A DNA stretch of 62,864 nucleotides, the filler included. It is 14 parts of 14 records of this genome, joined end to end, with 100 filler letters (N's around TTAATTAATTAA, not from the genome) between each part and the next. Parts side by side here need not be neighbours in the genome. Positions count along the whole stretch, not along the records: positions 28,709 to 32,729 come from SRR7504441_8343; 13 more parts are not named here. One strand, given 5' to 3'. This document shows positions 1 through 62,864 of this stretch, one piece after another; the stretch's first letter is position 1; the number at the start of each line of letters is the position of its first letter. A model generated the notes under the pieces. That model made no database searches. It saw nothing but the letters and a program-made list of their open reading frames with translations, and was not told where the DNA came from. Position numbers and translations under genes: made by a program.

Positions 1-830
1 CATCTCCACTTGCTGCACGCCGACCCCGTCGCTAGTCTGATTAGTCTCTATGACTGCCTCGTCCACCCAACGTCGGGTCCTGACCGGGCTCACGCCCAGG
101 GGGGAGGGGGGGGCACCGTGGACCGAGCATGTAGCTGGCCACCACCCCGGCTGTGGCGCCGGCCACATGCACCACCGCGGAGCCGGCAAAGTCAAGGAAA
201 GGGTAGCCTCGGATGCCCTTGAGCAGCCAGCCGGTTGGGGCCCAAGTCCAGTGAAACACCACAGGCACCACCGAGCTAGACAGTAACCCGGCCAGCGCCA
301 CATACGCCGTGGTCCTGCCCGGCCGGTCAGCCCCGGCCAGACGGCGTACCGACTGGGCTCGCTCAGCCATCAGGCCGGAAGTGATGGTGACCGTATTGGC
401 CACAAAGGCCATCTGCCCGCGCGGTCGGCCGCGGGGCGGAAGGGGGAGGGGGTTGCCTGGAATAGCCAGAAGATCTGGCCTGTTCCGGTTCCGTCGATGA
501 AGAATTGGTCGGTTCCACAAAACCAGTCCGCCGAGGACGAGTTGGTATACAGGCCCGACAACCCCCAGCCCACAGCCCAGAAGCAGACGGCCGAGACTGC
601 CAGATCCATCAAATTCTGGCCCGCCAGTCAGACCGGCTCCCGGCCGGGCGGGCGCCTTGATTATGGTATCGAGGATGCTCCGGACCGAAACACTGCCGGA
701 CTCGAAGAACGAGAAGCCGATTTGCATGTCTGACCGGTCGGTGAGCGGCAGCGGCGAGAGCGGGCGCACAGAAGATGAGCCAGCTCGCATTGCTGATCCA
801 GACCACGTCTGCGGGGTCCGCGATCGTCAT
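1..830 (-). CDS. AMT: Ammonium transporter (Amt/Mep/Rh family), 3'-truncated at window edge, 5 short introns
   Basis: Spliced translation gives WLIFYMQIGFSFFESG, IKNLMDL, FQMAFVANTVTITSGLMAER, PVVFHWTW and DFAGSAVVHVAG, which are Amt signature segments. Introns at 616-655 and 413-456 are GC-AG. Confidence 0.93.
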
Positions 831-1146
831 TGGCCTCTCTTAGAGACGCCTCGTGAGAGACGGGTGCCTCGCCATGGATATCCTTTGTGACTTGGCTACC
901 ACAAAGTCTGTCCTCTGGACAAGGAATCCAGTCACAAAATGACTATCACTCCCGGAACGATCTGCGCTGACAACAAGCTCCCAAGATCTATGCGAAACAC
1001 CCGCCGATAATGAATTAATAATGAATCATCGTAATGTTACTCGCAATCACAATGAAACACATGATACACATGTCGATCAGTCACACTAATATAAAATGAA
1101 TGTACACTGACTACGCGCAGGTATAGCGCGCAGGGTCTCAAAGTGT

Positions 1147-3889
1147 TCATGCGCTCTGTGGGTTGCGCTGGATCCCGCGTTGCTGCATGGTCCGGTTGAT
1201 GTAGATGGTGACCAGCTTGAGCTGGCTAGTGTTGAGCTCTCCCAGGTAGGGCGCAAACTCGTCCCCGAGCTGCATGTAGATGTCCACCAAGCAGAACACC
1301 ACCGCCTTCCTCACCTGCCCCAGCTCGGACCCACACCGCACGGCCGCTCACGTCTGCGCACGGGTTCTTGAAGGCGTCGAACAGGCCCGGGCACATCTGG
1401 GGCACGTGCTCGAGCAGCACCATCGGCGGGAGCATCGGGACCAGCTTGGACAGCATCCTTATGCTCGCCTGGAGCACCGCGCCCGCCTCACTTGAGATGA
1501 GCGGAATCAGCGTGTCGATGCAGCGGTTTGGATTGACGGCCGAGATAAGCTGCTCGAGCGCATCCTCGGCCGCCTGGCACACCTCGCGGGTGGCGTCCCG
1601 GTACTTCTCGAGCAGCTTGACCATCACCACCTGCAGCTCAGGCTGACCGGCCGGCACCCGCCGGAGCAGCACCTCGATGAAGTCTACAAAGCTGGTCGGC
1701 TGGCTCTTTAGCATCTCCTTGATCACCACCAAAGAGAGCTCTCGGATCACGCTCTCGCCGTCGCAGAGCGTCTCGAGCACCACCAGCAGGATCTGCCCAA
1801 AGTAGGAAACCCATGAGGTGCCGCTCCTGCACAGCCTTATGATCTTGTGCAGAGAGTCCTTCCGGCGGTCCGGCGAGGCCGAGGACACGTCCGAGAGCAG
1901 GCTGGGCACCATGCTGGCCGACACTGCATAGCTGGCCCGCGACTCGGTCGGGGCAGGTTCGGGCTTGCGCTGCTCGTGCGGGATCGGGGGCGGCCGGACC
2001 TCCGCGGGCTGTGGGGCCGGGCTGTAGTGTGAAGGGTGGTAACCAATCTCTGGGTTGCTCGGTTCTGGCCGGGCCCTGCTAGGCGCGGTCTGCGGCCTGG
2101 ACTGGTCCTGCTGTGGGTTGGCCCGGGCCTTGTGCAGCGCGAGCTGGCTCTCAAACTCCGGGAGCACTGGGAGCAGCAGCTGCCGGAGCTCAGTCTGGAG
2201 CCCCGTGGGCAGCCCGGCCGCTGTCTGGAGCACCAGCCCGGAGTCCATCTCCCAGACCACCTGGAGCAGCTCGCTCACGGCCTGCCGCAGCTCGGGGCTC
2301 CGGTCGGCTGCGTGAGGGATCGCCTTGGCCAGCACTGGCTTGAGCTGGCCCGAGCTGTCGAGCTGCTCCTCGCTCACCAGCTGGGCGAGCCACTGGACTG
2401 CCGAGGCTTGCACCCGCGGGTTGCCGCCCTCGACCAGACGGAGCAGCACCGGGAGCGTGGCCTCGATCTGGCAGGTTCCGAGCAGCTGCTCGGCCAGCTC
2501 GTCGGCTCGCTCGCGAACGGCCTGCTTCGGGTCGAGCAGCTTCTGCATGATCCTAGGGAGCAGCCGCTCGATGTACGCGGCCACCGGCTCCGGGAACTTG
2601 CAGAGCAGCTGCTCGATTCCGTTGAGCACCGCCAAGCACACCCGGTAGTGCGAGTCAGTCAGCCGCTGGATGTGCAGCCGCATCAGCGCGTGCAGCTCAC
2701 CAGTCACCTCCGCCCGGTACGCCTCATTCCCTATCCTCTCCTGCAGCTGCCCGAACCCGTCCGCCCGGGTCTCCCAGTCCGCGTCCTCTGCCAGTCCTAT
2801 CAGCGCCTTTATCTCGTTCTGTGGCCTGGCCGGCCGTTCCCTTGAGCCAGCCCGCGCCGCCTGCCTCGGCTCACCCCCAACCTCCCTCTGCTCCCCGCCG
2901 TTCGCCCGGGCCCTATGCCCATTCGCGCCGCTCGGCTTTGCGTCTGGCTCTGTCCGCGGCGCTCGGGCTTGCGGGGGCGCCCTCCCCGCCCGCCCGACTG
3001 AGGTAGACCGGCTGCCGCTGGTTCGCGGCGGCCGTTGCTCCGAGGTGGCTGGCATCCGAGTGGGCAGCTCTGCCGACCGCTGGCGCTCCATCATCGGCGG
3101 GCGGCCGGGCTTTGGTGTGCCGTCGGATCGCCTGGTCTTGCTGGCCGACTGGGCCCGGGCTGATTGGGGCACCATCCCGCCCGGCTTGGATCTGGTTCCG
3201 GTCCCGAGCTCACGCCCGAGCGCACCCGGCTCGTACTTGGCCTCGCCCTCCTGGAGCACCCGCTGCATCGACGGGTCCACCGCGTTGAACAGCTCTTGCC
3301 GCCGGTCCTCCCACAGCCCGCAGTACGCGAAGAAGCATGCGCGCGCAGCCGTCCGCACGTTCCCGTCCCGGTCCGACACGTACTTGAGCACCGCGGTCCG
3401 GCAGCCGTCCACGTACCTGTCCATGATCGACTGCGGGTAGGTCTCCAGGATCTGGGCCAGGATCTCAACTGCCCGCCGACGATGCGCCGGCGGTTTCACC
3501 CCACAGACCTCCAGAATCTTGGATACGCACTTGGGCGACACACACGAGTTGACCAGCGAGCGGGTGCCCTGGACCCCGGCCATGTTTATGACTGCAATCG
3601 ACTGGTTGGTCAGCTTGAGCATCCCCTCAATGTACGCCTCGGCGTGCGGCTCGAGCAGCTCAGGGCAACAGGCTGAGATCATCGCAATCGTCGCACACGC
3701 ATCCCGGATTATGGCAGAGCGCAGGTCAGTGAGCTGGACCCCGAGCAGCTCGCGCAGCTCGCGCAGCACCCCGGGCCAGGCCGCGAACTCGGCCGCGTTC
3801 CCGAGCACGAGTGCCTGGAGCTGCTTCATCGCCTTCATCCGGGCGCTCCAGTCTCCCTCAGTGCCGGTCCGGAGCACCGGGAGCACGGC
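1147..3889 (-). CDS. CLASP: CLIP-associated protein (CLASP), TOG/HEAT microtubule regulator, 5'-truncated
   Basis: CLASP_N-like DWSARMKAM..LTDLRSAIIRDAC, an S/R/P-rich linker and a second TOG-like block. The C-terminal ..FKNPCAD|VRKAVVFCLVDIY..LKLVTIYI appears after removing a 37-nt intron (1315-1351). Confidence 0.9.
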
Positions 3890-3989
3890 NNNNNNNNNNN
3901 NNNNNNNNNNNNNNNNNNNNNNNNNNNNNNNNNTTAATTAATTAANNNNNNNNNNNNNNNNNNNNNNNNNNNNNNNNNNNNNNNNNNNN
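3890..3989. other. Artificial contig spacer (44 N + TTAATTAATTAA + 44 N). Identical spacers at 7859, 11398, 20311, 25138, 28609, 32730, 37655, 41007, 44150, 47914, 52257, 57856
   Basis: Thirteen identical 100-nt blocks carrying a six-frame stop linker. Confidence 0.99.
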
Positions 3990-4027
3990 CCATCGTCACA
4001 TATGATCACGGGTTTACAACTAGTTCC

Positions 4028-4876
4028 ATGACGGAAAGGCGACCAGGCCACCACCCCGCAATGCGATCCTCGCTTTCCGTTATGATTAACTCTCTATCCG
4101 CCGCAATGGCGTGTATGGAGACGATCCAGCGCCGGCTGACTCCGGATGGCCGGATGATGCACGAAGACGGTACGCCGTGGACCGAGGAGGAGTACAAGGG
4201 CTACTGCCGGGTGGACCCGGAGTACCCGAACGTGACCTACTTCAAGCAGGAGGACGTCTCACAGCACCCGGCCTGGCAGCGGGTGCTCAACCCGTCGGTC
4301 TCGCAGGAGTTGATAGACGCCTACCTGGACTACGACACGGACGAGGACCAGGAGCTCCAGGACCCGCAGATGAACCAGATTGAGTACGAGGGGCTCCCGG
4401 GCACCATCATCCACCAGACGGACAACATCGACTTCGCCTGCCGGATACTCCGGGCCCAGCGGGAGCGGCAGGAGGGGGTGGACTCTATCAAGGCGTACCG
4501 GCCCAACTTTGAGGGATCGGGCGACTTCTGGACCAAGCGGGCCGAGCAGTTCACCGGGCTCAGGGGGCCGATCGCGGTGCGCAAGTTCCGCGAGATGAAG
4601 CAGATGAAGTACAAGAAGCTGGGCAAGAAGATGCCCGACTTCGACGGCCAGCTGAGCCAGGAGACTATCCAGAAGCAGCTGGACAAGTGGCTGCCGTCGG
4701 ACGACATGGGCAAGATGGAGGGGGTTCAGAGCACTGTGCCCTACAAGTCAGGCAAGGGCGGACTGGGCCCCGCACCCGACAACTTGACCAGATCCGCCAA
4801 GCCGAACGCAAAGGCCATGCAAGAGGCGATGCAAAAAAAGAAGGCAGCCAGAGCTAAGGCCAAGGCCAAGTCATGA
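4028..4876 (+). CDS. Hypothetical protein, apparently intronless, Lys/Ala-rich C-terminus (true start may be 4106 or 4115)
   Basis: 282-aa ORF with strong G/C third-position bias and an AT-rich 3' flank. No family recognised. Confidence 0.75.
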   Translation: MTERRPGHHPAMRSSLSVMINSLSAAMACMETIQRRLTPDGRMMHEDGTPWTEEEYKGYCRVDPEYPNVTYFKQEDVSQHPAWQRVLNPSVSQELIDAYLDYDTDEDQELQDPQMNQIEYEGLPGTIIHQTDNIDFACRILRAQRERQEGVDSIKAYRPNFEGSGDFWTKRAEQFTGLRGPIAVRKFREMKQMKYKKLGKKMPDFDGQLSQETIQKQLDKWLPSDDMGKMEGVQSTVPYKSGKGGLGPAPDNLTRSAKPNAKAMQEAMQKKKAARAKAKAKS

Positions 4877-5026
4877 GCTGGTGGCATCTAGAGGAATGTG
4901 TATCCGTGACTTGTACATTAATAGTTAATTTACGTAAGGTACTCGTAGCAATAAGAATAGATTGGGCCTTGGAAGGGTGTGATAGTATGCTAGTGAGCGA
5001 TTTATCGCAGCAAACCCGGTTAGATA

Positions 5027-6718
5027 CTACTCCGTAGTAACCCCGGTTATATACTCTCTCTTAGACAAGCCATCTAGGCTCTCATCACCGAGCCTCAGAC
5101 TCCCGAGTGGTGGATCCTTCTGGTACACGAGGATGTATTTGTTGGGCTGCAACTGGTCTTGGTCCCCGCTGAAATGCTGGTGCCAGATCGGGGCCTGCTG
5201 CCGGTATCCGCTGTCCTCCAGGAACGGGCGCAGCGCCGGCTCCGAGCTCTCAAACAGCACAAAGTGCGAGGGCAGGCTAACACTAGGCCCGTACCGCTTT
5301 GCCACGAACTCGGCCGGGTCGCGCTCGAGCTGGTCCGACTCGGAGCCGTTGGCTGCCCGGCGGCCGGCTGGCGAGCAATCTGGGAACCACATGGGGAGCG
5401 GCCTGTGCAGCAGCGAGTAGTACGGGGTGGCGTGGCAGGGCATCAAGAAGTGCAGCTGCGAGCCAGGCGGGGCGGTCGCGGCCAGCTGCTCGATCACCGC
5501 CACCGGCCCGCGCTGGTGCCACCTGGGCCGGCTGAGCCCTAGGAGGGGGGAGCTGGGACCTGGCCATGTAGTAACCGACCAGCAGATTGGACACGACCAC
5601 CAGCCCGAGCAGCAGCCGGCTGGGGCCAGGCCAGCGCCGCCAGGCTGTCCTGGCCCCGTGCCCGGCGTAGGCTAGCCCGATCGGCAGCTGGGGCAGTATA
5701 AACCTGGCCGGGCTGGCGCTGGGGCCTTGGGCCGGGCACCTGAGCTCCTTGTGCGGATTGAGCGAGTAGGCCGCCACTGCAAGCAGCGCAGCCAGCAGCG
5801 GGAGCCGGGTGGGGGCGGCCCATGCCCCGATGGCCGCATACGGGAGCATGGTGCCCAGCATGGCCGGGATGGCCTCCAGCCAGTACCAGTACCAGGGGTG
5901 GGTGCCATACAGCTCGCTCACCCGCTCCCTCGTGTTGGCCACTAGGAAGTTCAGGCCGCTCAGCGTCCACTCGCCGTACCCCACCCGGTCGGTCAGCAGC
6001 CCCAGCCCGGCCGCCAGCCCCCCGATCGCCGCCGCCTGCATCATCAGCACGGGCGCGCGGCCAGGCCTGGCACAGAGCTCGATCACACTGCCCCAGCCGA
6101 TCAGCCCAGCCGCACCCGCAGCGCACCCGAGTATGGCCCACTGGACGGCCGCTGTCGGCCGGATCAGCACCGCGGCGGCGGCCAGTCCTAGCGCGGCGGC
6201 GGTGCGCGGCGGGTGGCCTGGGGCGACCGGCCAGAGGCTGAGGGCGGCCACCGACAGAGCGGCCTCCAAGCTGCCCCCAGTGAGCCCGGCCGATGCCGGG
6301 GGCGCCTGTTGGAGAAGCAGCGCGGGCTGCAGTAGAACATGAACCAGTTGAGCAGCTGCAGCCCGAGCGCCCACCGGCCGGACCGCTCCCCGAACAGCCG
6401 GCAGGCCAGTCGGTGCTGGCTCCAGTCCGCCAGCCCAGCCGCCATCCCGTGCACCAGCCGCGGGGCCGCAACCACCAGCCAGCGGCTGCCCAGCGCGTCG
6501 GCGGCTCTGTAGGCGGCGGCGAGCAGCAGGGGGTGGGCCCAGGGCCGGATCTTGGCCCGCCACTCCCAGGTCAGGTGCCCGTACCCAAACGCCAGCCGGT
6601 GCCCGGGCTCGGGGCCCTGCCAGTACTCGTCTGGGTTGAAGTAGGTGCACAGGAGCAGTCCGTTGAGCACCCGGAACCAGACCAGCGCCAGCACCACCAG
6701 CAGCCAGTGCGGCCCCAT
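5027..6718 (-). CDS. PIGB: GPI mannosyltransferase 3 (PIG-B/Gpi10, GT22 family), 4 introns
   Basis: Motifs TYFNPDEYWQGPE, GYGHLTWEW, FSNSLE, IRPT, YGTHPWYWY, HKELRFILP, HQRG and LMPCHATPYYS. Confidence 0.95.
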
Positions 6719-6900
6719 GCTGCCGTTATTTTTATACTCGTACTAGAGCTCATTGGTAGATAGTTGTATGTCCTAATGAACCGCACGGCCTTACACACGT
6801 TGTACAGTATGACCATCTGCTTTTATCGCACGCAGCCCAAGCAGAGCCCATCCTCTATATTAAATCAACTAAGGGTTATTTGTGAACCTAGCGCCTCGAG

Positions 6901-7551
6901 CTAGCGCAGGTATCCGGACAGCTGCATCCACGCCTTGTCCAGGTCCCCGTTGCACTCGCGGAGGGCCATGGCGCACTCCTTCTCCCCGACCGCGTCCCGC
7001 TTATTGGTGCGGGCCACGAGGGCGGCCAGGCGCTGGTCCTCCAACGTCATCGAGGCCGGCTTCCCCCCGGAGAGCTGCTGCTCCAGCTCGAGCAAGCAGT
7101 TGAAGTAGGCCTCGTTCGGGAGCACGCAGTCCCGGTGCCCCCGCACCAGCTCCCACGCCTCTTTCAGCGATATCTCGAGCGTGCGCATCGCGTACCCTAT
7201 GGCCACTGCCCCGCTGCGAATGATCCCGCTGCGGCAGTAGATATACACTTGCCCGTTTTTGCGGTGCTTGTCGATGAAAGCGGTGGCCGCGTCTAGCACC
7301 CGCGGGAAGTCGGTGGCATCCAGGTCGAGCGGCTCGGTGGTTTTGATCAGGTCGCGGTCAGTTGGCGTGTTGTCCTCCTCGGCCGGGTCCATCACCGAGA
7401 TCAGGGCGCACACGTTGGCCATCTTCATCTCCTCGACGCAGTGGGCCCAGTTGATCGGCCCCAGCCGCACCCCGCCCGTCGCATCCTGGGCGGAATCCTC
7501 CCCCGGTATTATCAGCTGCGAGTGCGCGGCGTCATTCCAGCGAGACCCCAT
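6901..7551 (-). CDS. Dual-specificity phosphatase with C-terminal UBA/EF-Ts-N-like helical domain
   Basis: CX5R loop VYIYCRSGIIRSGAVAIGYAM plus PNEAYFNCLLELE. The tail ECAMALRECNGDLDKAWMQL is UBA-like. Confidence 0.85.
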   Translation of the reverse strand: MGSRWNDAAHSQLIIPGEDSAQDATGGVRLGPINWAHCVEEMKMANVCALISVMDPAEEDNTPTDRDLIKTTEPLDLDATDFPRVLDAATAFIDKHRKNGQVYIYCRSGIIRSGAVAIGYAMRTLEISLKEAWELVRGHRDCVLPNEAYFNCLLELEQQLSGGKPASMTLEDQRLAALVARTNKRDAVGEKECAMALRECNGDLDKAWMQLSGYLR

Positions 7552-8191
7552 TTTGCTGAGGCCTGAGCTTAACTCTGCCGTTAGTATAGGAAAGCCGGTA
7601 CAGTTCGGAGCGGATTTACTGGCCTAAAAACCGAATTTTGGGAAATGTGCGCCTCGAAGTGGGGTGGGAATTCGGGGCTGTAAACCTAGATTCTGGACCT
7701 TCGTACTATGATCTTAAGACGATCTTCCCAGTTTGGGGATTGCATTCCTATTTCGTATCATATTAAATTCATTTATGTCGCTTATGTCGCTACTGCAGGG
7801 TTTAACACAACCTTTTGAGAATTGTGTTTGAGAATTGTGTCGTCCTAGTGGTCTCCCTNNNNNNNNNNNNNNNNNNNNNNNNNNNNNNNNNNNNNNNNNN
7901 NNTTAATTAATTAANNNNNNNNNNNNNNNNNNNNNNNNNNNNNNNNNNNNNNNNNNNNCGGCCGGAGCTCGAGGACTCCGACTACACTAGAGTATGCGGC
8001 GATCTTTTTTCGGTATACAATCACGAAAGACTATAACGTTATATTTATTTATAACGGTTTGCAATACACAACAAACTCGTGTATGCGTGGTACGTCTTCT
8101 CCTGTGCCTCACACGGGAGATAGGAGAAGACGTACCATGGCATGCAAAGTGTGCAGTGTGTAGAAGCTGAAGGAGCACACCGGGCCGGCTG

Positions 8192-9673
8192 TCAAATCGC
8201 ACAGGTATCGTCCTGGGTGCAGAACATCATGTAGCCCAACCCACAAATGGCTAGAATGATCATGACGTAGATGCAAATCTTGCCAGGTCCCTTGCCGTCT
8301 ATTGCCTGACCGGACCCTCAAACAAAAGCACAATTTCCCGACGAGACCTCCTTCAGCTTCTGCATCTGCGTCGCCGCCTTTTCGCTTTTGCCAGTGGTCT
8401 TCTCCATGTCAGCAGCCATCGCCGTTTCTATTGCTGTCACCCTCTTTGAGTGGTCCATGATCTGCATTGCGCGCTCCTACACACCGCGCTCAGCACAAGC
8501 CACTCACGCGCCTAGCTACCTTGAGCGCCACGTTCTTCTCGTACAGCACCAGCAGTTGCTCGTCAATCTGCTGGTCCTTGGCAAGGTACTTGTGGTAGTT
8601 CTCCCAAGACCTATCCAGCGTCTAAAGCTCGCCCGCTTGCAGCGGCTCACTGTGGGTCAAGGTCCGGCAGCTCGCCGTCGTCGTTCACTTGCATATTGAA
8701 GGTCCCGGCCTGGGCTGGGCTCAGCCTAGCGTAGGCTTTCGCTCACCTTCTCAGCAAGTGTTGAGCCTATCTGCTTGCGATCCTTTTTACCCATTCTGCA
8801 TATCATATCAAACTGCACCGGCGCTCACCGACCCGCCAACCAGCCAGGCACCTGCTCGCGGCAAAGCTCGATCGTCTTCTCCCGGATCTTTAGGGTCTGC
8901 CAACGGCTCAGCCACTCACCGACCGGTGCGCTGCCTGCTCAAAGGAAATGTCAGACCCTATGGCCGCCTCCTCTTGCACCGCGGTCGGGTTTTTCTCCCA
9001 CCTGCGGCCAGATCACTGCTGGCCTGGTCGCGGGCCCACCGGGCTTCGTCCTTAGCCAGAATGCTTTCCATCGCTTCGATCCCTTCATCGCACTTCTTTT
9101 TGTTGTCTTCAAACTTGGCCTTGGCTTCATTCCCCATCCTGCGCCCCCGAATGGCGCCTCCGCCAAAGCCCGCCGCGGCGTCGCCCACCTGATCCGGTCC
9201 ATCCGCGACAGCTTTTCTCCCCCCTCGTCGTCCTCCCCCTGCCTCCGGATCGGCCCCAGGCCCCGTTCCGGCTTTGCCTGGGCCCCAAACGTGCCCAGGC
9301 TCATCGCGCCGTCTTGTTGGGTCATCTTGGCCTCCCGCATCGCCCGCAGGTATCTGCCTCCGCTCGGCCCGCCCCGGGCGCCTCAAACCTGTTCACTTTG
9401 CGCTGCTGCGTTTCAAACTCATCCAACTGCCCGTCCTGCCCCGCCGCTCGGCGTCCCGCCCAGCAGGCCACGCGCCTGCGCGTCACGCTCGGCGTCCCTC
9501 TCGCGCGAGATCTTGATCGGCTCCATCTCCAGAAACTCGAGCATCTTCTCGCCTGAGCCCCCGGCTGGCAACCGCCCGGCCCGGGGCGCACAGTTGGCCT
9601 TGATTTGGGTCAGCTCGCGCAGCGGCGGCGGCCCGGCCGAGAAGCGGAACACTTTCCCGCAGAACCCGCCCAT
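8192..9673 (-). CDS. Qc-SNARE, SYP7-like syntaxin, about 11 introns
   Basis: Spliced C-terminus KDQQIDEQLLVLYEKNVALKERAMQIM...MEKTTGKSEKAATQMQKLKEAIDGKGPGKICIYVMIILAICGLGYMMF is a SNARE coiled coil plus tail anchor resembling plant SYP7. Not visible in the ORF track. Confidence 0.75.
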
Positions 9674-9842
9674 CCCGCCGACTCACGTTAGTGCTCAGTC
9701 CTCAAGAGGCGGCTCGCCCACCACTCTTCTCCCCGGCGTTGCCTTCAAAAGTCCGTTGTTTTTGTTGAACAATGGGGCAATAATAGCTATCTGGATCGTG
9801 TAAGCACCGACACACAGCTAGGCCGAGCGGCTCCGCAGCGGG

Positions 9843-11031
9843 ATGGCACACATTGAATACGCGGCCACGCCGGCCGCGGAGCAGTTCTCAAAGGTGTTTG
9901 AGGCCACCTTCGAGCGGCTCGGCGAGCGCAAGGCCGACCACCTAGCAGAGACCAAGCAACAGACTCTCGACGAGTGGGACCAGCGCCGGCGCGAGCGGTA
10001 CACCAACATGGCCAACAACCCCAAGGTGCGGCCCGGCCCGGCCCGGCCCATCCGCTCGGCCAGGTGGCGTCGCACCCCGGCCCGATGAAGCCATGCTCCA
10101 AAAGCGCCAACCCAGACGGCTGCTTCGGGCCGCTGCACCCCAACCAAGGTGCCACCAACCGACGGCCCGCGGCGGGAGCGGTGGGCAGGCGAGTACATGT
10201 CTGGAGCCCGGCGGGACATGCTGTGCGTGCCCAATAGATCGATCGCCGCGCTGCGACACCCGACGTGGTATGCAGGCAGCTCGGTACCCGGGCGAGTCGT
10301 GCGGCTGCTGAGCGCTGGCAGGTGAGCAAGGTGTTCCCCGAGCCCTCGCTCGAGCTGATGGGGCCGGACCACCCGGTCAAGGTGGCTCCGGCGGTGGCTG
10401 CGGGTGCTGACTGCGCTGCAGGAGAAGATTATTACACATGTGGCCAACACTAGGAAGGAGGTGCCGGCTGATGCTTCGGGAGGTGAGCTTGGAGCGGCAG
10501 GTGCTTGAGAAGGGCACCACCCGCGGGACAAAGAATGCCAAGGAGCGGCTGGAAGAAAAGGAACGGCTGGAGAGCGAGGCACGGTGTGCAGCTCGGTTGG
10601 ACTTGGGCTCAGTGCTGCCAGGAATGGGAGAGATCCAATGCCAAAGTGGATCCAGGCCGTGGCGCCCAACAAGGCGTTCCATCCGTTGGTGCTCAACAAG
10701 TCCAATTATATACTAGAGAAGCATCGAGACTTGGCGACGCGGCCTCTCAAGTCACTAGGGGTAGCTCATGAATAATTGGCAAAATTCACATTGGGTTTGG
10801 CAACAGGTGACAAAGATGCGTACGCTGGGATTTGGCCGTTTCTTCGAGCCTCGGCTGAGGTGAGTGAATGTGATTTCTTGTTTATTGATGGCGCTAGCTG
10901 TGATCTTGATTGTTGTACGTATTGCCAGGTTGATCAATGAGAAGATATTCTCCGACACCAAACCAGGCTGGCCAGATGACAGGATCAACTACATGGATTT
11001 GTATTACAAGAAGGACCAAAAGGAGTCCTAA
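9843..11031 (+). CDS. Hypothetical multi-exon protein
   Basis: ATG 9843, exons joined by GT-AG short introns, last exon LINEKIFSDTKPGWPDDRINYMDLYYKKDQKES* (TAA 11029-11031). No family recognised. Confidence 0.65.
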
Positions 11032-11205
11032 TTCATCTACGACTTCTTTGATCATGTTGTGTCTACGCACGTTGATGGTTCATGCTTTAAATGCTTCCCG
11101 TCTACTTCAACTACTTTGGATGGCCTTAGGGATGCTTTTAGGATGGTTTAAAGTTGACTAATACTTGTATGGGCATAATAGAAGCATTATTACATGCATG
11201 CTGGA

Positions 11206-11397
11206 TCACATGGCAGCTCGCAGCTTGCCGATCCACTCGGCCTGAGCCTCAGCCGTGCTTGCCAGCCGCCCCATCGTCATGACCGCCGCGCACGGGAACT
11301 TACCAATCGCTGACTCGCCCGAGAGCATCACCGCATCCGTACCGTCCCAAACCGCGTTGGCCACGTCACTGGCCTCCGCACGGGTCGGCACCGCATT
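11206..11397 (-). CDS. PK: Pyruvate kinase, 3' end only (5'-truncated by contig end)
   Basis: [32 protein letters not shown] is the PK barrel signature. Confidence 0.92.
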
Positions 11398-11497
11398 NNN
11401 NNNNNNNNNNNNNNNNNNNNNNNNNNNNNNNNNNNNNNNNNTTAATTAATTAANNNNNNNNNNNNNNNNNNNNNNNNNNNNNNNNNNNNNNNNNNNN

Positions 11498-11815
11498 CCC
11501 CCCCCTCTTCATCGGCCCGGCCGGCGCGCCGCTCGCGACTCATCGAAAGGCTGGAGCTAGGCTGGAGCATCACCCTTGAGGTCGAGGGGACCGACTCGAT
11601 TGCTGCTGTCAAGGCGAAGATCCAAGACAAGGAGGGCTTTCCACGCGATCGACAACGCCTCTATCCATTTGGTGGAATTCCATATGTGAAAAAGGTGGAT
11701 TCCATAATTATCACATCGATATCATAAAGGTGGAAAACAGCTGGAGGATGGCCGCACGTTGCAGGATTACAACATCCAGCACGAGGCGACACTAGTATTG
11801 GAAATGTCTGATTAG
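11498..11815 (+). CDS. C-terminal ubiquitin-like domain of a 5'-truncated gene, lacking the terminal GG
   Basis: [62 protein letters not shown] after removing a 58-nt GT-AG intron (11672-11729). Confidence 0.8.
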
Positions 11816-11970
11816 ATTATGTCATGACATCGATTTTTTATTGATCTACAATTGTACATGTACAGTATGAGATTTGTCGCGCCGGCGACATCTGCTCGTC
11901 ACCAAGTACAGATGACTGATGATCTACAATGTATTCGAGTTTGTAGACCGAAAATCTGGTACGAAACAAA

Positions 11971-13927
11971 ATGGCTGCGTGCTTGGAGGAGCTGCTTGAG
12001 CAGTCGGACGCGGCCTCGGTCAGGTACCAGGCTACACTGCAGCGGTCGCGCCAGCTACAGTCCGATCTGGCCCAGCACCGCTGGCAGTGCCAACCCGCCC
12101 CCCGCCCGACAGACGCGCCTGGGCGCCCGCTGCCGGAGACCCGGCCCGAGATGAGCCGGCTCGGACAGCAGAAGGTCCGCCACCCGCCGCGGCCGCCCCG
12201 ACTGAGCCGTTGGGACCAGGCTGAAATCACAGACCGGATTGCGCGGATGAAACAGGCCGCTGGAAGCTCGCCAGAGCCCTTCAGCGCGCCGGTCGTGCCG
12301 GCTGGCGCGGCTGTCGAGCACGCTGTCGAGCCGGAGGTGGCTGGTAGCTCGGTTGAGCCTGCTGCAGCGGAGGTCGCCACCACCGAGGCGGCGGAGCAGG
12401 TCGAGCATACTGAGCCGCTGCAGCCGGGCTCTGCCGAGCATACTGAGCCGCTGGCGACTCTGCCAAAGTCGGCGGCCGTCCAGACTCTGCAGGAAGAGGC
12501 TGAGCTGAGCCTGTTGCACTCCCGGTACCGAGCCCAGCTCGCAAAGCACAAGCAGCAGCCGAGCCCGATCCAGTCGACTGACACGACTGAGTCAACAGAA
12601 ACACCAGAAGTGGCCATCAGGCGACTCCGGGTCGAGCAAGCGCTGCAAGAGGCACAGAAACGGCGGATGCAGGTGCGGGAGGCCGGCAGGTCGGCAGAGA
12701 GCGAGCCGACTGGAGCTATTGCCCAGATCGGGGCCGCGCCGGCTGCACTGGAGCCAGAGCAGCCGGTCGATGGGTCAGCCGAACCAAGTCTGACGCCGCC
12801 GTGCAGCCACGAGCAATCACCAGAGCCCAGCCCAGCCCATGAGCCGGTAGAAGCCGTGAGCGATCAGTCCCCAGCTGGGACGGCGGTGCCTGCGGCTGAG
12901 CATCACGCCGCCCTGGCCAGGCTGGCGGCCGAGATGAAGGTGCACGTCCAGGCCGCCCAGGGAGCCTCTGCCGAGCTGGAGCAGCGCCGCGCCGAGCTTC
13001 GTGAGCTGCGGGCGCAGCATGAGACCACCCGAGCTGAGCTGGCGGTGCGGTGCCGAGCTGGAAGGGGCTGAGCATCGAGCAGGTGGCGATGGCGGGTGGG
13101 TCATCCAAGGTGGAGCGGCGCCGGCGGGAGGTCGAGGCCAAGCAAGAGGCCGCTCGGGCGCTGGAGCAGCTTGGGGCGCTGGACCGACAGAAGGGCGAGC
13201 TGGAGCAGCAGCTGGGGGAGCTGCGGGGGCTGCTAGCTGAGGCCGAGCAGCAAGCGGCCACGCATGCTGCCCGCGAGACAGGGTTGGAAGAGAGGCTCGC
13301 CTGCCAGGCCAAGCAGATCGAGCAGGCCGAGCACGAGGCCAGTGGTTGGCTCAGGCCCGGGCTGACGGCTGGCTGCAGGGTCAGGACCTGCGAGAGGCCC
13401 TGGAGGCCGCCAGGCGTGAGGCAGAGCAGGCGAGCGCCTCCATGGAGCAGGCGATTTGCGACGCACGCAACGAGCACACCGACCGGGTCGCACACCTCGA
13501 GGGGGCGCTGCAGAGCCGGAGGCACAACGAGGCGAGAGTGCTAGCCCTCGAGGAGACAGTGGTAGCTCTGCAGGATGAGCTAGGCAAGGCGTCTTCGGAG
13601 CCGGAAACGCTGGCCCGGCTCGACAAGGTCTGCCGAGAGAAGCGGCTTCTTGAGGTGCGAAACGAGGCGCTGAAGGATGCGCTGGCCGAAATGGAGGCTG
13701 AGCTAGCGGCGTGCAATACAAAGCAGAGTGAGCAGAACAAGATGGAGGTTCGCGTACTGCACTCGGAACTGAGGCAAGCGCGCGCAGCGCTTGCTACAGC
13801 CGAGCAAGCGCACAAACAGCGAGTTGGCAAGCTGCAGGCCGAGCTGGAGCGAGCGGCCAATCATGGGTTTGCTAAGAGCACTCCGACTAGCCTGCCAACC
13901 AGCCCTCAATCGCCACTGGCGGCGTAG
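11971..13927 (+). CDS. Coiled-coil protein with P/E/A-rich N-terminal half
   Basis: Three consecutive ORFs joined by two short introns (one GC-AG, 13338-13378). Heptad-rich E/Q/A/L C-terminal part. Confidence 0.75.
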
Positions 13928-14118
13928 AATTGTGTAGACAGCCAAACACAATCATACTGTACCATCATTATACTAGATCATTATGCAATCATGTATATGC
14001 ACAATGCAATCATGTACATGTAATTACTATGTGCAATCATGTATTAAATCAAACGAAAAAATGATGCAATAGATATTGGCCTATGCACCTTCGAGTACTA
14101 CATTAACTAATTAGCGTG

Positions 14119-15214
14119 TCACAGCTGTCGTAACCCCAAGATTACTGTCAGCTGCTCGTACGCTAAGAATTGTATAGCAGTATTCGGCCCGGCCCGGATC
14201 AAGTTGGCTGTCAGCCCTGCATTGCAGCTCTCAGCCGGAAGGATCCCGCAGCAAGCTCACCGCGATACAGTGCAGTGAACCCCTCCTGTTTGACCACTTT
14301 GACCAGGCAGTCGATCGATCCGGTGTACAGCCTGGCGCCGCCGTCCGCCATCGCGCCCTGCCGGACCATAACCCGAGCCCCTGGCCCTGGCCTAGAGACC
14401 TGAAGCTGCATTCTACGGCGCACAGTGTCGATGGGGTAAGAACACGTCTGGCTGATCATGCCTGACATTGCGCCGATGCTCAGCTTGATGGGCACTGAAA
14501 CGTGGCCTTCGTCCGACTTGGGCGCAAGGCTGCCGCTGTGTCAGGTCCGACTAGTTGGGACGGCACCTCTTCAGCAAGTCGTAGCACGCGAAGTTGACAC
14601 CGGCATAAGGGACAATCCCCGCCAGAGTCGGGGCCATCCCACTGTACAGCCCGCGCAGCCCCTCCCGCTGGACCGTCTGCCGGGCGCAGTCCAGGATTCC
14701 GTTGTAACCGCCGCTGGTCATCATCAGCCGGGAGCGGATGAGATCCAGCGGGTAGGTCAGCACTGTGGTGGTGACCCCCGAGAGCGCCCCAGCCGCCAGC
14801 ACCTGCAATGGGCTGCTCCCACGGCCAGTGACACCCATCAGCTCCTTGTAACGGTCATTACACAGGAACAGAATCCCCTTATTCGGCACAATCCGCACCA
14901 CCTGACCCGCCGCCGTCCGCCTCGCTCCCCGGGCAGAAGCGCACGTTGGCGAAATTGCCGTTCCAGAAGCCGAGCAGTCCGCTCCGGGCGTAGACCTGCC
15001 GGACCACCCCGGGTATGCTGGCGGTCTGGCCCGGGTTCTCGAGGCCCCAAACTTGGCAGAGCATTTTGACCCGCTCCAGCGGTGCCACGCAGCTCTTGGC
15101 CACAGCCCCGGCCCCGCCCCCGGCCAGCAGCTGCCGGAGTACGTGCTCGGGCTCCCCGCTCGCCACCGGCCGCAGTTTCCACCACTTATTGCCATTGAGC
15201 ACCGGACCTCCCAT
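14119..15214 (-). CDS. Mitochondrial carrier family (SLC25) protein, 4 introns
   Basis: Three Px[DE]xx[KR]xR motifs (APLERVK, YPLDLIRSR, YPIDTVRRRMQ) plus GFWNGNFANV, GLYSG and PYAGVNFACYD. Confidence 0.93.
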
Positions 15215-15303
15215 CTTGAGCGCGCCCCTCCGAGCCGACCGTGACCTCCGGCTCGACCGCTTTGTCGTTTGCGGTTGGGACTGCAGTTCAGAGTTGCTGA
15301 ACA

Positions 15304-18300
15304 ATGTACAGCCGCAAGCTGGCCAGCGGCCGGTGGTGGCCAGTGCTGGTGCTATCGGGGCTGGTCAGCGCGAAGCTGCCGCTCCAGCTCGAGCCGCCTA
15401 GCCCGGTCAGCAGGCCAGAACCAGGCATACTGACCCGGCTGGGCAGGAGCGGCGTCTGGCTTGGCACGGAAAAGCCAGCAGGCTCGATGCTGGAACTCAC
15501 CTTCGCCTGCGGACCGGCAACCGGCGCTCGAGCTGCGGGTGTGAGGGCCCCGGCGTCGATACGACGCTCGACGCAATAGTATGCGGGGTGCTTGGCGACT
15601 TCTACGAGGCCACAGGTGCGCGCGGCCGCGGCAGGTGGTAAGGGGCGGGGAAGGGGGCACCGGGTGGGCCGACAACGAGAACTGGTGCGGCGGGGAAACT
15701 TTCTGCGACTGGTACGCTGTGACGTGCCGGTCGAACGTCGTAGTAAAGCTGCAAATAGGCACGAATTCGCTCACGGGTCATATTCCGGACACTCTGTGCT
15801 CACTCACGTCTTTGTTGAACTTGAGGTTGGGCTACAACTCGCTCTCAGGCAACATCCCCGCCACGCTGGGGTCACTCACCAAGCTGAAGAGTATGTTTTT
15901 GATGGAGAACTCGCTCTCGGGCACGATTCCCACATCCCTGGTGTCGCTCAGTCGCCTGCAGTCTGTAATCTTCCGGCTGAATTCACTCTCGGGCACAATT
16001 CCTACAATTCTGGGCCTCCTCACTCAACAGGTGCAGTATCTGCTTCTGGACCAGAACTCGTTCTCGGGCACTCTGCCCCCCACGCTGAGCTCGCTCAGTA
16101 GACTGGAATCATTGATGCTTGGCCAGAACGCACTTTCAGGCAGTCTGCCCGACGCACTGAGCTTGCTCACGCGGTTGGAACATCTGGCTCTGCAGCAGAA
16201 TAATTTCTCAGGCTCGATACCGAGCACGCTGGACTTACTCACCAGCGCAACGCATCTGTTCTTGCAGCAGAACAATTTCTCGGGCTCAATCCCAACCACG
16301 CTGGGCCTGCTCACTCAACAAATGCAATACACGTATCTCCTTCTCGATCAGAACTCACTTTCAGGCAGCCTACCCGACACATTGAGGTCGCTCACGATGC
16401 TACAGTATGTCACGCTCGACCAGAACTCACTTTCAGGCAGCCTACCCGACCTTGGGGCACTCACTGCACTATTACAGCTAACATTGAGCCGGAACCAGCT
16501 GTCAGGCGAAGTCCCGAGCGCATTTGCATCCATGACCAGGCTAAAGAATCTGATCGTAAGTCAAAATCTGCTCAGCGGTACTTTGTCGGGTGAATTGCAA
16601 ACTCTGACTGGCCTGAAGTCCTTCATGGTCGATCGCAACCGTCTGAGTGGACAGGTCCCAGGCGGCTTCTCTGCGTGGACGTGGCTGCAGTATCTCTCCA
16701 TTTTTGACAATTCTGACCTGAACTGGAGCCCGGAACTGTTGGCCAGTTATCCACATCTAGAGGCGGCTCTGATGCAGAACTGCAGCCTTGATGCAGAGCT
16801 CCCTCAGCAGCTACCATTCGCCTCTAGCCTCCGGACACTGCTGCTAGATTCCAACAAGCTTCGGGGTACCATGCCAGAGAATATGTTAGTCGGTCTGACT
16901 TCGTTAATCACACTTACGCTCTCCAATAATGACCACCTCTCTGGGACGCTGCCACAAGCGCTTGGACAGCTTCCGGATCTGGCCGAGGTGTTGGCCCACG
17001 GGATGAGGCTGAGCGGCTCTCTTCCTGCAGCATGGAGCAGCCAGCGCCGGACTGGGATCTCATCACTGAAAACTGTATCCCTGGCGAGGAACTACCTACG
17101 GGGTCCAATCGATGGCTTGAATGAGGCTACTGGCCTGACGACCCTGTTGCTGTCGGGGAACTACCTCAGTGGCAATGCGGCAACAATGGATTCCACATAT
17201 AATCTCGCTACTGGTACCTTCGCTGAGCCGAGTGCAGCGGCCCTCCAAACTATCGGACTGGCAGTAGCCTCTGCTGGTGCGGGAAGTATTACCATCAGCG
17301 CCATTGCTGGCAGCGGGTTATCATTCGAGGTGACCTATGCGGGTTCAAATCCATTCGAAAGTGTACAACCAACCGTGTATGACAACGTAATTGTTTCTCT
17401 CTGAGCAAATTGCTGACTAGGCTCGGCAGATGGCGCTTGTCTTCTCCGGCAACGAGCAACTCACTGTGAGAGCCGCGTTGCTACCACCGACGGAAGCCGG
17501 GTGTGTGTCCCTAGAAGCAGTTTGTTATTGACAATTGCCAGGCTCTTGCTTGAGAGGGATCGGATTCGCCAGGGCAGGCATGGCATGTTTGCAGGCGATG
17601 CTGCGATGAAGCAGTTTGTGTTCATTGTGCTCCCGGGCATCATCCTCGTGCACCTGGCTGCGGTGCTGCTCGCACTCAGACCCTGCGCTTCGTCACAAGA
17701 GGATACACTTGAGCTGGGTGGTTCCTCAGAAGCAGCAGAATCTCCAGTAGTAGAGCTCGAAGGGCCCCAGGCCGAGAACGAGGCATATTGTGAGCTGGCG
17801 ATTGGATCTGCTGGTGGCACGCCTTTGCCGGATGAGCAAATCGAAGAGGAGACATCTTCACGCACGTCCACCGGACTGTGTTGCATGGAAGACTACTGCG
17901 GTCAGCTGAAATCCATGCAAGCAGTCCAAGTCACGCTGCAGGTCAGGATTCGGCAGTACCTGTTTCCTGCCCTGCTGATGAACACTAGTGGGAACCCGCT
18001 CGAGCACGGCCCACTCACCCACTTGCTCCGGCTCTCATGGTACTCCAAGTGGAAGCTTCTTGTAGTCATGTCGGTCGCTGCTGGATTGGGCGTCCTTGAT
18101 GCTCTCAGCGATGGGATTTACGACTCCGATGGTGGGCAGATCAATCCGGTACTTCGTCTGACGACAGTTTCGATCATTGTCGACACAGTCTACGGCTGCT
18201 GCTGGTCGGTGTTCGCAAGCCTGATAACCTTCGGCGCTGGTGTTCTATTCGTGCGCTTGCAGCATGACATCTGGGACCGGGCAAGACGAGTGGGAAATCT

Positions 18301-20183
18301 ACTTCGATTGCTGTGTCACCTGGCTGCGAGCGGTTCAAAGTGTGCGCTGCCTGTCATCGAGTGGAGGGCAAAGGTTCAAGATACCAGCACGTGGAGAACA
18401 GAATGTAGACACATTAGACAACCAAACATGTGGACGGAATGTATCTGTAACATGTGGACGGATACACGGAATGTTGGACGGACCATTGTCTTTTACTTGG
18501 TACAGATTCCACTTGCATGTTTGGCGTGCAGTCCAGCTGCCGCGTTTGTGTTAGTTCGTAATCTGCCGGACGAGAAGGGCTTAGAGATATTTGGCAATTC
18601 ACTCTTTGTGGCTGTTGCAAATGTGGCTATCAGCAAGCTGGTTATCGCACCTGTGGAGAAGTGCCTGGCCAGGTTCAGGTACCGGCTCCCCAGCGATGTC
18701 ACACCCCGGACTCCGGCTGTGGTGCTTTATCTGAGCACTCAAGCAAGGTCAGACCACACGCATTAACTAATGGCAGCTGAGAATTGCCCAAGGACTGGAT
18801 TTGCCATGAAGACTGTGGGCCTGCTGCTAACGCCGTTGATCGCGACCTTCTTCCTCGATGACAGGTGGGCGCTGTGGCTCGATGTCGGCCTAACCCTGCT
18901 TGTGCAGCTGTCTTCGTTACTACCTCCAGTTTGACCGAGACCTCCGCTCGCTGCTCGATGCATGGGGGATTGGAGTCACCGGCCCCGAGGCCTACCGGAG
19001 GGGGTCAGTCGCAGTGGCAGCCTCCTCCTCGTGATCTATGGGTTCCGGCAGGTTTTGCTCAAGAAGACTCCTGGCCGAGTTTAGCTGGGTATGGATGAAC
19101 ACCATTGTCATCTCCAGCCTCTTCATGCCCGCAGTGGACCTGATCCAAGCTTTGCCGCTGATCAAGCGCTGCCGTGCGCAGATTAAGACAAAGCTAGGCG
19201 AGCTTTGCTCTTGGATCTCAACAAACCAGCCTTCAGATGTGGAAACGACCCTCAAGCATGCAGCAAGTATGCAGGAGAAAGTCATCGATGCGGTACTCGT
19301 ACTGCAAATCGCTGTTGTGTTTGGACCTCTGGTGCCTTGGTTACTCATCTTTGCGCCTTTCGGCGGCTGCTTGCAATTAGTGGCACTGTGCTGGTGCAAC
19401 CAGATAGATCCAAAGCCTTTCGGCGAGGAGCTAGCAGTGCGGCTCCTAGCGCAGCTTCCCACTGTTCGGTACTTTCTTGTTTGGCTACTCTCTCTGGCCT
19501 TTTTAAGCACTGCTCTTGTCATGGTGGACCTTGAGTTCCCTCAGACCGCAATGATACTATATGGTGCTCTCATAGTCGTGCAAGTTGGAGTCTTATATTA
19601 TTTGCACAGGAGATGGTCCGCCAGCGCTGATGACGCGCCTGCTACAGGCATTATAATGGAATATCTCGACGTGCCTGCTGAGGCACCGGACTTAACACCG
19701 GACTTAAGTGAAATGTCTGAAGCATCTGAAGCATTTGACCTGGAGATCGTGAAGACAGATTCATCACACATCGACTTGGTATCGCCCATGTCTGGTTCGG
19801 ACAATCAGCTCCGAGCAGGCAAGAAGCTTAAGAATCACACGAGAGGAGAATCTATCTTTGCAGACCGAAACGACTTGACCTCGCAATTGGGATCATGTCA
19901 CCCTAAGATTGGGATGCCACCGCCAGGACTCCATGACCCAGGGTCGAGGCATTATCTTGACAATTGCTGTGAACAACCCCAAGACAACAGAAGCATGAGC
20001 GTAATTGCCAAAGAAGACATAGGTGTCCTGTTAACTCCTGAAGAAGACGTGTCAGAAACCGTGAAGGCATGGCGGCAGCGATATACAGGGGGGACTCAAA
20101 GGAAGAAGACACGTCAGATGCCGACCGGAGTCGACGCGGCCGACAACTCCACCATCGAAGCGATTGCCGATAAAAGAGCTTAG
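15304..20183 (+). CDS. Signal peptide + plant-type LRR ectodomain + multi-pass membrane region + acidic tail (receptor-like protein)
   Basis: LRRNT-like DFYEATGGTGW..NW..CDWYAVTC, about 19 LxxLxLxxNxLSGxIP repeats, then many hydrophobic helices across the 17501 and 19038 ORFs, joined by short introns. Confidence 0.85.
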
Positions 20184-21376
20184 TGTGAGGTTAATCGAAG
20201 AAATTGGCAAAGACTCAATTCACTTCATTGGTAAACTGTATGCTCGGTTCTAGGCTTCTAGCTTCGATCATGATCAATCGAGGATCTGTATTGCACCCTA
20301 TGAGGGCTTANNNNNNNNNNNNNNNNNNNNNNNNNNNNNNNNNNNNNNNNNNNNTTAATTAATTAANNNNNNNNNNNNNNNNNNNNNNNNNNNNNNNNNN
20401 NNNNNNNNNNTTCGAGAGCGCTGTTGTTGTAGAGTAAGTATCTAGACTATATAAGTTACATGTTAATTGATTTGCGGTGATAAGATGGCTATGGCTGACC
20501 ATACATATTTGTCATCGCCGAATTCTTCAAAGGCTACATGATTGGCTCATTGAGCGCGTTCAAGGCACCCCGTTCGAGTTTGATTATTTGATCATGATGG
20601 ACTATAATTATATATATAATGTCCTACAGTAACTGATGTCCCGCACTGGCCGCGGAGCGGTTCGTGGGTGGGCTAGGGGCACCGGGGAGGATGCCGGTAG
20701 TATCCCCGGGCCCTCGGGCATCTCATTGGCCCTTGTAGCGGTGCTCACCGGCCCCATCGACCCGGCCCAAGTGCGTTGCGTGCACGGGATAGACGAGCTA
20801 TCGACCAGCTCGAGCGGCTGCAGGCTTACCTAGCTGCAGGCTATGCGTGGCAAACCGGACTAGTTCGCCATGTATTCGCCATGATTGATCGTGAGGGCGA
20901 GCGGGCGACCAAACCTAGCGTTTACGAACTGGATGAGTCCCAAGGAAGAAGCTGAAAAGCGGTAACAACTCTGTTCGTCTTGACCTTTTGAGGGAAGAGG
21001 TAACAACTTTCCTCTTGGGGAAACAAAAGTTACGGACCAGCACAAAGATGGCGCACACCTGTCTGCTGATCGCGCTCGCGGTGGCCACCGGCCTGACCGC
21101 CGCCATCCCGACCGAATGGTGAGATTGCTAAGGACCAGTTCGACAAGATACGATTGCTTACCTTGAATGCGGAGCGCAACTAGAGCGCAACCACAACGAG
21201 AAGAAGAAGATGACCATGGGAACCTCCCGCATGGGAAGGTCTTTGGACCTGCCCAAGCGCAGCCACAACGAGAAGAAGAGGGGGGACTACAATCATGTAG
21301 AGCTGGATCCACTTATTCTACAACGTTATTGAACGAGAGTAGTGATGGTATAATTATTTCATTGCATGGCATTGTA

Positions 21377-23456
21377 TTATTTAATTTGTTGATCTAAGTT
21401 GAGCTCGTTCACCACATCGTGCACGACCTTGAACCGCGTATCTAGCTCGGCTTGGATCACCCTGGCCGGGTAGCCCATCCTGAACCAGACCCGCACTTGC
21501 CTCAGCAGGTCGTCGTGGATCTCGGCCGGGCAGACCACCTCAAACCTGTGGTGCGTCTCCTCCTCGAGCGCAGCCAGCTGGCGCATCCCCTCCACCTTCT
21601 CCACGATCAGACAGCACGGCATCTCCAGCTGGTGCATCCGGTGCAGCGCGTACGCTGCCGCCACTGTCTGCGAAGTGGATCTGGGGTAGTAGACCAGCCT
21701 TGGGATCGCGCCCGAGCCCTCACTCGCTTGGGCCGCGGCCCGCTGCTCCAGGAACTCTCCCAGCCCCTTGCTGGGCGAGCTGTCCGGCCCGAGCGTGTTT
21801 GCCTCGTCCGCGTCGACCACCCGCCAGCCGAGCGGGGCCAGGAACTGCTTCATGCCCTGGTAATACTCCTGCGAGCAAGTCTCAAAGCATACCACCCGCA
21901 TACTATATACTATACTATACCTGCGAGCACGTCTCAAAGCATACCACCCGCCGCCTGCTTGCGTCGGCCTTTGACAGCCAATCGAGCACCTGAGCCCGGA
22001 TAGCCCCAGCCCCGGCCCGGGCAGCGCCTGGAGCAGCACTGGCGCAGAGTCGTCCACAAACACATCCAACTCGCCTCGCTCGATCGCCCGATCGCGCACC
22101 GGATATGCCCGGCCCGACCCACTCACCTGGGCCTGGTGCGAGTTGCCTAACAGCACCCGGACGACCTGCCCTGACTCGGCCGGCTGGCGGGGCTGGCCGC
22201 ACCCGGCTGGTCTTGCCTAGCGAGCCCCTGGCCTGCTGCGAGAGCAGCTGGAAGCCCAGCACAGCCTCGGTCACCTGCCCGACCGCTCACAGGGGCCGGG
22301 GGTGGGTGGAAGACAGTGAGGTCGTCGTTGTGCTGGGCCTTGAGCACAGAGAGCGAGTTCTCCGACTCGGTGGTGTCGGCCTCAATGCAGAGGAGCTTCT
22401 TGCCTGTGGAGGTGCTCAGCTGCCACTTGAGGCTCGGACGGAGCCCCAGCCAGGCCCACCACTGGCCTGCGCCTCTATCAGCCTACCCGGCCAGAGGCTC
22501 ACCGTGCGTGCCCGGGTCGACTTGCCAGAAGCACGGAGAGTTGCCCTGCTGGCTGTGCCGCCTGACTAGGTCCTTGATCTTCTCCGGCTGCTCAAACACA
22601 GGGAACAGGTGCCCGCCGTACCGCTCGAGCGCCAGCTCAGTTGTGTCGCTCTCCACGCCACAGATCCGGATAACTCGGCCGTACACATTGTCGATCGGGG
22701 GCTCGCGCCCGGATCGGACGCGCAGGTTGAACTCGGCGGTGGCGCGGGCCGAGTGGTTGATGATCCTGACCAGCTGAGTGACCAGCGTGAACCCGGCCAC
22801 TACAGAGCGGCAGGTCTGGTCGCCTGCACAAGGCTCACATCCGGCCTAGCTGAGGCACGCACCGTGCACCCAGAGCTGAAGCTGAGCGTCGGCCGCGCTG
22901 TGCCCAAAGCAGCGCAGCAGCTCCCCCGGGTCCAGACCTGCGCGCCCGGTGAGCCTGCCCAGCCACCGGCCAGACCTATGGCTTCGGCCACCAACGGGGC
23001 CGGTTTGGTGCCCCAAATGATGCTGCACAGGATGTTCTCCATCGCATACCGCGAGATGAAATGCAGCACCTCCAGATCCAACCCGCCCGCACCGACCAGC
23101 GGCCGAGCGCACATCAGCCAGGCCTCGTGACCCGCGAACCCGGCCACAGCGGTCACCGAGGCCCCCACCGCCACGACAGTACCCCGGGTGAGGATACGGT
23201 ACTCCATCACTGCCCGCATGGCGCGAGCCTGCCGGGTGGCCCAGCTCACCGGCTGGGGCAGGCTGCGCATCATCTGGTGCCACAGACGGCCCGGCTTGCT
23301 CGCCTTTTGCTGCATCGCGTCTCGGCTGAACTCGTCGCCCGGCTTCCAGAGCACCGCCGGCGGCCGATCCTTGGGCTCCGGCAGCAGCCGCACTGGGATC
23401 GACGAGACCCAACGCGGCCCCCTCAGCCGCCCCCTCAGCAGGCCTGCGACCCGCAT
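21377..23456 (-). CDS. Hypothetical membrane protein with an Arg-rich, mitochondrial-presequence-like N-terminus
   Basis: MRVAGLLRGRLRGPRWVSS start, hydrophobic segments, several short introns, last exon ends HDVVNELNLDQQIK*. No family recognised. Confidence 0.65.
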
Positions 23457-23540
23457 CTCTCTGCCACCAGCACTGGCAAGGCCGGCTGGAGCCGTTTGAG
23501 CCGATCTGCCAGCGGGCGCGTAGTCGAGAGTGCTCCCGGG

Positions 23541-25137
23541 ATGCTGGGCGGCGAGGAGCTGGTGAGGGCCGTGCTGGCGGCCAAGGACCGGTACGCGCTG
23601 CTTTCGCTCGGGTCGGAGGTCCCGCTGGCGGTGGGGCCCGATGGCTTCCTCAACCTGGAGGACGAGCAGGTGCGCCGGGTGTACACACGGCTGGCCGCCA
23701 GGGTGCACCCGGACAAGCTGGTCGGGTGCGATCGGGCCACAGAGGCATTTCAGGCGCTAATCCGTGCCTATGAGCTGTGCTGCAAACCTGAGCTCAGGGG
23801 CGATGAATCCGATGACTCTATCGATCTGCCGCCCGATAAGCAGAAGGCTCCGAAGAGGGCAAAGCCCAAGCGCAGAAAGCCGGCCGCGCAGACTAAACAG
23901 TCGAAGAAGGCGGCAGCCCGGACCCCAAAGCCCAAGAAGACGGCTGCCGGCGGGGGGAAGCGGCGGGCGGCCAGGCTGGACTCGGAGAGCGACGATTGGC
24001 TGGACGAGGATGATGATGAGGAGGAGGATGACGAAGCCGACGACGAGAGTAGCAGCAGCGACGATGACGTTGAGGAGGAGGAGGAGGGGGACACACCGCC
24101 GTCCAAGCCAGCGGCTCGGGCGAGGAGCAACGCGGGCTGCTTCAGGACCGGTGTGGCTTGCCCCAAGGTGGGCGATTGGCCCGGGCCTGGCTCAGGCTGG
24201 ACAGTGTCGTGCCAGCTGGGGCGATCACCTGAAGGCCGAGGGGAACGAGCTGCTTTACAGCCAGTTCATGCGAGGCCGGGCGCTGGTTCACTGCCTCCGG
24301 TGCCTGCTAGAGTTCGGGCCCCTCACAGCTAGCCACCTGTGCCCGCACTGCAAGTCACCGTTCGATTACTTACCAAGCCAGTACAACAAGAAGCTCACCT
24401 GCTCCAGCAAGAAGTGCTCCAAGCGGTGCCGCACGCAGCTTTGGGGGCTCACGCGGTGTAGGTTTGGTATCTTGCACGTAGATGACAGCAGCGCGAGGGC
24501 ACAGCACCAGCTGCATGTGATGGCCCAAGAGCGCCAGCGGAGGGAGGCCCAGGTGCATCTGCCGCTTGGGCCCTCAACCAGCGTGCTCGCAGAGTGAGAT
24601 GGCAGCGGCGAGAGCTGAGCGAGCCCAGCGCAACACAATAGAGGCAGATGCAGATGACTTTATGATGAAGCTCGGGGCCTTTATCGTGTCCGAGGACTGC
24701 CCCATCTGGTGAGCCAGGAGCTTGCTGCACGAGTCACTGGCGGTGCAGCAAGGCGATTGTGACTGTGGGCCACAAGGCGCACCTGCTCAAGTGCAACCAG
24801 GCTCCTGCTTGCATCTGAACTGTGGCAGGTGTCTGAAGAAACCAGCCAAGAAGCCCAAAGCTCCTCAGAAACCACCCAGAAAGCCCGCCGGCGTGAAGAA
24901 ACGGGCAACGAAGGCCAAGAAGCCGGCTGTGGCCAAGCGTAAGCGTGCAGCCGAAAGTGACGATAGTTCGTTCAGTGAAGACGACGAGAGTCCAAAGCGC
25001 AAGCGCGCACCAGCCAAGCCTAAGCGTGACGCCAAGAGACCAGCCAAGAAAGCTGCGAGCAAAAAGGTGCCCCCACCCAAAAAGCGGCCAAAAAAGGCGA
25101 AAGTCAAATACGTGAGCGACTCTGACGGCTCCGATGA
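23541..25137 (+). CDS. J-domain (DnaJ) protein with acidic tract, CxxC zinc-ribbon-like motifs and Lys/Pro-rich tail, 3'-truncated
   Basis: VRRVYTRLAARVHPDKL..ATEAFQALIRAYE (HPD motif), a D/E run, CLRC, CPHC, CSSKKC and a basic tail. Confidence 0.85.
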
Positions 25138-25407
25138 NNNNNNNNNNNNNNNNNNNNNNNNNNNNNNNNNNNNNNNNNNNNTTAATTAATTAANNNNNNN
25201 NNNNNNNNNNNNNNNNNNNNNNNNNNNNNNNNNNNNNCCTCTTGGCCTCGATCCGGTCTACCGCTTCGAGTAAAACCCTCAGACTCTCTGGATTTTGGGC
25301 CGTCCCCACGCAGCTGAATCTGGGCCAATGGATGTACCAACAGCAGCACGTGACGTGCGCCGAATCACGAGGTGCGGCGGTCACCCATCAGGCCGACTGC
25401 TCGCGAC

Positions 25408-28400
25408 ATGGAACCGCCCGAGGAATCATCCGGCCCGTCGTCCCCCCACCGGGTCCCCGACCCCTCGATCGACCCGGGCGGCTCCGGGATCCACGCCGCC
25501 CGAGCCCTGTCCACCCCACGCGGCTCCCAAGTCACCAACCTGGACGGCGCTGGCCGGCGGGGTCGAACCTCATGTGATCATTCGACCAAGGCTGGCTGGA
25601 GCGCCCCTGCGGCTGACCCGTTGGAGTACGGCCTGATAGATGAGCGCGTTATTGTACAGCTCTCGGCCGCATGCAGCAAGGGGCTGGAAGAGCTCGGCAA
25701 CCAAACCGCCCGGTACGGCCTCGCGTCGGACGGTTGGGCTGACTGGTCGGTTGACCAGCTGGGTGCGGCATTGCTTTGGAGCAGCTGGGTGCCTGATTCA
25801 TCTGCTGGACGTCAGTGGCGCCTGCTGCACTCAGCACTGGCATGACGCTGGAGGACGTCAAAAGGCCTCATGTGTCCTTAGCTCGGGCTGGTTCGAGCAG
25901 CCCGTTGGCCAGTGCAAGTTCACGGGAGGGGCGGTAGCCCCATGGCTGCGAGCCTTGCTGAGACCAGGTGCAGCCTGGCCGGAATAGGCCTGGGACTGCA
26001 CCTCCAAGCGACCAGAGCCAGCACTATGCCTGGCTGAGCGCGCTCGCAGGTCGGTAGCGGCCTAGTTGCCGCTGATTGGGCTTGAAGGCTCTCCGATGGC
26101 CAGTGGCAGTCAGATCTATGCACCGGTCAGCGACATCTTTGGCAACGTGGTAGCGGTCTTGGAGGTGGCACTCCAAGGGCACGGGTGGAGTCACTAGCCC
26201 TGGACAGATCACCGACCGGCAGTCCGACCCAAACGACCGGCGTACGCTACAAGCAGTCTGCCTTCTCCTGTGCCCGTTCTTCAGCATGGCCGTGCTCCAG
26301 TGACCAGCTAGTGTCTTCACTGTGCTGAGATTTAGTCAGGGAGGAGCTCAAGAGTGCCCCGGCGCTGCTAGCCCGGCTGCAGTCAATCATGCTTTTGCCA
26401 CAACAGATCTGCACCCGGGGTCGAGAGCTCAAGGTGAAGCCTGGCAGCTGTGCAGGGGTTGAGCGAGTGGGCAGGACGTGCTGGCGGACCTGGACTACAA
26501 GCTATCCCAACTGTCCGAATACAACTGCACTGTTCACGTCACATGCCCCAGGATCCAGGTGCCCTCCAGCGAGTTCCTTGCTTAGCACGGGCAGGATGGC
26601 AGCCTCAGCCTGCCAACCGGCGTGGTGGCGCACGTGGCCGAGTCTGGCCAGCCGTTCTATCACACGTTTGACACAGTACAGGCAGCCTCGGCTGCTCAGG
26701 TGTGTGGCATAGCTACATAGCTACAATATAGGGACAGCATCTGGGTCTGAACACCAGCCTTGAATCACAAGGTCGGTTTGTTGTTCTGATGCCAATCCAG
26801 ACCAATGCGTGGCTGGAGAAGAGCAGTCCAGATGAGCAGTTAGCTGCAGCCGCCAAGACAATCGCTGTGCTCCAAGTGCCTTGCACGTGCGTGGTGCAGA
26901 CTGAATGTTGCTCAGGTGAATAAGGACTCGGGCTTTGACGACACGGACACTTCGCTGTTCATGACCATGGCTTACCCAGTGTTGACGCTGCTCGAAGTAT
27001 TCTGGGCCTATTCAACCCAGGTGCAACTCTCAGATCTACTTAAAGACTTCGCCTCCTTCCACTCGCCTCCTGAAAAGATGCAGAAGGCCATTGAGTCCCT
27101 GCATAAGCTCACTGCTGCTCAGACTGTTTCTCTATACTCCTGGAAGCGGTTTGGTAGTACGCGCGCCCCACGGCTGGTTGCAACCACACAGCCAACAGAG
27201 TCGGACGGACTGACAAGTTCAAATGATACCAGATCACAGCCGGACGAACTCTCCGCATCGCCAGGGTCACTGCAGCTCAGCCCTCAGTATAGGGCCAGCA
27301 ACAGCGTGTTCAACCTGATGGATCTGAACGGCGATGGAATGATCGACCGAGACGAGTTTTTCGCAGCAGTTCAGGCAGACATCATTCGAGACCCCGAAAC
27401 CTCCACGCACAAAGGCCTGATACGCCATGCTGCTGAGACTGGGTTGATGCTGACTGTTGGAGATGCCACAAAGCATGAAGAATACAACAGTGAGACAGAT
27501 ATACCTGCGGGTTCTGCTGTAGTAGTCCCTCTATCTAGCCAGACCAACCACGAAGTTGGCGCTGCTGAGGATACTGGAGAGGTCCATGTGTTGGAATTGA
27601 CCAGTCCTGGTTGCAATGCTTTCGATGAAGAGGACGCCAGGCTTGCCCAAACTGTTGCGACGCTGCTCTGTGCCACTGTCAACCAAACCAATAATCTGGC
27701 TGTAGGGTCTGAGAATCACCCAGAGTCATCACAGATGGCTTCAGCATCCGCTATGTGTGAGAACCAATGCACCATGATTTTGAACATGATGAAGAATCTG
27801 TACCAGATTGAGACGATCAGGCAAGATGCGCTTCCGTTCCTCACCTCAATTGTAAAGCAGGCACTGCGAGTGCTTGCGCCATCTGTCACTTCTTTAGCCA
27901 TCTTTTTGTTTGACAAGGAGAGGAAGCAGTTGTACTGCAGCCAGACCCTCTGTGGTGAGGAGGAGCCACGAGGATCAGTATCGACCCATCGATCAGGCTC
28001 AGTGGAAAAGACTCCATCAGTCGATCATGAGTCTGACTGCTCGACAGCCATTACATCCGGCACATGTGGGTTTGGGGCCAGTCCCAGTGTGATCAGGTAG
28101 CTATGCAGCGTATGCAAGCACTGTGTGAGGGGTGCTCTCTTTGGCAGGTGTCCAGTGGACTGTGGTATTGTGGGCTATGCCACTAAGCACGCTGAGGTGG
28201 TGAAAATCGAGGGTAGCGCCTATCAGAGTGCGCATTACAGTCGAGATGTGGACCTGCAGCCAGAAGACGGCCATGCAGATCAACTGTTGTGCATACCTAT
28301 CATCACCAGCGAGAGATCTGTGCTCGGTGCACTCCAAATGATAACCAAAGAAGGATCAAGGGCTGTCACCCAGACAGCAGTTGACAGCATCGAAGCACTA

Positions 28401-28608
28401 TGTTTAAATGTTGGCGTGGCCATAGAGAACACACTGACCTATCGATGTGCTATACAAGCAAGACAGAGGAGCTTGCGTGCCAAAACGGTATCAGAGGCAT
28501 TGGTGGAAATCTCAACGGCGCTGTCCTCAGAGATGGAAAAGGGTGCCGAGACTGGTCTGCGATCTCTGGTAGTGCGGGTCATGGAGAAGTTACATGGGCT
28601 TCTCCCAG
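25408..28608 (+). CDS. Multi-GAF signalling protein with one EF-hand, 3'-truncated (PDE/cyclase-type N-terminus)
   Basis: GAF motifs GIVGYATKHAEVVKI..YSRDVD..LLCIPI..VLGALQMI..GVAIEN and NAFDEEDARL. EF-hand DLNGDGMIDRDEF. The 5' exons are uncertain. Confidence 0.8.
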
Positions 28609-28708
28609 NNNNNNNNNNNNNNNNNNNNNNNNNNNNNNNNNNNNNNNNNNNNTTAATTAATTAANNNNNNNNNNNNNNNNNNNNNNNNNNNNNNNNNNNN
28701 NNNNNNNN

Positions 28709-30227
28709 TGACGAGAGAGCCACACACACCAGCCGTGTGGTGGCGCGCTGCGCCGAATGATGAGTCACGAATAAAAACAAAAAATAAATAAAAATAGGGG
28801 CCGGCCAAAGAGGCGCTGTGGCGGTGGCAGGCGGTGCGCCTGGTGGGCCGACCGTTGGCGGCGGCCGGACGACCCTCCGAGCTGGGCTCCAGAGCTATTA
28901 ATAGATCCAACGGACACCGATCCACTCTACAACGGTCGTCTGTCTGTTGGCCGGAATGCAGCCGTTTGTGCTGCCGGAGATCGGCGCGGGCCCTCGGGTG
29001 CTCCCAGCACGCTCCAACGGACATCTCACAACGGGGGGCAGATGGCGGTTGCTGGCTTTGATCGTGCCCGGGAGGTTGGCGGCGGTTGGGACTTAACAGT
29101 GTGACAGTGTGACAGGCCGAGCAATGGGACAACGAGAGGGACGTGCTGCTAGGGATTCCAAGGTGCAGCCCAACGGCATTGCCGTTGACCGCGGGGGTGC
29201 AACGGACAGACGGCGCCGCCGGCCGATGCAGCGAGCCCCCATGCCGCAGCACCACCTTGGTCATCACATCTCGCCGGTGCCGCGAGGGCCCCCCGACAGT
29301 GTGGGGAAGGGGGTGGGGTAGGTGCAGCTTCGGCGGCTGCAGGAGATTCAGAGGGAAAATCAGCACATTGTTGGCCGAATACAGTCGATTAAACGCGGCC
29401 GGGGGTGGGTGCCTTAGAGTATAGGCTAGAGCTAACCGGATCTTGCCACCGCGATTTGGTGGCTAAATATAGCATTCCGGTCGTTTTTGAACTGCCAAGG
29501 GACCTAACCCAAGCTCAGACGGCCATTGTGAGCCGAGCGGGTTGCCAGATTGTCCCGAGATATTGTGGGTGAAACGCGGACAATCCGATCCATGATCAAC
29601 TGGCACACCCATGATCACAACTCGAACGCTATCGCTGCTAGTGTTAATCAACAAGTTAATTAGCAACGGACCTGGTTCTCCCTGTGGATCTGGTGCAACC
29701 TAAACCGCCGTCTCACAGCGCCATTACTACCAGTAGAGCTACTACTAATACACAAGTCTAATACTATACATACAAGTACTTAATATAGCATCAATCTGCC
29801 ACAGGAGCACACCTGAACTCTCGTGCCCTCCTACGGTTCTCTCTATGATTCCGCCGCCCGAGCTGTATCGAGTCCACTTCCCCCCGAACTTTATGTACGT
29901 GCCTGCCTCCAACAGTCAGTTAACCTACAACGGACGTATTAAGGCCTTAATTAATATTAAGGCCTTAATACTGTGTCGTACACTGCAACGGGGCTTCAAA
30001 TGAAGCTTTGATTGAGTGTCGGTTGGCAGGATGATCCGAGGGATTTGTTTAACGATTTGGACATTAGCCTGCCGGACGATAAGAGCGGAGCCGAGTTGAT
30101 CCAGCAACAGCTCGGGCAGGCGGATCCGGCGAGGCTTGAAGAGTATGCCAGTCGGTTGCCTGCTATACACGCTCGCGAGGATGGTATTGTAAGACCGGCC
30201 CGTCGCATCTACCCAACCATACCCTGA
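28709..30227 (+). CDS. Multi-exon gene containing a CFAP97/KIAA1430-like motif, 5' end unresolved
   Basis: Exon at about 29322-29404 reads VQLRRLQEIQRENQHIVGRIQSIK, flanked by GT..AG short introns. Last exon ends ..RIYPTIP* at 30227. Confidence 0.55.
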
Positions 30228-30493
30228 CAGTGCTCATTCAATTTGTTATCAAATATAAATCAGCTTGCTGTGTTGCTGTGAATCAAATAGTTCCAGTGTA
30301 ACCCCACCCGATTCGATCCTCTGGACCGTACTACAAGTACAATACCGCTCTAGTGTACACTGGGGTACGATAAAATTTATTCCCCAATCCCTCCGACCGT
30401 TACGCAATAACCGTCATGTGTTTACAATGCGCTCTAAACGTGCTCTATAATGCCTCGCTGCGGGGCCAGGCGATGCCCTCCTCGATCAATCGA

Positions 30494-32291
30494 TCAGTCC
30501 GCGCTAATCAGAGTCGCTAGCCCAGACCTGTGCCCCATTCCCAACGGCATTAACACCCTAACTGCACCGACTGAGCGGCCCATCGCTCGGCGGCGGCAGC
30601 TTCTGCGCTGCTCATCTGGTCCTGGAGGTTCGCCTTCCGCCACACACTCAGCATGCAAGGTGCCACGAAGCGGTTTTAGCGATAGAATCAATTAGTGCTA
30701 AGCGTCACCTGTCTGTGGTCGGCGCTTGGTTGAGGCTGCATACAGTGCGCTGCAACACCGACCGTCAACTGAATTTAGGCCGAATCAAGCATCACTCACG
30801 CCACTCCTGTGGCACGTTGTAAGGCTGGCCCCACGCCTGAAGAAAAGCGGTTAAAATGCCGTTACAAATGCCGTTAGGATCGCCTGCTGCACCCAGTGGG
30901 CATCAAGCTGCTCGACATTGCACTCTTCCATCACCTGCGTTCGAATTTCAAATTCAAATTCGAGTTCAATTAACCGTCCGGCTTGGCCGCACCCATGCCT
31001 GGCCCTCTGACAGGCTATTCTGAAACCTGCACCGATCGGTGAGGATTCTACCGGCTCGATTCAAATTCAAACTTTGAGGCGGGCACTCGCTGGAATAGCT
31101 GCGGTCGCGGCATGTTGGTACCCAGGTACTGGACTGGGCCTGTTAACAGACTTTCCCGATTAGGAAGAGTGTGTTACACCTGCGGTCGAAGGGTAGCCTG
31201 GCGCGTACGGCTGCTGAGCGGTCGCTGCATGTTGAGGGTTGGCCGCCAGCTGGCGTTGGGCGGCCTGGTGCTGGAGCACTTGCTGGTGCACCGCCTGATG
31301 ATCTTATTCAATCATAAATCTGGATTAATTAAATCGCTCTCAACCTGCTGGTGCCGGAGCGTTTCTTGTTGGATGGCCTGTTGCTGAAGCGCCTGCCTCC
31401 GAATTAAAACAATTAAAGAGTGTTAAGAGCACCTGCTGCTGCATCTGCTGCATCTGGCCCGGCGGCCCGAAATGCTGCGGTGACTTAATCATGACAACAG
31501 TTACTCTTAACACTAATTCACTCTTAACAACCCTCTGACCTGCATCTGTGACCACTGTCGGTGCACGTCGGCCTGGCCGTTTCCGTCAACAATTAAACAG
31601 TCAGATTAATCCCGCCTGGTGCCATCGCACAGCCGCCTCCTGGTAGGTCGGCTGCCGTTGGGTGAGTTAACAATTAAACAGTAATAATTTGCACCGGTGG
31701 TCGTCGTTGCTGCACTGTGGGGTAGGACCCTCGTGGGGGTATCGGCAGCTTGTCCTGACCCGAGTACACCTGTAACGGCATTTCAACGGCATTCCAACGG
31801 CATTTTAACGACCTCGAAGTTGCTGCCCGAGCACAGGAAGTTGCCGACGGTGTGCTGGGCCACCTAACGGACATAATAATAATAATAATAATAAAGCGCG
31901 CACCATCAGCTTCTGCCGGTGGGCCCAGCTCCAGATGGCCACCTGCCCTCCGCTCTGCCTGAATCCCAACAGGCACCCACCTGCCGTTGCCCCGACGCGG
32001 GGGGCCCCACTGCCGGCTCCGGCCCGGCCGGCTCGTCGCGCGGCGGCGGCTTGGACGGGAATGCCGTTGGCTCGCTGGCCGGGCCGCCGGGGGGCGACGG
32101 CAGCTGTTCCCAGTCCTGGGCCGCGGGCTCTGCCGTTACAGTTGCCGTTGCCGTTGCCGTTGCGGGCCGTACCGTCGGGCCGTGCCGGAGAGACCAGCGG
32201 TGACACCTGTGTTGCCCGCCGGTGAGCGGGAGTTTAACGGAATTTAACGGACCAGATCGACCACGTCGGCCGCGGGCTGCTCCCGGTCCAT
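30494..32291 (-). CDS. Intron-dense gene (about 17 introns) for a P/Q-rich protein with a BRK-like module
   Basis: Frame-consistent splicing from ATG 32291 gives MDREQPAADVVDLVSP...QRQVAIWSWAHRQKLMVAQHTVGNFLCSGSNFEVYSGQDKLP...QMQQMQQQALQQQAIQQ. One junction near 30975-31047 and the exact stop are unresolved. Confidence 0.7.
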
Positions 32292-32434
32292 CACACCGAC
32301 CGTCCCCTGCGCCCGCCGCTCCCACCATCCCGCCACGGCCACAGCACCTGCCCACCGCCATCGACACAATCTGGGCAGCCAAAATTCCGTTGGAAGAGTT
32401 CATCGACGACGCGATCTCTCTGACGACACGCGCG

Positions 32435-32729
32435 ATGGTCAAGGTGCCTCCTCCAGCCCCGGAGAGCTCCCGCCAGCCCCCCCGGGACCCCCGGCCGCGC
32501 GGTCCGTTACCGTTACCGTTGACCGGCCGTTGGCAGTTTACGGTGCGCTCGCCGCCATTCTGGAACAAAGTTCGGACCTGGTGCCCCCCACACCGGAGGG
32601 GGGGTTCCGTTGATTGCCGTTGGACAGGGACCTGGAGATGGACCCGGAGGCCACGGTCGCCGAGATGTGGGCCAAGGTCCGTTGCTCGCCCAACGGCATT
32701 CGCCTGTAGTGTGTGGGGGGGGGGGGGGG
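32435..32729 (+). CDS. 5' exons of a gene starting with a ubiquitin-like domain, 3'-truncated
   Basis: MVK|FTVRSPPFWNKVRTW|DLEMDPEATVAEMWAK| after removing GT-AG introns. The pattern fits a UBL beta-beta-alpha start. Confidence 0.6.
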
Positions 32730-32909
32730 NNNNNNNNNNNNNNNNNNNNNNNNNNNNNNNNNNNNNNNNNNNNTTAATTAATTAANNNNNNNNNNNNNNN
32801 NNNNNNNNNNNNNNNNNNNNNNNNNNNNNGTAGGCTCTCTCAATGCCCGCCTTGCGACCAAATAATATTTAAGTGCCGTTCGGACTTATTCTCCTCAACA
32901 AAAGAGAAA

Positions 32910-34309
32910 ATGGCCACCAAGCTGCTCGCCGTTTGCCTGGCGCTGGCGGCCATGGCGGCAAGCAAGGAGGTGCATGAGCTTGGGGAGAACCGCGCGGGGC
33001 CTTACAACGAAGGCCCGTGGCCGACCCAGATGCACAACGCAGGCGTGACCCAGTGGCACTCGCATGGCTCGGCCAAGGACGTGGACATGGACACCTGGGG
33101 CCGGTTCGGGAGCTCATCAGCGCCGGGCATGCCCGGGCCGCCTTACGTGCCCGCCCGTGCCCGGTCCGGGGCTGAGTGCCGGGGTCAGGGCAAGCCGGGT
33201 TACAAGGAGAGCCACAATTGGGTCTCGGACGTGGACTTGTTCTCGCCCGTCGTGTTCAACACGTGATCGCCCCGGGCTGGCCGGCCGGGCGAGCCTGGGC
33301 AGGGACTTCTACGCGGCCGAGTACGACATTCAGGGGCAGACCAGCTCGGAGCTTCGTCAGGACTGGCTAACAACGGGACTGGCGGATAGCCTTACGGCGC
33401 CCAACTGCAGGTGCTTGCCGATATGGTCGGGCCGGGCCGACGGTTGGGCAGGCGAGGGACCATCGACTTCTCGCTCAACAAGTACTACGCGGCCAACGAG
33501 GGTGATCTGAAGCGGGTCACCGACGACGGCAAATGCAAGAAGATCTTGGTGGGTTGCCAGCAAAAGAGCAGACTCACGCTTGGGTGCAGGAGCAATATCT
33601 CAAGTCGGGGATCTTCGCCGGTGACAACAACGGGGCCACCAGCGTCAACATCCGGAACTCCAAGGGCGAGGACACGTTCCGTATCAAGGCACAAGAGACG
33701 GCCGATTTGGGTGGTACTACGCTCCAGTATCAAAAGACTTACACGCTGAGCTTTTGGATCAAGGCCGGAAATATCATGCCGGTGGAAACCAACATCATGC
33801 AGTTCGGGAAAGCAACACCCACCCTTCCAGCGCGCAGCCCGGCTGTTATGTTTGAATCGAGCAGCACCAACATCAGATTCTATATCGCGCAGAGTGGCAG
33901 CTCGGACTTCCACTGCTCTCTCAGGAGCCCGATCGGTGCAAACAGCGATGGCGCCCTCGAGCTGGACAATTGGTACCAGGTCACCCTGGTGGTTGGCCAG
34001 ACTGACGCTGATGTGAACCTTCGGGGTAAAGTTTACCTGAACGGTGTGGAGAAATCTACCTGCTCCAATGCAGGGGGAGACGACGACACTGGGTTCACGC
34101 TGCCTCCTCCAGTGAACGCAGGGACGTTGTCGGTGGATGTCGCCATGTCCGGGGGTGGCACGTCTTCCGATTCTGAAATTGTGTCGGCCCAAGTCACAGG
34201 ATCCCAGCTGCAGCATGTGAAGTTTTATGCGGACTACCGCATGCCTGCTGCGGTGGTCCAGACCATGTACAAGATCGAGTCCAGCGCAGTGAATATGGAT
34301 GATAAGTAG
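32910..34309 (+). CDS. Secreted protein with C-terminal LamG/concanavalin-A-like domain, 4 introns
   Basis: Signal peptide MATKLLAVCLALAAMAA. YTLSFWIK..LELDNWYQVTLVV..KVYLNG is a LamG-type pattern. Confidence 0.8.
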
Positions 34310-34518
34310 AAATGATCTCAAGGATGACAATTTGGCTCGTGCATCACATCACCGATTGTCAGCGTGCAATGCAAGGTCAACTATACTCGTATGAGACTTA
34401 GATAGAGAATTGACCGATACGTCAAGTGTTAGTAAAACATCGAATGAAGCTTGACTCAAAAGAGTAGTTAACTACGCGATTCGACGGATTGATGTTTTAC
34501 ATATAACAGTTATCCGCT

Positions 34519-36182
34519 CTAGTCGTCTCGGCTCACGTCTGGTATGCCCCGGTCCACTTGTGTGTACATGAGATCCAATTGTGTACGAAGTCGCGCCACC
34601 TACAGCCCGCTCGCCCCCCCGACGAAGGCTCGGTAGACACCTCGCTTTTCTGCAGTTCGGCTTGCATTATGGCTTGGTGCGCCTGTTGCTGCCATTGTTG
34701 CTGGTCCGTCCTGTCCGTCTTGCCCTGCTGCTCCGGTACGTCCATTGTGCTAAATTCCTGCAACTTGTCGTTCGATTGCTGCAGCAGCGATGACAAGCCT
34801 CGCACCTGATCCAGCTCAACTCAGTCAGATGACCGACCCACCTGGGCCAGTGCGAAACCTAGCTGCTCCCTTAGCACCGCCACCTCGCCTTCCTCCGGGC
34901 TGGCTGTCACAGCAGCCCCGGCCGACTTGCCCTGCGTCTGCAGCTCAATCATCGCGTCCGCATACGCCTGGATTGCGGCCGCAGCCACTCTGCGCACTTC
35001 CAGCCCGCGAGCAGCTTGCAGTCGACTGGCCATCTCAGTGGGTTTGCCATGAACCCTCACCAGCTGCTGAGCAGCTTGAGCCACAGCCCGCGGTGATGAA
35101 ACACGTGCCTCCTGGCGAGCCGTCGAGGCGGCCGAGGACGACACGCGTGAACTGGACGGCGCAGCGGCGCTTTGTGCAGCACGAGGCGTGCCGGTAGAGC
35201 TCCATCTCTGCTGGAGTAGGGCATCGACAGCAGCGATCTGGTGCTTGGTGACGGTATTGTGACTCAAGTCCACCTTCTGTATCACTGCGTTGGTCTCTAT
35301 CACCTCGAGCATGGTCGCGCCGGTCCTGTAGGCGCATCCATTGTTGGCAAGAGACACCTCGAGCACTGTGCAGTTGCCACGCAGCGCATTGGCAATCTCC
35401 ACCCCACCTGTCCTACCTGTCGGCCACCGGGCCATGCCCAGCCGGCCACCGCGATCAGAGAGCCGGTTGTTATGTAGCAGCAGTGCCTGCAGCGGGATTC
35501 CACTCTGCAGGGCCTCAGAGATGGCAGAAGCTGATCTGATCCCGAGAGCGTTGTGCGATAAGTCAAGATGAAGCTGCCAGCCCATCCAGCCAACACCCGG
35601 CGCGATAACCCACCAGCGTGCGATGCTGGTTCAGACCCCTCCCGATCGCCGCCCCGGCTGGGTCGGCCAGCTTGCACGCATCTGGCCGCCGCGCTGGCTA
35701 AGCCGGCTGGGCGGCACACTGAGTATCAGGCTTGTGATGCCCAGCCGCGGGAGCGCTTTCCCGATTGCTTCGCCCCCCTCGTCTTCCAGTGTATTGTGAC
35801 TGAGGTCGAGTACTTGTACCACCTGCCGAGCCAGTTGGCCCCGCGGGGGGGCGGCTGCCGCCTGAGAACAGATGAGTCCGCCCATCAGCGGCTCGATATC
35901 CCGGGCGGCCACGTGCGCCGCCTCGAGAGAGAGCTGCTCCGGCTGGGGCTGCTGCTCGGTCTGGCGAACCACTGCCGGCACTGGGGCAAGCCGAAGCTCG
36001 GCGCATCGCCGCAGGTAGGCCGCACGGAAAGTCTGCTCCGGCAGCTGAAGCTGGGAGGGCACCAGCGCCTCGTCGTCGTCGATCACAGATGGAAGCCGCA
36101 GCTTGATGGTGGGGCAGCTCGGGCTCACCTCCGTTGATGGGGCGTTGCTGCTCAACTCAAGCAGCGCTGAGCCGAGCTCCAT
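34519..36182 (-). CDS. RNI-like LRR protein with C-terminal coiled coil
   Basis: Repeats LDLSHNTLEDEGGEAIGKAL, LDLSHNALG, LLLHNNRLSDRGG, VSLANNGC and VDLSHNTV. Confidence 0.85.
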
Positions 36183-36254
36183 GCTGTGTACCGAGTATGG
36201 ACAGCTGCACGTTCAAAGTTCAAAGTAAATCTAGGAATTCCTAGACTACAGGCA

Positions 36255-36309
36255 TCGCACAGTACAGGTAGTTAATATGAGTCGCACAGTACAGGTAGTT
36301 AATATGAGT
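36255..36309. repeat. Perfect 27-bp tandem duplication in intergenic DNA
   Basis: TCGCACAGTACAGGTAGTTAATATGAG occurs twice in tandem. Confidence 0.95.
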
Positions 36310-36346
36310 GCCGATCGCGATCATCACAACCAAATTTGTAAGCGTA

Positions 36347-37654
36347 TTATAATCTAACGGAGCTAGCTCTATACCCAGGCGGTGGGCTATTCGGATTTGA
36401 GACCGGGCTCACCGAGTACCGGTGATACTCTTGCCCAAATCGATCGGTGCGCGAAAAAGGCCCGGTAGCTGCTAACGTGGCATCGCTCCCTACACTCCCG
36501 ACACTCCCTTGCAACTGCAACTGCGCGGGGCTCGCTACAGAGCGCGTTCCGCTTGCTGGCGAGGCGTGATGCCTTAGTCTGTCTAGCTGCTCGCAGGCCT
36601 GCGCATACTTGTGTCGCAGCGCCTCGTTCTCCTTCTTATCAGCACTCCACCCAGTGATCAGCTCCTTGATCCTCTTCTTGGCCTCCTTAATCCACGCTCG
36701 TGACCCAAACAGCTCCCCCTCCAGCTGCCCCATTGGGCTCTCCCCCGTCAGCGCCACACTCGCGCCCGCCAGCTGCATCTCGTGCAACATCTGCGCCTGC
36801 CTCACCTCAGGGCAAGGGCTGCTATAAAAAGGTTCCGGTATTTCTCCTTTAGCCACCCTCAGATGCGCAGTCGCCACCGCCGCCGCCCTCTCCTCGCGCA
36901 GCTCCCGGCGCAGCTCACGCTCGGCCCGTTCGGCCCTCCTCAGCTTCTCCTCGGCCCTGCCTCGGGCCAATTGCTCCTCCTCGAGCGCCCCAGCCAGCTC
37001 TGAGAGCTGAGACGACACCTCGCTCGCATTAACTGGCGTTAACCCGGCCGGCCCCGCCCGCTCGCCCCCGACCCGCTCGACCCTGTGCGCCCAGTCGGCT
37101 AGCATGTTCCCGCGCCAGGTGGCAGTAAGCCTTCCGAGCTCGCCGCTGACCAACGAGGCGAGCACAACTCTGAGCGATCGCATCCCTGCAGCGCGGAGCA
37201 TATCGGTGTTCTTCTGTGCGTCCCACCCAATCTCAATCAGCTGGTGCTGGGCCGACCCCCGCTCCTGCTCGGCCTGCGTCAGCTGCCGTTGGGTCTTCTC
37301 TAGCTCCTTTTTGAGCCGTTCGCTATGGCGCTCGTGGTCGCTTTTGCCGTGCGGCGCCTCGCCTGCAGCCCGGCCGCACCAGCACAGCTCTATGAACCGA
37401 GTCACGTCTTTGTCCACGCTCCAGAGCGGGAGCGCCACCTCGTTCATGAAGGCGGTGAGCTCTATCTTGCGCTCGCTCAGTACGCCGTCGGTGGTGAACA
37501 GTGCCTTGCCGGGGAAGTTCTCCACTTTAATGTTGTGGGCGGACTCCAGCTTCTCGCGCAGCATACCGAACTCGTTGTAACGTCGGGCCACCTGCCACTC
37601 CCGCCAGCGCTGCTCGCCGGTCTGCTCATCGATCGTCTCGAGCTGCCTGAGCTG
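36347..37654 (-). CDS. PX-domain + coiled-coil protein, 5'-truncated
   Basis: WQVARRYNEFGMLREKL..FPGKALF..LSERKIELTAFM is a PX signature. Confidence 0.85.
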   Translation of the reverse strand, partial: QLRQLETIDEQTGEQRWREWQVARRYNEFGMLREKLESAHNIKVENFPGKALFTTDGVLSERKIELTAFMNEVALPLWSVDKDVTRFIELCWCGRAAGEAPHGKSDHERHSERLKKELEKTQRQLTQAEQERGSAQHQLIEIGWDAQKNTDMLRAAGMRSLRVVLASLVSGELGRLTATWRGNMLADWAHRVERVGGERAGPAGLTPVNASEVSSQLSELAGALEEEQLARGRAEEKLRRAERAERELRRELREERAAAVATAHLRVAKGEIPEPFYSSPCPEVRQAQMLHEMQLAGASVALTGESPMGQLEGELFGSRAWIKEAKKRIKELITGWSADKKENEALRHKYAQACEQLDRLRHHASPASGTRSVASPAQLQLQGSVGSVGSDATLAATGPFSRTDRFGQEYHRYSVSPVSNPNSPPPGYRASSVRL

Positions 37655-37826
37655 NNNNNNNNNNNNNNNNNNNNNNNNNNNNNNNNNNNNNNNNNNNNTT
37701 AATTAATTAANNNNNNNNNNNNNNNNNNNNNNNNNNNNNNNNNNNNNNNNNNNNCGCAACCCCATGCACCAAGCAGTCTGCATACCCTACCCTACCGGTA
37801 CTATAAATCCCAGTTTGATTCGGTCC

Positions 37827-40800
37827 ATGCGGGCAGAACTGGCGTCGCTCCAGGCCGAGCTCGACGGGCTGGGCGGCGGGGACACCCGGATGGCCCAGAT
37901 TAGCGTCGTGGCCAAAGTGTCAGATGCGCTGCCGGCTGCCGGCGGCGGGATCGTCCGAGTGCAGGGCGAGCGCGAGCTGGTGCTCGAGGACCCGCGGCCA
38001 GGCAAGCGGAGCCAGCGGCGCAAGTACACCGTGGCGCACGCGCTGCCCGGCTCGCCGTCGGCCTGGGAGACGTCGTGTGGGCTAATGCTGACGGTGGGGG
38101 AGCCGTGCCTGGATTGGCTGATGGAAGGGTTCAACTGCGCGGTGCTCGGGTACGGCCAGGTGGGCACCGGCAAGTCGCACATGCTGTTCGAGGCCTCCGA
38201 TGGGGGGCTGACCGCTGGGCTGATCCGCAAGCTATTTGGTCGGATCCAAGCTAGCCCGGAGCCGTCGGCGTACACGGTGGCCGTCTCGTGCTGGGACCTG
38301 TGGAACAATAAGGTGGTTGACCTGTTCGGCGGGGTGCCAAACTCAAACCCAAACACATTCGCCGCAGTCCAGGCCAGCTCCAGCGGGCAGGCCCTGGCGC
38401 TGATTGACCGGGCGCGCGCAAGCAGCACCAACTGGAGCCAGGCCGGCGGCGGGTTGCGGCTAGAGCCCAGCTGTGAGCCCCTGGTTGCCGGCCAGAGCTG
38501 TGAGCCAGGACAGGCGCGCATTCGTTTGTGAGGCTCGCGCTGCACAACGCGCGGGAGAGTACGGTGGCCACGCTCCACCTGGTGATGAGCTGCGCTCGAG
38601 TGGCGGCCTGAGTGGAGCCGGCAGGTGGACCTGATAGGCGTGGCAACCGTGAATGGGAGCACCCCGACAGTAGCTCGACAGGTGCGCCTGTTCGTCGCGT
38701 GATCTGACCGAAGATAGGACCGGCTGGTGGTCAATCAGCAGCTGCTCTCGCTCGGGCGGCTGCTCCGGGAGCTGGCCGAGCACAAACTGGCCAGAGCTGA
38801 CCAGGCATCATCCACACTCGGCCGGAATGACCAGGTGGGCTTCAGGCCATCTCCGCCAAATCGTCCAAGCTGACACAAATTCTGTCACCCCTGATCGGAG
38901 GTAATTGCAAGTCTACGATCGTGGCAGCACTCTCGCCCAAGGCTGAGCATTTCCTGGATACGGTCAACACGCTGCGGCTGATGAGCAAGGTGTGGCGCCC
39001 GAATGGCCTGGTCTGATCGGCTGGTGCCAGCTTGGAGGGATCAAATGTCCGTGTGTTCGGCTAAACCAGCTCTCAAAGCAAGATCTGAACTTACTGAGTG
39101 CCCAAGATGTATTACAAGAACTCAGCACCTCTTTGTATGCTGAGACACCGGAGAAATCACCAGATCCAGCCTCCCCCATGTCATCGATTGAAGACGTGGC
39201 TCCTGTTCGAGACAGACTTTCTGTACTTGCCGAACTGAGTAAGATCACCATCGAGTCGGAGCCTGCCCATTCTCAGGTCCTCTGCTCGGGATGGCTCAGT
39301 AGAGTGACGACGACTTGCAGGTGGATGAACAATCAAGAAGGGTAGCCCATCTGATTGTGTTGCAAGCGGATCGCCATTCACCCAATCAAAGACTTTCTGT
39401 CGATCACATGCCCGTCGTTCTCAAAGGTACGCCATACCAAGGCTTTGCGGAGTGGCTGATTGACTCAAATGCAAGCTCGAGCCAGGACCTAGGCCGCGAA
39501 TTATCGATTACAGAGTTAGAGAAAGCCGTGGCCGATTATCTGGCCGGACAAGGGAACATGTCTAGGGCGACTGGTGCTGATCCATCTAAGTTGCGGACAC
39601 AGATTAGACAAGACCTGGATACAATACTTGATGGGCAGAGTATCGGTCGCGGTAAAGATATCAGCCCAGAGCAGCCCGAATCACCGCTGGCTGACGAGAA
39701 CCACGATGCACCTCAAGCTTCAGTTGAAGTAGCCTCTAACAAATTAAGCCCTGGAGGTCAGGCACGATCAAGCGCCGATCGAAAGCAGGCCTCCCGCACA
39801 GCATTTGATGCATTGGACATGAACACTGATGGTGTGATTGACCGACAAGAGTTTGCCCAGCAGCAAATGCGAGCCAAGGGCAAGGGGGCAGACGAGCTGC
39901 CATCAGAGCTGCATCCAGTCTCTCGGGCTGAAATATCCGCTCTGAAAGGAAACTACGAGACTTTGCTGTCGTTACTCAAACGGCAAGAGGAGGACAGGCT
40001 AAGACAAGCTGAAGAGACTGAAGCGCTAAGGCTGAGTTACGATGAACATACGACCGAGATGGAGATCTCTGTTCAGACATTGCAAGTGGACAATCTGAAG
40101 ATGCGCGACACAATCCGACAAATGTTATCTCAAGACAAATCTTTTGAAATCGCATTTCAGCTCTATGAAACAGATATTGCTCGTCTAGAGAGCCAAATCC
40201 ACGAGATGCAAGCTGCAGATGGTCTCAAGCCCAATGTCGTGAGGGAGATACAGAACCTGCGAGCCGAGAATCAGGAACTGCACAAGAGCAAACGACAGGC
40301 AGCAGTGCAAAGGCGCTGCTTTGAGGAAGCCGGTAAGAAGGCCAACAAGCTCGGAGCCGAGCTGAAGCGCGAGCGAGCTCAGCACCACAAGTCGGGAGCT
40401 GCTCTCGATAAAGCCCATGAGCAGTTGGCCGGACTCGAGACCGAATGTGCCGCACTCCGAGAGCAGAACTTCGAATTGAGCAGCAGTGCCGAGGCCCTGA
40501 GACGCCATGTGATGAATCTAAAGGAGGCGGCTCGCACCAGTAAGAACCACGTGAAGAAGGAACTGTTCGGCTCCAAGTTCACCTCAGTTGGTGGTCGAGC
40601 TGCAACCCCGAAGGGAGTTCAACTACATAGAACCTGTCTGGAGATATTCAATCAGCTCGAAGTTCAGCTTCACTCATCGGATCCGAAATGCATTGGGCTA
40701 ATGAACAGGCTCAAGCGAGAGCTGACCAAGTTGGAAAACGAGCGGCAGGAGAAGAGCTACCGGGAGCAAGAATTGGTGGACCTACTCATGAAAGCCCAAG

Positions 40801-40835
40801 AAAGAATCAATAGCTTTCAGACATCGATGCGATGA
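37827..40835 (+). CDS. Divergent kinesin-like protein (motor domain, EF-hand, long coiled coil)
   Basis: EGFNCAVLGYGQVGTGKSH P-loop, TLHLVDLIG, INQQLLSLG, SKLTQILSPLIGGNCKS. EF-hand DMNTDGVIDRQEF. Confidence 0.88.
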
Positions 40836-41106
40836 CCTATAGTTGCATGCAATGTGAGCAAACTTTCTACAAACTTTCTATGATTGTGCATAATGTTATA
40901 GTGTCACTTTTTCAGTTGCATTAATTATTGTACTCTAATTACAAGTACTCATAATTGTATCATAAAATGAATTGTACTCATGATTTTTATTTTATTTTTA
41001 TGTACGNNNNNNNNNNNNNNNNNNNNNNNNNNNNNNNNNNNNNNNNNNNNTTAATTAATTAANNNNNNNNNNNNNNNNNNNNNNNNNNNNNNNNNNNNNN
41101 NNNNNN

Positions 41107-41177
41107 CTAGGGTTAGGGTTAGGGTTAGGGTTACGGGTTGCTGAGGCTTTCGCCAAGCCCTAACCCTAATAACCCTG
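41107..41177. repeat. Short telomere-type repeats: (TTAGGG)x4 followed about 20 nt later by degenerate CCCTAA units
   Basis: ctagggttagggttagggttagggttacggg at the contig start and ccctaaccctaataaccctg at 41158-41177. Confidence 0.85.
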
Positions 41178-41242
41178 ATTGGCCTGATTATAACAGTTGC
41201 GTGGCACCCGCGGCGGCGCACAGGGAGTCGGCGGCCCTGGCC

Positions 41243-43213
41243 ATGGCATCTGGCGGTGGCTGGTTTGCAGGAGAGCCGCCTCCACCTGAGCTCAGCACCG
41301 AGGTCGCCCGGCGGCCGGCCTCACGCTGACGGGGCGCAGCAGGTGCGGGAGGCCCAACAGCGGATCCGCGAGAAGGCACAGCGCAAAAAGCCCAGCGGCG
41401 GCTGGTTTGCGCCCCCAGTCTCGCCCAAACGGACGCAGCTCACTGACAAGCAGCGGGCGAGGGCGCTGGAGCTCTTCCGGGTGGTGGATCTTGACTCGGA
41501 CGGCCTGGTCTCGCAGTCGGAGCTCGAGCGGACCTGCACCGGGCCGGAGCTGGCCGACCTCAAGATGGCCCTCGCCGGATTTTACGAGGCCCTGGCCGCG
41601 GGCGAGCCGATCGGCCCGGAGGCGTGGGTCGAGCACTGGCGGCGAATGAAGGTCGAGCTCGGGGAGGCCGGGTTCGCGCGCTGGCTCAAGCTGGTGAGCG
41701 GGGGGGCGGCCGAAGCGGACCGGCAAGGGTGGTTCAGGAGCCGCCCAGCGTCAGACACTGGCTCGCTGCCGACTCCGACCCGCAGGGCAGCGGGGCACGA
41801 GAATGAAGGCGGCGGGGTGTTTATGGAGAGTCCGCCTGGCCGCGCTGAAGGGCAGCAGGAGCCGGCCAATGTGGAGCGGTGGAAGCCGGTGCTCGACTCA
41901 ATGCAGCAGCCAGAGCAGGAGGTGGTGAGATACGCAACCCAGCGTGACCAGAGCAAGATCCTGGCCGATTTAAAGAGCAGCGGGTTCCTCACCGGTCTCG
42001 AGAACAGACGCGGTGCGCAGTGCGCCGACCCCAGTCCTCAGCAGCTCAGCAGCGTGGACAGCGACAGTGCCGAACAAATGAGGAGTGTGCAGAGTGGTCA
42101 AGGGTTCAGGCATTGGCTCGATCATCATTCGCCGGAAGACGGACAGTACAGCTGTGGTTGTGCCCGCCGGAGCCGGAGGAGCCTGCGGATCGACAGTGGG
42201 GGCCTGGTGTCGCCACTGCCAGCAAATGAGATCCAGTACAGCTTATACGACTTGGCCGAGCAGGAGATAGAGTTCCAGGAGAAGCTCTACGGGGCGAAGC
42301 TGCCCCGACCGAAAAAGAAGACTGACATCACCAAGGTCCTTTGTTGACTAGTGCATGGTTTTGTCTTACTGAGTTGAATGCTGATCAGGTGTTTGGTACT
42401 CCGGAGGCCGAGGCGTTCAATAAGCAGCAGATGGGCGAGAGCTGCGAGTCAGGTGCTCACCGTAATCCGACGTTTGAATTCTTGGAGGAGACCGTAGCAG
42501 AGCTCTCCATAGATTCCCAGCCATCCCCTGCAGCTCTGCGAGCAGCAGCCAATAACCAGAAGCTCCAGAAGGAGAAGATTTCGCATCATCTCACGGCGCT
42601 AGCCGTTAAACTCCGAGACGCTGCCTCGTGTGGTGATGCGACGCACTGTCGGGTGCTACTAGAAGCAGGCTGCCAACCGGATGGCCCGGATAGCAATGGC
42701 CGAACAGCGCTCTGGTTTGCTACTAAAGGTCAAAGGGAGCACGTCATCAAGCTTCTGTTGGAAGCTCGAGCGAATCCGCGGTTGCAAGATAACGCAGGCC
42801 AGAGCTCAATTGCGGTTGCTGTTGGAGCTAGTAGGCCTGATATTGCGAAAGTGCTGCAAGCATCGCAGGCAAGCTGGCCGGCAAGTACACAGGAGCAACG
42901 CAGTTCTCCTAGGCTGACGCCAAATGGATTTCAAATCCCAAGGCTCTCACCACTTGATATGATGGCCCAAGCCGTGACTGGAAATTTGTTGAGTAGAGGA
43001 ACAGAGCGCAATATTGCCGAGCAGGCTTATATGCAACAATGGAGCCGTGCACAAATGTCCGCAGAAGAGCGGGAGCATTTACAACGTGCTGGCGCAATCC
43101 GAGCTCCCATCTCTGCCGAAGCTAGTGAGCACTTTCAAGGCGATGTCTTGTATGAGCAGTTGTCGGATCAACAACTGAAGAGCTTAGAGACCTTGAGAGC
43201 TTCGTATCATTGA
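41243..43213 (+). CDS. EF-hand + ankyrin-repeat protein
   Basis: EF-hand DLDSDGLVSQSEL. Ankyrin repeats GRTALWFA..VIKLLLEARANPRLQDNAGQS. Three G-W-F motifs in the N-terminal part. Confidence 0.8.
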
Positions 43214-43618
43214 GTTCCTAAAAGAATGAAAATAAGATAAAAACGCGATTCATCATTCATACATGATTGTATCCTGAGTGCCATAACAATGTCATAGCTA
43301 TGACAATCATAGTCATGACAATCATAGCCATGACATCGCCATGCCCTGCACATTTGTCCATGTAAGTAGGCTGTCTTTGACCTAGATCTCTAACCTCGAC
43401 TACATAATTATAAGCTCAAAGCTGCAGTCGTGCAGTCTAGTGCAGTCTTTGTCTCTCTGCCAAACATGCATCGATCGTGCTGCACACCCTCCAGCCGGCC
43501 AGCTAGCTGCCTGCGCGTGTCACGAACTTGATTCCTGTTTTCCTCTTTCGTCGTGCTAGGGTCTCCGCATCTGGCGCGGGATGGGGGCCACCGGGCCAGA
43601 CGGCGCGCGTAGAAGCTA

Positions 43619-44149
43619 ATGATACCGCCCGGTGTGAGAGGCCGGGCGTGGCGTGCCTCGTGGACGCTGGTGTTGACGCTTGCCACCAGCCTAGCTCCGG
43701 CCGTCGCGGACTCCAACCCGCCTTCCTACAGCCAGGCCCGGGCACTAGCTGGGGAAAACCTTGCGAGCCAAGTTCACAGCATGGCTCCACGCCCAAAGGC
43801 CTCGCCTACAGCGAGGAAGAACCTGGAGCCCCTGACATATCGACGTTCCAGTACTAGTACTAGCAACACTACTGACACAAATGCCACTAGCACGAATGCC
43901 ACTAGCACTGGCACTTGCGTCCTCGGCGACTGCTGTCCCGAGCAATACTCATGTGCTGGAGGAATACTGTCTCTTTGCCCCGCAGGAACCTACTCGGCGT
44001 TTAATCAAACATCATGCTTCAGTTGCCCTGCAGGATTCCACTGCCCAAATCGCACGCTCCCCGTCCCCTGCCTCCACGGTACTTACTCTGGGAATGGCAG
44101 CAGCATCTGCTCCGAGTGTCCAGCAGGCAAATCGTGTGCAGATCCAGCA
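43619..44149 (+). CDS. Secreted/surface Cys-rich repeat protein (GCC2/GCC3, ephrin-receptor-like repeats), 3'-truncated
   Basis: Signal-like N-terminus, Thr-rich N-glycosylation stretch, repeats CPAGTYS..CPAGFHC..CLHGTYS..CPAGKSC. Confidence 0.85.
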
Positions 44150-44416
44150 NNNNNNNNNNNNNNNNNNNNNNNNNNNNNNNNNNNNNNNNNNNNTTAATTA
44201 ATTAANNNNNNNNNNNNNNNNNNNNNNNNNNNNNNNNNNNNNNNNNNNNAGCTGGGGAGGCTGCAGCCCCTAAATAAAAGTACTGAAAAATACCGACGAG
44301 AAGCGCTTCACGAGATTAATTAGAGATTAATCAACCCTAGATCTTAGAAGCGGTGGCCAATAAAAATTTCTAATTCTGTAGCGCGTCGATCATGATTGTG
44401 CCAGAGTGCACGACTA

Positions 44417-47400
44417 TTAGAAGTGCTCCTCGTGATAAATGAAGTTGATTGTGTCGTCGCTCATCATGTCGGCACACTTACTCAATTGTTCGCCAATAAC
44501 CGGTGGCCCACAGAAGAAAACGCCCACCCGTTGCTCATTGCGGCCCTTGTGCTTCTCCTTCAGGTCCACAAACACCTATTTTGACCCAGGGACTCAGCAT
44601 GCAGCGAGAATTAAGCAACGAGTTCACCTGGTTCCAGTTGGGTCTCCCAAAGTGGACAGGAATTTTGCTCTTTAGCCCTGTCAGCGTGTCCGTGCCTTCC
44701 TTGGCGATTGCAGCTCGCTGGGCCATCCTAACTGCCATTCCTGTGAGGTCCTTGCGTACGCCCGTCAGATGCTGGTGAATCTCAATCATTCCGCGATGGT
44801 CGTCCTCGTGGATTTGCTCTAGGGTAGACGAAAACCACTGCGTGCTCTTCTGATCGCGGGTGACAAAGTGAAAATAGACCTTTTGGAGTGATACCCCTGC
44901 ACCAAGTGTGATCGACGTGAGCCTTGAGCTGGCTCGCACCTTGGAGGTTGACATGGCCGCAGCCGGACCGCTCACACCGCCGAGCATCGAACAGGTGGCA
45001 CAGGTCACGCAGGATTGAAGCGAATGGCGTGATACCAATACCAGCTCCGACCAGCATCAGCACCTGCCACAATCCGGTGTCACTCCTATCTTGTGTAAGT
45101 TCGGGGGAACCCACGTCAAATTTCTCATAGTCTTGAGCAGGGGCACCGAATGGCCCAACTAGCCGTATCGGTGGCCATAACGCCTGATTGATCGGCAACC
45201 GGCCACTCTCCTCATCGCTCTCCTGAGTGCCAAAGGGCTGATTCTTCTTCTCAGCCTCGCCAAAGATTTTGACGAGCTCGTTCGTCCAGTCGCCGGCCGC
45301 CTTGATGTGCATCTCGACAAAATCGTCCCCAGGCGCAGAAGTGAGGGTGAAAGGATGCCACTCAAAAGACGAGAGCACCGGGCAGCAGATGAATCCGTAC
45401 ATCCCGGCTCTGGTGCCGGTGAGCCAGCTCTCTGGTTTCGACATTTGCAGCTGGAGCACTTTGCCTGGCTTGACTTTGGTGGCTGGCAAGACCGAGACTG
45501 GACTTGTATCGGCAAGATACCTTTCACGGAGGATTCGCTCTACCAGATAGAAGCAAAGAGGGAAAGCTGCGCCCAGTCTGTTCAGTCGCAAGGCATACTA
45601 GACGGCGCACCCAACCATTGCCAGGTGTCGCCATGCGGATCGTCTGCAACCAATCACTCAGTAAAGAGCGATCTACACAGCCTACCCCAGCTCTTGACAG
45701 GTGAAGCTCCGACTGTGCGGTCGCAGTTCCACTTCCAGCACCAGGCCGGGAGCGGATGCAGGATCATCAGAATAAAGCAGGCAAACACCGTGTGATGCAC
45801 AGACCAGAACAGAGTGAAATCGTTGAGGGCCTGAGCCACAGAAGTGTTGGCCCAGCACTTGAGACGCCGAGGAATCTCCAGTGAAGTCAGAAAGACGGCG
45901 GTGAACCCAATGAGCATCAAGATACCCGTCACGCCCACCAGACAGCTGTAATAGTCGCCTCTCGTGTCTAGCGGGGTTCCATCCTTGTACTCGTAAGCTG
46001 CGAGCCAGAGCGTGTAATTAGCAGGGTCGACTGAGTACTCAATATTCACAATGTGGCAGACGGCGTGGGTCCACATCGCGCACCCGAACACCACGGCACA
46101 GATCTTGTGGACTGCAATCGCGTCATCGCACGGAAGAATATAACGGCCTACGAAGGTGTCACGGAGGAAAGTCACCAGAGTTCGGCACATGCAGAGCATC
46201 AATATCACCGCGTTCACCTTTATCAGTTCGGCGGAGCCCTTGGCGATTGGAAGCGTGTAGCTCATGAGCTCATACTTGGGCCCGCTGTCGTAGGTAAGAA
46301 ACTTTCGCATGAATTCGAAAACGTTCCAGGCTGTGATCTGCCCAACCGCTCAGGCCTAGGCTTACTGTGGAGCTACAATCAATCCCGCGTAGATCCGCCT
46401 CTGGTTGTTGATGCAAAAGCGCCACAGCCTGCGCATGCAGTCGACGTGCGCGTCGGTTGATCTCGCCGATTTGCGCTGAATTCCTTGAATGTCAAGCATC
46501 TCAGCCTGCGGCCTTCCTATCACCGGACACGAACTCTACCAGACTCCTCACCAGATCATCGTTCTCTTCCACGATCGTCACAAACTCGACCAGCGTGATC
46601 GCCTGCCTGTCGAGGTCGCTGCTCCCGGCAGACGACCGGCTGGGCAGGGCAGTCATCTCCAGCCTCAGCTCGGCTATCGATCGGAAGATCAGATCCACTG
46701 CACTCTCCAGCTCTTCTTCGGTCAAGCTCAGTTTGCTCTGCATGAGCGAGCAGCGCAGGAACGACACCAACTCGCTCCGGTCTACCTCGCCGTCGCCGTT
46801 GTAATCGAACACCTGCCCCCTCCGGTCGCTCGGACCACCCGGGGCGGTCACATGGAAAGCCAGGCATGCCCGCTCGCGGACGTCGCCACAGATAAGTTGG
46901 CTCATCATGTTGTCGAACTGCGCCCACCTCGGCCGCCAGCCACCCCGGGCGCACCTCGGATAGCTCGATCACCCCGTCAGAGAACGGCTGGTCGATCTGG
47001 CCAACGCTCAACCGCGGCCGCACGCTCGCACTACCGCCCGAAACAGGTGAGCGGTGAGGGTGGTGTCCGTCAGGCCGAGCGCCTTTGCAAACTGCTCCTG
47101 GGTCATCCGGCCGTCCTCGCCGACGTGCTTTGCGAACAGCTTGTGCAGCTGCTGACTCGCTGCCTTCTCCTCCGGACTCGGTGCGCAGCGCTTTCCGCGG
47201 ACCGTCAGATTAGCTCGGAGCACCTCCAGCGCCTCCACCCGCTCAGCCAGCCGGTCGGCAAACGTGTCGGTGTCTGGCTCGTCGACGGATCGATTCGCTC
47301 CGTACCATCCGCCGCCGTCTGTTCCGTCCGAGAGTCCCGACACAGGGCCGATCGTACACACCGGCTCGGCGGGCCGCGACACGGCTGGCTCGCTGAGCGA

Positions 47401-47499
47401 GTGCATCGGGTTCGGCCGTACAGAGTCAGCGCGCTGACGAGCCGGGGCCGCGTCCTCGCCAGCCGCCAGGAGAGGCGTGTCTTCCCCGGCGTGTGACAT
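44417..47499 (-). CDS. EF-hand NADPH oxidase (NOX5/RBOH type), about 10 introns
   Basis: N-terminal EF-hands, heme histidines (VHK..HAVCH, FWSVHH..ILH), EWHPFTLTSAP, GPFGAP, GAGIGITPFASIL, HFGRPNW, GVFFCGP and terminal HEEHF*. Confidence 0.95.
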
Positions 47500-47546
47500 G
47501 ATGAGATGCAACAAGTCCGGAGATTCATATTCATATTTTTGTTACA

Positions 47547-47913
47547 ATGAGGCAGGCTGCTCGGACACCGGTCGTCGTGCTGCTTCTCCTCACCCTCGCG
47601 TTGGCGTCCGGGCCCGGGAAGCCGGATCCGGTGCCCGAGTTGGTCCAAGTCGGGGAGCGCGAAGTGGACGGCTGGCTGGTGCTCGGGATGATCGGAGCGG
47701 CGCTGGTGGCGGTGCCGGCAGGGGCGGCTCTGCTCGTGGCCGCGGTTTGGGTCGCGGTGGTATGGCGGCGGGAGTACGACGCGGCGGGCGCCTTGACCTC
47801 CGGGGGCTGGGTTCAGGCAGTGCTCGGGCACCCGTCGGAGTCCGCTGATCAGATCAAGTCCGGTCAGGATTGAGGCTTCGGGCGGGTCGCGAGGCGGTTG
47901 ATCGACTGCCTGA
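47547..47913 (+). CDS. Signal peptide + transmembrane protein, divergent from the NOX gene, probably 3'-truncated
   Basis: MRQAARTPVVVLLLLTLALA signal and a hydrophobic stretch WLVLGMIGAALVAVPAGAALLVAAVWVAVVW. Possible further introns near the contig end. Confidence 0.6.
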
Positions 47914-48013
47914 NNNNNNNNNNNNNNNNNNNNNNNNNNNNNNNNNNNNNNNNNNNNTTAATTAATTAANNNNNNNNNNNNNNNNNNNNNNNNNNNNNNN
48001 NNNNNNNNNNNNN

Positions 48014-49623
48014 GCGCTGCTCCGGGCCTGAGAGATCGACTGGCTAAGCATCTGGGCAAACTCCTTGCCGATCGACCGACCCAGCGGCTGCACCCCGGCC
48101 GATCCCGCCGCCTCCACGCTAGCCCAACTCCCGGGAGACTTCATTTTCTCCTTGAGTCCTTTATTCTCGCTTTCAAGCTGCTTGCACTTACGTGTGAGCC
48201 TGTGCATCCGTCTTCGTTGCACGGTGGCTGGGCTCTTATCAGGCGTCCGCTGAGGCACTTTCTCTTCTATCCCGAGCTGGCGGGGGGACTCCTCGACAAG
48301 CCACAAAAACTGGCGCTCGCTCCACCAACCCGAGCCTTCCCCAGTGGTAGGCACCCGATGCCGCCTGGGCGGTCTGCACGGCCCCTTGGACTCGGCCTGC
48401 AGCTGCGCCCGGCTCAGACCCAACCAGCGGCCGGCTTACCAGCTCGGCCTCCACCTGCAACTGCCGCGAAATCGCCTCCTTCTCTGGCCCGTCGGCCATT
48501 TTTTCCATCTGTCGCCTTTTGGCATCCAGCTGCGCCTGCTGCCGCTGGAGGAGTTGAGCGTCGTACTTTTCCTGCCCGTGGCTCACAACGGACGCCCAGC
48601 GCTGCTGTCGCACCCTGTACGCGTGCATCCGCTCGCTGCTTGCCGCGATCTGCTCTGACGACATCCTCTTGGTGGCTTGGGCCTGCCCCGCCATCAGCGC
48701 GCTGCCTCACGGCTTGGCCGCCTTTAACAGCTCGTGTTTCTGGTCCTCGTCCAGCTCCCGCTGCCGGCACGAGAAGCCCACCTTCTGCATCCCGCGCCGA
48801 TACATGGCCGTAGCCGTCCTCTCTGCATGCTCTGCACTCACCTGACCTGATGTCACAGCCTGCAGCCGGGCAGTCAAGCTCGCCTGCTTGTGTGGGCACA
48901 TCTGTCGGATCTCGGCCTCGTGGTCCTCCCGCGCCTTGAGCTGCCGGGCTGCCGACTTTTGGCCCTCCTTGTACAGCCGCCGGCTCGCCGCCACCCGTTG
49001 CGCCTCCAGCAGCTTTGGCCGCGGGGCCTGCAGCGCCCGTTCCTCCTCGCGCACCTTTGGCGTCTTCATTTCGGCCTTCTCCCTGCCATCCGCCCTCAGC
49101 TCGCCCTGGGCCGGGCCGCTCGCCGGCGTTGAAGATTGGCGTGAAGCCGGTCGCCGAGCGCCTCGGCCTGGGCTTGCGAGATCCTGGGCCGGTCGGGCTG
49201 GTCAGTCTCCTCCTCCTGACGCTGCTGGGCCCGCAGCCGGGCCTGGGCCTTGGCGTCGGCCAGGCGCATCCGGTCCAGCGTCTGCTCCAGCTCGGCCTCG
49301 CTCATCACCGTCCCCTGGACCGCCTCGCTCTCGGCCTGGATCGCCTTGGAGAGCCGGGCCTGGGCCAGCTTGTTCTGGCGCTGCTCCTCCTGGTGCTCCC
49401 AGCGCTGGCGCACCTTGTCAAACGCCTCGTCGGCCGCCGGATCGGCGGGGGCCGGCCGGTTCTCGTGGTCGGTTTTGGTGCGCCGCTGCAGGGCAAACAT
49501 CCACAAATCGCTGCTGGAGGAGAGCGTGTCGTCGTAGTGCGACGGCATGAGCTTTGGCAGGATGTTGTCCGGCTGGTCCGTGCCGCAGTACTGCGGCCGC
49601 GGCGAGTAGCAGCCCCCGGGCAT
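48014..49623 (-). CDS. Hypothetical charged helical/coiled-coil protein, 3'-truncated
   Basis: Four consecutive same-strand E/Q/R/K-rich ORFs separated by intron-sized gaps. Confidence 0.65.
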
Positions 49624-49734
49624 CACTGCGGGCCGGGGGGCAGACCTTCGTCCTCAAATCGCTGCGGATAACGGACTTGGCCTTGGCACCACCACGCTCG
49701 GCCCCTGCGCTGCTGCAGGGCCGAGGCCCGGTAT

Positions 49735-52163
49735 ATGGCGTGGCAGGGTGGCCAGCCGAACGGGTGGAAGCCATACCACCTCCAAGCGGGGCACAACCCG
49801 CAGAAGCCTCCGATGGGGCTCTTGGGCCACCAGGGCGGCTACCCCCCGCAGATGAGGCCTGGGTACGCCCCGCCTCCTGCCCTGGGTACCATGTACCTCC
49901 AACCCAAGCTCAATCGACCCAATGCGGCTCAGATGGTGCCGCGGGGGTCCGCCGCGTCCGGTCTCACCCAGTCCCAGGTCGCTGCGCAGCGCGCGCAGCA
50001 AACGAACCTCAAGGTGGCCCCTCCGCCCCCCCTGCGTGTGACGCCCCGCCGGCAGCCCAAACTGAGCTCGATCGGCAAGCTGCCGGTGCAGCTGCTGCCG
50101 CAGACAGTCCGTGCCCGCTCGACGATCCCCTCCGCCAAGCCAATCCCGGCCAAGCCAAGCCCGGCCAAGCCTAGCCCGGCCGACCAAACCTCGTTCAAGC
50201 TCCGAGCCAAGCAAACCATCGCCGGGGCAAAGTCCCGCTGGGACCGCGAGCCTGCGGCTGTCTCGGGTGCGCTCGCCCCGCCCGGCGCGCCACGCTGAGT
50301 GCGGGCCGTGCAGAGAAAGTGAGTGAGCTGCGACAGTCGGTGACGGCGTATGAGAAAAAGAATCAAGAGTTGCAGAAAGCTGTGTCGGAGTTTAAGACGC
50401 GCGCGGAGCAGGCCGAGAACAGCGAGGGCCAGATGGGTGAGCTGCTCGGCCGGTCGAAGCTGGCTGTCGACCAGCTCAAGTCTGAGTTTGAGGTGCTGAA
50501 AGCTGAGGCAATCCACGCGCACCAGGAGCTCGAAGTGATCGCTGACGAGAATTCCAAGGTGGCCTGCCGTTGATACCGGGTCGTGTCGGGGCAGTGAGGA
50601 GAAAAATTAGCGGATTTCTCTGAGCTACGGCTGTGAGGATCCTCTGAATTGTTACACACTCTGAGCCTGTGTCTAGTCTCTCGGCTGGCCTTTGGCTCCC
50701 TGCCGGTGCCAATTATGACGCATGCCTGTGCGCAGCTGCGAGCACTCGGGAGCCAATCGGAGCAAGCCCTGCTTCAAGGTGGCCTGCGCTTGCGGTCCAG
50801 GCAGCTCACCCAACTGTGGCAGCTGCGAGTGCACTCAAAAAGTTTGAGAGCACAACGGAAGCGGTCGGAAATCAGAGCGTGGTGCAGCTGGCAGAACTGG
50901 CTAGTGTACAGTCGGAGCTGGACGTGCTGCGGCCTCAGGTGTGCACAAAAGCCGGCGTGTGGCCGACTGGCCTGGGACAGCTCGAGGCAGCTAAGACTGC
51001 AGTCGCTTCTTTAAAGCAGGAGCTTCGAACGAAAGAGAACCAGTTAAAGGAGACTATGATCTTCAATAAGAAGTCGATGTCGGTCACTGCCAAGCTCAAT
51101 GAGTGTGTAAAGCAGCAGGAGCGGGAGCTATCAGAGCTCAAGTGGGTTAAAGGGATGCAGGAGAACGACCTTCGAGAGCAACAATCCCTAGTAGAGGCCC
51201 TTCAGGTGCCAGCCACCGGGCTGCCCCCTACTCACCCCATGCTACCGCAGAAGGAGGCCCAGGCCCCGGCCGCGCAAGCGCCTGCGCAGGAGGTGGCTGC
51301 CGAGCTTTCAGCCAAGGTATCGCTGCAAGGAACTGGCTGGTCGTTGAGTGGGTTTGCCTCAGGACGTGGAAATAGCCCAACTGCAGCAGGCTCTGCAAGC
51401 CAGCAAGCAGGAGGTAGCCAGTCTGAGGGATCAGCAGCTTGTGCACATTCCTTGGAATGCTGCCAAGCTCACAGCGAGTGCCACGGAATACCTAGGCAGG
51501 CTCACAAACAAAGGGTTGAAGCGCAAGCTCGCTGACCGAGGGGACAACCGGCAGCAGGACGACGCGCTGCCGAATAAGCAAGCGGCCAGGGCAGAGCCTG
51601 AGAGCTCCAAGGTTGGCGATGGTGCGATGGGTCAACAGCAGAGCGCTGTGGCCAAGCTGCAGCGGAGCTTGATGCAGCAGCAGAGGGACCTCCAAGAGGC
51701 GCAGGAACCCAGCTTATCTGACTGTGTCTCCTGTAGCGGATTGCATGCTCACACATTCATGCGCCGAGCACAGCCTCTGAGGTGTGCTGGTTGGACAGGA
51801 AGAGAAGGAGGCCAACTTAGTTCGAAAGCGCTGTCTCGAGGCTCGAATACAAGTCAGTTCAAACCTTGCTGGCGTGCTCACCGAGCGCTTGATTCAGGTC
51901 TTGAGAGAGCAGCAGGGGATGGTGGGCAAGCTACTAGATGAGGTGAAGGCTGCTTGCCAAGCTAGTGAACAGACAATCCCACCTTTGAAAGAGTCCGTGG
52001 CCTCGTTGACGAACGAGCTGGATTCCCGACGGGCCGCCTTGATTGAGGCTCAGCTGACAAGTCAGCTGGCAGCGCCTGCTACTGCCCTTAGCCCCCCTAC
52101 CGGTAGCTGACACCCTGCCCCCTTGCCGCCCGCGGTCGTTTCTTGTCAGGGCTCGTCTACTAG
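49735..52163 (+). CDS. Pro-rich N-terminus + long coiled-coil protein
   Basis: P/Q-rich first exon followed by heptad-rich exons linked by short introns. Stop at 52110 or 52163. Confidence 0.65.
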
Positions 52164-52356
52164 AGCAAAGCGTACGTAAGCACGATGGAAAGATCCTTGT
52201 AAGTCCATTGGCCTACCATTTGGCCTAGCATTCATGAATTAAAATTTCTTTCAAACNNNNNNNNNNNNNNNNNNNNNNNNNNNNNNNNNNNNNNNNNNNN
52301 TTAATTAATTAANNNNNNNNNNNNNNNNNNNNNNNNNNNNNNNNNNNNNNNNNNNN

Positions 52357-53622
52357 CATGAAATTGATAATCTGCTTCCGCCGCTCCGCTGCGCCAGTGG
52401 GCACGGCTCACCATGTCCTTCAGGTACCGATCCGAGAGCATCTGCTGGTTATCGTGCTTAATCGCGTGAGCGATGTAGAGCGACAGCAAGTCGCCTCTTG
52501 CCTGGCTGTTCCCTGCAGCCAGCTCAGACCGCCGCGTGTCGACGATGCACTGCCCGATCAGTCAGCACCAAACCACGCCCTGGCACACCTGCAGGTAATT
52601 CTGGACCACATCCACATGCCCCGGCAGCTCGGCTTCGGGCCCTAGCCGCAGTGCGCGCATTGCTTTCCACACAAACGGCGGCTGGAGAAACCTCTGGGTG
52701 CATACGGCTTGGGCAAAGTCAAAAGAGACAAGAAATGGCGGCTTCTGGCCTTTCTCGGCCGCCTCAAGAGCCCCAGCCGATACGCCAAACGCAATATCGC
52801 ACATCGTGTCGAATGTGAGGCAGCCGAACAAGTTTTGGAGGTCGATTGCCTGCTCGGTCTGCTGGAGTCGGTGGAGGAGCGCCACCAGCTTCTTGCCATG
52901 CTCCACGAAAACCTAACAGCAACCCGCAGTGAGCCCGTCGTCATCTGCCGGCATGTCACGTGCTCCATCTTGGTCTGGAGCGCAGTGGCCGAGAACAGGT
53001 GCGATGCCACCTTGCGATGCACTCGCCACTCGTCATTGTCAACCGCAAAGATTCCTCGGCCCATCACCTGCTCCGCCCAACTCATTGTGTGATATCCCGG
53101 CCAGCTGGCCTCGCGAAAGGCCACGTCAAACCCTTTGTTGGCGTCAAGGTTCTTCGGAAAGTGAGTCCAGTGCTGTTTGAAAACAAAGTGCAAGTCTTCC
53201 CGGCTGGTCGGGATCACGCTGTTCAGCCCGAGAGTGTTCGCCTCGCATCCCCGCCAGCCGTTGGCCTGGAGCACCTCGAGCAGCACCGGCGTGCCTGCCC
53301 CCCGATGGTACGCTGGCCGGCCGTAGGCCAGCCCACCGCCCCGCCGGAGGCACTGTAAGACGAAACCGAACTGGCCGAGCAGCGGAAACCATGTCCACCC
53401 GGCCAACCCGCCGTTCCGATTGAAGCCGCTGCCGACTGCCGACCGCACGAGCGCGACCAGCCCGAGGACGGCGAGTGCACGGGGGGTCCGCAGGCGGCGA
53501 AGCAGGAACGCGAGCGCCGGGGCACCGGCCAGGAGCTCGAGGGCGAGGCAGCCTAGCCAGTGCCGATTGAGCCAGCATGGGTACAGTACTGGCATCGCAG
53601 CGGCCGAACCCGTGGTTGGCAT
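52357..53622 (-). CDS. Cytochrome P450, CYP86/CYP704-clan-like, 3'-truncated
   Basis: N-terminal membrane anchor, FRE|VMGRGIFAVDNDEWRVHRKVASHLFS and IDLQNLFGCLTFDTMCDIAFG. Confidence 0.88.
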
Positions 53623-53884
53623 CGAGGTCCGGGCTGAGGGAGTCTGAAGTGCACCCCACCAACACCAGCCCAGAGGACGCGAGTGAGCTCACGTTGGTGT
53701 GTGTCCCACGCTCTTTGGGCGGGTTAGACTTAATAATAATCGAAGATACATTCAAACTAGCTACTGAGCATAAGTTACTCGAGAGCGAGAGTGCACGCCT
53801 CAGCTTTTGGGTTCAACATGATTACCGAGCGTTTCGCGTCACGCATTTCCTGATGAGCGGGTAGTACTAGTACATAATTAGGTC

Positions 53885-55018
53885 TTACATCTGCTGATCC
53901 ACCTCTCGTTGTGGCGGTTGTGGCAAGTCCGCCTCGGTCAAGCGGCCATCCTTGTCTGTGTCTAGCGAGTCGAATACCGAAACGCACCTGCATGGGCAAA
54001 CACGACCTCAGGGCGCCGGGTGCCGGGCAGAGGCACCGCAGCACATCCCTGTCATTGATTTTGTTGAGCTTGAGTAGCATCGACAAAACAAATTCCGTCT
54101 TAGTGCATCGCGAGCTGCTGGCACGCTCCATCCCTAGGCTGGCCACCCGGGGGTCGTTCAGGATAGCCGCGAGCTGCGACGAGCTCTCCATGGTCGTGCC
54201 ATACTGGCTAAGCACCTGGGAGCGGGCACCTGAGCTGGCGGCAGGGCGGACTGACTCACCACAGCTTCTTGGCGCCGCCTTCGGAGCTCAAGCGGTAGGG
54301 AAGCAATGTCGGCGAGCGCTTTGGCCATCACTACAGTGCCCACCAGTATGTATCCGATTGCGAAAATCTTGCCTTTGTTGGTCACCGGCACAACGTCACC
54401 GTACCCCACAGTCGTCACAGTGACACAGCACCAATACAGCGCGCGCACGATCGGCACTGACTCGAGTTCCTTGAACGCGAAGGTGCCCGCCGCAATCAGC
54501 AACACCAGCGTGAAGAGTGTCATGCAGAGCCGGGACTTACCGCTCGGGCTCGGCCCGCAGTGCGGCGATACCTCCCCGAGATACCCAGCGGCCACCTCAT
54601 CGGCGATGGCGGCGGCACGGCCCTGGTCGTAGTCGATGATCCAGCCGATGATCACGCCGAGGCAGGTGCCGATGATCGCCACCCCAAAGAGCACGTAGGC
54701 AGAAGTGAACAGAAGCACGTCGTCGTCCCGCCGGAAATAGCCTTGGTCGTTGGTATCGCCGTACCCGACCGTGGTCATGGTGACCACGCAGAAGTATATC
54801 GCTTCCAGCAGCGGGAGCTGGCCCTTCTCTTCACCCACTTGGGCGCTGGTGACGTAGAAAACCACCCCGCCCGCAAAGTAGACGAAGGCCATCGCGGCCG
54901 CGGTGATCACGGGCGAGGCGAAGGAGAGCTGGGCGGTCTCGGCCTGATCCACGTCCTGCACCGTGATCCCCGCCGGGTCGCCCATCTCAAGCAGCGGCTT
55001 AGAGTCTACTCCCACCAT
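53885..55018 (-). CDS. TPK: Two-pore (4TM/2P) K+ channel with C-terminal EF-hands, TPK/KCO type
   Basis: Two TTVGYGD pore loops, TKTEFVLSMLLKLNKI and EF-hand FDSLDTDKDGRLTEADL. N-terminal DSKPLL dileucine-like motif. Confidence 0.92.
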
Positions 55019-55127
55019 CCCGGGCGCGCCTTGGAGCAATCCGGAGCAAGCAACGGTAATCGAGGTAACGGCTTTTGGCACGCAGCAGCAGGCAACAGTG
55101 CGTCAGCAGCGCGAACCACCAGCGGGG

Positions 55128-57652
55128 ATGAGCTCCCCGGGCGGTTCGCCCAGCTCAGCCGATGTGCTCCGCCGGGTGGCCGAGGTGCCCCTCCAGCCGA
55201 GCCTCTGGCCAGCTTCAGGGGCAGTCAGCAGAGGGCGCACGAGCAGAGGCCGCTGCCGAGGCCACCCGTCTGCGCGACGAAGGTGGCTGCAGCGCTGGGC
55301 CCATCATGACCGGGCGGGCCAGTGCTGCGGCTCCGGCGGACCGACAGCCGGACCGATTCTGAGCCCACGACCCCGATCTCTCTGATCAGAAGGTCGTCGG
55401 AGGTGTCGGGAGGGTAGGCCGCTGCGGCTGGGCCGTTGCTGACTGCGGGCAGCGGGGACCCGGGCATGACGCTGGCCGAGTTCCTGCGCGTGGTGCTCGA
55501 GATCAGTCAGGTGCAGTAAACGCGCTCGGACCGGCCGAGGAGCTGGCAGGCCAATGCGGATCCGGTGCACGCAGAGCAATGCGCTGCGGAGGCGGCACTG
55601 CTCGAGGGGCTGATCGGTGCCCGGGCTCGGATCGACGCTGACCTGGCCGCTGCGGAGTGCGCGGAGCAGCACCAGCAGCAGGCGCACCGGCATCGGGTCC
55701 CTGCTGACGGTGCGACAGGCTGTCGAAGCACTCGCGGACGCCAATAGAGCAGTCGAACGGCATGCGGCCGAGATTCGACAGCTGCAGGCGTCGACCTCGG
55801 CAACCGAGCTGGTGCCCAGCCGGCGGAGGGGCGCGAGCGCGGTGCAGGCGAGGGAGGCAGCGCTGGCCGCGGATCGGGCCGAGTTGGAAGCCTGTCGGAA
55901 GCAGCTGGCAGAGAGTGAGCTCCGCATGGATGCGCAGGCAGCGGCGGCCAAGAAGCTGCGGCGGGAGCTCGAGGCGCGCTCGGCCGCGAATGAGGGCCTG
56001 GAGAGGCAGACCTGTGCGCTGCGGAGGCGGTTGGACGAGGCGGAAGCCGACGTGGTCAGGATGGCGGAGCAGGTGACGGAGGGAGCACTGGCTGGGTGAG
56101 TGAGGGGCAGGTCGGCGAGACAGTAGGCGATGCCGTGATCCACGGACTGGGGCCTCCGGCGAGTGGATCGGCGGCGGGGTGCGGCCGCCGGGCTGGAGTG
56201 GCTGATCGGGGGGCAGGGAGGCGTTGGCTGAGCGGAACAGGGAGTTGCTGAGAGAGCTGGAGCTATACAAGGCATCGGAGGGGGAGAGGGAGGCGGCCGA
56301 GGCAAAGGCGCTGGGCCAGTTGGAGGTCATGCTCCCGGCTGGCTGCGCGAGCAAGGGGCAGGCGGCGCACGAGGAGCTCGCAGTGGTCAGGATGGGGCTG
56401 GTCGAATCGCAGAGGCAGCTGGCCGCCAGCCAGCTCGAGGCTGTCGGGCTCCGGACCCAGGCAGATCGCTTGCTTTCGCCGGGCAGATCGACGGCAGGTG
56501 TCAACGGCTGGCGCGGCGAGTCTCGCGGCCGACGAGGCGCGGGCTGCAACACAGCAGCTGGTGGCTGCGAGCGACGCCCGATTGTCGACGGCTCGGGCCG
56601 AGCAGCAGGCTGCTGCTGAGCAGCACCGGCTGGCGGCCGAGCAGGCTGATCAGCGGGCGCGCCGACTGGTGGCCAGGAATGTGGACCTGAAGTTGCTGGT
56701 GGTAAAGCTATTGCGCGAGAAGGAGGAGGCGGGCGGGGAGCAGACAGAGCAGCTCGGGGCAGTGCAGGCCCAGCTGAGATCGTGCCAAGAACTTGTGGCC
56801 GAGCTGCAGCGACACAACGTCGAGCTCGAGTGCGCTCTCGAGTCATCGCGGATAGAGCACATGCTCAACATGCATGCGAGCAGCGGGATGTGCGACGAGC
56901 TCGATCGAGTGCAGGACGGGTTTCGGAAAGTCAAGATGCCCAGCCCAGGCTCGCCTCGGGGGGCCCGAACCAGGTCGGTCTCACTCACCAACCCGGAGAA
57001 GCAAGGCCACTTGGAAGTGTACGACCCTGAGACTGGTGAGCCCAAGCCGGCGTGCGCGGCTCAGCACGGGGCAGCGGCGTGGAATGACCGGTGGGTTGTG
57101 CTCAAGAGCGCGTGCTTGCATGTGTACGATCACGAGAACTCCGAGTTTGCTGTCGATTCGATCCTGTGTGCGGATGTCCCTTGCGTGCGCGACACGGCGC
57201 TCTGCGGGCAGCAACGGGATGACGGCTCGGTCGGGGTTGGGATCCGGATCACACTCACCCGACGCGAGGTCTCTGCCAGCTGGTCCTTGTAATCCTGTGT
57301 TTAGGTGTGGCTGTGCGCGGAGGATACACTCGAAGCCAATGTGTGGATCGCAGCCATTCGGAGCTCGACCCATTCCTTTGACGAGCAGGGCTCGGCGGCC
57401 TGGCAGGACGACCGCGACGCACACAACTGCTTTAGCTGCCACGAGCAATTTTCTTGGCGCCGAAGACGACACCACTGCCGGTCTTGTGGGCAGATATTTT
57501 GCAATACGTGCTGCAGCCAGAAGGCGAGCATTCCCAGGATCGCGGAGCACCCAGTCCGTGTGTGCGTGCTCTGTGCGCCACACTGCATGAAAGCAGGCAC
57601 ACCAGATGAGCACGAGCAATTCCACACCTACCTAGAAGAAGAGCCACCGTGA
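55128..57652 (+). CDS. Coiled-coil + PH + FYVE protein
   Basis: PH domain (KQGHL..WNDRWVVL..LCAEDTLEANVWIAAI). FYVE motif WQDD..CFSC..RRHHCRSCGQIFC..VRVC. Confidence 0.9.
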
Positions 57653-58358
57653 ACTGAGCGTTCTCAATTAAAAAATCATTAAAAACAAATGCCAATAAAT
57701 CAAATAGGCTCTACTGATACCACGTATTTGGGTCGAGCACTAGTCTAGCATGCGAGCCGAGCTACGAATAAGAAGTACTTTATAATACACGATTTTCCTT
57801 AAAGGCGATTTGCTGGTGATGATGGTTCTAATGAGATGATGCTGGTGATGATGGTNNNNNNNNNNNNNNNNNNNNNNNNNNNNNNNNNNNNNNNNNNNNT
57901 TAATTAATTAANNNNNNNNNNNNNNNNNNNNNNNNNNNNNNNNNNNNNNNNNNNNTTCTCGCCCCGATTCTTTCACTGATCTGAGCCGCTCACCGCTCAC
58001 CCCCCATTCAATGTTACGAATGTTACTACCTGCATTTTGAGAAAACTGTTCTTGGAATTTGAACTCGTGCTACTAGATTAGATTTGTACTGCTTAGCTTT
58101 AGCCGACTCATTACTGGATTACTTCTATTCATTCATTAATTTTCCAATCCCACTGGACTAGAACTAGATCAGATCAAGAAAGGTAAATTGGCATTAATAT
58201 TAATATTGTATGTACCGGTACAGTAGATAGATGAGAGATAGATCTGCAATCGTGAATTTTTATGCGAGCCTCCGATTCATCCGAGTGGCAATGGCCGTGT
58301 ACACATGTGCTATACATGTGCTAAAGGTACGTACTACCGTACACGCAGTAGTCATGAC

Positions 58359-60463
58359 TCACAAATTAATAATGGTGACTACAGTGCACGTGATGCCGGT
58401 AATCGTGCCGCCGATCAAAAGGACCCAAGCTAGGAGCTGGTCCATGCTCCACCAGCTGCCGGTGCCAGTCTTGAGCTGAAATAGCGCCGGTACCTACACC
58501 AGGCTCAGGGATGGGCAGCAGCGGCCGGCAGACCACGTAGCAGACGAAAGCGGAAGTGGTCGATCCAAGCAACGAGAAGACGATCTGAATTGACGGCATA
58601 AACACAGCGCACAGCATGGCAAGCCCGACGATCAGTGTCGTCAGTACAAAGTGCCCGCAGATGTTATTTTTTGCTGGCGCGCTCTGCTCGAGCAGCTCTC
58701 GATCATACTCTTCCGACCCAAGAGAATCAGCTGGGAGCTCAGGGGAGCTGGCAGGCCACAGCGAAGCAATCATCACTTCGAGTGTATACCGGCAGGGGAA
58801 AATATTGAGTGGGAACGCCAGAAGAATGGTCACCTGTCTGGGGTCTAAGCAGCGACCAGCGGGCCGGCCACCGTGATAGCGATCTCTCCCAGTACTATTG
58901 GCACATTTCCGGTGAGCCGCGAGAGTTCTAGCGTGTCCCAGCAATTCTCCGCATCTGGGTGATGGGCGCAGTGGCCGTGGTGGCTTGGGGTGAGCTGGTA
59001 GTTGATCAGGATATTGCCCTTGCAGGTGTCCCAGTCGTATTTGAGGTTGGAGAAGCGCAAGAACCCAAAGACTCCGACCAGACCGTACAGCAAAAAGCAG
59101 AGCATGCACGCACGGTCGGCCACTTTAATCATTCTTCTCGGATTCGCATTGCTCAGCTCTTGGTAGATGGAGAACACGTTCACTTGGCAGGTGAAGGCGA
59201 ACATGATTGTGGGCACCGCCTGCACAACACCCGGTGTGAGCACCCCCTGGGCAGGATTAGGGTGAGTAGGACCTGCATTACACCAGAGAAGTGCATCGAG
59301 CTTCCTAGCACCTCTTGGGTGTTGTATGAGGCCACGTTGTTGAGCGAATCGCCCGTGATTGCCAGGATCAGATACAGGATCGAAGCCACGCCCACGAACG
59401 ACGTAAAGCGCAGTGTATTCATCTTGTCAATCAATGAGAGTGGGAACATCACCGTTGCTGTGAACAGCACCACGATCATCTTGTACAGCGTGGAACCAGG
59501 GTTGGGCGAATCAAACATCCATTCCCAGTCGTGGCCCAGTCGGCACTCGCTCCCGCCCCGGCTGTTCCCACAAGCCGCTTGTAGCACCAGGGGCGTAATG
59601 AACGTGGAGGCCGCGATAATGTAACCGATTGCGGCCCCAAAGCAGAAGATGATTATATTGATCTCCACGATCCGACCAAACGTCTTGCCAAAGCAGACCA
59701 CCGACATCTCCTCGTACGAGTAGACGTGCAACCTATCGGCTGCGTTCACGAGCAGACGGATCGAGTACGCTGTCACAACTGCCATGAACACCAACAGCCC
59801 TACCCCCAGGGGGATCCCTGTGTACGCAAACGCCTGCGGCAGAGCCAGAGCCCCAGCGCCTAGCGTTGCACTGGCTAGGTTGAAAATGCCGCCTCTGACA
59901 GACCCCGGGCCCGGTAGCGAGCGGTAGATAGCTTGGATCCAGCACGGGTATCCCTCGAGCGCATTCTTGTGCTGCTGGGCCAAGAGCAGCTCGTCCAACT
60001 CCCGGTCCGAGCCCACCGACCCATGCAGCGACGGCGACGGCGACGTCTTGAGCGTATCGAGCAGCTTGGACCGCCGGACCTGCCGCAGTCGGCTGAACGC
60101 CTCCGGCTCGAGCTCCGGCATCGAAGCAGAGGCCATCAACGGTCCCAGATTGGGAACGTACCCCTGCCGGTTGGCCGCCGCGTGCGTGAGCAGGTTATCT
60201 GGCCGGCCAGTCAGCCGCGCGCGGATGGCCCCGGCGGCACCGATATACTGATCGCGAAGGTGCAGCGAGGCGTCCCGCGAGCGGGGCGGGACATCTGCCG
60301 GCATCCCGTCCGTGAAGGTATGCCGCTGCCACTCGGAGCTGGTTCGCCGGGCGTGGCTGTTATCCGGCAGCAGGTTGGCGGCCGAGCTCGACGCGGGCAG
60401 GCTGGACCTCCGCCGATCCGGCGAGACGGTTAAGCCCTCCGGGGTCGGATCCGGAGTGGACAT
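58359..60463 (-). CDS. Amino acid transporter, AAAP/SLC38 family
   Basis: Motifs GGIFNLASATLGAGALALPQAF, SYEE, LRFTSFVG, FAFTCQVNV, LAFPLNIFPCR and FSLLGST. Confidence 0.93.
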
Positions 60464-60839
60464 TTGATCCGCCTGCGCTCACTTGGGAGCTCGGCGAGGA
60501 GTACCGGATGGCCGGGCAGCGATGGAGGGGCGGTTGCCGAGGACAGCGCGCCGCGCCGCTGGACAAAACGCTGGCACAAAACTACCGGTCTGCTCGTCGT
60601 GTGTTAATCGAGTCTATCCAGATCAAGAGTCAGACAAACTAGTCTGTACCGAGCGGTACACTAGTGTTGTTGTAGATCTACAATTTTGGACATACTTTTT
60701 AGACCGAACGGTAACATATAGGGCTCCTCTAGAACAAATTTTCTTGAACTTTTATTAAAAGTTGGTTATTCTTGTTTTCGCCAATATCGAGAGGTAAATT
60801 CATATTGGGTTGCACGTGTTCAGCTGTCTTACCTAGATA

Positions 60840-62728
60840 TCATGTGGTGGTGGTATTTGTTTTCGCACCTACGGCGACCTTATCAACCCAGGCATGTGGT
60901 GGAGTCGAGCTCACCTTGCTGGAAGAACCAAGGGTGCTCTAGAATCGCGTCCGGCGCAAGTCGGCTGGAGGGCTCGAGGACCAGGATCTGGCTAAGTAAA
61001 TCTGCCGTGCAGTGTCAGCCTGAGACGGCGGTTGGGCACGACCGCAGGCTAGTGGGGAGACTTGGTCCTTGATCCCTCGGACCTCCAGGTGGGCCAACAC
61101 GCCCTCCTCGGCCAGCAGCCTGCCGCCCAGGCTCAGGGCACCGGCGGCCAGGTCGCGCACTTGAACCATCGGTCTGACAGGTGCGGGAAGGCAAACGGGG
61201 CCACTTTGCCTGCACCAGGGTGAGACCTTGGCAGAGACTTTGGCACCTCCAGTGAGCATCAGGAAGAATATGATCCCGCACGACCACACCTGCCCCGACC
61301 CGTCAGACCCGCGGCAGGCTTGCAAGCAGTTACATCTGCCCGGAAACCGTCGTAGCATGTGCGGCTTGGGGGCGTGTCAAACAGCATCAAGATCTGGCCT
61401 CAATCAGCACAGCGCGCTCCAAAGCTCACCTCGGGCGCCATGTAGAACGATTTGCCCACTACGCGCTCCTTGCCGAACCCGGCTGGATTGTACAAGCAAG
61501 AACCCCCGAAATCTGGCACCCAATCAACGCGCTCTGTCGGGGAAAGAGCGGCTGGTACCAGCCAGCTTGATTGTCGCATTGTTGGTTACTAAGCAATTCT
61601 CCGGAGAGACGTCGCCGTGCACGACGTTCTTGGAGTGGCAGTACCGTATCGCTGCGCCCCCGGTCGGATCCGGTGAGCAGCGGGAGGTTACCCTCCACCA
61701 ACTGCCTGAATAGATGCCTGGACCAATCCTCTGTGAGCACGCCCGCCCCTGCATCTCGTCAGCACACGCGCACACGGCCCGCTCACGCAAAATATCGAAA
61801 ATGTCTCCGCCGTTGGCAAACTCCATCACAATGTACAAGTTCTCAGCGTCTTGAATCACCTGGTCGTCGCGTGCGCCCTCGGGCCGAGTTCTCGGCACAC
61901 CTCCGTCAAAGCTACGACATTCGGATGACCAGGCTGCGCCAGAACTTGCATCATGTTGGCCTGGCCTCGGTCAGCCGCCCCGCTCCGCACCGGTCGCACC
62001 TCCGAATACGGGTCCTCGATACGGCACTCGTTCCAAGGCCGTCCCTCGGCCACAGCCGCCTGGATCTTATTCAAGCGCCAACCAGCCGGGGGGCGACCTC
62101 GTGCGCGGCGCGCCATCGGGCAATCAGCATCAGCGAACAGATCTGCCCAGGGGTCAGTGCCCCTTTGAGCGACCTGCACACCTTGACCGCGACCTTGTCC
62201 CCCGTGGTCCTGTGCTCACCATACTTGATCCTGCGGGGGCAACCTCAGGCTAAACCGAACCGTGTGATATGGCCCGCTTACTTCCCATAGATCGACTGCC
62301 GTATCGTCCGCAGGTGTCGATAGTGCTGCCGTATTCCCTGCCCCGGCCCGATCGAACCCTCCCCGGCCCCCCCGCCCCACCGCCATCTTCTTTTGCGCTG
62401 GCTGCTCTTCGGGCACTGCGCAATCGCCCCCTGCGACCATCCGGCCGTGAGTCCAACTTTGTCGCCTCCGCCCCGCACCCTGCGCCGGTTCCCCCCCGGC
62501 TGCTCCCGCCGCCCCCGACGGCTCGCCGTGGTTCGGCGCTGCATTCGCGCCGGGCTGGTCGACGGTGACGTTCTGGGCGGCAGCCGGGACCCCAGCAGGC
62601 ACGTCCTGACAATCGACCGCCCCAGTCAACACGGAGCAGCCGAGCCGGGTGGTGGGCACCTGCCCCGGCTGGTCCGGCTGGTCCGATTCGTCCAGCTCCA
62701 TATCGAAGCACGCCTCGTGCTCCTCCAT
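60840..62728 (-). CDS. Ser/Thr protein kinase, CAMK-like, multi-exon
   Basis: Motifs VAVKV, HPNVVAL, YIVMEFANGGDIF, VHGDVSPEN, A|DFG, GKSFYMAPE, VWSCGII and LEHPWF. Confidence 0.92.
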
Positions 62729-62864
62729 GGGCGCCGGCTTGCAGTCGAACGGTCTGGAAATGCAACAATCCGGTGCACGCGTGCGCCGACCGCCCTCACA
62801 CGGCCGGCGGACTGAGCTAAGGAGGCCTGTGGAGTGTGCCCACCTCCTGTCTCGAAGATGCCGA

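What the first reader, a model, noticed from the sequence alone, without database searches (positions are those of the whole stretch)
28709..32729. A whole contig whose tiny introns are filled with amplified AACGG, TTAA and TTTGAA motifs
Seen: I count about 39 AACGG/CCGTT pentamers by hand in about 4 kb, against roughly 8 expected by chance and about 5-6 in the similar-sized first contig. They occur in both orientations, often as YAACGGCATT or short tandem arrays. Most lie inside inferred introns of three unrelated genes (e.g. 32130-32172 x4, 31770-31812 x3, 32207-32252 x2, 30837-30883 x2, and x4 in the first intron of the 32435 gene), while exons stay in frame. The motif changes in zones along the minus-strand gene: AACGG near the divergent promoter, TTAA-rich introns at 31140-31694, TTTGAA/TTCGAA introns at 30935-31086, then AACGG again. 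Introns in the other 13 contigs are mostly G/C-rich and I saw no such arrays there. Established: AACGG is the MSA/MYB (MYB3R, B-MYB) core, and TTTGAA/TTCGAA is the CHR element bound by LIN54/TCX of the MuvB/DREAM complex. Inference: either a compact genome stores a domain-wide protein-binding code in its introns, or a local mutational process amplifies these words. This is my best candidate for an undescribed system here.
Basis: partly seen in the sequence, partly recalled or inferred. Interest (0 to 1): 0.85.

Follow-up and report, generated by a model that had tools for sequence, protein, structure and literature searches.

The report
Tiny introns padded with repeated words
One short piece of a little-known marine-type protist genome carries unusually many tiny introns built from copies of a few short DNA words, which looks like recent intron making and padding by insertion and duplication, not a stored regulatory code.

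Summary
The count is real. The contig 28709-32729 holds 39 AACGG/CCGTT against 9.2 +/- 3.1 expected from its own dinucleotides and 1-10 in each of the other 13 contigs. AACGGCATT occurs 9 times here and 0 times in the other 57.5 kb.

In my unverified gene models, 29 of 39 cores lie in 22 small GT/GC-AG introns (25.6/kb), against 2.0/kb in exons. They show no strand bias relative to transcription (15:14).

These introns have the same length class as predicted introns elsewhere (median 44 vs 45 nt). They are about 8 times denser, lower in GC and far more often internally duplicated (10/22 vs 3/42). Codon usage fits the other contigs.

Arrays of the same word fill intron-like segments in environmental eukaryotic contigs. 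Five of 20 tested arrays there have 9-22-nt flanking duplications. One locus places them beside a hAT transposase gene.

Best reading, about 0.5: locally gained and padded young introns made by insertion plus slippage. A Myb-type binding code is not excluded. No RNA data, whole genome or orthologues were available.

The parts
28709..32729 (.). Whole contig between two N/TTAATTAATTAA spacers: 4021 nt, GC 0.578, 39 AACGG/CCGTT cores in 24 clusters
28956..29417 (+). Modelled gene C+ (5 exons, 4 introns). The last exon has weak, below-threshold Pfam hits to INO80F and Hmw_CFAP97.
   Evidence: Hand model. Pfam E 6.8e-5 and 1.3e-3, both under the curated cut-off. Codon score 0.093 in the modelled frame but 0.067 in one reverse frame, so weak.
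28998..29041 (+). Intron, 44 nt, 2 cores
29075..29115 (+). Intron, 41 nt, 0 cores, 8-nt unit x2.5
29163..29209 (+). Intron, 47 nt, 3 cores, two of them as an 8-nt inverted pair
29277..29327 (+). Intron, 51 nt, 0 cores
29845..30227 (+). Modelled gene M+ (2 exons). The acceptor choice is uncertain.
   Evidence: Codon score weak (0.043; one reverse frame 0.085). No orthologue found with exon 2.
29895..30040 (+). Intron, 146 nt, 2 cores, 6 TTAA, a perfect 16-nt inverted repeat and a 15-nt direct repeat
30792..32291 (-). Modelled gene Q- (15 exons of 33-149 nt, 14 introns, 288 codons, glutamine-rich). It may continue further 3'.
   Evidence: GC1/2/3 = 0.75/0.49/0.80. Codon score +0.154 in the modelled frame and negative in the other five.
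32207..32252 (-). Intron 1, 46 nt, 2 cores, 10-nt unit x2.3
32130..32172 (-). Intron 2, 43 nt, 4 cores, 6-nt unit x5.5
31943..31980 (-). Intron 3, 38 nt, 0 cores
31864..31903 (-). Intron 4, 40 nt, 1 core, 3-nt unit x7.3
31770..31812 (-). Intron 5, 43 nt, 3 cores, 11-nt unit x3.4. It is 92-95% identical over 37-40 nt to arrays in environmental loci.
31652..31694 (-). Intron 6, 43 nt, 1 core, TTAA-rich. It shares a 19-nt word family (D1) with introns 7 and 9.
31573..31615 (-). Intron 7, 43 nt, GC-AG donor, 1 core
31475..31539 (-). Intron 8, 65 nt, 0 cores. One arm of a 31-nt inverted repeat (I1, 74% complementary) lies in it; the other arm lies mostly in intron 9.
31393..31432 (-). Intron 9, 40 nt, 0 cores, 3 TTAA
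31295..31344 (-). Intron 10, 50 nt, 0 cores, GC 0.30
31140..31179 (-). Intron 11, 40 nt, 0 cores
31027..31072 (-). Intron 12, 46 nt, 6-nt TTTGAA-type duplication
30935..30974 (-). Intron 13, 40 nt, 6-nt unit x3.8
30837..30892 (-). Intron 14, 56 nt, 2 cores, 12-nt unit x2.4. This is the same array as intron 5 in the opposite orientation (inverted repeats I2, I4, I11).
32435..32727 (+). Modelled gene V+, divergent from Q- with 143 nt between the two start codons. It runs off the contig end.
   Evidence: Codon score +0.254 in the modelled frame only.
32444..32536 (+). Intron, 93 nt, 4 cores, 6-nt unit x3.5
32581..32627 (+). Intron, 47 nt, 2 cores
32677..32709 (+). Intron, 33 nt, 2 cores in opposite orientations

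Best explanation
The contig is an ordinary nuclear piece of the same compact, GC-rich protist genome as its neighbours. Its genes have been invaded by an unusually dense set of tiny spliceosomal introns, and those introns are built largely of short local duplications.

One word family, YAACGGMM, supplies most of the filling. It often appears as AACGGCATT in arrays with periods of 6, 10, 11 or 12 nt.

I read this as a process acting on DNA. Short repeat arrays are inserted at breaks, either as repair filler or as a small mobile tandem-repeat element possibly related to the transposase-binding repeats of hAT transposon ends. Replication slippage and local copying in either orientation then pad the introns to the roughly 40-47 nt the spliceosome of this organism accepts. 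On this reading they are young introns, and the words are a by-product, not a stored code.

Shown: the enrichment; the extended word; the arrays; the lack of strand bias; the equal intron length class; the higher intron density and duplication rate; the matching codon usage.

Inferred: that the segments are spliced; that the introns are recent; that the word family arrives by insertion; the link to hAT ends and to the environmental arrays.
For: 1. 29 of 39 cores lie in 22 modelled introns (25.6/kb), against 2.0/kb in exons. 13 of the 22 introns carry at least one core.
2. Cores are arranged in tandem arrays with periods of 6, 10, 11 and 12 nt. Unrelated words are also tandemly duplicated in neighbouring introns (3-nt x7.3, 6-nt x3.8, 8-nt x2.5).
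3. An internal tandem duplication of 5 nt or more is found in 10 of 22 introns here, against 3 of 42 predicted tiny introns elsewhere. In Daphnia, 55 of 90 new introns but only 100 of 617 old ones have significant internal direct repeats, attributed to break repair (PMC4202315, passages).
4. There are 68 nt of exon per intron here, against about 547 in the other contigs.
5. Median intron length is the same, 44 vs 45 nt. Spliced coding models score positive under codon usage learned from the other contigs. So this is the same genome and the same spliceosome, and only the intron filling differs.
6. In introns the sense strand carries AACGG 15 times and CCGTT 14 times. Introns 5 and 14 hold the same array inverted. 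This argues against an RNA-level signal.
7. An exact-pattern scan of metagenome contigs found 60 loci. Eighteen of them share four contig-name prefixes and carry 10-11-nt arrays of the same word. Among 19 loci examined (those 18 plus L049), 5 of 20 testable arrays have flanking non-array direct repeats of 9-22 nt. In several of the 18, the arrays can be excised as GT-AG segments joining open frames.
8. One locus, L049, encodes a hAT transposase (PF05699, E 1.8e-18). It has 12 cores in its first 270 nt and 6 in the remaining 3.2 kb. In maize Ac/Ds, multiple AAACGG hexamers in the terminal 200 bp bind the transposase (PMC3260210, passages).
Against: - No target-site duplication or terminal inverted repeat was found around arrays in the target. 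The longest flanking repeat was 6 nt (p about 0.3-0.4) for the two arrays tested. By eye, junction repeats do not exceed the AG|GT region.
- No hAT homologue was found in the window by tblastn.
- The introns share words of 9-31 nt, not full-length similarity, so they are not a clean repeat family.
- An invariant core with variable spacers, and crowding around the divergent promoter and the 5' ends of genes, are what a protein-binding site would also show.
- The intron set in the other contigs is an ab initio prediction made with a method that disfavours short exons. The density and duplication contrasts may therefore be overstated.
- The pattern scan also hit unrelated bacterial and phage iteron-like arrays. 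Sharing a 9-11-nt unit with the environmental group could be coincidence.
- No RNA run was available, so splicing is not shown.
- Two of the four gene models (C+, M+) have weak coding scores.
Confidence: 0.5

Rival explanations
1. Cis-regulatory or chromatin-protein binding arrays. The YAACGGMM sites would be bound by a Myb/SANT-type factor, or by a domesticated hAT/BED-type DNA-binding protein. In a genome with intergenic spacers of about 140 nt they are parked in promoter-proximal tiny introns, marking a small domain of neighbouring genes.
For: - 37 of 39 sites read YAACGG, with further bias at the next two bases. The 79 AACGG sites in the other contigs lack these biases.
- The core is invariant while array spacers differ.
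- 14-15 copies lie within about 300 nt of the divergent Q-/V+ promoter, and 9 lie at the 5' end of gene C+.
- Both orientations occur, as expected for a site read on DNA.
- Myb recognition of YAACGG is recalled knowledge and comes from no call.
Against: - A density of 25.6/kb, and arrays with a 6-nt period, leave no room for independent occupancy.
- Only 1 core lies in the 143-nt promoter spacer itself.
- Unrelated words are amplified in the same way in neighbouring introns.
- Arrays of the same word behave as insertions elsewhere.
- No binding protein could be sought.
Confidence: 0.18
2. Outlier genome compartment. The contig comes from a special chromosomal region, like the low-GC part of the big outlier chromosome of Mamiellophyceae. 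There, genes carry many short, lower-GC introns without common signals, and the repeated words are a side effect of that regime. This overlaps with the best explanation and is not a strict alternative.
For: - Introns are about 8 times denser.
- Intron GC is 0.525 against 0.634 elsewhere, with GC-rich exons at 0.652.
- BOC1 introns are short (<75 nt), AT-rich, restricted to one region, lack a branch-point motif and are numerous per gene (PMC3879977, passages).
Against: - Contig GC (0.578) lies inside the range of the other contigs, 0.556-0.652.
- Only 7 of 22 introns are below 43% GC.
- BOC1 introns are described as sharing few common features, not a word family.
- The size of any such region cannot be judged from 4 kb.
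- The nearest named relative is Telonema, not a green alga.
Confidence: 0.12
3. Foreign contig. The piece belongs to another eukaryote, a contaminant or mis-binned contig, in which all introns look like this.
For: - It is the only one of 14 contigs with the word family.
- An unnamed environmental eukaryote has abundant arrays of the same unit.
- The assembly is highly fragmented.
Against: - Codon-usage scores of the spliced models under a model trained on the other contigs are positive in the modelled frame. They lie within the range of those contigs' own ORFs: 0.154 and 0.254 against -0.01 to 0.29.
- Median intron length is the same (44 vs 45 nt), with similar GTG and CAG ends.
- The environmental array segments excise as introns of 71-112 nt by my models, not about 43 nt.
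- No coding similarity to the environmental loci was found.
Confidence: 0.08
4. Slippage alone. Ordinary old introns are kept above a minimum length by replication slippage. The core is common because it lies next to the splice signals: several introns start GTCCGTT and several end AACGGCAG.
For: - Three introns begin GTCCGTT, and three end in AACGGCAG or AACGGCCAG.
- Arrays abut these ends in Q- introns 1 and 2.
Against: - Slippage does not explain inverted copies in different introns and genes.
- It does not explain the 9 dispersed copies of a 9-mer that is absent from 57.5 kb.
- It does not explain the 8-fold intron density.
- The 42 predicted tiny introns elsewhere have the same length but 0 cores.
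Confidence: 0.07

Closest known systems
Introner elements / introner-like elements (Micromonas, Aureococcus, Symbiodiniaceae, Polarella). I read passages of PMC9860276, PMC4540971 and bioRxiv 10.1101/2020.10.14.339549.
   Same: Introns within a genome share sequence. Intron density rises locally. Insertion can occur in either strand orientation. Splice sites can be partly recruited from the target.
   Different: Known introners are whole-length repeat families with short target duplications (3-9 bp, or 4 nt) and/or terminal inverted repeats. Here only 9-31-nt words are shared, and neither signature was found. The introns are 33-65 nt and are built of tandem units. The word 'tandem' occurs 0 times in the main text of each of the three papers. 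Their supplements, which I could not open, may list consensus sequences.
Newly gained introns from double-strand-break repair in Daphnia pulex (PMC4202315, passages)
   Same: A high share of introns has internal direct repeats (55 of 90 new vs 100 of 617 old there; 10 of 22 vs 3 of 42 here). The inserted filler is of unclear origin. New introns gain length through further insertions and duplications.
   Different: In Daphnia the gains are shown by presence/absence polymorphism and by 4-12-bp end repeats. Neither is available or found here. No shared word family is described there in the passages I read.
BOC1 introns of the low-GC outlier region of Mamiellophyceae (PMC3879977, passages)
   Same: Short introns with a GC drop against GC-rich exons, many per gene, found in only part of the genome.
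   Different: BOC1 introns are defined as below 43% GC (7 of 22 here) and are described as sharing few common features. The lineage is different. Whether there is a regional restriction here is unknown.
Subterminal transposase-binding repeats of hAT transposons: Ac/Ds AAACGG hexamers (PMC3260210, passages)
   Same: Dense clusters of an AACGG-core word in both orientations with irregular spacing. One environmental locus with arrays of the same word carries a hAT transposase gene.
   Different: Ac repeats sit within about 200 bp of each element end, next to 11-bp terminal inverted repeats and 8-bp target duplications. Here the cores spread over 4 kb of genes, with no such ends and no transposase in the window.
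Myb-binding sites / plant MSA elements, and CHR elements. These are recalled and checked by no call.
   Same: The core YAACGG is matched by 37 of 39 sites.
   Different: Such elements are a few copies in promoters of co-regulated genes. Here there are tandem arrays inside introns at 25.6/kb, and the CHR-like words are 4 copies in two adjacent introns.

Membership tests
Introners (intron-generating mobile elements) | Many introns of one genome alignable to each other over most of their length | tested here: not met
   Within the contig only words of 14-31 nt are shared. Introns 5 and 14 share an array of about 23 nt. The genome-wide picture is not testable.
Introners (intron-generating mobile elements) | Insertion signature: target-site duplication and/or terminal inverted repeats at intron ends | tested here: not met
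   The longest flank repeat is 6 nt, p about 0.3-0.4, for the two arrays tested. By eye, junction identity is limited to the AG|GT region.
Introners (intron-generating mobile elements) | Presence/absence differences between strains or close species | not testable with these tools
   No genome, runs or orthologous loci were available.
hAT (Ac/Ds-type) transposon ends | Clusters of a short transposase-binding word in both orientations | tested here: met
   39 cores, 17 + and 22 -, in 24 clusters. This feature alone does not make the region a transposon.
hAT (Ac/Ds-type) transposon ends | 8-bp target duplication, terminal inverted repeats, and a transposase gene or its remnant | tested here: not met
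   No flanking or terminal repeats were found. tblastn with the L049 transposase against the window gave no hit below E 0.99.
Myb / MSA cis-elements | YAACGG core | tested here: met
   37 of 39 sites. The consensus itself is recalled.
Myb / MSA cis-elements | Few copies in promoters of a co-regulated gene set, with a cognate Myb protein present and binding | not testable with these tools
   No genome is held. 29 of 39 copies are in modelled introns and 1 is in the 143-nt divergent promoter spacer.
BOC1-type outlier-region introns | Short (<75 nt) | tested here: met
   20 of 22
BOC1-type outlier-region introns | AT-rich (<43% GC) | tested here: not met
   7 of 22; pooled intron GC is 0.525.
BOC1-type outlier-region introns | Confined to a low-GC chromosomal region | tested here: inconclusive
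   Contig GC 0.578 lies within the 0.556-0.652 range of the other contigs. The extent of any region cannot be seen in 4 kb.
Break-repair neo-introns (Daphnia type) | Excess of internal direct repeats over established introns | tested here: met
   10 of 22 vs 3 of 42. The comparison set is ab initio.
Break-repair neo-introns (Daphnia type) | Direct repeat of the exon end at the opposite intron end; recent origin shown by polymorphism | tested here: inconclusive
   At most 8 nt spanning AG|GT, at one intron (31943-31980), read by eye. Polymorphism is not testable.

The most novel reading that the evidence does not exclude
A minisatellite-type introner. A mobile tandem array of a 10-12-nt unit with an AACGG core, descended from the transposase-binding repeats of hAT transposon ends, inserts with target duplications of variable length. 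It seeds or pads tiny introns in distantly related marine protists, possibly moving between them. In this genome it would have turned a cluster of small genes into micro-exon genes, with a median exon of about 45 nt.
Probability: 0.2. Interest if true: 0.8.

Novelty: new variant of a known kind. Interest (0 to 1): 0.5.

Why it matters
How new introns arise is still argued. Documented routes are transposon-like introners and break-repair insertions, and they are known from few lineages.

This looks like a block of four small genes, in a protist whose nearest named relative (by one protein) is Telonema, with about one intron per 68 nt of exon. The introns are visibly assembled from tandem and inverted copies of short words. 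If RNA data confirm splicing, it would be a compact natural example of intron birth and early growth in a lineage for which my one literature search on Telonemia genomes and introns showed no genome description.

The same word fills intron-like segments with insertion footprints in environmental contigs, and it sits beside a hAT transposase gene in one locus. That gives a testable link between transposon ends and intron filler.

If the words instead prove to be bound by a protein, this would be an unusual case of regulatory sites packed into tiny introns.

Tried and rejected
- RNA or DNA runs: none was listed for the contig.
- Whole genome: not held.
- Earlier notes near this place or by sequence: none.
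- Ab initio spliced-ORF search with an intron penalty of -6 found no gene scoring 8 or more in the target contig. The exons are too short for it, so I built the models by hand.
- Orthologue search with exon 2 of gene M+ found 3 hits, two of them matched in 10 separate stretches, and none an orthologue. Pfam on six exons gave only two weak hits, both on one exon. So no splice junction is validated by homology.
- ESM Atlas on an Alg9-like protein gave no useful taxonomy.
- Identity of the environmental array-bearing organism: a glyoxalase-II-like ORF has no named relative above 56% identity. In one search I chose the 'longer' length class, which was poorly suited.
- CpG-decay idea, that the TTAA-rich zone holds deaminated copies of the core. 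AACAG/CTGTT is raised (8 vs 2.1 expected) but AATGG/CCATT is 0. Not supported.
- Rfam: no match at E <= 0.1.
- Viral contigs: one hit, a high-GC locus (GC 0.665) that I read by eye as phage-like. The 11-mer stands three times among copies of a 20-nt repeat. It is unrelated.
- Literature on the word itself: whole-word search found 1 unrelated paper. The 'anywhere' search found 228 papers, and the 25 listed had unrelated titles.
- A recalled lead, that Emiliania huxleyi introns hold 10-11-nt tandem repeats, could not be checked. The genome paper is not held, and two searches listed nothing on it.
- Replitrons (PMC10288648, passages) proved irrelevant.
- Flanking-repeat test, first version: it mishandled minus-strand arrays and was redone.

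Full report
WHAT THE WINDOW IS

The window is 14 short contigs (3.0-8.8 kb) joined by N/TTAATTAATTAA spacers. They encode eukaryotic proteins: TOG/CLASP, LRR, EF-hand/GAF, PX, an Alg9-like mannosyltransferase and an amino-acid transporter.

The 903-residue TOG protein finds only unnamed Logan proteins (56-59% identity) and one EukProt transcriptome protein at 55%. That protein's accession names Telonema subtile. So the genome is from a poorly sampled protist, and on this single protein Telonema is its nearest named relative.

THE OBSERVATION

The target contig (28709-32729, 4021 nt, GC 0.578) has 39 AACGG/CCGTT.
- Expectation is 8.6 from base composition and 9.2 from dinucleotides, with sd 3.1 and a maximum of 21 in 1000 simulations.
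- The other 13 contigs have 1-10 each, 79 in 57,543 nt. That rate predicts 5.5 here, P about 2e-20. Counting arrays once gives 24 clusters against 5.45 expected, P about 4e-9.

The word is longer than the pentamer.
- The preceding base is C (27) or T (10) in 37 of 39 sites.
- The next two bases are A or C in 32 and 36 of 39.
- The 79 sites in the other contigs show no such bias.
- AACGGCATT or its complement occurs 9 times here and never in the other 57.5 kb. CCAACGGCATT occurs 5 times.

Tandem Repeats Finder reports these core-bearing arrays:
- 31774-31810, period 11, x3.4
- 32131-32163, period 6, x5.5
- 30850-30876, period 12, x2.4
- 32229-32251, period 10, x2.3
- 32504-32525, period 6, x3.5

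It also reports arrays of unrelated words: a 3-nt unit x7.3, a 6-nt unit x3.8 and an 8-nt unit x2.5.

TTAA is 7.96/kb here against 1.06/kb elsewhere. TTTGAA/TTCAAA is 6 against 20 in the rest of the window, and 4 of the 6 lie in two adjacent introns.

GENE MODELS

An automatic spliced-ORF search trained on the other contigs found nothing in this contig, because the exons are too short. I therefore read the frames by hand and checked the models by script.
- The minus-strand gene starts at 32291. It stays open for 288 codons through 14 introns of 38-65 nt: 13 GT-AG and one GC-AG. Its GC1/2/3 is 0.75/0.49/0.80.
- Three plus-strand genes add 8 introns: 44, 41, 47 and 51 nt; 146 nt; and 93, 47 and 33 nt.

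Under codon usage learned only from the other contigs, the minus-strand gene scores +0.154 per codon in the modelled frame. The gene at 32435 scores +0.254. Both are negative in all five other frames, and the training ORFs themselves score -0.01 to 0.29. The two remaining models are weak: 0.093 and 0.043, each with a comparable reverse frame.

One exon (29328-29417) has below-threshold Pfam hits to INO80F and Hmw_CFAP97. No orthologue was found for another exon. The models are therefore plausible but not verified by RNA or homology.

WHERE THE WORDS LIE

With these models:
- 1135 nt of intron hold 29 cores (25.6/kb).
- 1503 nt of exon hold 3 (2.0/kb).
- 1383 unassigned nt hold 7.

Thirteen of the 22 introns carry a core. 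On the sense strand of introns, AACGG occurs 15 times and CCGTT 14 times. Introns 5 and 14 of the minus-strand gene carry the same array in opposite orientations (pairs I2, I4, I11). The feature therefore lives on DNA, not in the RNA.

Neighbouring introns also share other words. A 19-nt family occurs in introns 6, 7 and 9, with a weaker fourth copy (68% identity) outside the modelled gene, and a 31-nt inverted pair (74% complementary) links introns 8 and 9.

COMPARISON WITH THE REST OF THE WINDOW

The automatic models of the other contigs give 42 introns of 30-70 nt.

| Measure | Target contig (22 introns) | Other contigs (42 predicted) |
|---|---|---|
| Median intron length | 44 nt | 45 nt |
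| Intron GC | 0.525 | 0.634 |
| Cores | 29 | 0 |
| Internal tandem duplication of 5 nt or more | 10 of 22 | 3 of 42 |
| Exon nt per intron | 68 | about 547 (all 78 predicted introns) |

The GTG-rich donor and CAG acceptor are similar in both sets.

The caveat is that the two sets were made by different methods, and the automatic one penalises short exons.

So this contig uses the same size class of intron and the same codon usage. It has about 8 times more introns, and they are filled differently. That argues against a foreign contig.

RELATED SEQUENCE ELSEWHERE

An exact scan of metagenome contigs, for two 9-mers plus a core with 1-4-nt spacers, gave 60 loci. They are heterogeneous.

Several look bacterial to me: a conserved context with a ribosome-binding-site-like sequence and a start codon (L006, L016, L022, L058). 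The single viral-collection hit is a high-GC locus with short repeats around the array, which I read as phage-like. A shared unit alone therefore proves nothing.

However, 18 loci share four contig-name prefixes and carry arrays of 10-11 nt with the same word and close variants.
- These loci have GC 0.37-0.63.
- In L001, L007, L015, L019 and L032 the arrays can be removed as GT-AG segments of 71-103 nt that join open frames.
- Among 19 loci examined (those 18 plus L049), 5 of 20 testable arrays are flanked by direct repeats of non-array sequence: L030 15 nt, L033 21 nt, L042 9 nt, L048 10 nt, L054 22 nt. None of 300 control windows reached these lengths. This is the footprint of an insertion.
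- Intron 5 of the target is 92-95% identical to these arrays over 37-40 nt. That figure is partly by construction of the search.
- No coding similarity links these loci to the window.
- Their organism has no close named relative.

One further locus, L049, encodes a hAT transposase (PF05699, E 1.8e-18). It has 12 cores in its first 270 nt, against 6 in the remaining 3.2 kb. This resembles maize Ac/Ds, where multiple AAACGG hexamers in the terminal 200 bp bind the transposase (PMC3260210, passages). The window holds no hAT homologue, and the target arrays have no terminal or flanking repeats.

INTERPRETATION

The facts that need explaining together are these:
- one word family plus several unrelated words, all tandemly amplified;
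- copies in both orientations, across four genes;
- almost exclusive location in introns;
- introns of normal length but about 8 times the density and lower GC.

I think a DNA-level process of insertion and duplication that makes and pads tiny introns explains these best (about 0.5).

The closest documented cases:
- New introns of Daphnia: 55 of 90 have significant internal repeats against 100 of 617 old ones, and break repair with filler is inferred (PMC4202315, passages).
- Introners: transposons that create introns, with short target duplications or inverted ends (PMC9860276, PMC4540971 and bioRxiv 10.1101/2020.10.14.339549, passages).

The target fails the defining tests for an introner family. 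There is no full-length similarity and no insertion signature. So I file it only as working like these, not as a member.

The tandem-array build is not mentioned in the main text of the three introner papers ('tandem' occurs 0 times in each). I could not see their supplements.

It is an unchecked lead that fits the environmental group, and I did not test whether it is the same family.

RIVALS

- A Myb-type binding code keeps about 0.18. The core is exact and its flanks vary, and copies crowd around 5' ends. But 6-nt periods, 25.6 copies per kb and the parallel amplification of unrelated words speak against it.
- An outlier compartment like the BOC1 region of Mamiellophyceae (PMC3879977, passages) is a good functional analogy, at about 0.12. 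It is only partly met: 7 of 22 introns are below 43% GC, and contig GC is not low.
- Contamination is at about 0.08.
- Slippage alone is at about 0.07.

The CHR reading of TTTGAA is not supported.

VERDICT

The finding is a new variant of a known kind: repeat-built, probably young introns. Everything rests on one 4-kb contig without RNA, genome or orthologue data, so I score interest at 0.5.

Noticed in passing
window 41107-41180: The contig 41107-44149 begins with four TTAGGG-type units (the first reads CTAGGG). About 30 nt further on there is a short inverted CCCTAACCCTAA. This is telomere-like, but in the orientation opposite to that expected at a left chromosome end.
   Followed up: partly
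window 32715-32729: The target contig ends in a run of 15 G. This is probably a sequencing artefact of two-colour chemistry, which is recalled knowledge, and not biology.
   Followed up: no
L001 about 1300-1375: In an environmental locus, four TTAGGG units sit between two copies of an 18-nt direct repeat (read by eye). This would be an interstitial telomere-repeat insertion with a target duplication, in a locus that also carries the intron-like arrays.
   Followed up: no
L030, L033, L042, L048, L054: Arrays with a 10-11-nt unit are flanked by direct repeats of 15, 21, 9, 10 and 22 nt of non-array sequence. The variable length is unlike the fixed short duplications of cut-and-paste transposons and might point to break repair or reverse-transcriptase priming.
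   Followed up: partly
L021 330-357 and 1120-1146: Two array-filled intron-like segments of one environmental gene are preceded by the same 14-nt exon-side sequence (read by eye).
   Followed up: no
L049 1-270 and 789-2849: A hAT transposase gene (PF05699) lies about 0.5 kb from a field of AACGG-core and ATCGG-type words at the locus end: 12 and 5 copies in 270 nt.
   Followed up: partly
L061 2300-2450: A high-GC (0.665) viral-collection locus that I read by eye as phage-like. The same 11-mer stands three times among three copies of a 20-nt repeat, which looks like an origin with iterons. It shows that the search pattern also hits unrelated sequence.
   Followed up: partly
L006, L016, L022, L058: Four metagenome loci share one conserved upstream context, with two or three spaced copies of the word just before a ribosome-binding-site-like sequence and a start codon. 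I read this as a bacterial operator-like arrangement.
   Followed up: no
window 29936-29971: A perfect 16-nt inverted repeat with a 4-nt spacer, which is also a 15-nt direct repeat, lies inside the 146-nt intron of gene M+ (I7 and D6).
   Followed up: no
whole window: Third-position GC of long ORFs differs widely between contigs, from 0.55 to 0.86. The assembly may be compositionally heterogeneous or may mix expression classes.
   Followed up: no
window 30450-30791: The minus-strand gene may continue past my stop codon. A GTGAGT-type donor overlaps the stop at about 30792, and a further 40-nt intron-like segment around 30535-30575 holds the core at 30543 (read by eye). That would put 30 of 39 cores in introns.
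   Followed up: partly

Follow-up and report, generated by a model that had tools for sequence, protein, structure and literature searches.

The analyzed window is 62,864 nt long, and the features described here lie on one contig of 4,021 bases within it (SRR7504441_8343, positions 28,709-32,729). The minus strand of this contig carries a predicted intron-dense gene rich in CAG/Gln codons. The AT-rich islands in this gene are best read as 11 introns with GT/GC-AG ends (Table 1). The modelled introns are 40-65 nt long with a pooled GC content of 39.8%, and the exons are 33-115 nt long with a GC content of 64.6%. Seven of the 11 introns are below 43% GC, and seven measure exactly 40 or 43 nt. 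All 11 have GT/GC...AG ends. Nine are GT-AG, and for the two with GC-AG ends an in-frame GT that lies 9 or 15 nt upstream could serve as donor instead. Six introns come after a CAG codon, and nine are in phase 0.

Table 1. Predicted gene, modelled introns and neighboring CCGTT-rich segments on the focal contig, in window positions.
Feature	Position	Strand	Description
Intron-dense CAG/Gln-rich gene, modelled span	30792-31906	-	5' and 3' ends uncertain
I1, possible further intron (uncertain)	32207-32252	-	46 nt; 2.3 copies of 10-nt CCGTTAAAxT unit; codon-frame check across I1 inconsistent
I3	31864-31903	-	40 nt, GT-AG, 30% GC; interior (TTA)x7, period 3, 7.3 copies (TRF); ends in GTCCGTTAG
I4	31770-31812	-	43 nt, GT-AG; 3.4 copies of 11-nt unit containing AATGCCGTT
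I5	31652-31694	-	43 nt, GT-AG; 14-mer core at 31669-31682; 3' part resembles P3
I6	31573-31615	-	43 nt (GC donor) or 58 nt (in-frame GT donor 15 nt upstream); core at 31588-31601
I7	31475-31539	-	65 nt, GT-AG; internal 10-nt repeat at lag 17 (CTCTTAACA twice); inverted match to I8
I8	31393-31432	-	40 nt, GT-AG; core 13/14 at 31408-31421; 11-nt inverted match to I7 (31419-31429)
I9	31295-31344	-	50 nt, GT-AG, 30% GC; codon frame shifts across I9 as length demands
I10	31140-31179	-	40 nt, GT-AG, phase 1
I11	31027-31072	-	46 nt, GT-AG; TTCAAATTCAAA at 31060-31071; of three candidate acceptors, only the modelled one keeps frame
I12	30935-30974	-	40 nt, GT-AG; 6-nt microsatellite; TTCAAATTCAAA at 30947-30958; 8-bp internal hairpin
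I13	30837-30883	-	47 nt (GC donor) or 56 nt (GT donor 9 nt upstream); 2.4 AATGCCGTT units, orientation opposite to I4
P1, CCGTT-rich predicted intron of neighboring gene	32502-32536	+	35 nt
P2, CCGTT-rich predicted intron of neighboring gene	32604-32627	+	24 nt
P3, CCGTT-rich predicted intron of neighboring gene	32677-32709	+	33 nt

Removal of the 11 modelled introns leaves a single open frame, the lengths of the segments not being multiples of three. A codon model trained on other contigs gave as best frame the one demanded by the intron lengths in 10 of 11 exons; codon usage fails to support the model frame for the last one (30792-30836). The sequence-only reading had treated the segments carrying shared words as introns, and the frame and the codon model support this prediction. 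We infer that the cluster consists of real minimal spliceosomal introns, with splicing itself predicted from the DNA. No Pfam family was found for eight ORFs or exons of the contig, pieces of the gene included, and no Rfam match was found in the window or in 12 related loci. In the neighboring plus-strand gene, the lengths of P1 and P2 require a change from phase 2 to phase 1 at P1 and no change at P2, and the codon model shows this pattern. TRF detected tandem repeats within I3, I4, I12 and I13, and also within I1 and P1.

Exact words are shared between introns of the minus-strand gene, as the sequence-only reading had reported. The 14-mer core, AACAATTAAACAGT, is exact in I5 and I6 and has one mismatch in I8. 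It does not occur elsewhere in the window at up to two mismatches (shuffle mean 0.06). The 12-mer TTCAAATTCAAA has exact copies in I11 and I12. CTCTTAACA is found on the plus strand at 31504-31512 and 31521-31529 and on the minus strand at 31421-31429. All copies of these three words fall within modelled introns of the one gene. The remaining 58.8 kb of the window and 20.2 kb (20,243 bases) from related loci contain no further copies; together these amount to about 79 kb, a small search space that leaves room for a dispersed origin of the words.

The extent of sharing is far above that of shuffled AT-rich introns. Of 55 intron pairs, 7, 6 and 3 share at least 9, 10 and 12 nt, respectively, compared to means of 0.99, 0.29 and 0.019 in dinucleotide-preserving shuffles of the 11 introns. 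None of the 1000 shuffles reached any observed count. Real AT-rich islands provided a second control. On the focal contig, at least 10 nt are shared by 5 of 27 island pairs located within 300 nt of each other, compared to 26 of 6306 pairs between contigs (Fisher p = 1.5e-7). None of the 126 pairs more than 300 nt apart on the focal contig does so. Sharing has a short-range bias in the focal gene and contig, the kind of dependence on distance that the sequence-only reading had proposed to plot. Among 92 close island pairs of the other 13 contigs, three reach 10 nt or more, and one of these is a plain 27-nt tandem duplication. The strong effect is limited to one gene in the window, and the evidence is that of one gene.

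Sharing in this gene is confined to introns, as had been claimed. Positions 30790-31910 contain 15 maximal exact matches with a length of 10 nt or more, all of them intronic; the 56% of this region outside introns is touched by none of them. Ten matches are direct, five of these within one intron, and five are inverted. Adjacent introns account for 4 of the 7 sharing pairs, compared to 10 adjacent pairs among all 55 (306 of 20000 label permutations). Sharing pairs that do not involve CCGTT have a mean separation of 142 nt (39 of 20000 label permutations). The inverted matches include I7/I8, in which 11 nt lie inside 31-nt arms that are 74% complementary, and I4/I13, with a 14-nt perfect match. 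These two pairs indicate a DNA-level process such as template switching. Sharing also extends into the neighboring plus-strand gene, I5 being similar to P3 (z 7.3) as well as to I6 (z 9.8).

The shared pieces are cores of 10-17 nt and not whole introns. In a comparison of 15 introns, the flanks of I5 and I6 outside a core of 14-17 nt were not mutual best matches, and the assignment of I5 and I6 as whole-intron paralogues is unsupported there. The 14-mer core has the same orientation and relative place in I5, I6 and I8, with 12-14 nt between it and the 5' end and 15-17 nt between it and the 3' end. In all three introns it contains a branch-point-like TTAAT whose distance to the 3' splice site is 20-22 nt. 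Given this constant spacing, selection for specific words, an option named in the sequence-only reading, may maintain the core. TTCAAATTCAAA, in alignment, occupies differing relative positions in I11 and I12. Target duplications at the window introns are weak. The best measure 9 nt at I8 and 8 nt at I6, each with one mismatch, while I13 has one of 6 nt; splice consensus alone yields 3-4 nt. No terminal inverted repeats or 8-bp target duplications were recognized at any modelled intron.

A fourth word family, absent from the sequence-only reading, is that of AATGCCGTT in I4 and I13. It is a dispersed 11-nt minisatellite. Arrays of it are found in 12 metagenome contigs (11 distinct places), and I4 has BLAST matches to all 12 of these loci. 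Its presence on 12 unrelated contigs indicates that part of the sharing stems from a dispersed repeat family. The claim that the pattern differs from introners was therefore only half right. The pentamer AACGG/CCGTT occurs 39 times on the focal contig, where 8.6 are expected, and 1-10 times on each of the other 13 contigs. GTCCGTT has 9 of its 14 window copies on the focal contig. We considered it as a sense-oriented 5' splice motif throughout the contig, which fails since the left half of the contig apparently carries a plus-strand gene and the orientation argument does not hold there.

Related metagenome contigs suggest a hAT origin of the CCGTT repeats. One of them (L009) encodes a hAT dimerisation domain (E = 1.8e-18), and a CCGTT/CCGAT array is located 0.5 kb from the ORF. 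I4, I13 and I1 match this array (L009:1-300) with scores of 68, 51 and 31, each reached by 0 of 300 shuffles, and P2 matches it as well (0 of 300 shuffles). No hAT transposase was found in the window. I5, I6 and I8 do not match the array (z 0.7-1.5), and derivation of the 14-mer core as a CpG-decayed dimer of the CCGTT unit is unsupported. Insertion of dispersed modules thus fails to explain the words of the sequence-only reading. Consecutive AT-rich islands carry CCGTT arrays in L010, L004 and L007. Direct repeats of 9-22 nt flank 4 of 13 arrays in the related contigs, and junction direct repeats are clear in L005, L007, L008 and L011. In L006, an identical 53-nt element is present in two introns of one ABC-transporter gene, with a 16-20-nt target duplication containing AGGT at each, and L002 has a 93% copy of it. 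L004 contains a 78-nt tandem duplication of exon plus intron. The CCGTT arrays elsewhere are variable, with no defined element. A string search of the literature with the 11-nt array gave no match.

The best explanation, which we hold tentatively and at slightly less than an even chance, is that intron filler is remade by slippage, short-range template switching and insertion of dispersed modules. Intron interiors would be unconstrained AT-rich filler, made and remade by DNA-level copying. Slippage would produce the tandem repeats within single introns. Template switching would copy cores of 10-17 nt between introns at most 300 nt apart, in either orientation; a stalled fork, or break repair with templated insertion, could be the setting. 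Modules of the 11-nt CCGTT minisatellite would be inserted into introns; in L009 this minisatellite forms the array adjoining a hAT transposase gene. Exons may lack such copies because selection removes them. The sequence-only reading had offered template switching or gene conversion as the copying mechanism. Template switching may fit, the inverted sharing being consistent with a DNA-level process. Classical gene conversion is unsupported because the flanking homology that it needs is absent.

The alternative that survives best, although we consider it unlikely, is that the cores are parts of very short mobile elements of the micro-introner or MITE type, which would create or seed introns and land in either orientation. 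Their clustering would follow from the tendency of DNA transposons to reinsert close by. The dispersed CCGTT family in the same gene, the flanking direct repeats of arrays in related contigs and the L006 element with its target duplications and its copy in L002 are consistent with this. So are the presence of both orientations in the window and the extension of sharing to the neighboring gene. MITE-like origins have also been proposed for noncanonical introns of euglenozoans (PMC12621601). However, the three words do not recur in the rest of the window or in the related loci, the window introns lack terminal inverted repeats and clear target duplications, cores alone are shared, and the window contains no transposase.

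Whole introns may instead have been duplicated or transposed within the gene, by reverse splicing or by copying into a nearby CAG|G site, and then decayed, with the core surviving as the carrier of the branch site. As a candidate mechanism, intron transposition is accepted, and Oikopleura and Mycosphaerella provide indirect cases (PMC3443670). It would account for the equal length of I5 and I6 (43 nt) and for the common orientation and place of the core in I5, I6 and I8. However, the flanks beyond the core are no more alike than those of unrelated introns, the inverted pairs I7/I8 and I4/I13 cannot come from sense reverse splicing, and the I11/I12 word differs in relative position. We regard this alternative as distinctly unlikely.

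It is less likely again, and improbable in our view, that the words are selected RNA signals, acting either as intronic splicing enhancers or by letting flanking introns pair and so help define exons of 33-50 nt. RNA of I7, the exon and I8 is predicted to form a single long hairpin (-50.7 kcal/mol, z -4.0, 0 of 200 shuffles), which follows automatically from any inverted copy. Folds of single introns are not unusual (z -1.6 to +1.3, six introns). The core has a YTRAY-type motif at a constant distance to the 3' splice site, yet of 11 introns only I5, I6 and I8 carry the 14-mer and only I11 and I12 the 12-mer.

That modules of exon plus intron were duplicated in tandem long ago, in a gene for a repetitive protein, appears largely refuted by the comparison of exons, and we consider it very improbable. 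In its favor, Trp-x-x-Gln-like peptides are found at the ends of several exons, and there is weak similarity (z 4.9-5.4) within two other exon pairs, among it a match of 17 nt with one mismatch at 31101 and 31218. L004 provides a precedent. However, no pair of exons flanking sharing introns reaches z 2.5, including those around I5/I6/I8, I11/I12 and I7/I8, while the intron cores are identical. This is the reverse of what neutral decay predicts. It also agrees with the sequence-only reading, which had stated that the intervening exons are not duplicates and had regarded ancient tandem duplication of the flanking exons as an outcome against it. Inverted sharing is not explained by module duplication either. 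Chance, for which the AT-rich and repetitive nature of the introns might speak, is refuted by the shuffle and real-island controls and has a negligible probability.

Introners are known from Micromonas, Aureococcus, fungi and dinoflagellates, and for many families an origin from DNA transposons with target duplications has been proposed (PMC3879977, PMC9860276). The present introns resemble them in that sequence is repeated between introns, and the CCGTT arrays of I4, I13 and P1-P3 form a dispersed family. Unlike introners, which are whole-intron copies in many unlinked genes, they share cores of 10-17 nt, mostly over distances of no more than 300 nt. For the three words, the sequence searched contains no copy elsewhere, and hence no nearly full-length intron copies in a range of unrelated genes. 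Intron gain by double-strand-break repair, described in Daphnia and other organisms (PMC3443670), also involves short inserted filler, direct repeats at junctions, as in L005, L007, L008 and L011, and filler copied from elsewhere. In the window, however, junction repeats are weak, and copying is seen between existing neighboring introns in both orientations. Ac/Ds elements have subterminal AAACGG repeats that bind transposase (PMC3260210). The same pentamer in multiple closely spaced copies, and the array beside the hAT transposase gene in L009, are points of similarity. In contrast to these elements, the window lacks 11-bp terminal inverted repeats and 8-bp target duplications, and the arrays are located inside predicted spliceable segments of 24-47 nt.

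The lengths and composition of the introns are like those of BOC1 introns of Mamiellales, which are below 75 nt and 43% GC in GC-rich exons; all 11 introns are within this length and their pooled GC is below this value. BOC1 introns are likewise 40-65 bp, AT-rich and mostly GT-AG, without a conserved branch site, and they occur many per gene at particular loci, most genes being intron-poor (PMC3491373, PMC3879977). They differ in being described there as singletons without similarity to other introns. Their hosts are mamiellophycean algae, in which they belong to the low-GC portion of the big outlier chromosome. The present host does not look mamiellalean, judging by three features of its sequence. 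An ALG9-like ORF has no relative at E <= 1e-10. A transporter ORF has relatives at 68% and 55% identity; apart from these, its named relatives are a colponemid (TSA; bioRxiv 10.1101/2022.09.26.509509), a chlorarachniophyte and kinetoplastids, and not green algae. TTAGGG repeats are present as an array. Nonconventional introns of euglenids and hemistasiids have no GT-AG ends, and their ends are joined by strong pairing. The focal introns differ from these in having GT/GC-AG ends and unremarkable single-intron folds. Short canonical introns of diplonemids have median lengths of 41-42 nt in two species (PMC12621601). Similarities to these include a length mode of about 40 nt, G|GT donors, CAG acceptors, some GC-AG introns and fragmentary draft assemblies; the main text of that study describes no sharing between neighboring introns. 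We considered both Mamiellales and diplonemids as host, and neither can be asserted.

The origin of spliceosomal introns is debated, with seven proposed mechanisms and few unambiguous cases (PMC3443670). A broader proposal, which we advance with low confidence, is that introns of about 40 nt in this protist lineage are created and continually rebuilt from small DNA modules. These would be copied in patches, in both possible orientations, from one intron to another a few hundred bases away, and would also come from transposon-type CCGTT arrays, with CAG-rich coding sequence supplying the CAG|G junctions. Such gain and turnover would be local and at a sub-intron scale, distinct from whole-element introners. 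The pattern is a variation on known phenomena of intron turnover and introners. If the proposal is true, intron filler would have been caught being made, as neighboring introns exchange cores of 10-17 nt and also contain pieces of a dispersed repeat that may derive from hAT elements. This would connect slippage, templated repair and introns of transposon origin, three subjects usually treated apart. For annotators, short AT-rich introns regarded as singletons without similarity may show structure when compared at short range and at a sub-intron scale.

The focal gene lies on the minus strand of a contig of 4,021 bases with 57.8% GC (28709-32729). As modelled, its AT-rich islands carry AG at one end and GT at the other (GC in two cases). 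Cutting out 11 islands (eight, then three with ends set by the frame) produced a single open frame. Because an open frame in GC-rich DNA is little proof, a codon model was added, which was trained on eight long ORFs of other contigs and scored each exon separately. The best sense frame was the one required by the intron lengths in 10 of 11 exons, an agreement for which we calculate a chance of about 1e-4. The exception is the last exon, which leaves the gene's 3' end uncertain. The 11 predicted introns, I3-I13, measure 497 nt in all with 39.8% GC, and seven are exactly 40 or 43 nt long. The ten internal exons, 33-115 nt each, total 570 nt with 64.6% GC. A CAG codon precedes six of the introns, and nine are in phase 0. 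We infer from sequence that the 11 islands are spliced.

Features of the focal contig and words shared between introns of the focal gene
Feature	Position	Strand	Shared length	Orientation	Remarks
Open frame after intron removal	ATG 31906-31904 to TGA 30794-30792	-			11 modelled introns removed
P1-P3, neighbouring gene	32502-32709	+			predicted introns, 35, 24 and 33 nt, largely CCGTT repeats
I5-I6			14 nt	direct	adjacent
I11-I12			12 nt	direct	adjacent
I7-I8			11 nt	inverted	adjacent; inside 31-nt arms, 74% complementary
I5-I8			10 nt	direct	
I6-I8			10 nt	direct	
I4-I13			14 nt	inverted	0.9 kb between
I4-I5			9 nt	inverted	

The sequence-only reading had reported three words shared among these introns, and each was found exactly where it had been placed. 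The 14-mer has no extra copy in the window at up to two mismatches, and the 9-mer none at zero mismatches. The 12-mer has no further exact copy in the window and one unrelated single-mismatch match, at 58052. Dinucleotide-preserving shuffles of each of the 11 introns (n=1000) served as a first null. At least 9, 10 and 12 nt are shared by 7, 6 and 3 of the 55 intron pairs, against shuffle means of 0.99, 0.29 and 0.019. These counts were attained in none of the 1000 shuffles; sharing is far above that of shuffled introns.

The second null was drawn from real sequence: every AT-rich island in the window with a length of 18-160 nt, 118 in total. The window is made of 14 contigs of 3-9 kb, linked by N44-TTAATTAATTAA-N44 spacers (13 linkers, e.g. 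32730-32829). These spacers join separate contigs, so distances spanning one are meaningless. Between contigs, 26 of 6306 island pairs have at least 10 nt in common. On the focal contig the counts are 5/27 for pairs up to 300 nt apart and 0/126 for pairs farther apart; close pairs on other contigs give 3/92 (Fisher p = 1.5e-7 on the focal contig, 0.008 on the others). Inside the gene, 15 maximal exact matches reach 10 nt or more; each falls between introns or within one intron, and none contains exon sequence, confirming that the sharing is limited to introns.

Sharing between neighbours was likewise upheld. Adjacent introns make up four of the seven sharing pairs versus 10 of all 55 (306 of 20000 label permutations), and the five sharing pairs without CCGTT words are on average 142 nt apart (39 of 20000). 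Short tandem repeats make up five of the 11 introns (I3, I4, I7, I12 and I13).

The focal contig is also rich in a repeat family. It has 39 copies of AACGG/CCGTT where 8.6 are expected, and each other contig has 1-10. Of AATGCCGTT, the window has nine copies, all on this contig. An 11-nt unit containing AATGCCGTT, repeated 3.4 times, forms I4; I13 has 2.4 copies of it, oriented the other way. The lengths of P1-P3 agree with codon-phase changes of their gene. All-against-all alignment joins the introns of the two neighbouring genes in one network (e.g. I5-P3, z 7.3). The 24-nt P2, if an intron, is unusually short for a spliceosomal one. The focal contig carries exact copies of the 12-mer CCCAACGGCATT at 29169, 30540 and 32689, together with nine of the window's 14 copies of GTCCGTT; several AACGG/CCGTT, CCCAACGGCATT or GTCCGTT sites of this contig lie outside modelled introns.

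Metagenome contigs were scanned for two adjacent 11-nt CCGTT-type units. The scan found 12 contigs, all with tandem arrays of the unit; as L001 and L012 are 99% identical, they count as 11 distinct places. They match the window at I4 and I13 only. Four of 13 arrays stand between direct repeats, which measure 9, at least 12, 20 and 22 nt (0-2 of 200 shuffles); the other nine do not. In our own reading, L010, L004 and L007 contain successive AT-rich islands, each with CCGTT-type arrays, separated by GC-rich exon-like stretches. These islands appear to be the phenomenon of the focal gene at larger scale. In L006, two introns of a single ABC-transporter gene contain an identical 53-nt element (520-650 and 977-1107), of which L002 has a 93% copy. 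Each L006 element is flanked by 16-20-nt target duplications containing AGGT, so that donor and acceptor both come from the duplication. In L004 (700-860), a unit of about 78 nt is duplicated in tandem; it joins an exon-like stretch to an AT-rich island of the CCGTT type.

Another of these contigs, L009, encodes a hAT transposase (789-3153; Dimer_Tnp_hAT, E = 1.8e-18), and a dense CCGTT/CCGAT array is located 0.5 kb past the ORF (1-300). This array is matched by I4, I13, P2 and the possible extra intron I1 (32207-32252, -), with 0/300 shuffles each; it is matched by none of I5-I12 and by no exon. The maize Ac/Ds transposase is described as binding subterminal AAACGG repeats (PMC3260210). The dispersed CCGTT family may derive from hAT ends. 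The N-terminal ORF of the hAT gene is BED-finger-like, and a 14-nt AGCTAAAGCTGTTA array lies on the opposite side of the gene.

Other features were observed in the window. ORFs on several contigs encode eukaryotic domains (CLASP/TOG, ALG9-type mannosyltransferase, PX, amino-acid transporter, two-pore K+ channel). One contig starts with about five TTAGGG units (41107-41139), and CCCTAA-type units in the opposite sense follow about 50 nt past them; the whole (41107-41180) is a telomere-like but odd arrangement. On another, a 27-nt unit is perfectly duplicated in tandem in AT-rich surroundings (36255-36309). On the focal contig, a coding-looking plus-strand stretch terminates in a stop (30025-30225), which may mark a gene converging on the intron-dense one. 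At 29936-29971, two perfect 16-nt inverted arms enclose a 4-nt spacer, forming a TTAAGGCCTTAA-type palindrome in what may be an intron or UTR of a plus-strand gene.

The shared words are real and non-random. They are confined to introns, are shared over short distances, have the size of cores and occur in either orientation. This pattern is consistent with DNA-level copying into sequence ignored by selection. Slippage within introns would be one candidate process; the other would be copying from one intron to its neighbour by template switching or templated repair. The intron-restricted, short-range template switching proposed by the sequence-only reading thus fits part of the data; the dispersed repeat family is a second source of shared sequence in the same gene.

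A mobile micro-element is a serious rival, the space searched being the window and limited related sequence. Selection on the 14-mer core is possible, as the core contains TTAAT, at a distance of 20-22 nt to the 3' splice site, in I5, I6 and I8 alike. I7 and I8 are for the most part reverse complements of each other, and the RNA from I7 to I8 (31393-31539, -; 147 nt) is predicted to form one hairpin around their 42-nt exon (-50.7 kcal/mol, z -4.0), which could also indicate selection; however, such a fold is expected of any inverted copy. Whole-intron transposition is argued against by the inverted pairs and by dissimilar flanks: I5 and I6 have cores in common, not whole introns, and outside the core they are not mutual best matches among 15 introns. 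Duplication of exon-intron modules is disfavored because exons flanking the sharing introns show no similarity, as previously claimed; two other exon pairs of the gene are weakly similar. The two independent nulls, shuffles and real islands, argue against chance.

Mamiellales BOC1 introns are alike in size, AT-richness and density, but they are described as singletons without motifs, unlike the core-sharing introns here (PMC3491373, PMC3879977). The 41-42-nt canonical introns reported for some diplonemids also resemble those of the focal gene (PMC12621601). Introners are presented as copies of whole elements (PMC9860276, PMC3879977), and intron gain by break repair with flanking repeats is reported in Daphnia (PMC3443670). 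In the literature searched, supplements aside, no description of core-sized sharing among neighbouring minimal introns was found. The sharing, seen in one gene, resembles known intron-turnover and introner phenomena in a new form.
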